Part shown: positions 1 to 64,000 of the stretch, in pieces | How the letters are laid out: every line of letters begins with the position of its first letter | How positions within the stretch are numbered: the first letter of the stretch is position 1 | Assembly (NCBI GenBank): GCA_047495785.1 | Contig: JBLDXI010000013.1 | Span: 3,534,001-3,598,000, forward strand | Length of the DNA: 64,000 nucleotides | Reading direction: 5' to 3' | From: Lepidodermella squamata | Lineage: Eukaryota; Animalia; Gastrotricha | Program-made: the position numbers and the translations under genes | The notes under the pieces: generated by a model | The model's database searches: none | Told to the model about the DNA's origin: nothing | Seen by the model: the letters and a program-made list of their open reading frames with translations, nothing else

Positions 1-513
1 TGTTTTAGCTACATTGTGTATTGGATCATCAGCAAGGTGCTGCGTAACGACAGTTTCAATCTTGGCGCCTAAGACTTATGATATCGGAAATTCATCTATG
101 GTTTCAAAATCGATATGATTTGAAATCTGAAGGCTTAATTATATCACTTAAACTGACAGCCGATAGCGCAAGATGTTCTTAATAGAGAGACCTATCGGTT
201 AGACGTAAAGCTGAGTGTGCAAGTGCTGGGGCCTCAAATTTAGGGCGTGACCTCGGCACACCGCCTGTTGTTTGTCTTCGTTCTATCTCTTTTTCACCAC
301 TGTTTGCCCCACTGAATCTGAATATTTATGTCACCACTTAAAAAACTATCGATTATAATTAGTAATTAGCATTATTCTTTCGAGATGTGTTACAACTAAT
401 GAGTATTTAGGTTTTTTTTCTCCGAAACAGTCAAACAGCTACCAGCAGTTGAATTCGGTGTAAATAAAACGAATGTCTTCGACTGAGAGGAACCAACAAT
501 GGTATTCTAAACA

Positions 514-1549
514 ACAATTGTGTACTTAAACAACTCGGTATCTAGCAAATTTGATATTCCATCTGGAGTGCCACAGGGCTCCGTCCTTGGACCCTTGCTG
601 TTCGTTGTGTACTTGCTATTCACTGATGACTGTATAAGGACTTCTTTAACTAAGTACTTCGCCGACGACACTAAGATCTATAATAAGATATCTTGTGTGG
701 AAGATTGTCACAGTCTTCAAGCTGATTTGAACAATATCATCGAATGGTTTGCCGACAATGGGCTTAACATTAATAGCCAAAAATGTTTTGTTCTCCGCCT
801 CAACGGCAAGAAATCTGCTGAAGTTGCTAATTTCAAGTACTCAATAAATGGTCACGAGATCGAGTTTGTTAAATCGATCCGAGACCTCGGAATTGAGGTA
901 GACGAGAATCTAAATTTTAAATCGCACTGCTCTAAAATTATTGCCAAGTGCAACAGGATTTCGGGATTCATTTTGCGAACTTTCAAATCGAATAGTCTAC
1001 GACTTAAGGCTTTTAATGTCTATGTAATGCCACACCTCGACTATGCTTCCACTGTGTATTCTCCATATCTGCTAACAGTAATCAGTCGGCTCGAATCAGT
1101 TCTGCATAATTTCCTGAAAAGGATGACAGGTTACAGGGTGACTGACTACAAAGTCCTACTCCAAATGTTTAGCATGAAAACTCTCGAAAATAGACGTTGT
1201 CAACGTGACTTGATACTAATGTTTAAATTATATCGTGGTTTTGTTGATGTTGATTTTGGTTTATTTTTTAACAAATCCAGCAACAAATATGCTGACACGC
1301 ACAGGCTCTCATTGCCTATGTGCCACAGAGACTGCTTTAAGTTCTCTTTTCTTAGAAGGTATGTAATATTATGGAACAAGCTGCCTTTAGACATTGTTAA
1401 TGGCTCTTTAGCTAATTTTAAATTGTTTGTTGATAATTTGGATAATACGAAGTTTTTGATATCTACAGTGAGGCGCCTTTGATTGCTAATAATCCTTGAG
1501 ATTGATTGCAAGCCGGTATAAAATAAATAAAAATAAAATAAAATAAACA
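514..1549 (+). mobile_element. 5'-truncated CR1/L2-type non-LTR retrotransposon (RT C-terminal half, 3' UTR, (TAAAA)n tail)
   Basis: ORF 520-1482 has SGVPQGSVLGP, YFADD, RDLG and R..ILWN.LP motifs; (TAAAA)n tail at about 1518-1547; possible TAAACA duplication at 508-513 and 1544-1549. Confidence 0.9.
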
Positions 1550-2016
1550 TTGCCGTTAACAAGTGAAAAGAAGAGCTTGGCTAAATTTTTGACATCGTGA
1601 GATTTTGATACCCCTTTCAAGGTCAATGAACGAGGAGTCTGAATGAAAAACGAAAAAGGTTGATAGTCATCAGGGTTGCTGGGAAAACGGGCTTCAAATT
1701 TTACGCGTGAAAATGACTAATTTCGAAAAATGCGCGCCTAAAAAATTAGTCATTTATTGCATCAGTTAATAATTCGTCGGTCAATTAATTCTGATTTCAT
1801 TTTTTTATTCACTGTCGAGTTTTTTGGGGTAATCTGAGGTGAGGAATCTTGCTAGATATTAAAAAAATTTGGCGGAATCAAGCTATGGTTTCCACGTAAA
1901 CCTAAATCGATAGGCCTTTTTGGCGACACTTTTGTCGGATAGAAGTCTTTGTGTGAAATTATCGATTAAATAACGTATGCACCAATGTGATCACACCAGC
2001 AATCGCACCAAGAAAC

Positions 2017-2050
2017 CAGTCTCGCACGTCTAGCTCATCAGCTGACGTGG
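2017..2050 (+). promoter_or_regulatory. Conserved 34-bp upstream element of the PAN-FReD genes (second copy 8571-8604)
   Basis: CAGTCTCGCACGTCTAGCTCATCAGCTGACGTGG is identical about 70-90 bp upstream of both ATGs while the flanks diverge; contains E-box CAGCTG and CRE-like TGACGT. Confidence 0.55.
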
Positions 2051-2118
2051 GTAGCCGCCGGAAAAATTTAGGTAATACAACCAACTGCGAATCATCCGAT
2101 CAGTTCTCATCCGAAAAA

Positions 2119-5100
2119 ATGATTTTCAGTTTGAGCGGCTTAATAGCTGGGATAAGCTTCTCAACCGGGTTTCTTGGCCTCACGCTGGGCTATGATGACT
2201 TCTTTTCTCCGAAAAATTGCGGCAAAGACTATCGGCTGATAGCTGCTGACTCTTTCAGGCAAATCAGCAAGACTGACATCCGATCATGTGCTGACGCGTG
2301 TAATCAAACAGCATACCAAATGTGCCGATCGTTCTCGTTCTACCCGGCCGGGTCGACGTGCTGGCTGAACTACGGTCATACAAACGAACTGTGGGATGGC
2401 CTTGAGTACCAGAAAGGGTGGTTCTACTACCATAAAGCAAGTTCAGGTTTATTAGCACATTTGCTTGACACCTACCCAGAGCTGAATACTGAAAACTCCT
2501 ACCAGCCCTAGAATTTCTGAAAAAAGTGAAACTCGTGTGCATGAATAACAGAAACTTCATATTGAGCGCCAGTTTTTTCTGTGCATCAAATGCATTACGC
2601 CATTCGCTTCTATTTTATATAGATACTATTAATATTGACAGCAACATTCATGTTTTCATATTTTTTAATAATTCAGCTAATTTGTTAACAACACTTTCAG
2701 TTTTTCTTCAAAGACTACACAGGAGGACTCGAGAGATAGATCACGAGAGATTGTTCCACCAGGCTACCACTCGAAACGCAAAAGATTCGCGGAATGCAGC
2801 CAAGGGGTAGCCAGGACGAAGTAGCTTATTATTAGCATTATAACGAGTATTTCTGTTAAATGGAAAAGAAATCTGGATCAGATAGGAAATTTTTCTGAAA
2901 AATAATCTGGTGCGCCATGAAAACATCTCGGAACTTGTCGCCTGTCAAATAGGGAGGTGAGTCTATAAAACGAGAAAGCCGCGCATGGTAATCAAGCGGG
3001 AATTAAGGAGGGCGAATTGGGCGATACGAAACATATTTTAGGATTTTTTCAATTAGGTTATTGTCTTAGGTGACCAAACTGTTGAGCAGTATAAATACGT
3101 ATAGGAGTAGCATAAGTATTGAAGGCTTTGATATGAGTGGAAGAGACAGATGATGTTATGAAAAGAGTGAAGAATTAAGCCACATAAATTATATTACGAG
3201 CTTTGCCAGCTAAACATCAACAGTGAATGAAAAGGTAAGATTTTTATCGATCATTACCTAAGGTCAGTAACTTCTTCGACTGATGAGATTTCTAGACCGT
3301 TTAAGAAACTTGGCGTTGAGGTATCTTCTGCCAACTTCAGATGTATGTTGTACGAATTCCATATTGGAAATTGTATGGAGAATTGTTTTAATTCTTTATT
3401 TTATTCTCATATTTATGTTATGAGTACTGCCAGACTATTCAGAAGTCGTCCTTGGCCCTTGGGGATCAAGTCGCACTACTTCTGTTCACTTTTCAAGGAC
3501 GGCTTGCAAATAACCGTTTATTCCTGTTATTTATGAACATTATTTTTTCTGTTCCTCAGGAAGTTTACCAGGAGCCAACACCATGCAAACCAAATACGTA
3601 TCATGGTCAGTCTAAATTTCGTCAGCCATAATATCCATTGGTCATGGTTTAATTTCAATTTAAAAGATTGCAATACGGTGGTCAGACTGGGTAAAGGACC
3701 TGGAAACTACTCGTTTCAAACTGAAATCGGCAGCAAGGTGTTTAACACCGAATGCACCTATCGAACACCGGATGCGGATTATCACTCAAGAGCGGGGTGT
3801 GATTTTCAAAAATAATTGACCACTACATTGAACTCATGATTTTATAGAAATCCTATCGGGGTTAATGACCGTAAGCGATCTCAATATTTGAAATATAGTT
3901 CAAGAGGATTTATTATTTTTTATGACAGTTGCTATGGTTTTCTTTCGTCGTTTGGGTTGGTATTTGTGACATTTTTCTCTCGTATTATTAAAAATCTCTC
4001 TTATTTAAAAAATTAGCGGTTTACGATTACGACTTCAGCACTAAATTATACTACGAATATAAATGGGGTAACAATTGAGAAAATATTCATATCACCTGAT
4101 GGCATTGACGCTCTATATCGAAAGGCTTCGCATCTAAAACTAACGCCACGAAATGGATTGGTCTTGAAATCGGTAATCAACTTACAACTGGAGGTTTAAA
4201 CGATTTCGCCTAATGTTTTTCGATCGAACATAGATTTTTTCAAACACAGATTTCGCATTGTTCTTAACAACATCGCAAACGTGGTGTGTGGAGCTTTCAT
4301 CCAGCGGTGCCCAGGCTCAACTTGTCATTAAATCGGAAACATCCGCTACCAACTGTGCTGTTTTCACCCACCGCCAGGGTCGTCTGATGCTGGCGACTCG
4401 ATCACTCTGCGTATGCAAAGATCCAAACAGCAATAATCTCATTCTATGCGGCTGCAATACACCAGCGATGGGAAAGGTTTGAAGAGATTCCACTAAATCA
4501 CTGATGGTTTCGCATTTCTATGCTTTAGTATCGTTATGAGAAAAGGGGTGTCATAATGGAAATTTATGACCCTCCGATCAGCGTGGAGCCACTCCGATAT
4601 TGGACTTACAGCGGGACTCTAACAGCTAACATGGCTGTTCAAGCTCTTCCAGCTGCAACCTTGTCAGTGACAGGGTGGTCGAAGATGTATTGTAAGTCTC
4701 TTCTAATTTTCATTGAAGTTAGGTTCATCCACCAACATCTGACAGCTCGTTGGAAAATAGTTTATCAAATTTATGTCGCTTATTATGGAAACTACCAGTC
4801 GCTGACGTTCGACGCGCCGATGGCTTCGGAAGACGAAGGATACAGCATCTGCGAACAGACCTATGGATCGGTATTAGAAATTCAATAATATATCATGATG
4901 ATAGTTATTATCGCCCTTGAAATAGCTGTCGTCATGGCCGAATACATGCGCTACTGTGAATCCTGGTAATATTTACCCCGACCATTACGGCTACGGCGTG
5001 CGATTCAATATAAGGAATGATCTAGGCGGTGGATGGTGGATTGGAAGTAATTTCTTTGACACGTGGCAGTGTTGCTACACGTGTTGGTCGAAGTAATTGC

Positions 5101-5229
5101 CGATCTCTCATTACATGATTGCTTCAGAACCAGTTGTTTTGTAGGCCATATCAGGGTTATTACGTCTGGAACACTCAACCTTATTTGGGCACTGCCGATT
5201 CCAATGTTCTGCTCTATGCAGCGCCTTGA
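2119..5229 (+). CDS. Secreted PAN/apple + degenerate fibrinogen-related domain (FReD) protein, copy 1 (multi-exon)
   Basis: Signal peptide; PAN pattern (CADAC..CRSFSF..STCWLN); spliced exons give MVFFRR..DF..YYEYKWGF..WIGLE and GGGWW..C, matching the FReD consensus; ends LLYAAP* at 5227-5229; intron 1 has a GC donor. Confidence 0.8.
2690..2930 (-). mobile_element. Decayed CR1/L2 LINE 3' fragment in intron 1 of PAN-FReD copy 1
   Basis: Minus-strand translation FRESFAFRVVAWWNNLS resembles the CR1 ORF2 C-terminal F..RVV..WN.L motif. Confidence 0.5.
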
Positions 5230-5641
5230 ATACCGGTAACACGGAGAGCGATTGTCAGTAAATATTGGACTGTTTAATCCTAAATTTTGCACATAATTGC
5301 ATTTGCCAGTTATGCATCATGAGAAATACTCCACCAAAAACCTTCAGAAAGCAGCATAGCACTCATTGATGCCCAAAACCGTAAAGCTTACGGCAGAACC
5401 GACGTGCACGATTTTATTACTTCATCATGATTTTAAATAACACGAATTGATAACTGCGCAGAATCGCATAGAATCGATCTCAAGTAAAATATGATGTCCT
5501 ATGTTAACATCATCGGAAGTACTGAATAGCATTCTGTTCCAGTTCTCCAAGATTAAGGAGTCACTCTAAAAGCCTTTCGCCACCTACTCCAGTCAGCCCA
5601 CCCATCTAGAAAGCGCAAATCATCCGGATGAGCTACTTCTA

Positions 5642-6634
5642 CAGGGTGTTCAAGAAATAATAGCCAGGCTATTTTTAGCGTTGGACTTTAGCCAGACGAC
5701 ACGCGACTTCTCTAAAACTTGAGACGCGAGTCGTAACGGCGTGTTGTTTTTTGTAAAAGCGGGAACTTTTGTTATGAACTTGATTTTTTATTCCCACCTC
5801 AAAACCAAAAATTGAAAAAATAGCATCATCAGAAATCATGGCACATTTAAATTGGTTTCGCGAATCGGAACTGCAAGGTATTCAATTTCGTTGATTACAA
5901 TAGCCAAGTTGATGAAAAATGATAGGTGAAATATGGACCAACAGTTTCCGGCTGGAAATTTTAAGATTAATCAACCAATTTGTAGTATTTTTGTTTTTGA
6001 TTAATTATTCAAAGTAACGCGTCTTACTGTAGTTACTGTAGTTACTCAACTTACTGTACTTACTAATGTTGGGTTTTTGCACCTTTCTGCTTTATATATT
6101 GGCGGAGAAGTAACAGCTTGCTATCGGCGGGAAAAAAGTAATCGCCTTAAATCACTTTTAGGAAAGAACGCTATGCGAATTGTTTTCCTGAATCACGTTT
6201 ATTTTCATTAACTTTTAATTGAAACATTCATCGTCGCCGAGTTACTTCGAAAGCGGTTATTGAAAATCAGACGCAAAAATTGAGCCAGACGCAAAAAATT
6301 GAGTATGCGCGAAAATGTTTTTCTCTCACACTGGTTTTCATGGTGACAATTGGTCCCGAATGTCATTGGGAAAGTAAAGGTATCAAGCTGAGAGCCGAGT
6401 AAAATAGCAAAGCACCAAATGAAAGTTGGATTTGAAAAACCGAATTGAGAGATATTTTTTTCATTTTTTCTATTTTCCGTCTATTTCGACACGCGATACT
6501 GAAACCTGAAGTGGGTGGGTTGAGCTGGGCTAGATGGTTCAGGGTTCAGGGTCCAGCTTGACAACTAGCTCGCGTGTCGTCTGGCTAAAGTCCAGCGCTA
6601 AAAATAGCCTGGCTATTATTTCTTGAACACCCTG
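5642..6634. mobile_element. Non-autonomous Tc1/mariner-type element (MITE)
   Basis: About 65-bp near-perfect TIR starting CAGGGTGTTCAAGAAATAATAGCCAGG; TA on both sides; no ORF. Confidence 0.9.
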
Positions 6635-7050
6635 TACAACATCATGAAGAGTAACTTGACTATTGCGTCTCAGACAATCGACCTGCTCTTTTCAAGCATT
6701 TTCAAGCCAGCGTACTATTGGCTCTCGGCCTTTGAGATAAGATAGTTGAGCCGCAAGACGGATCTCGAGTAAGATGTTAGGTTGCCGAATGCTAAACAAG
6801 TTTGCTTGATAGAAATATAGGTTAATTTCAATACAAATAGTTACTCATCCACCTAAGACTTTATTATATCACATATCACTTGCCAAGCGGTTCCATGTTT
6901 ATTTTATAAGCTCACGTATTTCAGATAAAATTTCAGATATTCAGCGAATTTCAGATAAAATCAGCTGTAAAAACGAAGAGCTTGTCAGATACGGTCATTC
7001 GTCTGAAAAGAGAGTTCATTCAGTTCCTGGTTCGTGTCACATATTTCAAA

Positions 7051-7990
7051 ATGCTTCGTTCATTGTGCTTCCTGGCAGTTTTTTAGAGTGTGCTATTCGC
7101 TCTAAGTTCAGCCGGAGTTGTGTCCGACTGTTACAACCATAAGGCTGAACTGTTCGAATCCTGGGACAACCAAGCCCTCAGCGCCGAAACTTGCCAATGA
7201 AACTTCTTCGGTGTCTGCCAACTGTGTCTATTCCAGAGAAACCTGCACTTTGAACGGAGGAAAGCCGTCGAAAGGGGGCAGCTACGTCCCCGGCCAAAAT
7301 CAAACCCTAGAGAATCCACTAGGTTGTTTCAAAGGCGTGCTTAATTGCATGGGCCTTTCTTTGAATTCAACCCAAATATACGGATACTGCATGCAGCCTA
7401 GTTACTGCACCAGAGGGACAGTTATCCCCTCCGGGGACTTCCCTTGCGAAGCGGGAATGACATGTTGCGTCGACGATTCAACGTATTACGAAAAAGAATA
7501 CGTACCCTGCATCGACGGGTACGATTTCATGTTCGATAAATTGATCATTCACGCCGATGTGTTCAATATAACCGCCAATCGGTTGAAAAACTTCCTGCCC
7601 TACTTTGGCCAGGTGTATACTACCGTGAAAATGAAAAATATATGAATTATTTTGGTAACCAGTTTGAACTTGCTAATTTAATGGCGGCTTTTTGCCTTTG
7701 ATCAAGCTTTGACTTTTGACACGATCATCGCAACGCAGAAGGCGCAGCCCAACACGCAGTATTTGATTGAGGACCTGATGGCGATTACGAGTGGGGCGTT
7801 ATAACACCTCGGGTTTTCGCCCGTTTCATGGATAGAATTTGTCTTTCGCCGGCTGGAATCATGGGTGGGTCTTGCGAGAACCCCTACTAAAACGTTACAT
7901 TTTTTTTACAGGTCCGATTCCAAAGTAGCAATGACATCCCTGAATTTGACAAGCCATTTGGATAATACGACACAAAATTTTCTGAATATA
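7051..7990 (+). pseudogene. Probable pseudogene of a secreted Cys-rich protein
   Basis: ATG 7051 signal peptide MLRSLCFLAVF*SVLFALSSAG contains TAG; a frameshift is needed to join Cys-rich ORF 7118-7645; a second frameshift occurs in the next exon (about 7690). Confidence 0.6.
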
Positions 7991-8696
7991 TTAGTCATCA
8001 AGAGGACAAGATTAATATAGCCATTTTTTTAAAGATTTCTGGAAAATTCGGTTCCCTAATTTCGGCCAAGAGTCTAGGTGACTTCAAAATTAGCCATAAA
8101 TCAAGGTAAAATCGTCCGGAAACCGGCTTTCGATAGCCTAAGATGTCCTCTATAATTCTGTGTTTGCCGAATATTTTCTGAAAATTCAGCTGGCTGGCAA
8201 AGTAGGGAAAACCAAAAAAGTGGCCGAATTTAGTCGGGATGCTCTTCATTTGTCAAAATATGTATTGCGGATGGCTGGATCCGTAACTTTGAGCATAACA
8301 TTTTTATTTGTCTGCATTCAACAGGGCAGGGAGTCTGAACTGAGTTTGGGGGTCAAAGGTTTAGGTCCGAATACGTATTTCTATTATATAGGGAAATTCA
8401 TAGATTTCATACTCGAAAATGGATTTACTATTCGAAATCATAAATATTTCCGAGTATGGACTCGATCTAAAACTGGACAATTTCTCCGTGCACGAACTTC
8501 CCCAACATTTCCTCCAGTTTTTTGTTAAACTTACGATTGCTCCATGACACCAATAATCGAATCAATAAATCAGTCTCGCACGTCTAGCTCATCAGCTGAC
8601 GTGGCTAGTCACGCGGGAAGAACGCATGGACATTGAACGTGTAATACAACCAGATAAAAGCTGCGAAATTCAGAAAATTTGTAGTTCAAAGTAAAA

Positions 8697-11199
8697 ATGA
8701 TTTTCCGTTCGAGCGCTATTATATCTTGGTTAGGCTTCTCGATCGGGTTTCTTGGCCTCACGTTGGGCTATGATGACTTCTTTTCGCCGAAAAATTGCGG
8801 CAAAGACTATCGACTGGTAGCCGCTGACTCATTCAGGCAAATCAGCAACACTGACATCAGATCATGTGCCGACGCGTGTCATCAGACCCCATACCAAATG
8901 TGCCGATCGTTCTCGTACTACCCGGCCGGGTCGACGTGCTGGCTGAACTACGGCCATACAAACGAACTGTGGGATGGCTTGGAGTACCAGAAAGGGTGGT
9001 TCTACTACCATAAAGCAAGTTCAGGTTTTTTCCTAAAGTGCCATTCATTGAGCCGATAAAATGTGATTCCTGCGCGAAAAAAATAAAGGATGATGTTCAC
9101 TCATCGCAACTTGAACTTTGCGCATGGGTTTCAGCTCAAAACTGGCTCAAAAATCCCATCAACTTGTTCATAATACATGATCATGATCATGATAACTTGA
9201 TACATCTGTACTTTTGTCCTAGGCCGACCTATTTTTCCTATTTATTAAAATTTTAATTAAAAATATTAAAATATTTAGGGAAAATCTTACGCCGGTACCA
9301 AATTTCATTTAATTCCATACCTAACATTTTATTCGTTATTTAACCGTTTAGGGTTAGGGTTAGGGTCAGAGTTGGGTTTGGATTAGGTTTGGGTTAGGTT
9401 TGGGTTGAGCTGGGGGCCTTGAAATTGGGGATTCGGAACTGATTGGAATAAATTGGAACTGAATTCAATAATTTAGTGATGATTTCACTATATCCCAAAT
9501 ATTTATTACAATTTTATTTTCCTATACCTTAGGAAGTTTATCAAGAGCCAACGCCATGCAAAGCAAATACGTATCACGGTTAGCCTGAATATCTCCATTC
9601 ATGTCCCTTGTTTTTATTTTTATTTTATCAAAAGACTGCAGCACTGTGGTCAGGCTAGGTAAAGGACCTGGAAAATACTCGTTTCAAACTGAAATCGGCA
9701 GCAAGGTGTTCAACACCGCATGCGCCTATCGAGCACCGGATGCGTCTTATTATTCAAGAGCAGGGTAAAATTATCAAAAATATTCGTTAAATTAACCCCC
9801 TATTAAACTGTAAAATTTCCTAGAAACCCCATCGGTGCCAATGACCGTAAGCGATCCCAATATATTCTAAAAAAAATAATTGAACATGTGATTTTGATTA
9901 CGACAGTTGCTATGGTCTTCTTTCGTCGTTTGGGTTGGTATTTGTGACATTTTTCTCTCGTATTATTAAAAATCTCTCTTATTTAAAAAATTAGCGGTTT
10001 ACGATTACGACTTCAGCGCTAAATTATACTACGAATACAAATGGGGTATTGATTTAGAAGACAAAATCCTATCACCTTATAGTATGAAACCTTTATCGAT
10101 AGGTTTCGCATCTACGGTTAACGCGACAAAATGGATTGGCCTTGAAATCGGCAGTCAGCTTACAGCTGGAGGTTTTTACAATATCGCCTAATATTTATGA
10201 ATTGCTAAAAAAAATTAAACACAGATTTTGCGTTGGTCCTAACTACATCGCAAACGTGGTGTGTACAGCTGTCATCCGGCGGCGCCCAGGCTCAACTTGT
10301 CCTGAAATCAGAAACAAATGTAACCAACTGTGCTGTTTTCACCCACCGCCAGGGTCGCCTGATCTTGGCAACTCGATCGATATGTGTATGCAAAGATCCC
10401 AACAGCAACAATCTCATTCTCTGTGGTTGCAATACACCAGCAATGGGAAAGGTTTGAAGAACTGTTACTTACTTCCTGAAGGTTTCGCATTTCTATGTTT
10501 CAGTATCGGTATGAGAAAAGGGGCGTCATAATGGAAATTTACGACCCTCCGACTAGCATGGAGCCATTGCGATATTGGACCTACAGCGGGATTTTAACTG
10601 CTAACATGGCTGTTCAAGCTCTCCCTGCTGCAACCTTGTCAGTAACAGGATGGTCGAAGATGTATCGTAAGTCTATTCGAAAGGGCTATCAACTTTGGTT
10701 CATCCACCGATTTGCTATAGCTCGATGGAAAATAGTTTTCCAAATTTTCTTGGGGAGTTACGCCAAATATTATTCGCTGACGTTCAACTCTCCGATGATT
10801 TCCGAAGACGAGGGATACAAAATCTGCGAACAGACCTATGGATCGGTATTATAGAAATTTAATAATTTATCGTGATAGGTATTGTCGTACTTGAAATAGC
10901 TGTCATCATGGCCGAATACATGCGCTAACGTGAGTGATATCAACTACGACAAGTACGGCTACGGCGCGCGATTTCAGATGAGGACCGATGATCTTGGTGG
11001 TGCTTGGTGGATTGGTAATTATTTCTGGGACGGCTGGCAAGGCTGCTACACGTGTCGGCAGGCGTAAGTGCAGATCTCTCATGGTGATAATTACTTCAAA
11101 AGTTTTTTTTGCAGGCCATATAAGGAATATTACGTCTGGAGCTCTGAACCCAAGATTGGCACCGCTGATTCCAATATTCTGCTCTATGCTGCGCCTTGA
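8697..11199 (+). CDS. Secreted PAN/apple + degenerate FReD protein, copy 2
   Basis: Same exon structure and highly similar protein to 2119-5229; ends ILLYAAP* at 11197-11199. Confidence 0.8.
9278..9496. mobile_element. Small element carrying TTAGGG-type repeats, copy 1 (intronic)
   Basis: GGGA...TCCC ends, 9-bp TSD AAATATTTA, central TTAGGG and variant tract; homologous to 29295-29548. Confidence 0.8.
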
Positions 11200-11823
11200 A
11201 TGCCGCGAAGTTACATCTGGCAGTAAAATATTGGAGCAAATCTGAAACACGACACGCACTGTTTATTATATACCTTTGAATTGAACCCAAACAACTATGC
11301 CAAACAATTAGTCTGATAAAAGAAGACAACAAGTCTGATGGAAAAGTTGTTTTCTTCGGTCTATACAGTCATCTATGCTGAAACGTTAGCTGCATAACCT
11401 GAGAAAACCTGAGTTGTATCCAAGTATTTTTTGCGAAAAATAATATGCGAATAATAGTGATAAAAAATCCCTTCAAAATGTCGCGTGTTGTTCGCGCTGC
11501 CGACACATCAGTTTTTAGGCACGATATTCTTCAACATTATTTGCAAAGAAAAAAGAAAAAAGAAAATTTCTTTTATTAGGCGTTAGTTCAATAGTAACAT
11601 AATAATTATTGAATTTTCGCATTGCTTTGGAAATCGGCACGGCATGATTAGGCAAGCCTAACTTAAAGGCATGGCCGCGGGCATTAGCCATCAATTTAAA
11701 AAAGTATTTAATAACCCTATAAAAAGTGCGAAATAATCAGCATGAGTGAAAATGAAAAAATGTTTATTGGCACATCGGCGATTCATCGCATTACATCGTC
11801 GCACTCCATAGCAAGTCGTAGCC

Positions 11824-12081
11824 TCATCCGATTTTCGCTTTCTTTGATCCCTTGACTTTCAACTTGACGTCTATATCATCTAACCCGCCGATATTGTTAG
11901 CATTACTGTTTAATGCACTGTTAATTGCAAGGCTGACAACTCCAAGCTTCTTCTTCCCTGACATGCCGTCGACGAAATCTTGAACGTCTTCGTTGGTGAA
12001 GTAAACCACAATCAGAGTAACGGCAACAGTCAAAACTATGAGAAATATAACGCCATAGCAGATAACCCCGCAACAGTTCAT
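11824..12081 (-). CDS. 85-aa single-pass membrane microprotein ending KKAKIG
   Basis: MNCCGVIC.. hydrophobic helix, polar tail; acceptor-like TTTCTAG just upstream of the ATG; paralog at 14467-14688. Confidence 0.65.
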   Translation of the reverse strand: MNCCGVICYGVIFLIVLTVAVTLIVVYFTNEDVQDFVDGMSGKKKLGVVSLAINSALNSNANNIGGLDDIDVKLKVKGSKKAKIG

Positions 12082-12328
12082 TCTCGATAATAAATGCCTA
12101 GAAATAAATATATTTTTAAATAGATTGCGCTTCACTACATATATGTAAGAAGAATTCTCATCCCAAATTGCCTATCGGTCAATTTCCACGAAAAATAGGG
12201 TGAAGATCTCCAACCTCCAGCTGGGCGTTCGCATCGAATCGGAATTTTCGGCCGGTGATTAGCTTTTAGTAGAAAAGTTATATAAAACTGATATGCCTGC
12301 AACTACTGTAATTTTGGTATCCTATATA

Positions 12329-13455
12329 CAGTAGATCCGGCACGCTGGTACAGTTCAGCGTGCCAAGCGCCAAGATGAATCACTATCTGAATCATGACTT
12401 TTTGCGTTTTGGTCGCGCGACCGAAGAAATCCATGTTGACGGGCCCAATAGGACTACTGCGATTTTTGGCTGAAAACATCGCGAACGCGAAAATGAGTCA
12501 TAATTATTATCGCGTTCGATTTATCATTTTGTTTTGATGCAGACGTCGCGCTTATGGTCGGGTTTAATTATAAAATATTCGTGTTTTGAGGCTCAAGCAA
12601 AAAAAAACACCTGAAAAAAACACTTCTGGTAAGGAGTGGTCGTAGATGTTTCTATCGGAACAATGTTTTTATTCCGCGGAAGAACATACCGCCTACCGTC
12701 GGAATTTATCGGAATAATAAAAATATCTCTTTCTTTACTTATTATACACTCTCAATACCTTTTTCCTCGACTAATGTCTTTTCGATGACGGAAAGATGGA
12801 CCATGCCTCTTGCCACCACGAACAGCAGGAGCCCAGCTTTCACTGACTTTCACCCTTCGCCCCCATCACTAAACCCATATTTTCAACCCCTAGATGATGA
12901 AAAAATATTTTTGCAAATACTAGCTAAGTTGATGTTTGAAATTTCTCTATGAGTAAACAGGTTGACAGCAAGGAAATGTTGCCAAAAAGCTTTATGAGCA
13001 GAAGAACATTTCCAGTGTTTGAATATACCAGTTTCCCAAGTTTCTTCAAATTAAATTAAATAGAAAACAGATTTGACAGTGGCATTTCAAATATTCTAAA
13101 ATTTTACTAATATGGCCTTATTGGCCAGGCTTAACTAGGCTGGCTGAAGCCATTGCTGTAGCGTTACCGCTTCACAATTGCTTCGATTGCTTCACAGTTC
13201 CGACAGAAAAAAATGCTTTCCAATAAATTCGACAATTTTCCGCTGTAAAATGTCTTTCGGATAATTGTAGATATTTTGTTCCGTGAGCGAGAGACATTAT
13301 TCCGATAGAAAGATAAAAAGAAGGAGTGATCAAATAAAAATGTTGTCTATTTAGAAATTGAAAAATCTCAAATAGCGTGTTCTCCGATTTTGCTGAAATA
13401 ATTGATAGAGACTGGCATCTGGCATTACATCCAGCTTCATAGAGCCGGCAAATTT
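12329..13455. mobile_element. Truncated copy of the CAGTAGATC-TIR MITE with an internal inverted-repeat insertion (about 12646-13314)
   Basis: Aligns to 14951-15400 at both ends; right TIR absent; internal TTTCTATCGGAA...TTCCGATAGAAA inverted repeat. Confidence 0.55.
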
Positions 13456-13511
13456 GCTAGTTACAAGGAAAAATTGCAATATATTTCGAATAATAAAACC
13501 CACGGGTAATA

Positions 13512-13956
13512 CCGTATTTACGTGAATAAAGGCCGCGGCGATTATTTTCCTAATTTTTCAGAAAAGGTAAAAAAAACGCGGCGATTAATCGAGTGCGGTC
13601 TTTATTCGCGTGCGGCCTTTATTTTCCTCTCTTAGCCAAAAAACGATTTTTTTTCAAATGTAACTTGTCTATTTCATTATTGTCACTCAATTTCGATTTC
13701 ATCTTCTTCGTTTGGATCGGTTTTGGCGTCATTTTTCGCATTTTCTTCGGCGTCGACAAACAATATTTCAAAATTGAAAAAATAATTAAACATGTTCACC
13801 TCTCGCGATGATGCTGTGCCGCGCGTGTTAGAGCTGCGCTGATTAATCGCGTGCGGCCTTTATTTCGATTGTTTTTTTTTTAAATAACACAATTTTGCGT
13901 CGATTATTCGCGCGCGGCCTTTATTCGGAGTGCGGCCTTTATTCAAGTAAATACGG
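13512..13956. mobile_element. Tc1/pogo-type MITE
   Basis: TIR CCGTATTTAC.TGAATAAAGGCCGC; TA TSD; internal GCGGCCTTTATT repeats. Confidence 0.9.
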
Positions 13957-14466
13957 TAATTTAATTTTGTTTCCCCATCAAAGAACTTCAAAGAAACTAG
14001 TTGAAATTTTTGCCAATTCTCAGTTATTATATTCATCACTGGGAACTCAGCACAAACTGAAAAGTATTTGAAAATTCGCAACACAATCAGTGGAAATAAA
14101 GATTCCCCTACGAGTAAAATTTATATCGGCTTGAGGGTTGTCTCGCGATATTTTATTTTAGTAATCGCAGTAAGGCAACTTTTGCGAGGCTCTGAAAAGC
14201 ATTATATGTATATTACAGACTGCACTTTCGCCAGCGGAGCTGCTCAACGTGGTTGAAATGCTCGCATTGCTTTGGAAATGGGCAAAGCTAGGATCTGTCA
14301 AACATCAAAGGTAAAAAAAGACGCGCATACGACGCCGCAGGCATCAGCTATCCATTTAAAATAAGTTGTCAATCAATCCTATAAAAATTGGGAAATGATC
14401 AGCAAAATGAAAGATTTTATTGGCAAATCGGCGATTTATCGCATCACAGGAAGGATAGCCTCATCC

Positions 14467-14688
14467 TCATCCGATTTTCGCTTTCTTGAATTTCAACTTT
14501 CCCGAATCGTCGGAATCATCTGAACCTTCGAGATTGTAAACACCATTGCGAACGATAGGCGTCTTGCTGATGAACATGCTCAAGACGGATTCTAGAATGC
14601 TATCGATGTTATAGCAAATCACAGTCAAAACAATGCCACCAGTCAAAAATAGAATTACAAGGCCAACGACAAGCCAGTATATGTCCAT
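14467..14688 (-). CDS. 73-aa single-pass membrane microprotein ending KKAKIG (paralog of 11824-12081)
   Basis: MDIYWLVVGLVILFLTGGIVLTVICY hydrophobic helix; homologous 5' and 3' flanks; identical C-terminal hexapeptide. Confidence 0.65.
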   Translation of the reverse strand: MDIYWLVVGLVILFLTGGIVLTVICYNIDSILESVLSMFISKTPIVRNGVYNLEGSDDSDDSGKLKFKKAKIG

Positions 14689-14950
14689 TCTCAATAAATG
14701 CCTAAAAATCTACATATTTTCAATAGGGTGCGTTTTACTGAGTTTTCGAGTGCCGATCAATTTCGACGAAAAAATAGGGTACAGAGGTCCAACCTCCAGC
14801 TCGGCGCTCATCGAATTGGAATTTTCGGCCGGTGATTGGATGTGGGTAGAAAAAATCGAAAAGGAAACGTTTTCGCGCAGTATATTTATTTGCTATTTCG
14901 CGTTGCGCCTGTACACAGTGTTATGTTGTTATCATATTATATATTAAATA

Positions 14951-15739
14951 CAGTAGATCTGACACGCTGGTACATTTCCGTGTGCCAAGATATGAGTCAT
15001 TTTGAGTCGTCATGATTTATTGCTTTTAGGTCGCGCGAACCAAGAAATTTATGTGGCGTATATGTTGACGGGCGCAGGACTACCGCGAACACGCGATGAT
15101 GAGTCATACCCAGCGCGTTCGATTTATCATTGTTTTAGTGCAGAGGTTGGGCCTATGGGTCGCGCTCAATTTGAAAATATTCGTGTTTTGAGGCTCAGGC
15201 AAAAAATCGGCCCAGTCTTGCGTCCGTCCACATAATATGCGTCACATGAAGAAATCGCTTCGTAATCACCTCCGTGCATACTACAATAAGTGAGCAGTGA
15301 TCAACCGAAAAAGCGTGTCTATTTTGAAATTGAAAAATCTCGATTTTGCTGAAAAAATTCATAGAGACCGGCATTATGACAGGCTTCATTCAGCCGCCAA
15401 ATTTTAATTATTAATTTTAATTTAAAATTAACCGCAAATTATCCTAAAATTCGATAAAATTCGAAGTTAACTGAATTCGCTCCAGCTTATCTTGAAATAT
15501 GGCTAACCAATAAAATCATCGTCATAACATCTTGGCAACTAAGAAAAATAACTTAGCGACGCACTTATGATTCATTGCTGGCTCTCTCTCCATAAATGGA
15601 AGCGCGTCCTATGCAGATGATATGGGGCTGCACTGTATTCTATCGAGTGATTTATTCGGCCATGGCCACCAAAACAGTAAAAAATCATGACGAATCATCT
15701 TGGCACTCATAAATGCACCTCGGCACGTTAGATCTACTG
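14951..15739. mobile_element. MITE with CAGTAGATCT TIRs
   Basis: TA-CAGTAGATCT...AGATCTACTG-TA; no ORF. Confidence 0.8.
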
Positions 15740-15769
15740 TATTTCTTTATCTTTGTATTCTCATGGCTA

Positions 15770-15880
15770 CGTAAGGAATATCATGTCCTACCAAAGACGG
15801 GCACCGCTGGTTCCAACGTTATGCTCTATGCTGCGCCTTGAATACCACGAATTTCACGTCTGAGAGTAAAATATTGGAAA
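15770..15880 (+). pseudogene. Orphan last-exon/3' UTR fragment of a third PAN-FReD copy
   Basis: GGCACCGCTGGTTCCAACGTTATGCTCTATGCTGCGCCTTGAAT...AGTAAAATATTGGA matches about 11158-11234. Confidence 0.7.
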
Positions 15881-16008
15881 ATGGCATCTTGAAAATATGT
15901 AAATGTCACATTGAAAGTGTGCAGTCGTGAAATGTCGACAATTTATAACAAAAATCGCCGTTTAATGTGTACAATTTGGCGGATCCGTACAACGTCATGT
16001 TGACCACA

Positions 16009-16181
16009 AGGGGTAATTCGCATCGAGGAATCCGAATCCGAATCGAATTTTTTCATCTGAAATATTGATCGGAAAATAATCGGTAGAAAATCGATTAAGA
16101 AAATCGATTATTTTCCAACCATTGGACAACGCTATCAAACTATTGATATCGGATTCGGCTTCCTCGATACGAATTACCCCT
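16009..16181. repeat. Short inverted-repeat element (MITE remnant)
   Basis: AGGGGTAATTCG.ATCGAGGAA...TTCCTCGAT.CGAATTACCCCT; AAATGTCACATTGAAA repeated nearby on both sides. Confidence 0.55.
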
Positions 16182-16840
16182 AAATGTCACATTGAAAATT
16201 AATGTCACAATTTAAAACAAAAATCGCCATACGGAAGGCATGAAGGGTATATGGGTTTATAATCGCCTGAAGGCTTATATTTCGGCCTGAGGCGCAGCTT
16301 AAGCAACTTTTCAAAAGTCATTTGAAAGTGTTGGCAAATTTGGCACCATTGGAAAGCCCAAGAGGCGAGCTATTTATTAGCGAAAATTGCCAATTTATAT
16401 CATTTGATATAATCAGGGTCAAAGTTCAAAGTGTCCAAATTTTGGGCCCGTTACCGTATCTCTGATCTGAGTTTCAACGTAAAATAGGTGAAAAAGCGGC
16501 GTGTTTTCTTCAAAACTGCAAGCCGGATTTTTAAACTCAACAAATGGCTGTGTTGTGCAGAGATTTTTATTTGATATTTGAGAACAAATTGAAAAAACGA
16601 AACCATTGTTAATCTAGATCAAAGGTCCACCATGAAAAGATCACTAAATTCTCATAATTGAACATGCGGCATCGATTTCAAAAGGGTCAAGAGATTAACG
16701 AGTGTGCATATTATATGCGCGGTTCGATTACTAGAAATCAAAAGAAATCGCGTTGAAATAATTGTTAAATAATTGTTTGCTTCAGCATCAAAAAACAAAT
16801 ATTGTGTTTGTTTGCGTGCTTTTGTAGCAACCTTCAGCCT

Positions 16841-19800
16841 TCAAGCAAACTGATACAACAGCCTGCCAACGGAAAGTCTCGCCTTTTCAGACAATTGTTG
16901 GAAAATTCCGGTTGCCACCACGTTTCGGGCAGCTTCTTTTCCATTTGTTTTCATTTCGGCAGCCATCGCGAGCAAATTATCCAAAAGATGTATGCGTATC
17001 TTCCATCCATCTTGCATTTCACGCCGTTCCTTTGCTTTCATTTCCTGGAAATGAACGTAATTTTTATAGAAGCAAAAGAAAAACCAAGTGGAATGACTCA
17101 CCTCGACAAATGATTCCATATCGACGTTGGGCAATGCTGATAGTTTAGCCAATTCATCACAATCGTGTACAAGATCTTGCAGTAAGCTAACGATCTTGGC
17201 TAGCTCGGTAGAAATTTTGCTGGAAAGTTGTTCTGCAAAGGACTTGGCCTCATTGTATGCCTTGTCGGCAGCTTTGTACTTTTCTTTGACTTCTGCGAGC
17301 GTAGTTACTTCTTCCCTTGCACGAGTGTCCCACGCCCAATCTTGGAGGCTGTGATTTTTCTTAGAACAATCGCACTGACCGGGGCAATTGTCGCAAGTAT
17401 TTCGCTCGAGCCAATGAAATTTAAATGCTGCGCATGCTCCGGTGCGAATTCCTGAAAACCAACAATCGCATGGATCGTGGCACGCAAACTTACACTGCAT
17501 GCAATTCATAGCTTGCTGTCCATTGGGAAGCATCCGCTGAAATGAGAATATAGATAGATAATTATGATTATCAAACATAAGGGTGTATAGTGTTTCATCA
17601 GCTCCAAAATCGCTACTTGGCCGGCAAATGGCTCTTGGATGTATTGAAATGTATTGCTCCCAACTCCCAACTCAACACTTACCAGCTTAACGGCAGCTTT
17701 ATTTGGTATACAACTCTCTATCTAAAACCGACTAGGTGGAGAGATCCAGATTGCTGATTTTAGGGCTTTCGAGTGTTCCATTCCAAAAATCAGAAGTCAA
17801 TAATGGAATCGAATTCGGGAAAACAAAATCGATATCCTAATTCTACAGAAGGCAAAGAATTCTTTCAGATATTTTTCCAGAATTTTAGGAAGTAAACCGT
17901 AGGTAGGACATCAGGAGGGAAAAACGTTATAAGACTTGTAACTACAGCGTGTCCAATAAATAACGCAAATAAAGGAAATACACGGAAAAGGGATCGGAAA
18001 CACTAAAATGAGAGGGGAATAAGTCATATCTCAAGAAAAATCTAAAATGCCATAAGATTATAAATTAAGAATAGTAATCAAGTACCGTAATCCGGTACAA
18101 CTTTGAACACCTACGTCCATGCAAACTTCAATAAGCTGTGTAAATTCAACGGATGCGATTTTGGTTGGGGTTTCAACGTAGTTCGATAGGGGCCGCCTTG
18201 TGTAACATCCTGATATTTTTTATTCTCGGAAATTCGCAAGCGTAAGGATTTGGCAAGGGGTACCCCCAAAGTACAACTTTGAACAGCGGAGTACAACTTT
18301 GAACACCAAGATTTTGTGTAATAAAAAATCCACCTTTATTCGTGCGAAGAGAATTTCGCGTGAAAATTGCGATTTTCAACTCGCTGGTTTGCTCATAGAG
18401 AACGGAGTGCGTGAAAATTGAAAAATAATAAGCTATCAACATTTTTATGGTGGACTTTTTACTCGGTATTTGAAATTAATTCGTTGCCATTACGAGATAA
18501 GAAGTCTTTTTTCTGATCACTACGTTCTCTATGTAGCATAATTGAGTTCAGTAAATGCGAGCGAAGTCTATAAAAAAGTTGAAACATTCTCCTCGAAGTG
18601 AAAATAATAAATTTCTATCGTGTTCAAAGTTGTACTGGTGTTCAAAGTTGTACTTTCGAGTGTTCAAAGTTGTACCGGGTACCCTTGCAACTTTGAGCAC
18701 ATGCCACGCGAAAACCACTCTACAGAAGGGCGTGCCTTTTCGGCTACTTCTTCAGAAAAGTATAAGCTTGAATTCACCAAGTTGGAGCGCGCTGATATCT
18801 GCTACGGTTATCGCAGGACAGCACTTCAAAGTAAACCAAAAACGTTAATTTTTCGGGAATTTTTAAGGAAGAGACCGTGGGGGCTGTGTTGATGAAACTT
18901 GGCAAAATGTTAGATCTCAACGAGACCTATATTCAGTAAAATTCCCAAGCGGTAGATCCCCATGGTTTCAGAGAAAAGCTGATTTGCGTGAAATGTTCAA
19001 ACTTGTACCTGTTCAAAGTTGTACCGGATTACGGTATGTCTCTTGTGAATTGGATTGAAAAAATCAGAAGAAATTTGATCCAACCATAGGTGAAAACAGA
19101 AAGTTACCAAAACAGCTACTATCGGGATTTTCTCCGGTAAATTTTTATTTCCTTTGGTAAAATCGTGGATAATGAGTGGAAGCTTCTCCCATTGGGTTTA
19201 ATTTAAAACTTGAATCAACATAAATTACTAAATTTTTTCCAAAATGAGCTACTTATGGGACACACTGTACTGTCAAAATTGTAACCCAACCCGGTATCTT
19301 TTCTGAAGCCCATTAAATTTTGCAGTTTTTAATGAAAATTGAACTGATTTTTTTTAATTGCGCCCATTGAGAGAATCTTCCATCGAATCCACGATTTTAC
19401 CGAAGAAATTAAACACTTACCAGAGGAACGCTGAAAGCTCTGATGGTAACTAAAAACCGAAAATTACCTGAAGTCGGAAATTTTCCCATTGCTAAAAACT
19501 TGGGACTAATAGTAGATGGACTCGACACTCCTTAAAATTATTCGGATTGCAAAAAATTACGCTAACAAAGTGATTTTTTTGCTCGCGAAAAAAATGAATG
19601 AAGTTTTGTTATTTTTTTAGCACAAAGCAGCCATCGCCCATTATGAGGCAAAAAATAGCTGTTCTAATTACATTTTACCTCAATTACTCTCGAAATAATT
19701 AGAATTGTGAGTTGTAAATTAGATATTCAGAATCCACATGTAATGACGATTGTAGTGATATTAATATTTGAACCTTCACCGTTTATTGTCGCTTTATTTT

Positions 19801-22599
19801 TCGTCGGTATAACAATTTAATGGATTTTTCCGGCGAGAAATATTTCACATGAGTATAGGTATATTCTTCGGCTTTTTTGCACTATTAAGAGGGATGATAA
19901 TTGTGGTCGGCAAATCAACAACCTAATATTCTACCTACCCTACCCTTCTGGCCCTTCGCGTAGTGACAAAACTGGGCAGTACCTATTGCAATTAACCCAT
20001 CTACCCTTGTGTATATTGTTAATACCTAACATGCCTTTTCCCGCGAATTTCTTTCGCATTTTGGCATTTTTCAGTGCCAATAGGGATATTTCAACCTAAC
20101 GATTGATCGGTAAATACCAAATTTAATTTAGTTTTTGAATTGAAAATTAAAAATAATATGGCAAAATTTCCCCTTTTGGATTTTCAAAAATCTTAAATTT
20201 TCAAGGAATAATTTGGAAACTGAATAAAAAAATAAAACATGGCTGGTAAAATTAACCTATACATCACTCAACAAGAAGAAATCCTAGTTACATGGCAAAA
20301 ATTAAATAAAAATATTGAATACGGCGTGAAGCCTAATACTGTATAGCTAAGTATAGCTGATGAATCATACACCGGTGAATTATTTCATAAAGCCATTACA
20401 AACACAGAGAAGCTGGATTTTAATCATATTTTTATATGACTACATTTTATATGTTATTAAACGAGCTTCCTAAATATGCTAAAAATATTTCTGCAAACCT
20501 CATAGATTTCGTGAAACTGAGGAGCAAAGTACTAGTGTGCCTGAAATCACCGCGCGTAATGGCGAGATGCTGCTTTTTTATTTGAAATTATTGTTAATCG
20601 GCCATTTTTTGCTGTCACCGCGAAATCACGCGATCAAAAAGCAGTTTTTTGCAATCCGAATAATTTTGCATGGAGAAGATAGGGAGTTTCGAGTCCATCT
20701 ACTATTAGTCCCAAGGCTAAAAATGGGTCAAACTTTGATTTTCAGATAATTCTAAGAATTTCGGGCAAAGTATGATTCCAAAGTGAATACAAAGTTTTGC
20801 ACGGAATTTTACACTGAGTTTGAAATTAATTATTTCAGAACTACTTTGGTCAATAACAACGGTTCTATGTCAATTGAGCAAACGAAAATTGAGCAACGAA
20901 AATAGAGCAAGGGCTTTTGAGCAACGATATTAGAGCAAACGAAATTAGAGCAAAACGACTTTTCAGCAAAACGAGATTAGAGCAAAACGACACGAGAGCA
21001 AATTGTATTTAAAATAAACAACAGCTGCAATTAATTATTAAATTTGCTCACGTGTCGTTTTGCTCTAATCTCGTTTTGCTCAAAAGTCGTTTTGCTCTAA
21101 TTTCGTTTGCTCAGAAGTCGTTTTGCTCTAATTTCGTTTGCTCTAATATCGTTGCTCAATTTTCGTTTGCTCAATTGACATAGAACCATAACAACATCTC
21201 CTGGAGTTAAAAAGTGTTTCAGGGCGAATAACTAATCACAAATATTTGGTTCCGGTAACAAATCTAACTAACAAAAGCAGAAATTAGCTGTCGAAACTAA
21301 TAGATAACCTCAAAAATAACAAAAATAACATACCCTGTACTTTTCATAATACGTTGTTCGAATGGTGAAATTCTTATGCGCCTCGGCCTCCTCTGCGTGA
21401 ACGTTTATTTGGTCAAAGATCTCCACAAGACGCTGAACTTCGTTCAAAATTTCCGTTAGTTTTTTCAATCCCGCGGTGATTTTAGATGCCAGCTTTTTGC
21501 GTAGTGCCAAAACCTCTCTGCTGTGCTGTAAGGAAACAGGATCGCGGGATGTTACATGGTTGAGGAAATTCTCCAAACTCTTCATCGTATCATCCCATTG
21601 GTATCGCAACATTAGCTTCGCTCGTTCAGTCAGCTCTCCCTCTGACTTTCTCGGGAAAATGGCATCGCCGTTTTCAAACCAAAAATGTTTCAGTGTTTCA
21701 GAATGTCCCGGGTCACTTGTTTTGATCGCAGATTGAAAAATGGCCAAAGCCTCCGGTCGCACACCAAATGGCGAAGTGGCAAACGTGAATATCGGAACAA
21801 GGTTACCCGGCTTCATGTCCGCCGCAGTTGCTTTATCTGGAATGCGCCCATGAATCATGTCGGAAGCGAACATTTCAAACACGCATTTCAGCTGTCGCAT
21901 CAAATGTTCCGCGCGTCGAGTTTCAGAGTTTCTGAATACAACGCACAGAGCTTCTAGTTGATCGATACCACCTTCGCCTTCTGCTCAGAAATAAAATATA
22001 AATAAAATTAGTGAAACGCAAAATCCTATTGTCAGCTCACCGTTCATCTTGAATAGTTTGGAGAACAACTCCTTCGTACCTTCGTCGAATGCCTCGCCGT
22101 CTGTGTCGCCAAATCCAGGTGTGTCGATGATAATGAACCGATAGTTTAATCGCGATTCGTGGATGATATACACAAGAATCGATTTTGTTTGACTTTCAAT
22201 GTTGGCTCGCCTTTCCTCGTCACTCGTTAAAATGAATCGAAATTTGTCATCAAACTCTACGCCAAATAGATTATTAAGAGTGGTGTCGATGAATGTTGAT
22301 TTGCCATGGCCAGCCGGACCGGCAATAAGGATTGCTTTTTGGGATTGATTCAGCTTTTTGACGCCGAATTCGTACGGTTTGATCCAACGTGTAGCCCCAT
22401 TTTGCATAACGGCTTTTATTTTGCGCCCTTCGCTAAATGGAGGGATATACAGCTCGACGGCGCTGTTATCGGCTTTAGAGCCGGTTAGCTTTGTTGATTT
22501 TCGTTTCACAACTTCAGCAAACCGCTCTACATGAGTCGCATGAGTCGGAGAGTATGGAGGTGGCGGTGGGCCGTTGACTTCCACAGCGGCATTGGCCAT
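16841..22599 (-). CDS. Septin/AIG1-like P-loop GTPase with Cys-rich segment and coiled coil, about 614 aa (exons 22599-22041, 21980-21334, 17536-17102, 17044-16841)
   Basis: G1 GPAGHGKS, SQT, G3 IIDTPGFGD; CMQC..CHDPC..CDNCPGQC; exon phases close in frame. Confidence 0.85.
17945..19267. mobile_element. Tc1/mariner-type MITE (CAGYGTGTCC TIR) hosting a nested MITE
   Basis: TA-CAGCGTGTCCAATAA...TTATGGGACACACTG-TA; related TIR at 50527-50892. Confidence 0.7.
18085..19034. mobile_element. Tc1/pogo-type MITE nested in 17945-19267
   Basis: Perfect 25-bp TIR CCGTAATCCGGTACAACTTTGAACA; TA TSD; several internal GTACAACTTTGAACA copies in both orientations. Confidence 0.92.
20861..21187. mobile_element. 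Foldback-like palindromic element with modular arms
   Basis: GGTTCTATGTCAATTGAGC...GCTCAATTGACATAGAACC; arms built of GAGCAA(A)ACGA units; 8-bp TSD ATAACAAC. Confidence 0.9.
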
Positions 22600-22808
22600 A
22601 TTCGTGCTTGGAAAATCGTTTTATTATCAATTAAAGCGTCTAAAGAATGAATTACTTTAATAATAAATATTGTTTTATGTCAAGTAGAATTAATCTTGAG
22701 ACCGGTAAAATCCCGGTAAACCACGTTTTCTACCGGTAGGTTGCCGGTGGGTGACATGAGCTGCGGCTGGGTCGCCGGTCCGGTTGGGTCGAGTTTTTCG
22801 CCCTAAGG

Positions 22809-23430
22809 CAGCGGTTCTCATGAGGGGGTTTGCGACCCTAAATTGGGTAGTGTGAGTGGTAGTTGGAAAAGTGAAGCAATTTACCTCTTAGAAATTTTTC
22901 CAGGTTTACAGGATGTAATTTTTCAAATTTTTCACGCTCTTAAACATTTTAACAGGCTCATTCTGAATTTTAACGTCAATTTTCTCTCTTTCCAAGCCAG
23001 TGAGCGACTTTCAGGGGAATCCCAAAGCTCGGTCAGACGGTTGAAGAAATTGAAACTTTAGCCCACTGTTCAATTTTAACAAGTTATAGAGGGTGTTTTA
23101 GTAGGGAATCTTCAAAATGTCCTCGCTTCGCTCGTTTTCTTTGGTGGATATGGCTAGTCACTTTGGGGAAAACAGCAAAAAAAGTCTCATCCCTGACATA
23201 TCCAGGATCTAAGATCGCTTACTGTTCCGTATCCAAAAATTTGAGTTTAAATTAGAGATGTTTATTACTAGTTCCTGTTAAAGATGCCTAACGAGTAATT
23301 TATTCGAATAAAAAAGAAGAAAATAAAAAAAATGCAACCCCCAAAATTGAACATTTCAAACGCCAGGGTCGCCAAATTTTCTTGAAAACCCCTTTCAGGG
23401 TAGGGAAGTGCCCAATCGTGAGAACCGCTG
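22809..23430. mobile_element. hAT(Charlie)-like MITE
   Basis: TIR CAGCGGTTCTCA...TGAGAACCGCTG; imperfect 8-bp flanks CCCTAAGG / ACCTAAGA. Confidence 0.75.
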
Positions 23431-24175
23431 ACCTAAGAGAAGGTTTAAATTGGAAGAGACCTATTGCCAATTGAAAAGTTAAAGATTGAAAAACCCTAGC
23501 CCAAACTTTGTTGGATTAAGAGTGTCTTAGTATTTTTCAATCTTTATATTTTCAACTTTTCTTTAACTAGGTTTGGGAAGGCCCGCCTAACTCGCCTAAA
23601 ACTAATAATTTTTAGGATTGTCAAAATTGGGAAAAAAATTGAAGAAACGCAGCTAGCGATCGCACTAGGGCCATCATTTTAGCAAACTTTTGGAATTTAG
23701 CCGTCGCTAGCGAAAAGTGAATCTACCTGACTTCTGGCCGTCGCAGTCGTTCGAACTTATATAGCGGGCGAAACGGCGATATAAACCGAATGATAAAAGA
23801 TATCAGGTCTTATGAAACGTTCATGAAACGTTACATTTATTATCTTTATTTATACTTGAATTTTAAATGCAATATGTGTTTACTCCATCGGCACTTCAGG
23901 TAACACAAAGCGACATGGGCGAACGAGAGCCGACAGTTTAAACAAGATAAAAGAAATGATAGCAAATAGCTCTAATCAACATGCGCAAGATCTAAATTAT
24001 CTTATTACGAACGTTGCGTCTTATCTATTACGAAATTTGCCGTATAATTTGCGTTGGCAAGATCAAACGAAACGTATCGCGACAGTGCGCCGGAAATAGA
24101 AACAACAGAGAAACGATGTAAGCGCAACGAGGGGGGAATACCATAGAACGACGAAAGAGCAATTATGAACTATGC

Positions 24176-25392
24176 AGGGTGGCCAAAAAAGCCGCGTTGG
24201 GCGAATTCGATGCACATCTATTTAACAAGGAGTTTAAGGAAATTGAAGAATTTAGAGCATTAAAATTTAATTTTAAGGGTCACATTTTATTCAACATCGA
24301 ATTCACTTTTATCAACATCAAATTACTTTTTCTATCATCAAACTCTTTTTTCAACAGCAAATTTCGATATGTTAATCTTTGCGATCCACACTCATTAAAG
24401 CCCTTGATGACGACCAGTCCGGAAAAATAGCAGAAAATTTGGTCGAAGAATCTAGTTTATTGTTGTCGAACCCGTTCATAAAATTATGGAAAATTGAGTT
24501 GGCTGTAATTTTGCAAAGTTACGGACAAATATTCGATTTTTGGCCAACAAAAATTGAATTTTGCAATATTTGTCCGAATAATTTTGCGATTCTCATTTTT
24601 GCGAAGACAACGATTCAAATGAGTGAAATCAGTCAGGGCCATTCAAGGTTAAGCCGCCGGAAAGTTTCGCGCCGTTGAGCTCCACTGAATAGCCGCATGC
24701 GCCCCCTGTCTTACGGCTGGGTGCTGGGTATTGCCAATGTCGATAGAGATTTTCAACTCGCACCCTGGGCATGTGTCATACCAACGAAGAGTACCGCATC
24801 GGTACCATTTGTTCGCCTAAAAATGTCAGGCATTTAAGGCGACGTTTCCCCCCGCAGCACGTGTCTTCTGCACGCGGAGAAAAAATCGCGCGCCAAAAAT
24901 CAATTGCTAATATCGTTAGCGTCGTTGAATAGCTCGGATTTAGGCTTGTTTACATACTTTTCAAGGTCACGGGTGACAAGTAAAAAGTCATTTGTTGTTG
25001 ACTCTTCATTCACGTTAAAAAACCGCTTTTTACTTGTCACCTGTCAACTTGAGAAGGATGTAAAAAATCCTAAATGCGAGTTATTCAACGACGCTAACGA
25101 TATGATCACCTTTGTTCGCTGGTCTGGCACGAGTCTGGACCCAAGGTCATACATAACACTTAAAATCCACAACTTCATCATGAAAGTATATTTTTCCCTA
25201 TCAAATTATAATTTCTGAAGTTTGCTGTCGAAGAAAGAGTTTGATGATAGAAAAAGTAATTTGATGTTGAAAAAAATTAAATTTGATGTTGAAAAAAATA
25301 TTTTCCATTAAATTGATTTAAACTACTTCAAATTGATTTACTTATTTTAATCATTAAATTGATGCGCATTCTGCGGCTTTTTTGGCCACCCT
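24176..25392. mobile_element. Non-autonomous element with long (about 190 bp) imperfect TIRs
   Basis: AGGGTGGCCAAAAAAGCCGC at both ends plus inverted TCAACATCAAATTACTTTTTCTATCATCAAACTCTT blocks; no clear TSD. Confidence 0.7.
24913..25100. mobile_element. Small hairpin MITE nested in 24176-25392 (one arm also at about 46691-46756)
   Basis: TA-TCGTTAGCGTCGTTGAATA...TATTCAACGACGCTAACGA-TA. Confidence 0.8.
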
Positions 25393-26847
25393 TTAGCGAA
25401 TAGAATGTTAAGGGTAAAAACTCGTGCATGAGTTCTGAGCCGAAAATTTTTCTTGAAAAATGAGATCAGCATTAAGCCGACGTTAATTTTCTCTTTAAAA
25501 AAATTAAATGCAAAAATGAGACGTGGCAAGCGATTTCGGGGCTATCTCAATCTTAAGCGGATGAGTGGTGTTTAAATTGAGTTTTTTGAGGGTTACCATG
25601 CTCGAAAGTGAAAATGCAATGCCTGGCACTGGCCGAAACTCAACGTAATCATACGAGCGAAGCGAGAAAATATTTCCGCCTATAAGAAACGCCCAAAAAC
25701 CAGAAAAATGCGACTGACTTCTGACCTTGACGCCAAAAAACGGCTTTAGAACACAGAATTTATGAACTATGAAATAGCCCAGGTCTGATGTCAAATTCCT
25801 GATTTCTCAGCTTTTAAGACTGTGCGACTTTCAATACCCCTCAATTCGGCCCGACCAGACAAGAAAATGAAAATTCAGCCTGCTGTTTCGACAATTTTGA
25901 GATTTTTTAGAGCGCGTTTTTTAGTAGAAAAATACAGCAAAAATGTGTCCATCCCTGGCAGCTCAGGATCCAAGATCACGCCCTGTTTCAAAGCACGATA
26001 TCAGCATTTGCAATTGTCCATTGGGATAAGTATCCGATTAGTTGAGGAGCTCTCGCTCCACAGCTCCCTTAATTAAACAGCGCCGCCGCACCTGAAGGAC
26101 ACCACGCGCTACTCAGACACGCATACCTCTTGCGCCCTTTAAAGCGCCAGGTGACAGATGCCGATGGCGGTTGAAGAAAGTTGCGAGAGTCGAGTGATCT
26201 CAAGGTTAATGAGTGGCTAACAAGGTGCTGAGCATCAGAGAACGATCAGGTTCAAAAATGAACTTTTTCACCAAAAATCACAAGAAGTTTTTTCGTCGCC
26301 AATTTCTCACATTTTATCCCAATTTAGTGAGGATTTTAGGAAAGTTTACAGCAGACTAGAGCTATCGATTGGTGAAAACCGCTCCAAAAATTCCTCATTT
26401 TTCAAATGTTTATCTCCCCTTTTCAGAGGTGAATGGTGCTTCATCTCGCAAAAATAAATTTACCACAGCCGATGAAGTCGACCGGCCTCGATTTTATCAT
26501 CGCCTTGAAGCATAGATACACCTAGGTATTTATATTAGTATTTATCTATGCCTTTTAGGTCAACTTTATCGGCCGATTTTTTTTCCGAAATTGAACGTTT
26601 TGACCTCAGAACCTCAGAAACACGTGTTGACCTAATTTTATGAATCACAGCAATAAAAGGGGCTGGCCAAACGTATGTCGCGGCTAATGATGAGCACTTA
26701 GAAACTAGCGCCTAAATTCTTTTCTAGTCAGCTTTAGTCGATAAAAATTTTAATCCATTCTCTCTCCTCTCTCTCAATCGCCTGCATTTTTTGACGATTT
26801 ATTAGGAGTATCTCTTACCGTCCGAAATATCGGTATATCCCGCAGAC

Positions 26848-27841
26848 ATGGCTACCGTCGTTAAAAAGCGGCCGTTAACACCTGATGAAAATTCGACCGC
26901 TTGTGCTCCACCTGGTTGCAATGAAGTTGATCATAAGCCTAGCGCTTTTTCGAGCAACGAATTTTCGCATTCTGCCAAAATCATCAAGCCTGCTTGCATC
27001 GCCGAGGTGGAGACGAAGCTTTGTGATAGCAAAACACCAATCGCTGACCATGTCGATTGTTGTTTATCAGCTAAATCTGAACCGACCGAGTTCGCCGATG
27101 ATGTCAAGTTTGAAATTGACGAAAAATACGCCGCTGTCCTGGCTCGTTGCCGGCGTCTAACTTACCTGGATTTTCTTATGCCCGGCAAGGCTCCGATTCC
27201 TGACTCAGCTTTAATGGACGAAAAAGCGCGTGCATTTCTCGAAGGCGCTGATAGTTCGCCTGAAAGTCGAAAAGCAGCCTATCGGACTGTTCTTGATTTT
27301 ATCGGGTAAAAATGATTTTTTTTTAATTTTGGAGAATTATTGGAAATTGTTTCATTTTTGTTTACATAGACTGGCGCTTCACGATGCAATGGCGAATGGA
27401 GCCACGTCCAAATTGCTGAAAATTTGCTACGATAACTACAAGCGAACGCTGTACGATGAATTCAAGCACTGCAGCGGATGGCAAAACGAGTTGATCTGCA
27501 ACATTGGCGCTTGGAAAGGCAAGAAGCCATGGGTAATGGAAATTTCCAGCTTTTAATTTAATTTTTATTAAGGTAGGCGTTGTGCCGAAAATTGAATTTT
27601 TGATTGAAGTTTTTTGAATTTTTGCCAAAATAATTAAATTTCGCATTCATTTATTTCTTGATTTTTCATTTTTTAGTCTGATTTTGTCGGCAACCTTGCC
27701 GCTACTGTTCGCCGCCGTCGCCACGTGTACGAATCACATCGAGAGGTCCCAACTCCGGCTATTGCTCAGCCGAATGCCGAAGCCGAACTGCCACCTGGCG
27801 AAGCTCCGTTGATCGGCACCAAAGCTGAACCTGACTCTTGA
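26848..27841 (+). CDS. Orphan protein, 3 exons (26848-27305, 27370-27532, 27677-27841), N-terminal KKRP basic patch
   Basis: Canonical GT-AG junctions keep the frame; AATAAA downstream; no domain recognised. Confidence 0.65.
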
Positions 27842-28541
27842 TTTTTGTCCTTCATTTTACATCTTATTCTTACAATTGTTGAATCTTCATGATTTTTCCG
27901 CAGCTTGTAATATCCCGTGCGTTATGAGATCTTTTTGCAAATTTACCTCGTGGTATTAAAGGTGAGAATTTTCGAATAAATAAAAGACAATTTTGCATTA
28001 ATTGCCGTTCCATGATTCAGAATTTTTGATCTTATCAGCATATGAATTTTATCACTGCTGCAGTCTGGTAGTAAAATAGTAGATAAATTACACTACGCAT
28101 GCTATATTATAGCAAATTCTAGTATTATCTTGAAATATTCAACTGTGTGGTTTAGCGTAGTACCTAATAATTGACCTTTTTGATAACTTGTTTTACTAGC
28201 TCTGCTCTATTAGATCGTTTTAATGAGTACGAAAACATAGTCTTCAATTCAGGTAGAATTGCGCGAATATATTTTCATGTCACATAGCATTTAATTAAAT
28301 ACCGGTTTTGAGGCATGCGCAGCTGAGTCATCTTATTCCATTCAGTCATCAGTGTTGCGTGCATTTCTTTCAAAGTGAGGAAATAATGTTTAGTGCGAGC
28401 CGTTTTTTGCCTCATACACACACAGACACACATAACAAAAGCGTGTCATCACTTTGAGCCATTGAATTATTAATAAAAAAGTTTGTAAAATTTTAAAGGA
28501 TACGCTTGAACTATTACTGCTTACAATTTTAACAAAACAAC

Positions 28542-29755
28542 ATGGAGAATTGCGGCTATGAGGTTTGACCTTTATTAATTGCTATTACCTGGAAATTATT
28601 TTTCAATTATAGCGAACAAGATTTGTCGAAGACGTGGACGATGAGTTTATCTGCATTATTTGCTTCGGCGTATTTCGAAAACCCGTCATGCTCTATTGCC
28701 AACACACATTTTGCGCGGTTTGTAAAATTTCAATAAAATTTCAATTAAAATTCAGAAAAATGTAACTATTTTTTTCAGGGTTGCTTGTCTCAATGGCTGT
28801 CAACTCAAAACGTTAATGCTCGATGTCCAGTTTGTCAGGCAGCCGTCGATCGGACGAATGAACCGCGTGCCGCTCGAATGGTAATTTTCTCGCCAAAAAT
28901 TCGCGAATTTTTTTAAATAATTTTTTCAGGCCAATAATTTGAGTGCGAAATTTCAAATGTATTGTAAAAACCGAGACTCCGACTGTCCTGAAATCGTCGC
29001 GCTCGCTGAACTCGAAAAACACGAAGCCAAGTGCCGTTACACGCCAGTTCGGTGCCGAAACGCGACCTGCGGCCGCCAAGTTGGCCGATGTGTCATTGCC
29101 GAGCACAAAAAAGCATGCAGCCGCGTTTATTCGGCCGTTCAATCGTTTTACAATGATCGAATGAGCCCTCACGTTGTCCTAATGTCGAATCACAAGAAAA
29201 CTCGCCAAGAACTCGAGCAAATTCACAAAGAAATCTGCGCAGATTTGAAAGATATTTTCGCTGGGTAAATTTTGAGCATTTTCATGAATTTATTGGGAAA
29301 ATCTTACGCCGGTACCAAATTTCATTTAATTCAATACCTAACCATTTTATTCGTTTTTCAACTGGTTAGGGTTAGGGTTAGGGTTAGGGTTGGGGTTAGG
29401 GTTAGGTTAGGGTTAGGTTAGGGTTTGGTTAGGGTTGAAGACTGGGTCTTCAAATTGGGGATTTGGAACTGTTTGGAATAATTTGGTACGAAATTCAATG
29501 ATGTTTGGTACTGAATTCAATAATTTGGTAATGATTTCACTATATCCCAATTTATTTGAGATTTTCTTAAATTTTAGTGAGATGCAATATTTGAGTTCTC
29601 TCGACGCCTTTCTCGAGTCTCGTCTGCGGCGTTATCAGCTGAAAAATGACATTCCCCTCGCCGGCCTCGTCGGCATCGGAGTCGGTGCCGTAGCCGCGTG
29701 TTCAGCCGTTTTTGCGCCTGTTTTCGAACAAGCTCGTCGCTTTCTCTTCTCGTGA
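28542..29755 (+). CDS. RING + TRAF/SINA-type zinc finger E3 ligase (RNF41/RNF151-like N-terminus) with hydrophobic C-terminal tail
   Basis: GYERTRFVEDVDDEFICIIC..P..CQHTFC.GC..W..CPVC; C.N..C..HE.KC..C..C..HKKAC; tail IPLAGLVGIGVGAVAACSAVF. Confidence 0.85.
29295..29548. mobile_element. Small element carrying TTAGGG repeats, copy 2 (last intron of RING gene)
   Basis: Same unique arms as 9278-9496; 8-bp TSD AATTTATT; about 12 TTAGGG/TTAGG-type units. Confidence 0.85.
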
Positions 29756-29982
29756 TATCATCATGCTCTCTCTCTCTCTCTCTCGTCTTCCAAACAATTA
29801 TACGTTCACGTGATTTTTTGCCCTCGAAATCGAGCAATTTTTCTCAATAAACGTCATTGCGTCATTTTATTGCGTTTAAATCGAAGAAAATTCTTGAGGA
29901 AATATCGCATGATTTCAACATAAATATTAATAATTATTTATATAAGTTTTTCCTAATTGACGAAGATTTTGATGATTTTCTC

Positions 29983-32900
29983 TCAATCGAAGAAGCCTTG
30001 AGCGCGGAGGTAAGCGCGATTGCCAGTGCGATGAGCTTCGATCTCATCTCGGGACATTTCGAATGGGGTGATCAGAACATCATCGATGTGGCCGTCGAAG
30101 TAGCCGAAGTACTGGTCGTTGCCGATGACGTATGGGCAGTGGGCAATCGACAGGTAGCCGCCGACGAAATCGGTATCACCGAGAGCCTGAAAATCGAATC
30201 ATAGAATCAACACAATCATATATTATGACCTTCAAGGTAAATTAGCAAAGAAATAAAATTATCATTTATTATCTATAAAATTGAATCCGGAGAGAATTGG
30301 AATTGATGGCAATTTCTTGAAAAATGATTTTTCAGAAAATCACTTATTCATTCGAAATCATTAAATTCAATCAAAGTTCCGCTCTTCGTGCAGTTTCGAT
30401 TGGGAAAGGTCATGCTGAAAGGTCACACGATTTTGAAAGCAAACCTTTGGAAAAAGTTCCAAAGTTCGAAAAATTCCAAGTTAGAGCCGGAAACTTTGGA
30501 CGTAACCAGAAATTCAATATAAATCAGTTATCCCTAATTCCTAATAGTAATTCCTAATATTTTGATATTTTCGGAATAATTTGGGGAAGATCAAAAATTT
30601 CGGCAATTTTTCGAAGTTCCCTTGAACCTTTTGGCAATTTCAAAGAATTTTGCATGATGTTGGAAAATTATCGGGTAATTTTGCGAGTTCTAAATTTCAA
30701 TGTTCCCTATCCAAGATTACCCCGCTTTAATACTGAGAATTTTAGAGATTAAAATTTCAAGCGTTGTACAATGGCATTTATTTTTTCAAAAATTACCCCG
30801 TTGATGTATTGGCGAATGGTATTTCCGTTGTAGGTGACGCAAACGTGGTTCCAACCGCTCGATGGGGTCAGGGTGATGCCGCTGTTAACAGTCCTGCGAC
30901 CAACCGGGTGCCAGAAGTTGAGCAGACCCGAAACCGAATTATTCGGATTAGTAGCAATGATAATCGTGAATTCCGTCGTCGCCGCGTTCTTGTTGTTCGA
31001 CAGAATGCCGCCGTTGGAGTTGCAATTGAACGGCGAGTTGGTGTCGCAGCGGAAAAACGCGCACCACGAGCCGTGGTTGAGCATGTCGTAGGTCTTCAGG
31101 CCAGGGATTTCAATGCGGCCGTTGTCGACGAGCAGCGAACCGCCGGAGCCAGTCGCGCTGATCGTATCGACCTCGGCGCCGCCGTAGATGAACGTAGCCC
31201 ACTTGTAGATGGAGTAGTCTTTCGCGTCGGCGTCGAACGGAATCCAGAGGATAGCGCGGCGCCAGATGGGGATCGAAGGCACGGTGACACCTGTGTCGAG
31301 ATCGCATCGGCAGGTTTGAATGTTGAAGGCAACCGTCTCGGGGCAGTACATTTTTTCGGTGGGGAAACCTGAGAAAGCAAAAAACGATCGAAATTTTTAA
31401 AATTTTAAAATTTTTGAATTTAACATTATTAAATTTTAAATTTGATTTTTCAAATTTTTATTTAATCCAATTTTTCGGTACAATTTTTCTAGCTATTGGG
31501 TTATATAAAATTCACCGGGAACTCAAATTCTTTAAATTCGAAAAATTTCCAAAAAAAGATTCAAAATTCAAATTTCTAGAATTTAAGGACTTTTCTAAGG
31601 ATTTTCAATTTTTTAAATTGAGCGTAATAGATTCTAACCGTCTTCAGAGAGCTGAACGTAAGCGTTTGGTTCGCCAGGAACCAGAGAGATAAGTGAACCA
31701 AATGAATCGCGGCAAACAGTGCTGTTGACCTGGGTCGCCGGGCTGACGGTGGTTGCGACACCAGGCGCGTCCTGAGCGCACGCATCAGTGCAAGTCGTAG
31801 ACTCTTGACAGCCGCAGACACTCGCGTTGAATGACGTTCCAAGCGGGCAGCACATGCCGTAGGAGGCGGTGTTGGCGCAAGCGAAGAATTGGCGGCATCC
31901 AACACCGGCGTAGCAGCCAGCAGCGGCTGTTTCGTCGTCGCGGCAACGGTCAACGCAAGGAGTCGCACCTTCGGGCATGCATTGCAAAATCTAAGATTAA
32001 TCAGAAAAATTGAAATTAAAAAAATTAAAATCCTCCCTAATTTTTCGAATTTTCACATTTTTATATTTATTTACCGGCGTTTTGAAAACTATACAGAAAA
32101 AAGCGGATAAACTGACCTCATCATGCCAGAAAAGGCCGTCGGCGCATTTGCGGCGAATGCCAATAGCGTAGGTTTCGTTGAAGTAGAAGCACTGGTAGTA
32201 GTAGTGGCAGTTTTCTGGGTCGGCGTACAGATCTTTGTGGTTGCGGCGGTTGCGGCACTGGAAGCAGAAATCGTCCGGAACTTCGGGCGTTGTAACGTCG
32301 GGCAGACGAGTCGTAGTAGCCTACAAAGTACGATTTCAAGAAATGTTCGTGAAATTTCATAATTTCACAAATTTTATATAAATTGTAGGACAGAACTTGA
32401 AAAATTCGAAAATCAAGAGACTGAATTCTAAATAAATTGAATAGAAAAGTTTGAAAAAATAATTTATTACTATGCCAGAATGCGAAAGGGTCCCACTGTA
32501 TGCCTCCGGGTAGAGTTGTAAAGCACCGGGTCAACATTGTTGTTAAGTCAAATGCGAAATAGAATATTTCGAAGTGCGCCCGAACTCAAGGACATCAAGT
32601 CCGGTCTTTATAACAGGTGCGCGAAAAAGTATCCAAAGAATCCTACGACACTCGACAAACTATTCGAAATGCCGTCGACGGCGAAGTCGACGCTACGGCA
32701 AGCACTTGAAAACCTTGGCGGCAAAGGCTCAAATCGAAGCATTTCTTATATCTCACACGACAAAAATGAAATTTTTTGTATCACATCGAGAAATACGAAG
32801 ATGGTAAGTCGTTAATCGTTTTCGCGGATTTCAGCGCCTCGCTCATGCCCAGCGCTGGTTCTTGATAGAACCTTTGCCATTTCACCGCAAATATTTTACC

Positions 32901-35024
32901 AGATGTTTTCGATTCATACCTAGCGTGACGGCGCAACCTGCTTTCTTGCCGCGTTCTGCCTCCTGTCCGCCGATCTCTACACGGCATTGTTCGGCGCTAT
33001 AACGGCGGGTATCGAGGCGACGCACGAAGAGTTGCAAGTTGAGGAGGCCCCCTTCGACTACGAGAGCGGCTAGTGCCTGTCGTTCGCGAGCTGAAGGACA
33101 AGAATGGGGTCGAAGTTCGCGCATAGTCGGCTGTTTCTTCCATTTCTGCAAGGCGATTCGGAGCTGGGTCAACGACAAAGGCCCAAACGTGCTTTTCGAC
33201 TTTTTCGATTTCTAAAATCGATCTATTTTGAAGTGAATACGAAGCGTTAGCTTCACTCGATAATTGGTACAAAAACGGAATTGTTTGCGACAAGCTTCCT
33301 GTTCTAGCGCTGCCTGGCCGTAGTACCGATGGCGTCCTCTGTCGGTATTGCCGAACAGAGAGCCCGAAACCCTTGGACACGTCCTAGATGCATGCAGTCA
33401 CGGCAACGAGTTGATCATTGCCAGGCACGACGACGTGAAATGTCTTATCGCAAACGAGCTTGCCCGCCCAGTTTGGAAAATACAGGTCGAAAGACGCGGG
33501 GTAGCGACTAACGGTGCTTAGAGGCGATCCCTGGAGTCCCGAATCTAAAGAAGGCTGGATTCTGGACCCGACTGTGCAGTTCGATACCAACGCCCCAGAT
33601 TAGGCAGATTAGGCCGTCAAGCGGAGCAAATATGACCCTTGCATTCCATTCTACCTCGAATAACTTTATAAACTGAAAAACTTGACCCGTGGCTATAAGG
33701 GCCGGAGCCCGTGGAACCATCTCGCGGGGCGAGGCCATCCTAATGGTAATTGTAATGGTTGTGTGTATCGAAGCCCTCAAAATCACAATTTGATGGAGAA
33801 CGATATTTGTTCCTAGTCACACACAAAATATGCGATTTTTTCAATTTAGGAGAACATTTTTTGGCAAACCATACGAATTCAAAATTGATTTCCTGTGTCT
33901 CTAGCTACCCTATAAATGTTATATAAAGATGCCGTGGGTTAAATGGCTCACCCTGGTTGTCGTAGCTTTAGTTGTGGTTGCCTTGGTAGTCGTCGCCTTG
34001 GTTGTAGTTGCTTTCGTAGTAGTCGCCTTAGTCGTAGTAGCCTGGGTCGTAGTAGCCTTAGTCGTTGTAGCCTTGGTCGTAGTAGCCTTGGTTGTCGTCG
34101 CTTTGGGAGTAGTCACATCAGGCAGGCGAGAAGTCGTAGGCCTGGTGGTGGTGGTTGTGGTGGTCGATGTCGTAGTCGTAGTGATATTCACGCACAGCTT
34201 CTTCTTCAGCAGCGGGCAAACTGCAATGAGATCAGTCGGCTGCCTGGCCCTGAAAAACCATTCGCGAGACGTAGCCAGCGAAATCAGCGTCTCAGCGTCG
34301 TAGTTGCTGCCGACACCGACAACGATCAAAGTGGCGAGATTTTTCAGCTGCTGCGCGGCCGCGACGGCTCGGCTGTAGTCGACCGGGTTGCGATCGACGA
34401 CCAAAATAGCGTAAGTCGGGGTGTAGCTGCGCCAGCCTTTCGAAGGCACCAGGAGTTGGTTGAGAGCGGCTTCGATGCCGACAGAGATGCGGCTTGGGTC
34501 ACCCTGGTATGGGCCCATCAAGTAGCCACCAATGTACTCGAGCAGATTGTCAGTTGGCGTGTAAGAATTCATGAAAAATCGAACATTCGCCGTGTTGCCA
34601 AATCTTAAAAATCATTGCATCAACAAAATTAAAATTATTATTAAATTTTTTCAATTTTCAATTTTTACTAAAAATTAAAATTAAAATTTGAATTTATCAA
34701 AAATTTAATAAATTTAATATAATTTAAATAAGTTATTAAATTAAGTTAAAATTGAAAAATTCAACTTTTGAAAAAAATTGAAGTAACTTACTCGACTTCG
34801 CCAGCGCGAACATCGTTGCAGCGGAAATCGTCGGCACCAGTGATGATGGTGATCATAAAAGCGCGCAGGTAATTGGAGAAATCATCCTTCGAAAAGGTGG
34901 TGTGTTGAAAAATGAACGCGAAATTCGGCGAGCAGCACTTCAAAGGCGCCGGTGTTTTATTCGCTTGGCTGCCGATAGCCAAGCCGAGTACGGCTAAAAT
35001 AACGAGCGAAAACTTGCTGACCAT
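29983..35024 (-). CDS. Pif/BMSP-like secreted protein: VWA + Thr-rich linker + chitin-binding type 2-like modules + LamG/ConA domain
   Basis: Signal peptide at 35024; VWA fold motifs (AILVVD, IVVGVG, LISLAT); (TTKAT)n; phase-0 join across intron 32321-33951; DPENCHYYYQC..CADGLFW, GCRQFFAC..CPLGTSFN; LamG WNHVCVTYNG, YFDGHIDDV. Confidence 0.8.
32500..33900. mobile_element. Decayed transposon-derived sequence in the long intron of the Pif-like gene
   Basis: ORF remnants; 32537-32815 (PELKDIKSGLYNR..KYPKNP) resembles the region N-terminal to MULE transposase cores; termini not resolved. Confidence 0.35.
33955..34095 (-). repeat. Coding 15-bp tandem repeat, (KATTT)x about 10
   Basis: Direct translation; synonymous variation between units; bracketed by two RLPDVTTP copies. 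Confidence 0.9.
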
Positions 35025-35311
35025 TTCTTACTTGAAATTCACTGAAAATGTGATTTTTTCATTGAAATTCCTTGGCTTTAAAGGCAGGTTTCGTATCAGA
35101 CTAGCTCGTGCCGACTTTTTTAAACACCTTGCGGTCGCGTGATTCTTATTCAACAACAAAATACAATTAAGGCACAATGCTGACATTTTGGCGCAAACAA
35201 GAATTTATTAACAAGTCAAATTTACTCGTCCTGATTACAGATTTCAATTAAAAAACGAGATATTAATTAGCAGATTCGATTATTAATTAGTTGAGTATTT
35301 AGCTATTAATT

Positions 35312-38170
35312 CTAGGCTCCATGGCGCCGTTCATCGACGCCAATCATGACTTGCTGAGCGAAATTCGGAATTATTCCAAACAACACGATTGGCAAGCCGA
35401 GGTTCCAAGCAGCAGAGCAGTACATAATCTTAAAAAAAATGTAATTAATTTAATTAATTAAGCGTAAATAAGCCTTGCCGTTTTATCGAGCGCAACACAA
35501 TATTGTAACCAAACCTGAAAAATTGTATTGAAAAAATTGAATTAAAAATCGAGAAAATGACTACCTACTTTTTGTAATTCAGCCCGGCCAGGCGGAGCAG
35601 ATATCGTAGGGTTAGGCAAATAATTTCGCCTCGAATTGGTGCTTCCTCGAAGCAAACGGAGCGCATCAACAAGCCCATGGCTGTTCTTACTGCTCGCCTT
35701 CGAAGTCGACGCAGTACCCTTTGAATTCGACGAAGATTTCGAAGATTTAGTCAGAGCATTACGGCGGAATCTATTTTTAAATCGCCAGTAGAGACCGTCG
35801 TCTTCCGCGAATAAATTGATCGTGCCCATGTTTAATTCTTTAGAAAATTGCGACGAGCAAGTCGATGAACGGTAGCTGCCGTCGAACAACTCGTCATCGC
35901 CTTCATTTCCGTCCTTTTCTTCCTGTTTTTCCTTGTCTTCATCTTCATCAACCTGATCAGGCCAAACAATGCTGAATAACGCGATGAAGATCGCGTGGAT
36001 TGACGGCTCCTCGTTAGGAAATCGGAGGACGATATAGAGAATAATTGTCGAGATGATCAGAGCCAATACCAGGTTCACTAAAAATGAAATTCTTGCCTGA
36101 AAAAAATCAGAAAAATTAGTCAAAATTACCTGACATAATAGCCATGTAAATTTGCAACAGAGATTGAGCATCAGATGATTTAGGAATAGAATTCGCTACG
36201 CCAGCCTGAGTGACCGAGGTGCCGATAAAAAGGCTCGTCAACATGGTCATGCGACCAGGGTGTTCAACCGGCAGAGTGTGCGACAAAGTTTGCAAACACG
36301 CCAAAAGCAGTTGCGGGAAAATAAAGTACATGAAATAATACCTGAAAAAATGAATCGATTTAAAATCTCAAAGTAGGATCGAGAAAGGGGCTTACTGAGA
36401 CTTTCGTTTGAGCACGAAAATGAAGGTCATTTGCGAGAATAATTTGTTGTCGTAAGACGTATTTTCGTATCTCACATCGTAGTCTGAAATAATATTAAAA
36501 AAATTATTTACTTATTTTAGCAATTTCGATAACTCACCAACAAGAGCCCATTGATGATTTTGATAATATCTGAAAAAAATTCAAATTTTGAAAACTGGTT
36601 TTTCAATATTTTAGCCTACTCTTTGATGTCGACAACATTGCCGTCTTGATATGGCACGAAGCGAAGAAAAGTAATGGGATAAATCCAGCTCTCAACGATC
36701 ACTTCGCAATGTTGAGCTGAAAAACGTAAAAAATTAAATTAAAATTCATTTCAGTGAAATATATCCTTACAGTCAAATGGAAAAAATGCGATGTGAATGT
36801 TGCATCGAGTCGTCAATCGACCTGATGGAAAGTAGCCGACCTCGCCCAGGTAATCAACATCGACGGTGGTAACTTTTCGGGTCAGCTCGAAAGGATTGGG
36901 ACTAAAATTAAAATTAACGTAAATTTCTCGCTGAAATCTCTTAAAAATACCTATTGACTATGCTGATATCTGGGACCCATATTTCGGTCGATGAAACGGC
37001 GATCCAAGTTAGTGAGTCGTACTAAACGATCATAAAATAAATTAGGAATTTTTTGCTGACTTATCACTCACCTCAGCAGGGTTCCACCTCAAGAATTGAT
37101 CGAGCCATCTCTGCAAAATTGAAAAAATGTGATAGAATCTAAAAATAGGTCAAAACTAACCATTTTAAGGGCGGCGCTCATAACCATTAATTGGTCTCTG
37201 TTTGAACAGGAAAAAATTCTAGAAAAAAATGAATCAACTAAAAAATCGAAATGAGGAAATTGCAGCATTACCATTAAAACGGTTAACAGCCGATGAGTCA
37301 TCACCTTTCAACCTGTGATAAATTGAAAATGCTGTGAAAAGCGGGTGAAATGATCTTGGAATCGTACCAATTCATCGATCATCATGATGCTAAGTCCAAT
37401 TTCGACATCGATAACCTCCGTGTACTTTTTAGTCGGCCGAATGTTTTTCAAATATCGGCTTTTCGGCCCAAGCAGCTTCGCATACAATTCTTGTTCGGCA
37501 CTCATCGACCCATACGGCATATGGCTTGTTTTCGAAGCATTTGCTTTCCCTTTTAAAAAAAACAATTGCTAACTTAAAACCCCGAAAAATGGCTAACCGT
37601 CGACGGCTGCCGTCGTATCCTCAGCAGGGGCTGTGTAATATAGAAATGCCTTGCCATGTGGAGTCGTTTTTTTGTGAGAAACCGTTCGCAGCATAGTCGT
37701 CGTTTTCAGTTTATTGTACGACGGTGCTGAATGAAAAAATTGAAAAATATCCTCTATTTTCGGTGATACAAAATTGAATTACTAGTAGTAAGGTTGTATA
37801 TCTTCGGCGGCTTCTTTCTCCCAGAAAATACCCGCCTCGTTGTTGCCGTTTCAGTCTCATCAGTGTAGTAGTACGCGATATGTTCGTTAGCCTGTTGCCC
37901 GTTCGAATCTTGCACCTGAACGCGATTCGGCTTTTTTGCCGCATTTTTCGCCTTAGTCGGCGGTTGTTCCGGAGGGGGCGGCACCAAACCCGCAAGAAGC
38001 GAATATTGCGAGTAATAATCCGGTTCTTGCTGATCGGGCTCACGCAGTCGTTGAACACCAGATGGGCGTTTATCCTTCGATTGATCATCGTCGTCTGAGT
38101 ACTCAGAGTCCCAAAATTCAACAGAAAAACGTGGTAGGATCGCAAAAATAATTAAGGATAAGCAGAGCAT
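35312..38170 (-). CDS. Cys-loop ligand-gated ion channel subunit (nAChR-like, non-alpha)
   Basis: Signal peptide, IRP..VIDVEIGL, IWVPDI, Cys-loop CNIHIAFFPFDSQHC, ESWIY, M1-M4; no vicinal Cys in loop C; many small exons. Confidence 0.9.
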
Positions 38171-39255
38171 GTCGCCAGAATTTTCAGCAGAAGCGACAAA
38201 TCTAAAAATAAAATTGAAAAATCCACCGTAAAACGTGTGAATAAAATCTTTTAATGGATTTTTCCAATGAACGCTGTCTAAAAATTAAACTACCTAGAAA
38301 AATAATTCTGTCGATGGATTAAAATTGACCCGTGTAATCCGCGTCTGATCCCCCACTACAAAGTTGAATGCCAAAAAATGGCGAAAAATAAAAGAAAAAC
38401 TGTGGAAAGGATTGAAAATGAGCTCGGAAAATGCTAAGCTTTTATAGAAAATATCCGTGCGATTTAATGATAGGTAAAATTACAAAATACTCATCGCATC
38501 TTAATGACACCTTTTAACACGTTTTACGCGTGCCTGTTCGATGTAATAAACGTAAACAAAGCTACTCATTAAACACGCAATTAAACGCAAATTTCATACC
38601 GGCGCGATATAAATCGCGACCTATGTTCGCCCTGGAATGGTGGTAGCAGGCAGTATGTGTAATCAATCACTCACTGGGAGCAGGATGCTATTAAATGGCC
38701 GCGTGGTGAAAAACGCCTCTTCAGAGAGTTGAAACAGCGCGTTAAAAATTCACCCGGTGCGCCCGATAGGTACTCTAACCGTTAATAATAATATAGCGAG
38801 AGATTGAAAAACAAAACAACGTTTCATGCACCCGGCCGATATACCTTGATACGGCCAATAATCTCGAGTTGGAGCGTGATATTTTTGCGAATTTTTAACA
38901 CGGCACGATGTGTTATAGCGCATCATTATGATTTGACATTGTTTGTCGTGTTTTGAATGTCATCTCGGCCTGATGTTAGCGACAAGCTGTCTGCCAGTCG
39001 GCGAGTGATTTTTTATCTCTTCGCCGCATCGATATTTCACTTTGTTTGTCAAGCAATTTATTGTTGTCTACGCAAATCGATGAGTATACACTCATGTAGA
39101 AACTATGCAATGTAATATTTTTGTACGAAAACGTAAAGTTTTATTGAACAAAAATGAAAATCAAATATTTGGCCTGCCAGGGTTCGACAAGGCATATGTT
39201 TTAATCAGCGTAAAATTGGACAAAAAATCAAACCGATCCAGTTTTTGTTATTTTG

Positions 39256-40222
39256 TTAGAAAGTTGTAACAGGGCGTTTTTGAATCCATGCCGCTATTTT
39301 GGCATCGTTTTCAACAGTTTGCCTCAGCTCAGCAAGGCCTGGATATTTTGCTGCGAATTCGCTCCATTCAATCAGCGCTGGGCGGTACACGACTGTTAAT
39401 GAATAAAATATTAAAAAAATAGTGAATCGTTTTTTTCTAAAATTACCGCCGGGTAAAAGGATGTATTCATGGCACAAAAAATGCAACACAGAAGCGACGG
39501 CTATGTCCGCATAAGTCAGCTAAAAAATGTTGAATAAATGACATAACTCGGGATTTCAGTTATTTTTCACATACCGAATCTCCGCCGGCTATGTACTTAG
39601 GGCCGTTTTCTTGGTAGGTTTTCTCCAAATGAGGAAAAATTGCCGGGAATAAGCTCGTTTTCACCTCATTGATGATCTTTTCCTTCCTGGCTAAGTCGCT
39701 TTCCCAATTTGCCTTACGGTGACCTGCTTGAATATCCATCAAACTGTATGAAAAATGACCATAAAAATGTCTCGGAAATTATGAATTTAGGCACTTGCCA
39801 TTCAAAAACTTCATCGGCGATGACTGTTTCCTGTTCAGTTTTTCCATCGATTTTGTACCATCGCGCGAGTGCTCGCAGAATGGTAGCCGATTGAACCATC
39901 ACGTGGTGCTTGCCGTTTTCATCATCAAATTCGAAAATCGGCAAAACATGGAGGGGCGTGGCTAAATGGCGATAAAGAAAATAATATTTCGTAAAAGTAA
40001 AATTTCGTGATGATTTAGGTAACAACTAACTTGGCTTGACTTCAGCCCATTTTTCAAGAGGAATGCGGTTATCCTCGAATGGAATCTAGCAACAATAACA
40101 CGTTAATAAGTTTTTCAAAAGTAATAAAATCTCACATCAAGATAGGCCAAGGTCATGCGGATGATTTCAGCCCTACCGCGCCCGTTAAAATAGGTCAATT
40201 TAGCATTGTTAACGCGCACCAT
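39256..40222 (-). CDS. Glutathione S-transferase, sigma class-like
   Basis: KLTYFNGRGRAEIIR, QSATILR.LAR, GDSLTYADI, IAAWIQKRP; one GC-AG intron. Confidence 0.92.
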
Positions 40223-40749
40223 TGTGTTCAATCGCAAAAAATCGGTTGAAATTTACACGGAAAAGTGACTACGATGTATTTGGCGGATTATTTTGAAAGC
40301 AACTAAATAATAGGAGTGGTCTAGCCGCGAAGGAATGAGTTGTTATCTTACCCAGACTTCTTGGCGATAACATGGACTTAGCTTATCGTTAAAGCTCTTG
40401 TTTTGGACAAAACATTGTTATTCGGGTCTAGAAAATCAAAAATAGTTATTTAAAAATTTGAAATTATTACGGCACAAGGGGTTGTCGATGGGCGATGGCT
40501 GCGAAAATTTTTGGAATTTTCTTGTAAAACAACAATTTTCAAGAAAATTTGACAAGAGCATGACTTTTTAAAAGGGCGATTCACAAATACGTGTTTTCCA
40601 CATGAATGATGCAAAAGATTTTTTGCAGGCTCACTTGAATTATGAACGATGAACGAAACCCGCTCACAAATTATTTGTCATAATTCATGATTCAAGAAGC
40701 TGTTTTGCCATTTTTTTATGTGCGCGATTTAGATCAAAAAAAGGAGTGC

Positions 40750-40816
40750 GCCCACTGGGCGCAGAACCCACGACACTGGGATAGTTCGAGTTAAACCCAC
40801 TGTGCCACCAGTGAGC
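40750..40816 (-). other. Degenerate tRNA-like Pol III unit (left arm)
   Basis: GCTCACT..AGTGGGC acceptor-like stem, A-box TGGCACAGTGG, B-box-like GGTTCTGCGCC, T7 run after; no proper anticodon arm. Confidence 0.5.
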
Positions 40817-41239
40817 TTTTGTTGATTTGAGCGTTAGCGTCATTATCTCCTATTCTCGTTGTTTACTTGGATTTTTTGAGCTAATATTGAAAAAATTAGT
40901 TAAAAATTCGATTATTTTTCATAAAATCCATTCCATAAATAACATCGTTTGACCTTTATATTCGGCTAGAACATTCTGATTTGGCCGATTAATTAGTCCA
41001 AACCGATAAATTTTCCAGAAGTTTAAATCAAATTTCTTCAAACTATTCGATTCAGTCATTTTTGGCGATAATTTATCGGCCATTGCTATGAATCCGAAAT
41101 TTGGTGTAATGGCTAGCATTAAAGCGGGAAATGCAGTCTAAAAATTCCAACATTTAATTTGCGCTAGTTTTGCAGTTCTGATACTGCAAGTCAACAGCAA
41201 AAATGGAAGATGATGACAGAAACGCAGTCAACCACCGAA

Positions 41240-41311
41240 GCTCGCTACTGGCATAGTGGTTTAGCTCCAACCGTGCTAAACCAGTATCCTGGGTTCAGTG
41301 CTCGGTGGCGA
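41240..41311 (+). other. Degenerate tRNA-like Pol III unit (right arm)
   Basis: A-box TGGCATAGTGG, B-box-like GGTTCAGTGCT, followed by a T7 run. Confidence 0.5.
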
Positions 41312-41679
41312 CTTGGTTTTTTTAATTTTGCTAATTCGCACACAAAAAATCGCCATTTGAATCATGAATTATGACAAATAATTTGTGAGCGGGTTTCGTT
41401 CATCGTTCATGATTCAAATGGCTTTGCGACCGTTTTTTGCAATAGCTGAATTTTGAGCATAAAAAATGAACAATGAATCACGCATGAATGTGTATTTTAC
41501 ACACGAGTTTGTGAACCGCACTTCAGAAATGACTAATTTCTTTTTGGCGCAAAATAAAATAAAATATCTACCTTAAAAATTGAACAAAAAATGCCAATTT
41601 GGCGCAAATTTCTCATTTTTCATTTCACACATTTTCGTCCTCGTTGTAACTTGTTTCAAAACTCTTCAAACTCATCATC

Positions 41680-42838
41680 ATGGCTTCGAACCATCGTTGC
41701 TTGCGCCACAAACAAGTCCGATGCACCCAGTGCTTGTAAGTTTTGAACAAACAAATTCCCTTAGACCCTTGCAAGCCTTTTTTGTTTCCTAGGATCGATG
41801 ATATGGAATTCCCCGCGTCGCCTCAGCAGGAAGAACAACCCCGCGGCCGAACTTCCGCTTCAGCCAACAAGCCAACCGCCTCGAAAGCTGCGTCTGGCCG
41901 TTCGTCAAGCTCTGGCCGCAAAAAGATGACGTCATCCTCGACTGAACCCTACAACCCCTTGCTCAACGCCCCGGCTCGCCACGCTCCAGGCGCTCATCAT
42001 CATGAAGATCACCACGAAGACCCGTTTAACACGAGTCTGGAATTGATCGCCCAGGCCATCAAGTCTCGACCAAGCAGTTCGAGGAAGAAATCCCCGGCAG
42101 CAAGGCAACAGGGCGCTAGTTCGAGCGAAATGACATGGGCGCCGAGAAAGGGCGCGAGAAACAACGCCGAGCCTCGAACTGCCCAAGAAACGCCGTTGCA
42201 TGAGCAGAATGAAGTCGCCGCTGGGTACGACTGGGCTTCAGTTGATTCAAGCAGCGCGAAGAAGAAATCGCCGTCGCAACGCGCCAAGAGCTGGGCGCCG
42301 GCCAAGAGTCCGACAAGGAAGAGCACCCGAAGCCGGTCGAAGTCGAAGTCGCGGAAAGAAACGCCGTTGAATGAGCAGAGGGACGATTCGGCGATTGCGG
42401 GGCTGAGCTGGAACTCGGCTGCTTCATCCGAGGGCCCTTTTGTTACGCCGGTGAGCGCTAAGAAGCGACCATCGCGACGCAGTTCGCCGAAAAAACGTAA
42501 CCAACCTCAGAAAGATGAGCAAGCTACTGATCCAGTTCTTTCGCGTTTCACCTTCCAGCCTCATGTCGTGCCTAGGTAAGTTCTTCAAAAGAATTGTTTT
42601 TTTATCGAAAACTATTTTTTTGTTTTCCAGTAATGTGCGGCGAAGTCTGTTTGCTGAGCCCACGAGGGAGGACGTGATCGAAGAGTTGGACGCGGCTATG
42701 GGTGGGATGGAATTGAATGATAGCGCTGAAAGTGGTTACGTGGAACCAGTGGCTCAACAACAGCCCGCTCGAAGGCAGTCACGCGGTAATACTCGAAGCC
42801 GAAGCAAGAGCCGCAGCAAGAGCGGCGGCAGGCGCTAA
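41680..42838 (+). CDS. CHCC-knuckle disordered basic protein 1, 348 aa (exons 41680-41735, 41793-42575, 42631-42838)
   Basis: MASNHRCLRHKQVRCTQCL; S/R/K/P-rich body; ends SRSKSRSKSGGRR; GT-AG junctions close the frame. Confidence 0.8.
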
Positions 42839-43193
42839 ATAAACGAGGACGAATACTACCACCTGTGATGAATCACTGTGATCTCGCGAGATTTACCGTC
42901 GAAATAAAAACTCGGAATTTTTAATCACTTGTTTTCGTCTTGATTCAGTTCTAAAGCCTACTTGGCGACGTCACTGGGTTGCGCTATTAGAGGGATGGGT
43001 AAGCGTGGGCATGTGTGCTCAATTTCGGGCCCATTGCGCGGGTTTCGCCGGTTGGGTCAAAATTAAGTGGACTTTTACGGGTAACACTTCAATTCGAATT
43101 TTTAACAAAATTTGGGCCACGTTTTTCTAAGTAAATTAACAATCACAGTGTTACTTTCGGTTTTTATACTAAATAAGCCATATTTTTTAAATA

Positions 43194-43635
43194 CCGTAGT
43201 TACCGAAATATAAGCCCCCACTCATCGTTTAGAAGCCTGTCTCGATTAGAAGCCTAGGTAAATTGAAATTCGACGATGCGTAGTCCTATCTCGAATAGTA
43301 GCCTAGGCTACTACGGCGCGTGTGCTCTGCTGCGCTGAACGGTATTTAAAAACGAAAAATTCGTTAAGATATGCAATAATCTGCGATTTACGATGATTTT
43401 AGTTAAAGCATTCCTTATTATTCCTAATTTTCATGCAGCTATTAGACGACATAGCTAATAACTAATAATGAAAACTTTGATGAGTTTTGAGATTGAAAGA
43501 CAGAATGTGAAGTCAGGTCTACGTTGCATAAGCCTATTTCAAATAGAAGCCTAGTCTTGAATAGAAGCCTACTTTTCCCCATTTTTAGAGGTATCATTTT
43601 TGTATAAGCCCGGGTTAGTATTTCGGTAACTACGG
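43194..43635. mobile_element. Tc1/pogo-type MITE
   Basis: TIR CCGTAGTTACCGAAATA; TA TSD; internal TAGAAGCCT repeats. Confidence 0.88.
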
Positions 43636-44557
43636 TAATTTAAATAATTTATAATATTTTCGCCTAGATTTCAACCAAATTTCGTGGGCAATGAATCAAT
43701 TAGTTGAGAAACGTTCGTCTTTACCCGACACATAAGATGGCAAAAATATGGGGGACGGCGCGATTCTTTTATAATGGCGATATCAGCAGTTCTGCATCCG
43801 GTACTTAACATCTCTTGAGTATACGGTAGGCGGAGTGCGCGATTCTTGAACTTCAAAACGCGCGGAAAGCTGAAATCTGATCTGAATATACTGACTCTTG
43901 AAAACGTTTTCAGAGCGACTGTTTTCAGTGATATCAGCGAAGGGGGATGTTAGTGACCTTCATGGGAGCTCCTTGAGGATTTGCTTTCCCTTTTTATACA
44001 TTATAGATAATGATGAAAAAGTGGTTATGACTGGACTAACATAGGCGCTATTTTTTTAGGCCCAGTGCCATTACTGGACCCCATACCAAACCCAGCGAAT
44101 CAATTTTTTAGGGCGTCTTATATAAGTAGCGCTAAACCGACGGGGGTACATTGATTAGGGAAATCTATACTTCTGATCAGATGTTATTTGGTCGATGCTC
44201 TTATTCTGCTTGTACCCTCAGCGATCAGTTCAAATAAATTGCTATTTAGGTACACCGCACGATGTCCCCAAGTGCATTGAGTAGCTTCAGCTTCACCACG
44301 CAAGACTACTATAAATGTAGTTGCTCATTCCGAGTTATTCCTTGCCAAAGCCATCACCAGGTGTCACATATATGTATTAAAACACTGCAGCTTATTAACG
44401 ATGCGAAGCGCGATGATTATCGATCGAGTGACACCGTGCTAGTTCTATTATCCTATACTTTGTCTGAGTTGTCTGCGTTCTGGAAAAATGCCCTGCCACG
44501 CATAACTCAATTTTTTTCATTCTTTCGATCATATCAATCGGTCATTGTAGCATTATT

Positions 44558-45967
44558 ATGCCTCGTAAATCAATTCCCGAGGAGGATAAATTGCGCCGAG
44601 TCGAGTTTTGCCGCGTATGTTCTATGCTTTTAAGACGGAATTATTCCAACTTTTTTCCTACAGGTGTGTGGCATCAAAGTGCCGCGGCGAAAGTTGTACC
44701 AGCCGAAAATATGCTTCGCTTGCCAGAAATTTTTCAGCCGCAATGTGGCGTATCTCGACGAGATGAAGTGCATCGGTGGTACTAATAACTGCAAAATTGA
44801 GCCGAAAATTCGCCGCCTGTGCGGACGATGCCGCGTGGAGCGATGCATTGAAGCTGGAATGCAAAGTATGGCAGCTTCACTTTGTGATTTATTTCCACAA
44901 TTATTACGTTAATTTACAGGCAAAGTCGCTATTGAGGTTAAGCGTAACTCTTCAACTTCAACCAAACTTCAAATTGCTGTAACGGATTCTTCGGATAGTT
45001 GTTCGTCAACGTCAGCTTCTTTGCACTTCGAGCCGGCAATCCATGGAGCTTCTGAGGTTGAAAGGGCTCTACTTACATCGACCCATGCAGTCACCCTTCT
45101 TATAGGGCTCGAATCTGTAAGATTTTACATTGATTATAGATACAGCTATTTTACTAAATTATTTCTATCAGTTACCCTTAAAAGTGTATAACGGACCGAT
45201 TGACGAGCGTCTAGTTCAAGAATTAAGTGTGAAGCAGATAGCTCAAATAAACAGCATAGGCGATCAATTTGTTGGCTTCCTGCAAGGTTTGAAGTCATAG
45301 TCTATTTTAATTCGAGTTTAAAGTTTTAACCGTAAACTCGTTTCAGATGCATTTGGCTTTGGTGACATCGAGAAATCGACAGTGATATCAACGAGTCTTC
45401 TAACCGTCATCACGACTTTCTGCGCCATGCCATCGAATTCTTTCAAGTATCAAGTTAACCCACAAACGCTGAATCTATTAACAAAAATGTGCCCCGGTCT
45501 AGATGTTAGTTTTGGGCAGTTTTTAAATATTTTACTCTATTTTTGCACGTGTTTTCAGGAGGCGGCAAAAGACATTGCTGGTCTTGGAAGGATTCTCGAA
45601 GAATGGAAACCGAATTTTCTCGAATCCGCGATTCTTTTTATGCTTCTTGCTTTCAATCGTGAGCATATCGTTTCTTCCAAATTAATCGATAATCTATACT
45701 TTTATTCATTTATTAGCGAACGTCGCGGGTATCAGCCATCCAATGGCGAATATTCGCAGGCGATTTGAAATGGCGTTGAACATGGTTGAATCTAAGCAGA
45801 GATGCTTCGAGGGGCGAATTTCGACTCCGTACTTTGTTCGAACACTTCGCATGCTAGATCGCATTAATGTGATTGTAAAAGCGGCTATTACAGCTGCGTG
45901 GGAGAAAGCCAGGGACGAATTCAACGAACAGTCAGTTAAAACTGTTGACAAATTCGTCCGTGAATAA
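44558..45967 (+). CDS. Divergent nuclear hormone receptor (C4 zinc-finger DBD + degenerate LBD-like region)
   Basis: CRVC-x14-CFACQKFFSR..C-x6-C-x9-CGRCRVERCIEAGM; downstream exons FVGFLQ.AFGF.DI, EW.P...ESAILFMLLAFN. Confidence 0.85.
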
Positions 45968-47627
45968 TAGCATATTAGATTATACAATCGTAGTTTTGTC
46001 TTATATCAATGGAATAAACTTTTTACCATGCTTATAAACACTCTTTTAACTTCAAATTTTCTTCATGAGCCAAACGAACGTGAGTTAGACTGGTGCGAAA
46101 ATGTCGGTATTCTCTGAATCCCAGCAAAATCTCTGGAACCCGAGCTTCCTTTTCAGCTTCGTTTTTACCTTGACTTACACTGCTTCAATTTCAAAATTAT
46201 TTCCGATGATTTCCGATATTTCCGATGATGAGCTTTGATTTCAAACTTCAGAAATCATCATCATCATCATTTGATCAGAAACGTCAGAAAAAGGATGCGT
46301 GCGTTTTGTATATAAAAGGACTTTTTTATAATCCTATTTTAGCTTTAGATTACCTGCCAGACAGCAGAAACGCATTGAACCAAAATAAGAAAATCAAAAG
46401 TTACGCACGGTCAGGTATTTGTTGAGTTGAAACTAAAAATATCTCACGCGCGCCGCGCGGAACTATTTTAGCTCAAAGCTTGGATTGAAATAGCTAAAAA
46501 TAAAAAGTGTAACTCGGACAGACGACAGACTAAGACAGTTTTAATAGTTGTAAAAATATGAATATTCAGAAATCTGTTGCCACCAGCGTCTTCGGTATAT
46601 GAAATTTTACCGAATCCACGAGAAACCCGAGAAAAAATATTAAAATTGAGCGAGTATGCAATTTGGGCCAGAAATTCAAAATTTTATGCACACCCGTGAC
46701 CTTGAAACGGATGTAAACAGGTCTAAATCCGAGCTATTCAACGACGCTAACGATATCGGTCCCGTGTAATAATTCGGTGTAGGTATACGTTAAATAATGA
46801 CCTCGAGGTCAGCGCCCTGTCGGAAATCCGTCGACCGAGTTTTAGAGTTGATGACACGATTTTAGCCATTTCTCCCTAAATCGGGCTATGACTTGGGCCC
46901 CCAACTAATTGCAACAAATTGGACCAGATTTATCATCAAATTGTTTTACACATGCTAACATGTTTTGGAATAATAATACACTATTATTTCTCAATTACAA
47001 ATTAAATAAATTATCGAAAATTATCGAATTTGCGTTTTCCGTATAGTTCGTAGAGTTCAAGAAGTTTAAGGAATTGACTTCTAATGATGACAATAATGAA
47101 AATACGGAATGCGTCTGTATAATAACTTCTGCCTGACCCTGTTTATATTTACCCAGTTTATTATTTGTTTATTATTTGTATGGAACTTTAATCGGACTAT
47201 TAATTTGACTTTAATTTAACCTATTACTTTTGTTTGATATACTTGCATACTTTCAGCTTGACGAAAAATAAACACTGCGAGCGTTATAAAACTGTCGTTT
47301 TCACCTACATTTCGGCGTGGGCTAAAACGTGTATAGGCACGTGTACGGTCGAAAATAAATATCGAAACATAACCTAAGAAATCTAAATACCGATGTAATA
47401 GCCTCCTCGCAGTTCCGAGTTTTTTCAGGTGTTGACGCCGGCGCAGTATCTAATGTATCGCAGTTGAAATGTCTTCACTAAGGGGGTTGTCAACTTAGCG
47501 GAGGTTGCTGAACCCCTGGCGAGTGAGAAATCTCTCTGAAAAAACTGCAGCTGATTAAACTGAAGTTATCCATTTAAGATGCGGGCAGCTCGCTATATTT
47601 TTGAGATATTTTTGAGATCGCCAGGTC

Positions 47628-49474
47628 ATGGCCTATCTCTTCGTTTTAGCTGCGTGCCTGGTCGCTGGCACTCAGGCTGATAATATTCCTTATCCTAATG
47701 TCACCATCACAGGTAAGCAATATTTCACTATGTACCGACTCACATAATTTCACAAGAATTCTTATTTCAGGTGGCTATATCTGCTCTTGGAGCACAAACT
47801 GGGCTAAATTTTGCTGCTTGAAGGGTACAATCATCGGTGAACCCACGATAACTAAGGACGCCAATGGCCAGTGGTCTACGCCCCAGTGCTCATGTCCCGT
47901 AGAACAAACCACAACCCCGGCTCCCACACAGCCAACTCAGCCCCCCACCCAGGCTCCATATCCTAATATCACTCTCCCAGGTATGAGCAAGATTCTACTT
48001 CCAGTTCGCAATTTTAAAAGAAGTAATATTCCAGGGGCTTATATCTGCTCTTGGAGCTCGAACTGGGCTAAATTTTGTTGCTTGAAGGGTACAATCATCG
48101 GTGAACCCACGATAACAAAGGACGCTAATGGCAAGTGGTCTACCCCGCAGTGCTCCTGTCCTGTAGAACAAACCACAACGCCGGCTCCCACAACTCCAAC
48201 TCAGCCCGCCACCCAGGCTCCATATCCCAATATCACTCTACCAGGTACATACGCACGATTTCACTTCTAACTCGCAATTTAATGCAACTAATACTCCAGG
48301 GGCTTATATCTGCTCTTGGAGCTCGAATTGGGCTAAATTCTGTTGCTTGGAGGGTAACATCACCGGCGAACCCACGATAACAAAGGACGCTAATGGCCAG
48401 TGGTCTACCCCCCAGTGCTCATGCCAGGCTCACTCGAAGTGCGGCCCTCAGCTGACCCCGACAGCTCCTTTCACCGTACCGGCCAGGGGCGTAAGTACTT
48501 GCCGATATTTGCCCGTAACCTGAGATTCATTTTGCGCTATCTCTGAATAAGTCTCAATGTAAGGGCAACATCACTGGCCCTAAAACTCGCTGCTATGATG
48601 ATGTAGCTGACGAAATTTTCCCAATCTCTATCCAAGAGGTTCTCGATCGCCACAACTGCTGGCGCAGTAAGTTAATCATATCGCATTGTGCTTCCTTTAT
48701 TAATTTCAACAAAATATCACCCAGGTCTCGTCGACCCCCCAGCAAAGAACCTCAGCATGCTCCAATGGGACCCTGATCTCGCCATCGTAGCCGAACGGTA
48801 AGGTCCTTCATTCGTTAAACGTCCGATGTCCAAGCTTGTTCATTTTCTTGAACTAGCTGGGCTGCACAGTGCTACGAAGACGGCAATAAGCCTCACGACC
48901 CAAACGAGGATCGCTCTCTGAAGGAGTTCCGCTCCACCCCTGGCGAGTACTACGATGTTGGCCAGAACATGTGTCTTGCCAGTTGGAACCGCTCCTGGTC
49001 CAGCTGCATCGACTCATGGGTAAGTTTTGAACAATAGCTCCGCCTCGGTAGTTGACTTTCCTGAAAAAATTACAGGCCGCGGAACAGAATAATTTCCAAT
49101 ACAACGTGGGGTCAATAAACGGCGGTGCGATCGGACATTACACTCAGCGTATGATTTCCGTTTTTTTTCGAGCCCATGTAATTACTGTATTTTGTTAATA
49201 GTCATTTCGGAAAGGAGTCGATTTGTCGGGTGAGTTTTATTGAAGCCAGATAATTATCAGGTGTTATATTGTACATTTTGGCGCAGCTGTGGCTGGGCTT
49301 ACTGCAAGGGCCGAACCTTTTCATACGTCCAGGTAAGCGAAAGACTGCTTTTGAGCGAGTTATAACTCATTAATTTCACGCTATAAGGTTTGCAACTACG
49401 GTCCTGCTGGTAATATGAATGGGGAAAGCATTGGTCAGGTTAATGGAATTATCACGCCCTACACCAAGGCTTAA
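47628..49474 (+). CDS. Secreted CAP/SCP protein with three N-terminal Cys/Trp modules, copy 1
   Basis: VLDRHNCWR, PPAKNL..LQWDPDLA..AERWAAQC, VGQN, GHYTQ, FVGCG, VCNYGPAGN. Confidence 0.9.
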
Positions 49475-49812
49475 ATAGGCCGAAAAATACTGGGCTATTA
49501 TGGACAAGCGGTGCTGGGTTGATCAGAGTTAAATTAGGCGAGAAATCCAAGATTAATAAGGAAAAGTAAACAAACATATCTTTGCATTGTTTAATTTTGC
49601 GTTTTTTGGCGTGTGAACATCTTTGGAAAAGGAATGTCGCGAGATATGAGGATAAATTGGTGATTTTTATTGCTGGTCACAAGCTAAACATCGCTGGGAA
49701 AATAAAAGAAAAAAATCCGCCTAAAATATTAAAACATTAACATAATGTACGTATCGATGTCGACAATCATCAGAACCCTTCGAAACTCGTTCAGATCACA
49801 GCCAGTACGGAA

Positions 49813-50354
49813 ATGGACAAGCGTTTTCGTTGCGAAAATTGCAGGCTAGTAAGATCAAACAATTAAAAATCTATGTCTTAATTGCGACTTATGGCTTATG
49901 GCGCAGTTTATTATTTTAAATATTTTCATAAGTTATCCCTTTTTTCTCATTCAGAGTTCTTATTGATAGTCCTCGGGATGAAAGAGGCAATGCTCCAACG
50001 GTTATTCGTCGTCACAAACCCAATCCGCCGGAGCAAAATCATCCTATTGACCTTCGCATGCATATCAGGCCCAGCTGGGACAACCCTTTTGATCTATCCA
50101 TGGTCCCTCGCCGCGATCGTCCCGTCGATATGTCGATGGAAGCCGATTGCAAGCAGGGTGCGAAAGTTCCTCGCGAAATTGAAGAAAGTATGTAGCGTTT
50201 TTTATTTACCCATTCAATTTATCAAGTTGACTTCTATACAGAATTTGCGATTCCTGACGAGCACGAATCTGACGAATCTTCTTATAGATCCGTCGAATTA
50301 GAGTCAGAGCTAGCTTCGGACTACGAAAGCTCCACTTCATCTAAAGCGGGTTGA
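49813..50354 (+). CDS. Small disordered protein with half knuckle (RCENC), 125 aa (exons 49813-49844, 49955-50187, 50242-50354)
   Basis: Frame closes with a GC donor in phase 2 one codon after CxxC, the same position as in 41680 and 51294; AATAAA downstream. Confidence 0.55.
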
Positions 50355-50526
50355 ACTTTGTACCATTGTACCATTGAAGTCAGGGAACGTCGGGGAATTC
50401 AAGCGCATCGATCTATTTTGCCAATAAACCCGATTTAATGCTCATTTTTTTTATAATTTTTGAATAATATTGACCTTTGACCATTTTCCTATCCCCGGTT
50501 ACACATTGGCAAAACTTGATGAATTA

Positions 50527-50892
50527 CAGCGTGTCCCAGAAGTTGCGTATCAATCAATTAAATTGGCAAATTTTCGTAGAAAAAGCAACCAATTTTTTCA
50601 AATTAAACCTAACGAGAGAATTATAGATGATTTAACCCAAGAATTAGAAATAATCCGGAAAACCCCGATGGTAACTGGTTCGGTAATTTTTGGTATTTTA
50701 CCCGATTGGACGAAATTTCTCCAGAATTTTTTAATACCATTAAGAATTTACATATTCAATTACTATTCTCGTGATTTTTTTAATTTTTCCAAACATTTTC
50801 TGGCCATGAGATGTGACTTCGTGTCTCATCGTATCGTTTCTTAAGGCTTCTCCGTGTATTTTCTTTGCCTGGGTTACAAATGGGACACGCTG
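50527..50892. mobile_element. Tc1/mariner-type MITE
   Basis: TA-CAGCGTGTCCCA...TGGGACACGCTG-TA. Confidence 0.8.
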
Positions 50893-51293
50893 TAGACAGA
50901 AAAATAGTCTCGCAATTCTACCAATCGTGACCGAATTCGACCAAAATTCGGGATTACCCGGACCTACCGTCCTTAAACTAAAGAAAAGTGTCTTCTCCAG
51001 CTATTTACTAAATATGTTTAATAAAATTGAGATTTATCAATTTCGTCCGGAATTTGATAGCAATTACCGCAAATGGGAGCGTAATTCATTGCTGAAACTT
51101 TCGAATTTCATTTTGAAAATTGAAGCTGTCTATATAATTTGCTGGACACAGGTGTTCATTTTGCTATAAATAAAAATTATCAAGAAATAATATTCAAAAA
51201 ATCCAACTTAATTATTTCGAATCCGAATGCTTTCTTTTCGATTGTTAATCATTTTTCTCATTTCGCGAATTTATAAACTCTTCAAACTTCGAA

Positions 51294-52220
51294 ATGGACC
51301 ATCCTTGCCAGCTTCACGGCATCGTTAACTGCAGTTCCTGCCAGTAAGTCGAGCCCAATTAAAGCATGCGCAAAAGGGTTAAACTTGTTGATTACTTTTA
51401 TTTAGTCATTCTCGCCGGCGAAATGCATCTGGCTCAGAAAAACCAGAGAGCAGCAAAGGCCACAAACGGCAACGTCGGCCCTCGGAGTCGTCTTCGCCCG
51501 TCGATCTGAGTGGATCCAAAGTTCGGCGTAGCTTGACGGGAGCCTTCAACTCTAGCTCACACGAAGACGATCGTCACCTAAGATCAGGGCACCATCAAGA
51601 TCAAGGTCACGCCGCAGGTCATCGGCCGAGGTCACTGGGCGCTTCAAATTATGAGACAATAGATGACTCCACGGCTAGTAATCAACCGATGGATGAATCT
51701 TCCAGGCCTAACCGCGTGATCAAAAAAGCCGTCCGAAAATCGAAACACGTGGCACCCGAAGATCCCTGGGTGATGAGGCAGCCTCGATCGAACGATGGCG
51801 CTTGGGGCTTCGTCGATACGCCGCCGAGTTCTGTTACAAGTGGAGGATCTAGCCAGAAGTGGAATCCTATGGCGGCTCGGGGTGCGACATCGGACGGTTC
51901 TTTCGATTTCGGCAACAGCCAGTTTAATGATTTCAGCTCGATGCGCAGGAGCACGCCGAATGAGTCGTCTCTTGCTAGGTCGATGCCATCTACCTCTAAG
52001 TAGGTTATATTTTCATTTTTTGAGGTCGGGCTCATTATTATTTTCATATAGTGCGAGCCGGAGATTGGCATTTCCAACACCGACGAAAATCGATGACCTA
52101 ACGGCGGGCTTCCGAAATTTGAATGCCCATCAAGATTCGTCCTCGGATAGCGATGATCAAGACAGCGGAATAAACAATTCGAAAAGCAGGACTAAGAAGC
52201 CAGCACCGAAGCGGCGATAA
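51294..52220 (+). CDS. CHCC-knuckle disordered basic protein 2, 270 aa (exons 51294-51343, 51406-51999, 52052-52220)
   Basis: MDHPCQLHGIVNCSSC; both introns phase 2 at positions equivalent to gene 41680; ends KSRTKKPAPKRR. Confidence 0.8.
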
Positions 52221-52470
52221 GCGATGATCTCATTCTGATGCCGGTCATTTCCAATAAAATGAAATTATCAGAGATTGATGATTTTTTTTATATAAAACCC
52301 AGAAATGAGCGTAGAAATGATCCAAGAACCTTAATTTCATTTATTGATCCTTATTAATTTCTGGAAGTAGGACTTTCCTAGTAGGATTAAAATCTGATTT
52401 CTGATCAGCTCGGCACCGTTTATTTATACTTGCAGAAATATGGATTGTTTTTCCTTCATTTTCATGCAAT

Positions 52471-54276
52471 TCAAGCCAAAGTGTAGGGCATGAGCTGTTC
52501 ATTAACTTGGCCAGGTATGTTAGATGCATCCAGATTACCCGAAGGGCCATAGTTGCAAACCTTAAGAGTAAAAGCGTGTTAATTCATGGAATAGGTGTTT
52601 TCCTTACCTGGAGGAATGGCAAACGGCGATTCTTGCAGTAAGCCCAGCCACAGCTGCGAAATGTGAAAATTGGAAATCCCCAAATTACCTGGCTTCTATG
52701 AAACTCACCCGACAAATCGGGTCCTTTGAGCTACGACTAAGTGAAATTATTTCAATAGAATCGACTGTCCGCATGATAACTTTAAACAATCATACCCTGA
52801 GTGTAATGTCCGACATCACCTGTAGCGCCTTCCTTTTTACCCTTGCCATATTCGAAATCCTTCTGCTCATTGGCCTAGATCAAAATGGGATAAAGTAAAC
52901 TAGCGAGGCATAAACCTTGAAAATTACCCACGAGTCGATGCATTTGGACAAGGATTGGTTGTAAGAGGCAGAGCAGATGTTCTGGCCAGCACTGTAGTAC
53001 TCGCCAGGGGTGGAACGGAATTCCTTCAGAGAGCGGTCCTCATTTGGGTCGTGCCCCTCACGGCACTGAGCAGCCCAGCTAATTCAAACATATAGAGATC
53101 GGACCTAAGAGTTTTACATTTGGAAGGGACGCTACCGCTCGGCTAGAATGGCGAGCTCGGGATCCCACTGGAGCTTGCCGAGGTTCTTGGCCGGAGGGTC
53201 GACGATACCTGGGTTTTAATTGGAAATCAAAAGATTCACAATGCGTTATGATAAACTCACTACGCCAGCAGTTGTGCCGGTCGAGAACCTCTTGGATAGA
53301 GACGCCATACAGTTCGTCAGCAATATCGTCATAGCAGCGAGTTTTAGGGCCAGTGATGTTGCCCTTACATTGAGACTTTCAGCAAAGATAACGTACATTT
53401 CATTTTGGAGATAGAATTGCGGTATACTTACGCCCCTAGCCGGCGTTGAGTAAGGAGCAGTCGGAATGATCTCTGGGCCGCATTTCGAGCTGTAATTTTC
53501 GTCAGTAATAGGGCATGAATACTGGGGAGCAGACCACTGGCCATTGGCGTCCTGCACGATTCTAGCGTTGCCGATGACTTTTCCATTTGAGCAACAGAAC
53601 TCAGCCCAGTTCCCGCCCCAAGAGCACAAGTAGGACCCTAAAATATGCAAATGATAAGATGGCGAGAATTCACAGAGACGTCATGGACCTTGGACACTGG
53701 TTGTGACATTAGGTTTAGCCAGTGGCGCAGCGGTGTTTTGGTTCGCAGAGCATGAGCACTGAGGCGTGGACCACTGGCCACTGGCGTCTTTCGTTATCGT
53801 GGGGTCGCCAGTCATGTTACCATTCAAGCAGCAAAATTTAGCCGACGTCGTGCCCCAGGAGCAGATGTAAGCCCCTGAAATATGAGTTTGATTGATATGG
53901 AAATCTGACAGAGAACGCTTTCTCACCTGCGACAGTGACGTTGGGCTTGACAAGAGCTGCAGCGGTCACAGGTTGAGTTGTGGCTTGATCTACGGCGCAT
54001 GAGAACTTGGGAGTAGACCACTGGCCGTTAGTGTCTTGCCAAATCCTGGGGTCGCCAGTGAGGTTACCCTTCAAGCAGCAGAAATTAGCCCAGTTTAACA
54101 GCGTGCCGTTTACATTCGAGTTGCCCCAAGAGCAGAGATAGGTACCTGAAATACTAGCTACGGTAAAATTGCGAAATTCTGGTGAAATACTGCTCACCTG
54201 CAGGAGCAGTCACATTGGGCTTTTGAGCCTGAGCGGCAGCGACGATGCACGCAGCGATAGCAAAGATAAAGGCCAT
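52471..54276 (-). CDS. Secreted CAP/SCP protein with three N-terminal Cys/Trp modules, copy 2 (inverted paralog)
   Basis: Same exon structure and motifs as 47628-49474; about 400 bp of upstream sequence also homologous (47220-47630 versus 54280-54700). Confidence 0.9.
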
Positions 54277-55518
54277 GATTTAGCGTAAATAAGCATTTCA
54301 ATCCAGCGAGCGACCCGCTTGTTAAATAGATATAACATTAGTTTAATCAGCTGCAGTTTTCAAGAGAGTTTCGCCAGGGTTCAGCAACCTCCGCTAAGTT
54401 GACAACCTAATTGTTAAAGACATCTTAACAGCGGCATTTGATATCGGTTTTTGCGGCGGCGTCAACACCTGAAAAAACTCGGAACTGCGAGGAGGGGAAA
54501 ACGGGTCGATTACATCGGAACGTAGATTTCGTAGATTATGTTTCGATATTTATTTTCAACCGCACATGTGCCTACACGTTTTAGCCCACGCCGAAATGTG
54601 AGTGAGTGAAAAATAACAGTTTTATAAAGCGCGAGTGTTTATTTTTCGTCAGGCTGAAATCTGAAGTTAAGCTAGTACATCAAACAAAACTAAAAGGTTA
54701 ACGGAGATGAGTTTGACCTTCTAGTTTAACAAATCATGGTCACTGTCCACACTTGGGCTTTTTATAACCATTTCAGGCAAGATGGTTTTTCAGGCTACAA
54801 CGAAGCCAAAGCCGAGACCTCTATAACGAAACCGGTCGGAGGCCAGTCGGATCTCTAAGAAACCAGGACCCGCGGAACCTAGAGGCAGATAATAGTTTGA
54901 TATAATCACATTACGTTCAACTTATTTCTCATTACTGGATTACAAATCTGGCACTTGTTCCTCTCGGCGTGACCCACATCTCGACGCTTGCTGCCGATCA
55001 AACAGGGAAGGCAAATTAGAATATTTGAGCACATTTTATACACATCTTGCACAGTCTTGCATGCCTGAGTCAAAAATATCCAAGCTCATTTCGAGTTTAT
55101 AGACAATTTATCAAATTTGGCCTGCCGAAAAAGTTCATAATCAAAAGAAAAGATAGGTATAAAATAAAAAAAAACCTCTTATGCAGCGAATGAATACGCG
55201 ATGGCTTACGTCTCTTCATTCAACGCTAGAGGGCGTATGATCGAACTAATAAGGACAATTATTCATAGAATTAACAAAAATGTTAGTGCAACCAGATATA
55301 CCTTATGTAATTTCAAAAGGTAAAATGCCGATACCGACAGCACGAGCAACCTCTCACGAGTTGATGGCGTTAAGACAGCGGATCCTTGGGCTTTTAGCGT
55401 CATGTACGATGCGCACTCGTTGAGGGCTTTGTTGATATACGACACACGCGCGAGTACTCCCTTAAGGTTGTTGCACTGGGACTTAGTTTATTCCTCACGT
55501 TTAACCACAAACGAGAAA

Positions 55519-58327
55519 ATGAACCTCCGATTTTGTTTGTATCTGGTGCTGCTCTCACCGTCCTATACCCTTGCTTGCAGTTCCGATGTCCAATCAGCCC
55601 TTCTGGTAAGGAAGAATCAAATCCCTGTTTCGGCTGTACCACATTTCTTCCCTATGCTTTTTCAGCCAACCAAGCAACCAGCCATTGGGGGATCGAATCA
55701 ACGTATAAGCGGATACTTACGCTGCGTTCAACAGCGAACTGGCAGTCGCGTATGTCGCCAGACTGAATGCTCAGCGAACGAGATTAAAGTTTGTTTCAAG
55801 ACCTGAATCCGAATCTATCTATCTCCCATTTTCCACAGTACCCAATTAGGGTGTTTGATTCTCAAGCAGAATGCGAGGCGATAAGTGCGTTCAAATTATG
55901 CTACGACTACGACATTTCCGCCCAGGAACCAACAAATCGCGGCTCTTGCATAATCGATACAAAGCCATGCGACGTCCCAACAAAGTTCGAAACTCCAATT
56001 AGGTTCGATGACGCGACGAGCTGTTCGAACATTGCTGTGACCGCTTGGATTCGGTGCATTACAAATCAGGGCGGCACACCGGGTCGTGTATGCCGGCCTC
56101 AAGCATACGGATGCTCGTCAGAGTTCAAAGAAATCCAGTCACCGGACGCGACACAGGCCCGATCTTTGAACAGTAACAACGTTTTTGCCGTAGTTTCAAC
56201 TAGCATCGAGCAATGTCATAGCATGACGGTGAGTTATTTCCGAAAATGATTGTGACAAAATATTGGTATGTCTTGCAAAATTAAGCCGCAAGTGAAATGC
56301 TTCGACATTGCAACTAACGGTTTGACATGCGTGGATGATTTCATCGGCTGCCGATCTACTACGGCGATTCGAGTCGCATCCCACATGTTATTCGCGAATT
56401 CCGAAGCCTGTGAAGCCTACTCGATGGTAAGTCAGACTATTCCCAACAGTTTGCCTCAACAAAGAGGTTTTCCTTTCCCAGCCGCAATGGATTAGATGCG
56501 TCGACAATGCCAATAGTGCTTTGGCTAAATGTGTGCCTTATGATGTCAATAACCAGCGAGACTGTCCTTCCACATTGAACAGCCATCAGTTGCCAAAGGG
56601 AACGCTATTCGGTTCTTTAGAGCAGTGCACTACTTTCCGTGAGGTAAGAAGTCGTTAATCATGGTTGTTATCGAAACTCTTTCATTGGACGAATAGCCTT
56701 ATGTGCGGTGTTGGGACGTTGTGAACAACGTTGCAGCTAACACGCTTTGCGTCCCTCAATCGATCGGTTGCCAGAGTCAGAATGCAGTTCAAATACCATC
56801 CACAGTATTCACCGACGCCCAAGCCTGCGGCGGAGCACAATACGTTCACGTAAGTCCTCTTTTGCTGGTTTTGATTTGGCCAAGTTAAGCCTCTCCTGTC
56901 CAGTCCGTGTGGATGCGCTGTGTTGGAACTGGTGATCAGGCCATGGTTGTTAGATGTCGACCCTATGACGCGCAGAACTTTGCCGCTTGTCCGCGCAACG
57001 AGATGCAGTTACCGGACGGAGAAACGCGCTTTGGTTCACTAGAATCTTGCACGGCTGCTACTGTTGTACGTTTTCAAATAGATTCGGCGCTATCTTCATA
57101 GCAAGATTCCTTCATTTGACAGACTGAGTATGTGCTATGTTTCGATCTCAATTCAATGACTACGTCTTGCCGAGTTGCAAATGGTGGAACTTGTCCTGCT
57201 GGCTACGTAAGTTCGAAATCTAAGGGAGAATTTCAGAAACCTCCATAGTAGTGGGGGAATTTAAGATTGACAAAGTCCTTTCATGACCAAATGTAAAACA
57301 GCAGGGTTTGCAATAATTTGTCCTAATTTCTCGTAGAAACTAACTCCATCGGATGGTACTCGTTTCTACAGCTTCGAAAAGTGCAACTCATGGCCTGGAC
57401 TTGTGAGTTCATTCGTTTTTCCTCTTTTCCGTCGTTGAAGTCACGTTTCAGCGGTTTATCCGATGTTTGCAAGCACCGAATCGAAACTGCATCCCAGAGA
57501 TGTTCCAACGCGGCGAATCACGAGGCTGTAAAGCTCTGTCCGCTGACCCTACAAAAGTCTGGCAAAACTCTCCGCCCGATGTAACGTATAGCTCCGTGCA
57601 GAACTGCCTCGCAGCGGAACCTCACGTCGCCTGCTACTCGGCCACGCTCAATCTGGTTCAATGCCAACCAGACACGCTTGGCTGCTCGCGGCTCGGCAAC
57701 GATTTCGAAGTGCTATCCTCATCTCCCATGTTCACCTCCCTCGGCTCTTGCCTTCTCTACTCGCCACCAGCTGTATTGCGATGCACAAACCGTCTTAGTG
57801 GAGCCGTAGCATGCCGACCGTCCTCAGTAGGGTGCCTAACAGCCTCAGGCGAGTATGCTTCATCTGCCGTGTTGTACTCGAGTTCTCTCGAATGCGCGAA
57901 TGTCATCGAGTTCTACGCCTGCTACGACACATTGCGGCCAACGGCACCTGTGACATGCCGCGCGTCACGTGACAGCTGCCCGGCTGGTTCTGTGCCTCTC
58001 CGCTTGCCTCAAACCGCCGATTTGCGAACATTCAGCGATTTGGCTACATGTTCAGCTTTCGATAGGGTTAGTAATTGCACTATTGCTTCATATTCGAGGA
58101 ATCCCATCGAATTTCATTAAGGGTGTCTGGCATCGGTGCCAAGCTGCTGATGGCTCGCTGACTTGTCGGCCTCTTGACGCTGAAATTGATCCGACCGATC
58201 CAACTCGTACGGCCAAGTGTCGACGAGATGAAATTGTAAGTTTCCGATGAAATTACAAAAACAATTATAAAACTGTTTTCAATTATAGCCAAGTACGTCT
58301 TCATACACGACTTCATCTTGCACTTGA
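55519..58327 (+). CDS. Secreted protein composed of about 13 tandem four-cysteine modules
   Basis: Signal peptide MNLRFCLYLVLL; spliced product repeats C-x7/15-C-x4/16-C-xn-[FY]-x-[SD]-x3-C. Confidence 0.75.
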
Positions 58328-58654
58328 TCAGTAAGAGAAAAAACGAGGGTTCGAAACTCCCGAAATTCGATTGAATCAACGTGAAGACTTCATAGATTTC
58401 AAAAAGTAGATTTCATTACTGTGCTGTATTGGTCAATAAATCAAGTAAATAAGAAGAATTTCGGAATCCTATGGGAGCTGGTTGCAGATAAGCTTGGTTT
58501 ACCCAGCGTTATATAAATGTTTAAAAATCCTTAAAAATTTCAAATCTTGAAATTCAAAAATTCGTAAAAAAATCCAACTCAAAATGTAGCTCAAAATGTA
58601 ATTATCCTTCGTAATGTGTAACTTTATTTGAATCGTTCGAAACTCCTTTGAAAA

Positions 58655-59181
58655 ATGTATTGCCAAAAACGCGACCGATCGACGTCGAGAAGCCGGCAGC
58701 AGGCAACGCCGGACAACGTTTACAGCTTCGACGAGATCAGGCAAGCGATGGAGAAGGCTGGAGAGCCAGTGAAAACAGTTGCTTATCCCAAGGTTGATAT
58801 GAAATCTGCAGACACTGAAACCGAAATGGCGAAGTACTACAACAATCGCGAGCCGATCACCACGCGCAAGTTAACATTTTCCAATAGCCAAGACACTCCG
58901 CAACCGATCGGTTCGACCATCAGCAGGTATGATGTTAGAATTACTAACAAATTTTCCTAATTTTTTTTCTATGATTTTCTAGTTATGCTCGTTCGCGGCT
59001 GCTAGACGATCTTTCCGCTTCGAGTCCTTCGAGCAGCTCCAGAAATATCACTCCAGATGACCTGAAAATGAATAAATTTACAGCTTCATCTTCGAACAGC
59101 CTTCCGCTAGCTACTCGCCGCAATCGATCTCGAAGCCGCAGTAAATCAAGAAAGCGATTTAGGTCAACTAAGAGAAATTGA
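58655..59181 (+). CDS. Disordered basic protein, 156 aa (exons 58655-58926, 58983-59181), knuckle-less family member
   Basis: Phase-2 intron before YARSRLLDDL; tail RSRSRSKSRKRF; AATAAA downstream. Confidence 0.7.
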
Positions 59182-59541
59182 AGACAAATTAGTGGAAAAT
59201 GGTCTCAAAGTTTCTCTTAAAGAAACAAATTGAGGATGGTAAATAAAATAAGCTTTCATGAAGTTATCAGTAATTTTGAAAGTCACTTTTATCATCCGGA
59301 GTTCAAGTCCGAAAACTGAACACTAATTTACCTGGCAGTGGAATTTCATTTTCAGTTTTTAGATTTTTTTCCGGAATAATTCTCAGTCGAGCGAAGAGGG
59401 CAAAAAATATATTTGAGCAGTTAATCATTAGGTAGCAAAATGTCGCGATAATTCAGAAATAAAAAATGCACCTTAATGGAATGATGAGCAATAATTGTAA
59501 AATTGGTTAAAATCGAGCACGGAATTTTTTTCAAACTCGAA

Positions 59542-59912
59542 ATGGCATCACAGCGTTGTCGCGATCATCGTTTGATTCATTGCTACCATTGCTCATGGGG
59601 CCGCGTCGATGTTGAAAAGTAAGTATGGCAAACCAAACACTTAGCCAATGAGGCTCGCTCATATTTTCCGTTTAAAGACCGCTCCAAGTTCAATGGCCTA
59701 GCAACATTCAAAATACAAATCGCCAAAATAAATCCGGCGAGCGGAACGCAGACAAGCAATTAGCTGGCAGTTCGGCTGAATCTTTCCAGGTCGACGACAT
59801 GGAAAAGCTGGCTCAGGTGCTGGAAAATTCAAGACAAATCCGCCCAATGCCTCGCAGGATTTTAAAATTGTCGCGACCGAGAATCAGCAGTCAGCCGAGT
59901 AAAGAAAATTAA
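59542..59912 (+). CDS. CHCC-knuckle small protein 3, 103 aa (exons 59542-59618, 59678-59912), absent from the ORF track
   Basis: MASQRCRDHRLIHCYHC; GTAAGT donor; frame closes; AATAAA at about 59957. Confidence 0.7.
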
Positions 59913-60223
59913 ACAAAAATCGAGATCTAGCGCCAGAATACTGAGTCAAAATGAACAATAAACATGATCAAAAACAATTTCAATAATTGATTTTTTGATT
60001 TTTCATTGTCAAGAAAGAGATAGTTCGGAGAGAGGTGGATGTTGGGGTTCAAGATTTTTTAGTTAAATGTCAAATTTCGAAAAAATCTTCCTTATTTTTA
60101 TCTTCTCTCTGATTACCACTTATTGTTACGTCATCCAATCGCCGTCGTGTTCTATAAAACGACGACAACATAATACGCCTAAATTTTTCACTCACCCTCT
60201 TATGTGATTTTACACTCCGGAGA

Positions 60224-60822
60224 ATGAGCCTTCGATCGACCATCAGATTTCACCTATTAGCAAAAGCGTGCTGCGGACTACTTGCTGTTTTGACGCTCAT
60301 CTTCGCCGCCGCTGGCCTAGTTCTTACTGAGTATCATGACAAATTTCGAGGCGATAAAGTCTATTTCATCACTGGCTTCGCGATCGCAACAGCTTCGGCA
60401 GTTGTCGAGCTGTTTTTCGGCTGTTTTATCAACGAAATTACCCTTGGCCTGAATTTTTGTAATTAAATAATTTCAATTGAATTTCTTTTATTTTTCCAAT
60501 TTCTTCAGGTGAATTTGTTGCCATGGGCGTGGTATTTATGGCCTCGGTTTTCAGCTTCATCGTTCTCGCAATGGCTATATCAAGCGGGTCACTTATTGCT
60601 CAATCAAGCGCAGCAGGGTGTATCAACGGCTACGGCTGTGCCAACATTGTAGCAATCATCTGCTTAGCCCTATACGGCGTTCGCCTCATCGCTGCAGTAG
60701 TCGGTCTCGTCATCGCTATAACAGCCCTTATTTCATTTTGCTGCCTTGTCGCGAACGCTACGTCATTCGCAAGTGCTGTTGTATATCGACACGATGAATG
60801 CGGTGCGAATGATCACATTTGA
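60224..60822 (+). CDS. Four-transmembrane protein (MS4A/CD20-like topology)
   Basis: Two exons, four hydrophobic helices, Cys pair in the second loop, CC after TM4. Confidence 0.65.
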
Positions 60823-60886
60823 AATAAAAAACTGGTTTTTTACTGACATTTATAATTAGATTGAAAAATGCTGGTAATAATTTTTT

Positions 60887-63669
60887 TTAACATGAGCATT
60901 GAGGCATTGCAGTCCACGTGCCGTCGTCATTGCAGATAATTTTCGAATCACCTATCATTTTGAAGCCGGTATAACAGCGGTAGACGAAAAAGCTGCCAGG
61001 CTTGTACACAGCCAAAGGATCGTCTATTCAAGAAATAATCGCTTTAGTCTGTTACCCTGTTTGCATACTCAACTTACTTCCATTGTATAAAATGTTTTCA
61101 CTGACAATCTGAGAATAAGCCGGAGTTACAGGCTGGCTGCAGCGAGGTAAGCCAGGACTTGGAGGCCTAGTCGAGGAAGGCCCAGCAACGGGTGTTGTAG
61201 TCGGGACGGGCGTGGGTGCAGGGGGTGGCGGCGTTGGTGAGGGGGTCGGGGATGGCGTGGGTGGCAGGGTTTGCGTGGGCGCTGGAGTTGGCGCTGGTGT
61301 AGGTGCTTGAGTCGTTGGCCTAGTAGTTGGCGGCTGGGTGGCTGGAGCAGAGCCAAATCTAGCCGCTCGGCCAGGCTCACAAACGTAGGTAGCTCCACTC
61401 CATGTACCATCGTCCAAACACGTCAATATACCAGTCTCGTAGTTATCACCAATGCACGCGTCTTTGTTTTGAGGTTAAACTTCATATTTCATCAAGCGAA
61501 GAGACTTACATTCAATGAACTCGCCGATATTCATCACAGTATCTGAGCCGGCGGCAGATGTTAAAGGTGGGCCTTGTGGAACTTTGCAGCAACCTGGTTG
61601 GATCTGCTCTGTTTTCACCCCCTTCCCACTTGCTAGAACGCTTTGAGATGCGCTCTGGCAATACATAGCATTCGAGGTCCAGGTTCCATCAGCTTGACAC
61701 CGCACTGTGCCCCAGATTGTAAAACCCTTCTGACAAGTGTATTGGACCTGGCAAATAATCCGTGACAAACCAGAATTGTAAATGACAATGGGACGCACCT
61801 TTTCACTTGTGTTGTAGCGGCTAGCAAGCGGAGCGCCGTTGTTCGACATGACTAGAGAATTTCGAGGCAGCTCCGGTTGCGGGCAGGTAGACTTAACAGG
61901 TGTACGTTTGCATTCCATCTTACTATCAGTCCAATTTCCAGTAGGTTGACACGTGACATTCGTACCACCCGAAACAAGATTGAAGCCATCAACGCATTGA
62001 AAGTTGACAACATCGCCAATTTGGAAAGGGCTCTTCGACGGCGTGATTTGTTTAGCATTGCATGGCACGATCGGTAGCTTACATGTTATAGCTGTTATTT
62101 GAGACGCAAAAGCATTAAATAGGATGATGTGAAATAGGTTTTAGCTTACGCTTTGGTTTGCATGTGAATGCAGGCTTTGTCCAAGTGCCGTCGCTTTGGC
62201 ACGACACCTGGGCACATGATGTATCACTGCATGTCGCTGTAATGTCGTAGCCAGGCTTGCATTCATAAGTTATACACTCGTCGACCATAAATTTGCCATC
62301 CGATGGCAGTTGCGAGATTTCCTAATGAAATTCAAATCTTGGAATGGCTGAATTTTGATATAATCCAAGCACAAACCACAGCACCCGGTGGCGGCTGAGG
62401 CATGGTACAAGGGAACAAGTTAGTCGGAAGAGTTGCCGGGCCTTCATGAGGACCATTTCCTGTAGCGTTGCAAACAATTGTAGCTGGTGACCAAGTTCCA
62501 TCCGGCTTGCAAATCAGCCTAAATATCGGGTTGTAATCGGTTAACTGTTGGGGCAAAATTTACTTCTCCACGGCTGGTTGAATAAAACCTGGGCTGCATC
62601 CAATGACGATGTCACATCCGACGGGAAATGTGACCTGTTGACTAAGGATTTGAGTGTTTGGCGGCAGAACCGGCGGGGAGCAGCTGCTAGCTATACTTCC
62701 ATCTTTCACGCAGTAAACATTCGAAGTTGACCTAGGAACGATTTTGGGATTAGAGGGTTAGTAGCGAAGTTTGACAAACCAGTTGCCACTAGTCATGCAA
62801 GCTACTCGTCCCTCGCCAACCTTTCGGTAGCCATCGTTACAGGCGTATTGCACTATAGATCCGACCGGGTAATTCCCATCCAGCGCAGCCGGTGGAATGC
62901 TAAAAAAGATGTAATGATCCCGAAAATCGTTAGTTTCGGTTATAGTTTATACCTTTGAATAACGCCGTTACTTGGAGTCCTTGAACTCGGAATCGGAGGG
63001 CATCTTCCCTTTCCGGGCACTGGCTTCGACGTAGGCAGGCTCTTAGTTGTAGTCTGCCGTGTATTGCCGGACATTGGCGTAGCAGAAGTTGAAGGCGCCG
63101 CATTAGGATCTGGTGTTGAGACACCGGCTAGACAAGCTGATGGAAGAAATAGATTACGGCCGAAACAGCGCGGGGAAGAAAGAGGCTCGCAAATGCCAGG
63201 GTGAGTCAACTGGGCTGGTATTGTGACAGCAGGAATAGCCCCGGGGACCCAAGAGCAATTGGGATCTCCAAGTTCCTAAACCGAAATTTCTCAACATTTC
63301 CTTTCTTGGCTATAGAAAGGCATTACTTGGCCATTCGTTCTACCATCGCCGTCGCTATCCAGCCGGCATAGACCAACCTGCCATCTACTCCCAGCGGCTT
63401 TGAAGTCAATGCCGAAAGGGTTTAGATTGCCACCGCCATCTACCAACTCATGACCAACTTGAAATTAAAGCGTTTTTTTCAGAATAAAAAAACAAATTTG
63501 AGCGATGATATATACCTCCTTGCCATGTAAGATTTCTGTTGCATGGGTTTGGCACACGTGCGCCATTTGGCAGAAGGTTCTGAAACTTGGGCAGGCTGAA
63601 AACCGCGGGGACTAATGTACAGCTGAACAGAAAGAGAAAAAACTTCGTACAAAAAGTCATTTTTTTCAT
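60887..63669 (-). CDS. Secreted temptin-domain protein fused to about 7 Sushi/CCP domains with Pro/Thr linkers
   Basis: LPNG..VPNPC..WQGVGH..GGG.LNPFG.DF..LC.LDSDGDG.TNG.ELGDPNC.W..HPGICEP (temptin); seven C..P..Y.C..G[YF]..C..G.W..C units. Confidence 0.85.
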
Positions 63670-64000
63670 CAACAGAAATATATCGTGTTCAGAGGCAGAA
63701 ACAAAATTTCAGTACAAAATGCGATATATATGTTGGTTGGGGAGGGGTGGCCACGCATTAACGCATCGCCGTGGAATCTTCTTTTCAGTAACATGGCTAA
63801 TATCTTTATTGATATGTACATCAGCATTTTATTAACGTAGGGGTGACGGTTTCGTGCGCGAAACTGCGCCCAGGTTTAATGACAGAAAAAAAACGTGTGA
63901 GATATATTAAAACTAACGTTTCGGTGCGTTTCGCCCTTGTGTAATAAGAATCCAGCATATGAAAAACCGCAGAATATTCCTTTCAGAGAGTTTAGAACAA

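What the first reader, a model, noticed from the sequence alone, without database searches (positions are those of the whole stretch)
41659..59912. Dispersed five-gene family: CxxH-x4-CxxC knuckle + disordered body + RxL/NES-like motifs + basic RS tail
Seen: five + strand genes with almost no alignable body sequence. 41680 (CLRHKQVRCTQC), 51294 (CQLHGIVNCSSC) and 59542 (CRDHRLIHCYHC) start with C-x2-H-x4-C-x2-C; 49813 keeps only CENC; 58655 lacks it. In 41680, 51294 and 49813 a phase-2 intron falls one codon after the last Cys. In 41680, 51294 and 58655 a phase-2 intron precedes RRSLF / RRLAF / RSRLL, then an acidic-hydrophobic stretch (EELDAAMGGMEL, DDLTAGFRNL), then a K/R/S tail. SP/TP-basic sites (SPTRK, SPKK, TPTK) and isolated Trp motifs are common. 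Established: RxL(x)F is the cyclin-docking Cy motif, L-x3-M-x2-M-x-L fits a CRM1 NES, [ST]PxK/R are CDK sites. Inference: a lineage-specific, fast-evolving family of shuttling, CDK-regulated nuclear or germline proteins (CKI-like, protamine-like or condensate scaffolds) held together only by short motifs. I do not recognise this knuckle spacing as a named domain.
Basis: partly seen in the sequence, partly recalled or inferred. Interest (0 to 1): 0.8.

Follow-up and report, generated by a model that had tools for sequence, protein, structure and literature searches.

The report
Orphan zinc-knuckle disordered protein family
Four neighbouring genes, with a doubtful fifth, in an unidentified small-intron animal make mostly unstructured, basic proteins that share a tiny probable zinc-binding cap, a few short motifs and a common DNA motif just before the start codon, and have no relatives in any database searched. 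The family is real, but the proposed cell-cycle role is untested.

Summary
The observation largely holds.

- **Knuckle:** C-x2-H-x4-C-x2-C occurs three times in the six-frame translation of the 64 kb, against 0.12 expected. Each time it lies 4-6 residues after an ATG on the + strand (genes A 41680, B 51294, E 59542).
- **Shared gene features (new here):** all five genes carry TTC(G)AAACTY 12-34 nt before the ATG and AATAAA within 68 nt after the stop. All six canonical introns of A, B, D and E are phase 2.
- **Bodies:** they cannot be aligned. They are about 80% disorder-promoting residues and basic.
- **Relatives:** none in Pfam, PDB, three word searches, or one exhaustive search of 1.84 billion proteins.
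- **Gene C is doubtful:** its CENC exon joins the coding frame only through a non-canonical GC donor.

The cell-cycle reading is weak.

- [ST]P and [ST]Px[KR] sites are at chance level.
- RxL(x)φ is only marginally enriched.
- A strict NES-like pattern at matching positions is shared only by A and B.
- The best shared short motif is φ-[DE]-[DE]-[L/M]: 5 hits in 4 genes against 0.13 expected.

Splicing and expression could not be confirmed.

The scan has already noted similar knuckle/RxLF arrays on other pieces of this genome (s1-373993, s1-374171). I could not compare their sequences.

Verdict: a real orphan family of moderate interest, function inferred only.

The parts
41543..41608 (+). Two copies of TTTGGCGCAAA, which fits the E2F-site consensus, 137 and 82 nt upstream of gene A's ATG
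   Evidence: The 11-mer occurs three times in the window and two of them are here. This is a lead only; the E2F consensus comes from general knowledge.
41665..41674 (+). Leader motif TTCAAACTCA of gene A, starting 15 nt before the ATG
   Evidence: TTCG?AAACT[CT] has 9 hits on the + strand of the window, and 5 of them precede these five ATGs.
41680..41735 (+). Gene A exon 1, the knuckle (C-x2-H-x4-C-x2-C), ending in a phase-2 GT donor
41793..42575 (+). Gene A exon 2, the disordered basic body. It holds a His/acid patch, one predicted helix, and an internal tandem duplication of about 55 aa (42133-42288 and 42289-42498).
   Evidence: mean pLDDT 50.6, one helix; duplication score 87 against 30 +/- 5 in shuffles.
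42631..42838 (+). Gene A exon 3: RRSLF, then IEELDAAMGGM, then an RS/KS tail and the stop. AATAAA overlaps the stop.
49779..49788 (+). Leader motif TTCGAAACTC of gene C, starting 34 nt before the ATG
49813..49848 (+). Gene C candidate exon 1 (MDKRFRCENC..). It would end at 49844 with a GC donor (phase 2) or at 48848+1000=49848 with the GT donor (phase 0, wrong frame).
49955..50187 (+). Gene C exon 2.
   Evidence: second-haplotype variants give 6 synonymous and 8 non-synonymous in this frame, and 0 synonymous of 12 in the overlapping hydrophobic frame.
50242..50354 (+). Gene C exon 3, an acidic Ser-rich tail with no basic tail, reached through a phase-1 intron. AATAAA follows about 68 nt after the stop.
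51281..51290 (+). Leader motif TTCAAACTTC of gene B, starting 13 nt before the ATG. TTTCGCGA lies 33 nt before the ATG.
51294..51343 (+). Gene B exon 1, the knuckle, ending in a phase-2 GT donor
51406..51999 (+). Gene B exon 2, the disordered basic body, with a His-rich patch, three Trp and a second VRRSL
   Evidence: Contigs of run X2 lie on 51179-52222 but not on the flanks.
52052..52220 (+). Gene B exon 3: RRLAF, then IDDLTAGFRNL, an acidic Ser stretch, a KKPAPKRR tail and the stop. AATAAA follows 33 nt later.
58636..58645 (+). Leader motif TTCGAAACTC of gene D, starting 19 nt before the ATG
58655..58926 (+). Gene D exon 1. It has no knuckle, contains RKLTF, and ends in a phase-2 donor.
58983..59181 (+). 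Gene D exon 2: RSRLLDDL, a Ser-rich stretch, an RSRSRSKSRKR tail and the stop. AATAAA follows 61 nt later.
   Evidence: (similarity to A exon 3, z 2.8).
59530..59539 (+). Leader motif TTCAAACTCG of gene E, starting 12 nt before the ATG
59542..59618 (+). Gene E exon 1, the knuckle plus 9 codons, ending in a phase-2 donor
   Evidence: Pfam and PDB gave no hit.
59678..59912 (+). Gene E exon 2: a predicted helix over VDDMEKLAQVLEN, then PRRILKL, ending SKEN and the stop. AATAAA follows 45 nt later.
   Evidence: (helix at residues 38-52, pLDDT 80-88).

Best explanation
**What it is.** A, B, D and E are diverged paralogues of one lineage-restricted gene family. C is a doubtful, possibly decaying fifth member. 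Each gene is its own transcription unit, and the conserved leader motif TTC(G)AAACTY just upstream of the ATG probably co-regulates them.

**The proteins (103-348 aa).** They are basic and almost wholly disordered. Only four things are kept:
1. A 12-residue N-terminal C-H-C-C cap with a conserved V/I two residues before the third ligand. It most likely binds one zinc ion (A, B, E).
2. A φ-[DE]-[DE]-[L/M] segment that is predicted helical in E and has NES-like spacing in A and B.
3. An R-x-L-(x)-φ site.
4. A K/R/S tail that looks like a nuclear-import or nucleic-acid-binding signal.

**How it most likely works (inferred, not shown).** These are nuclear proteins that act through short docking motifs. 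The tail takes them to the nucleus or chromatin. The knuckle gives a small zinc-dependent contact. The last-exon motifs dock a partner. A cyclin's hydrophobic patch is the leading candidate, which would make them lineage-specific CDK substrates or inhibitors in the manner of Drosophila Z600/Frs or Roughex.

**My odds.** Real paralogous orphan family, about 0.9. Nuclear motif-bearing disordered proteins, about 0.5. Cyclin docking specifically, about 0.2.
For: - The knuckle occurs 3 times against 0.12 expected, always at an N-terminus on the + strand.
- The leader motif precedes all five ATGs; that is 5 of the 9 + strand hits in 64 kb.
- AATAAA lies 0-68 nt after all five stops, against a background of 1.27 per kb.
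- All six canonical introns of A, B, D and E are phase 2.
- A3-B3 and A3-D2 score above shuffles, z 2.8.
- φ[DE][DE][LM] gives 5 hits in 4 genes against 0.13 expected, P<0.0005. The pattern was defined after looking.
- A class-3 NES-like pattern sits at matching positions in A3 and B3; 0.14 and 0.03 are expected.
- The exons are 77-85% disorder-promoting residues with pI 10-12. AlphaFold gives coil except for one helix each.
- No relatives were found anywhere.
- Two E2F-consensus sites lie upstream of A.
- Small CDK inhibitors exist in Drosophila: Z600/Frs and Rux bind CycB-Cdk1, and a cited 2007 study reports Frs binding the cyclin hydrophobic patch (PMC10670764).
- As leads only, earlier scan notes report similar arrays in this genome, one containing Cdc25.
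Against: - There is no evidence for splicing or expression. Only contigs were available, and no junction-spanning contig was found.
- CDK-type sites are not enriched, and RxL is only marginally enriched.
- In E the motif order is reversed. D lacks the knuckle. C lacks the basic tail, the first ligand pair and a canonical in-frame donor.
- Zinc binding by four ligands within 12 residues is not shown. The only literature occurrence of this spacing is half of a two-zinc cross-brace finger, where the two pairs were modelled as holding different ions.
- No cell-cycle gene lies in this window.
- Short motifs in disordered proteins fit many readers: Aurora/PKA-type R-R-S-L, 14-3-3, β-TrCP-like DSG. 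The partner is therefore under-determined.
Confidence: 0.45

Rival explanations
1. These are nucleic-acid or chromatin-associated basic proteins, SR-like or similar to sperm nuclear proteins. The zinc knuckle and the RS/KS/KR tail would bind RNA or DNA, SRPK-type kinases would phosphorylate the tail, and the RxL and acidic motifs would be incidental.
For: - The exons have pI 10-12, and A and D end in RSRSKSR-type tails.
- Knuckle plus basic tail resembles zinc-binding transition and protamine-type proteins and knuckle-bearing SR proteins (from general knowledge).
- The genes are fast-evolving, clustered and orphan, as reproductive chromatin proteins often are.
Against: - K+R is only 15-26%, with 6-15% acidic residues, far below protamine-like proteins.
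- No RRM or other RNA-binding domain was found.
- The RS runs are only 2-3 dipeptides long.
- The acidic-hydrophobic motif is kept better than the tail sequence.
Confidence: 0.2
2. Only a 5' cassette is shared. A promoter, leader and knuckle first exon ending in a phase-2 donor was duplicated and joined to unrelated downstream bodies, so the 'family' is a mosaic and not a set of whole-gene paralogues.
For: - The bodies cannot be aligned.
- E shares with A and B only the leader, the knuckle and the donor phase.
- Phase-2 symmetry would allow such joining.
Against: - A, B and D also share the last-exon layout: a phase-2 acceptor, then RRxL, φ-acid-acid-L and a basic tail, with z 2.8.
- D keeps the leader and the last exon but not the knuckle, which fits divergence better than cassette capture.
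- φ[DE][DE][LM] is present in all four genes.
Confidence: 0.15
3. Some or all are not functional protein genes. They would be chance ORFs, non-coding transcripts or decaying pseudogenes, with likeness due to composition.
For: - There is no transcript evidence.
- C lacks a canonical in-frame donor and has two open overlapping frames.
- Many motif claims are at chance level.
Against: - The probabilities for the knuckle, the leader motif and the poly(A) signal are very low under chance.
- The 260- and 197-codon exons are open, with canonical frame-preserving introns.
- The synonymous excess in C exon 2 is frame-specific.
- Contigs of run X2 lie on B's transcription unit and not on its flanks.
Confidence: 0.05

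Closest known systems
Drosophila Frühstart (Z600) and Roughex, small lineage-restricted CDK inhibitors
   Same: They are small, with no conserved domain, and act through a short motif. Both are reported to bind CycB-Cdk1, and a cited 2007 study reports Frs binding the cyclin hydrophobic patch (PMC10670764). That they are disordered and fast-evolving is from general knowledge. This is the working analogy for an RxL-bearing orphan protein.
   Different: No sequence similarity was detected. Those proteins have no zinc knuckle. Cyclin binding by the proteins here is untested, and RxL is barely above chance.
Retroviral-type CCHC zinc knuckle (C-x2-C-x4-H-x4-C)
   Same: It is a very short, single-zinc, three-Cys-one-His module. 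It often sits next to basic disordered sequence.
   Different: The ligand order and spacing differ: here C-x2-H-x4-C-x2-C, 12 residues. Pfam gave no hit for E exon 1.
C-terminal cysteine-rich domain of piggyBac transposases
   Same: Its last two ligand pairs have exactly the spacing C-x2-H-x4-C-x2-C (PMC5861402).
   Different: There the motif is half of an eight-ligand cross-brace finger that binds two zinc ions. The first two pairs and all other similarity are absent here.
Knuckle/RxLF arrays noted earlier in this genome (s1-373993, s1-374171)
   Same: As described in those notes, they are small disordered orphan proteins with a Cys knuckle and a PRxLF-type motif. Gene E (knuckle plus PRRILKL) fits that description best.
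   Different: One note places the Cys cluster at the C-terminus. This window holds no Cdc25.

Membership tests
zf-CCHC retroviral-type zinc knuckle | Spacing C-x2-C-x4-H-x4-C and a match to the Pfam model | tested here: not met
   The spacing is C-x2-H-x4-C-x2-C. Pfam gave no hit for E exon 1 at E up to 1. The A and B knuckle exons (18 and 16 aa) are below the tool's 20-residue minimum.
Cyclin-docking (Cy/RxL) CDK inhibitors or substrates | An [RK]-x-L-(x)-[FLMP] site kept across members | tested here: inconclusive
   One site each in A3, B3, D1 and E2: 4 hits against 2.0 expected, P 0.13 for hits and 0.05 for genes. The positions are homologous only in A and B.
Cyclin-docking (Cy/RxL) CDK inhibitors or substrates | Enrichment of [ST]-P or [ST]-P-x-[KR] CDK sites | tested here: not met
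   The counts equal those of residue shuffles in every exon, p 0.2-0.7.
Cyclin-docking (Cy/RxL) CDK inhibitors or substrates | Homology to the CDI domain of Cip/Kip proteins, or physical binding to a cyclin | tested here: not met
   No Pfam family matched any exon. Binding cannot be tested with these tools.
CRM1-dependent leucine-rich NES | Spacing of four hydrophobic residues (classes 1a-3), kept in all members | tested here: inconclusive
   Present at matching positions in A3 and B3, where 0.14 and 0.03 are expected. Absent in D and C. In E only a chance-level match elsewhere.
piggyBac-type cross-brace cysteine-rich domain | Eight ligands: C-x2-C-x11-C-x2-C-x4-C-x2-H-x4-C-x2-C | tested here: not met
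   Only the last four ligands are present, and the motif starts 4-6 residues after the Met.
SR / RS-domain proteins | An RRM plus a long RS dipeptide domain | tested here: not met
   No RRM was found. RS/KS runs of a few dipeptides occur only in A and D.
Same-genome knuckle/RxLF orphan family (earlier scan notes) | An N-terminal Cys knuckle, one Thr-Pro site, and a C-terminal P-R-x-L-F | not testable with these tools
   Only the notes' summaries were visible. E has PRRILKL, A has RRSLF and B has RRLAF. No sequence comparison was possible.

The most novel reading that the evidence does not exclude
The 12-residue C-x2-H-x4-C-x2-C cap is a new minimal zinc module. It would mark a large, genome-wide, lineage-specific family of cyclin-docking regulators, including the arrays noted elsewhere in this genome and one around Cdc25. 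These would be co-regulated through the TTC(G)AAACTY leader and E2F-type sites, forming a private, rapidly diversifying layer of cell-cycle or meiotic control.
Probability: 0.12. Interest if true: 0.75.

Novelty: new variant of a known kind. Interest (0 to 1): 0.42.

Why it matters
If the family is expressed, it shows how a gene family can keep its identity through a 12-residue metal-binding cap, a few short motifs, intron phases and a non-coding leader motif while the rest of the protein changes beyond recognition. That is a useful test case for motif-based rather than alignment-based homology.

If the members really dock on cyclins, the animal would have a private, expanding set of CDK regulators. 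Two concrete things can be tested directly: a knuckle spacing I found described only as half of a two-zinc transposase finger, and the conserved leader motif.

Tried and rejected
**Searches that found nothing**
- Pfam on all exons of 20 aa or more gave only sub-threshold noise.
- PDB sequence search of E exon 1 and A exon 3.
- Word-index searches with A exon 2, B exon 2 and E exon 2.
- Exhaustive phmmer of A exon 2: 0 hits at E up to 0.001.
- ESM Atlas: no usable hit.
- Rfam on the whole window.

**Read evidence**
- Only contigs were available. X1 is DNA with two haplotypes.
- X2 (type guessed as RNA) has contigs of 57-165 nt. They cover B's unit but span no junction.

**Pairwise and other checks**
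- Pairwise BLASTP of the bodies was not significant.
- A likeness between E's helix, a helix in A exon 2 and a stretch of D exon 1 (SF/PF followed by φ-E-x-φ-A-Q) did not reach significance.
- The extra leader-motif hit at 46240 has no gene behind it.
- No further shared upstream 7-mers stood out.
- An upstream ATG (49745) joined to the GT donor of C gives a stop at the best acceptor.
- D-box, PP1 RVxF and 14-3-3 readings of the RRxL site were considered by eye. They do not fit all members.
- The organism could not be identified.


Full report
**Setting.** The window looks like a gene-dense animal genome. Introns are 52-62 nt with T-rich AG acceptors, G+C is about 41%, and there are no tRNA or Rfam hits. 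I could not name the organism, and earlier scan notes call it an unidentified invertebrate. The neighbours are mostly orphan Cys-rich secreted-type genes, plus PAN, Sushi, VWA, a septin-like GTPase and a reverse-transcriptase fragment. No cell-cycle gene lies in the window.

**Gene models.**

| Gene | Exons | Protein | Introns |
|---|---|---|---|
| A | 41680-41735 / 41793-42575 / 42631-42838 | 348 aa | both GT-AG, phase 2 |
| B | 51294-51343 / 51406-51999 / 52052-52220 | 270 aa | both GT-AG, phase 2 |
| D | 58655-58926 / 58983-59181 | 156 aa | phase 2 |
| E | 59542-59618 / 59678-59912 | 103 aa | phase 2 |
| C | ATG 49813; exon 2 49955-50187; exon 3 50242-50354 | unresolved | first intron unresolved, second phase 1 |

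With phase 2 at roughly a quarter of introns in most genomes (general knowledge), six of six has a chance of about 2e-4.

**Is it more than chance?**
- C..H....C..C occurs exactly three times in the six-frame translation of all 64 kb. Block shuffles give a mean of 0.12 and a maximum of 2. All three lie on the + strand, 4-6 residues after an ATG.
- Beyond the four ligands, a V/I is kept two residues before the third ligand in all three (V, V, I).
- AATAAA follows all five stops within 68 nt, against a background of 1.27 per kb.
- The coding bodies have diverged beyond alignment, yet a 9-10 nt non-coding motif stays at a fixed place. The motif is therefore probably a selected cis-element of the promoter or 5' UTR.

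**Relatedness of the proteins.**
- The bodies do not align: BLASTP E 0.2-0.28, and local-alignment z near 0 against residue shuffles.
- Only the last exons show marginal signal: A3-B3 z 2.8, A3-D2 z 2.8.
- Immediately after the phase-2 acceptor, A and B share RR(S)L(A)F, then P-T-[RK], then I-[DE]-[DE]-L-x-A-x-φ-x-x-φ. The last element matches a class-3 NES spacing at matching positions, where 0.14 and 0.03 are expected.
- The tetrapeptide φ-[DE]-[DE]-[L/M] occurs five times in four genes (A twice, B, D, E under the strict pattern) against 0.13 expected, P<0.0005. The pattern was chosen after seeing the data.
- In E this segment is the one confidently predicted helix, residues 38-52 of exon 2, pLDDT 80-88.
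- A exon 2 is predicted as coil: mean pLDDT 50.6 with a single helix, from a single sequence, so this is weak evidence.
- The exons are 77-85% disorder-promoting residues with pI 10-12, except in C.
- A also contains an internal tandem duplication of about 55 aa (42133-42288 and 42289-42498), scoring 87 against 30 +/- 5. This explains its repeated W-A-P, ETPL-x-EQ and AKK-x-PS elements.

**Gene C.**
- The only GT donor after the CENC codons (49849, GTAAGA) is phase 0. It joins to an overlapping hydrophobic frame that is also open to a stop.
That is exactly where A and B have theirs, but in C it reads AG|GCTAGT.
- Set against A (TGCTT|GTAAGT) and B (TGCCA|GTAAGT), C looks as if four bases (GCTA) sit in front of the old donor.
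- C thus either uses a rare GC donor, has another first exon, or is decaying.
- It also lacks the first ligand pair and the basic tail. I count it as doubtful.

**The interpretation.**
- [ST]P and [ST]Px[KR] are no more frequent than in residue shuffles, p 0.2-0.7 in every exon. The sequence therefore gives no specific support for CDK regulation.
- RxL(x)φ occurs once per gene in A, B, D (RKLTF, in exon 1) and E: 4 hits against 2.0 expected, P 0.13 for hits and 0.05 for genes.
- The same residues fit other readers as well. VRRSL, in A exon 3 and again in B exon 2, fits basophilic Aurora/PKA-type sites, and B has a DSG-x3-S (general knowledge).
- Two TTTGGCGCAAA elements upstream of A, a TTTCGCGA upstream of B and a TTTGGCG upstream of C fit the E2F consensus. 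The enrichment is weak.
- The analogy with small orphan CDK inhibitors is legitimate: Z600/Frs and Rux are reported to bind CycB-Cdk1, and a cited study reports Frs binding the cyclin hydrophobic patch (PMC10670764). It is only an analogy.

**The knuckle.** No Pfam or PDB match was found for E exon 1. The only paper holding the spacing string describes the piggyBac transposase cysteine-rich domain. There, C-x2-H-x4-C-x2-C is the second half of an eight-ligand cross-brace finger proposed to bind two zinc ions (PMC5861402). One zinc held by all four ligands is my inference. Zinc-bridged pairing of two chains is an alternative.

**Absence of relatives.** There were no hits for A exon 2, B exon 2 or E exon 2 in the word-index search. 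There were none for A exon 2 in the exhaustive search of 1.84 billion representatives, and no usable Atlas hit. The window's own proteins were not found either, so this genome and probably its close kin are not in those collections. 'No relatives' therefore means none outside the immediate lineage.

**Expression.**
- Run X1 is DNA holding the locus as two haplotypes, at depth about 40-49 each and about 90 where they are merged.
- Run X2, from another organism label and with its RNA type only guessed, has near-identical short contigs over 51179-52222, which is B's unit. It has none in the flanks 50918-51178 and 52223-52300, and a dip in the bin that holds intron 2.
- This is consistent with transcription of B, but no contig spans a junction.

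**Earlier scan notes (leads, not evidence).** s1-373993 and s1-374171 describe other arrays of small disordered knuckle/RxLF orphan proteins on other pieces of this genome, one including Cdc25. The scan has therefore met this kind of family before. The present cluster may be a longer-bodied, dispersed branch of it, and E is the member most like those descriptions. I could not test this.

**Verdict.** This is a real, orphan, fast-diverging family of four genes plus one doubtful member. It is defined by a minimal probable zinc cap, a leader motif, phase-2 introns and a few short motifs. A nuclear, motif-mediated regulatory role is plausible. Cyclin docking is the leading guess but is weakly supported. 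The A and B knuckle exons are too short for the protein tools and were left out.

Noticed in passing
window 50550-50900: A very high-copy repeat lies between genes C and B. Summed contig depth reaches about 97,000 against about 90 for the flanks in run X1, with many variant copies and internal deletions. It is probably a MITE-like element.
   Followed up: no
window 43185-43644: A foldback or MITE-like element has 33-nt terminal inverted repeats (85% complementary, 394 nt apart). Inside are 4-5 copies of a TCGAATAGAAGCCTAG-like unit.
   Followed up: partly
window 47698-49480 (+) and 53246-54197 (-): A repeated Cys-rich module of about 60 aa (ICSW..NWAKFCCLKG..G.P.I.KDANGQWSTPQCSC) is unknown to Pfam. 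On the + strand it seems to be fused to a CAP/SCP-like part; GHYTQ and CNYGPAGN motifs were read by eye.
   Followed up: partly
window 55402-58120 (+): A second cluster of paralogous Cys-rich ORFs has no Pfam match. One of the extra TTCGAAACTC hits (55986) lies inside its coding sequence.
   Followed up: no
window 49957-50300: In gene C two overlapping frames stay open across exons 2 and 3. The canonical GT donor leads into the hydrophobic one, about 108 codons in all, but haplotype variants show no synonymous bias there.
   Followed up: yes
window 49700-51530: The sample is strongly heterozygous. A second haplotype differs by about 7-11% plus indels, including a 9-nt deletion in intron 1 of B and a 20-nt deletion at 50914.
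   Followed up: partly
window 42133-42498: Gene A carries an internal tandem duplication of about 55 aa, z about 11 against shuffles.
   Followed up: yes
window 520-1482: An ORF fragment of a non-LTR-type reverse transcriptase matches RVT_1 at E 8e-11.
   Followed up: no
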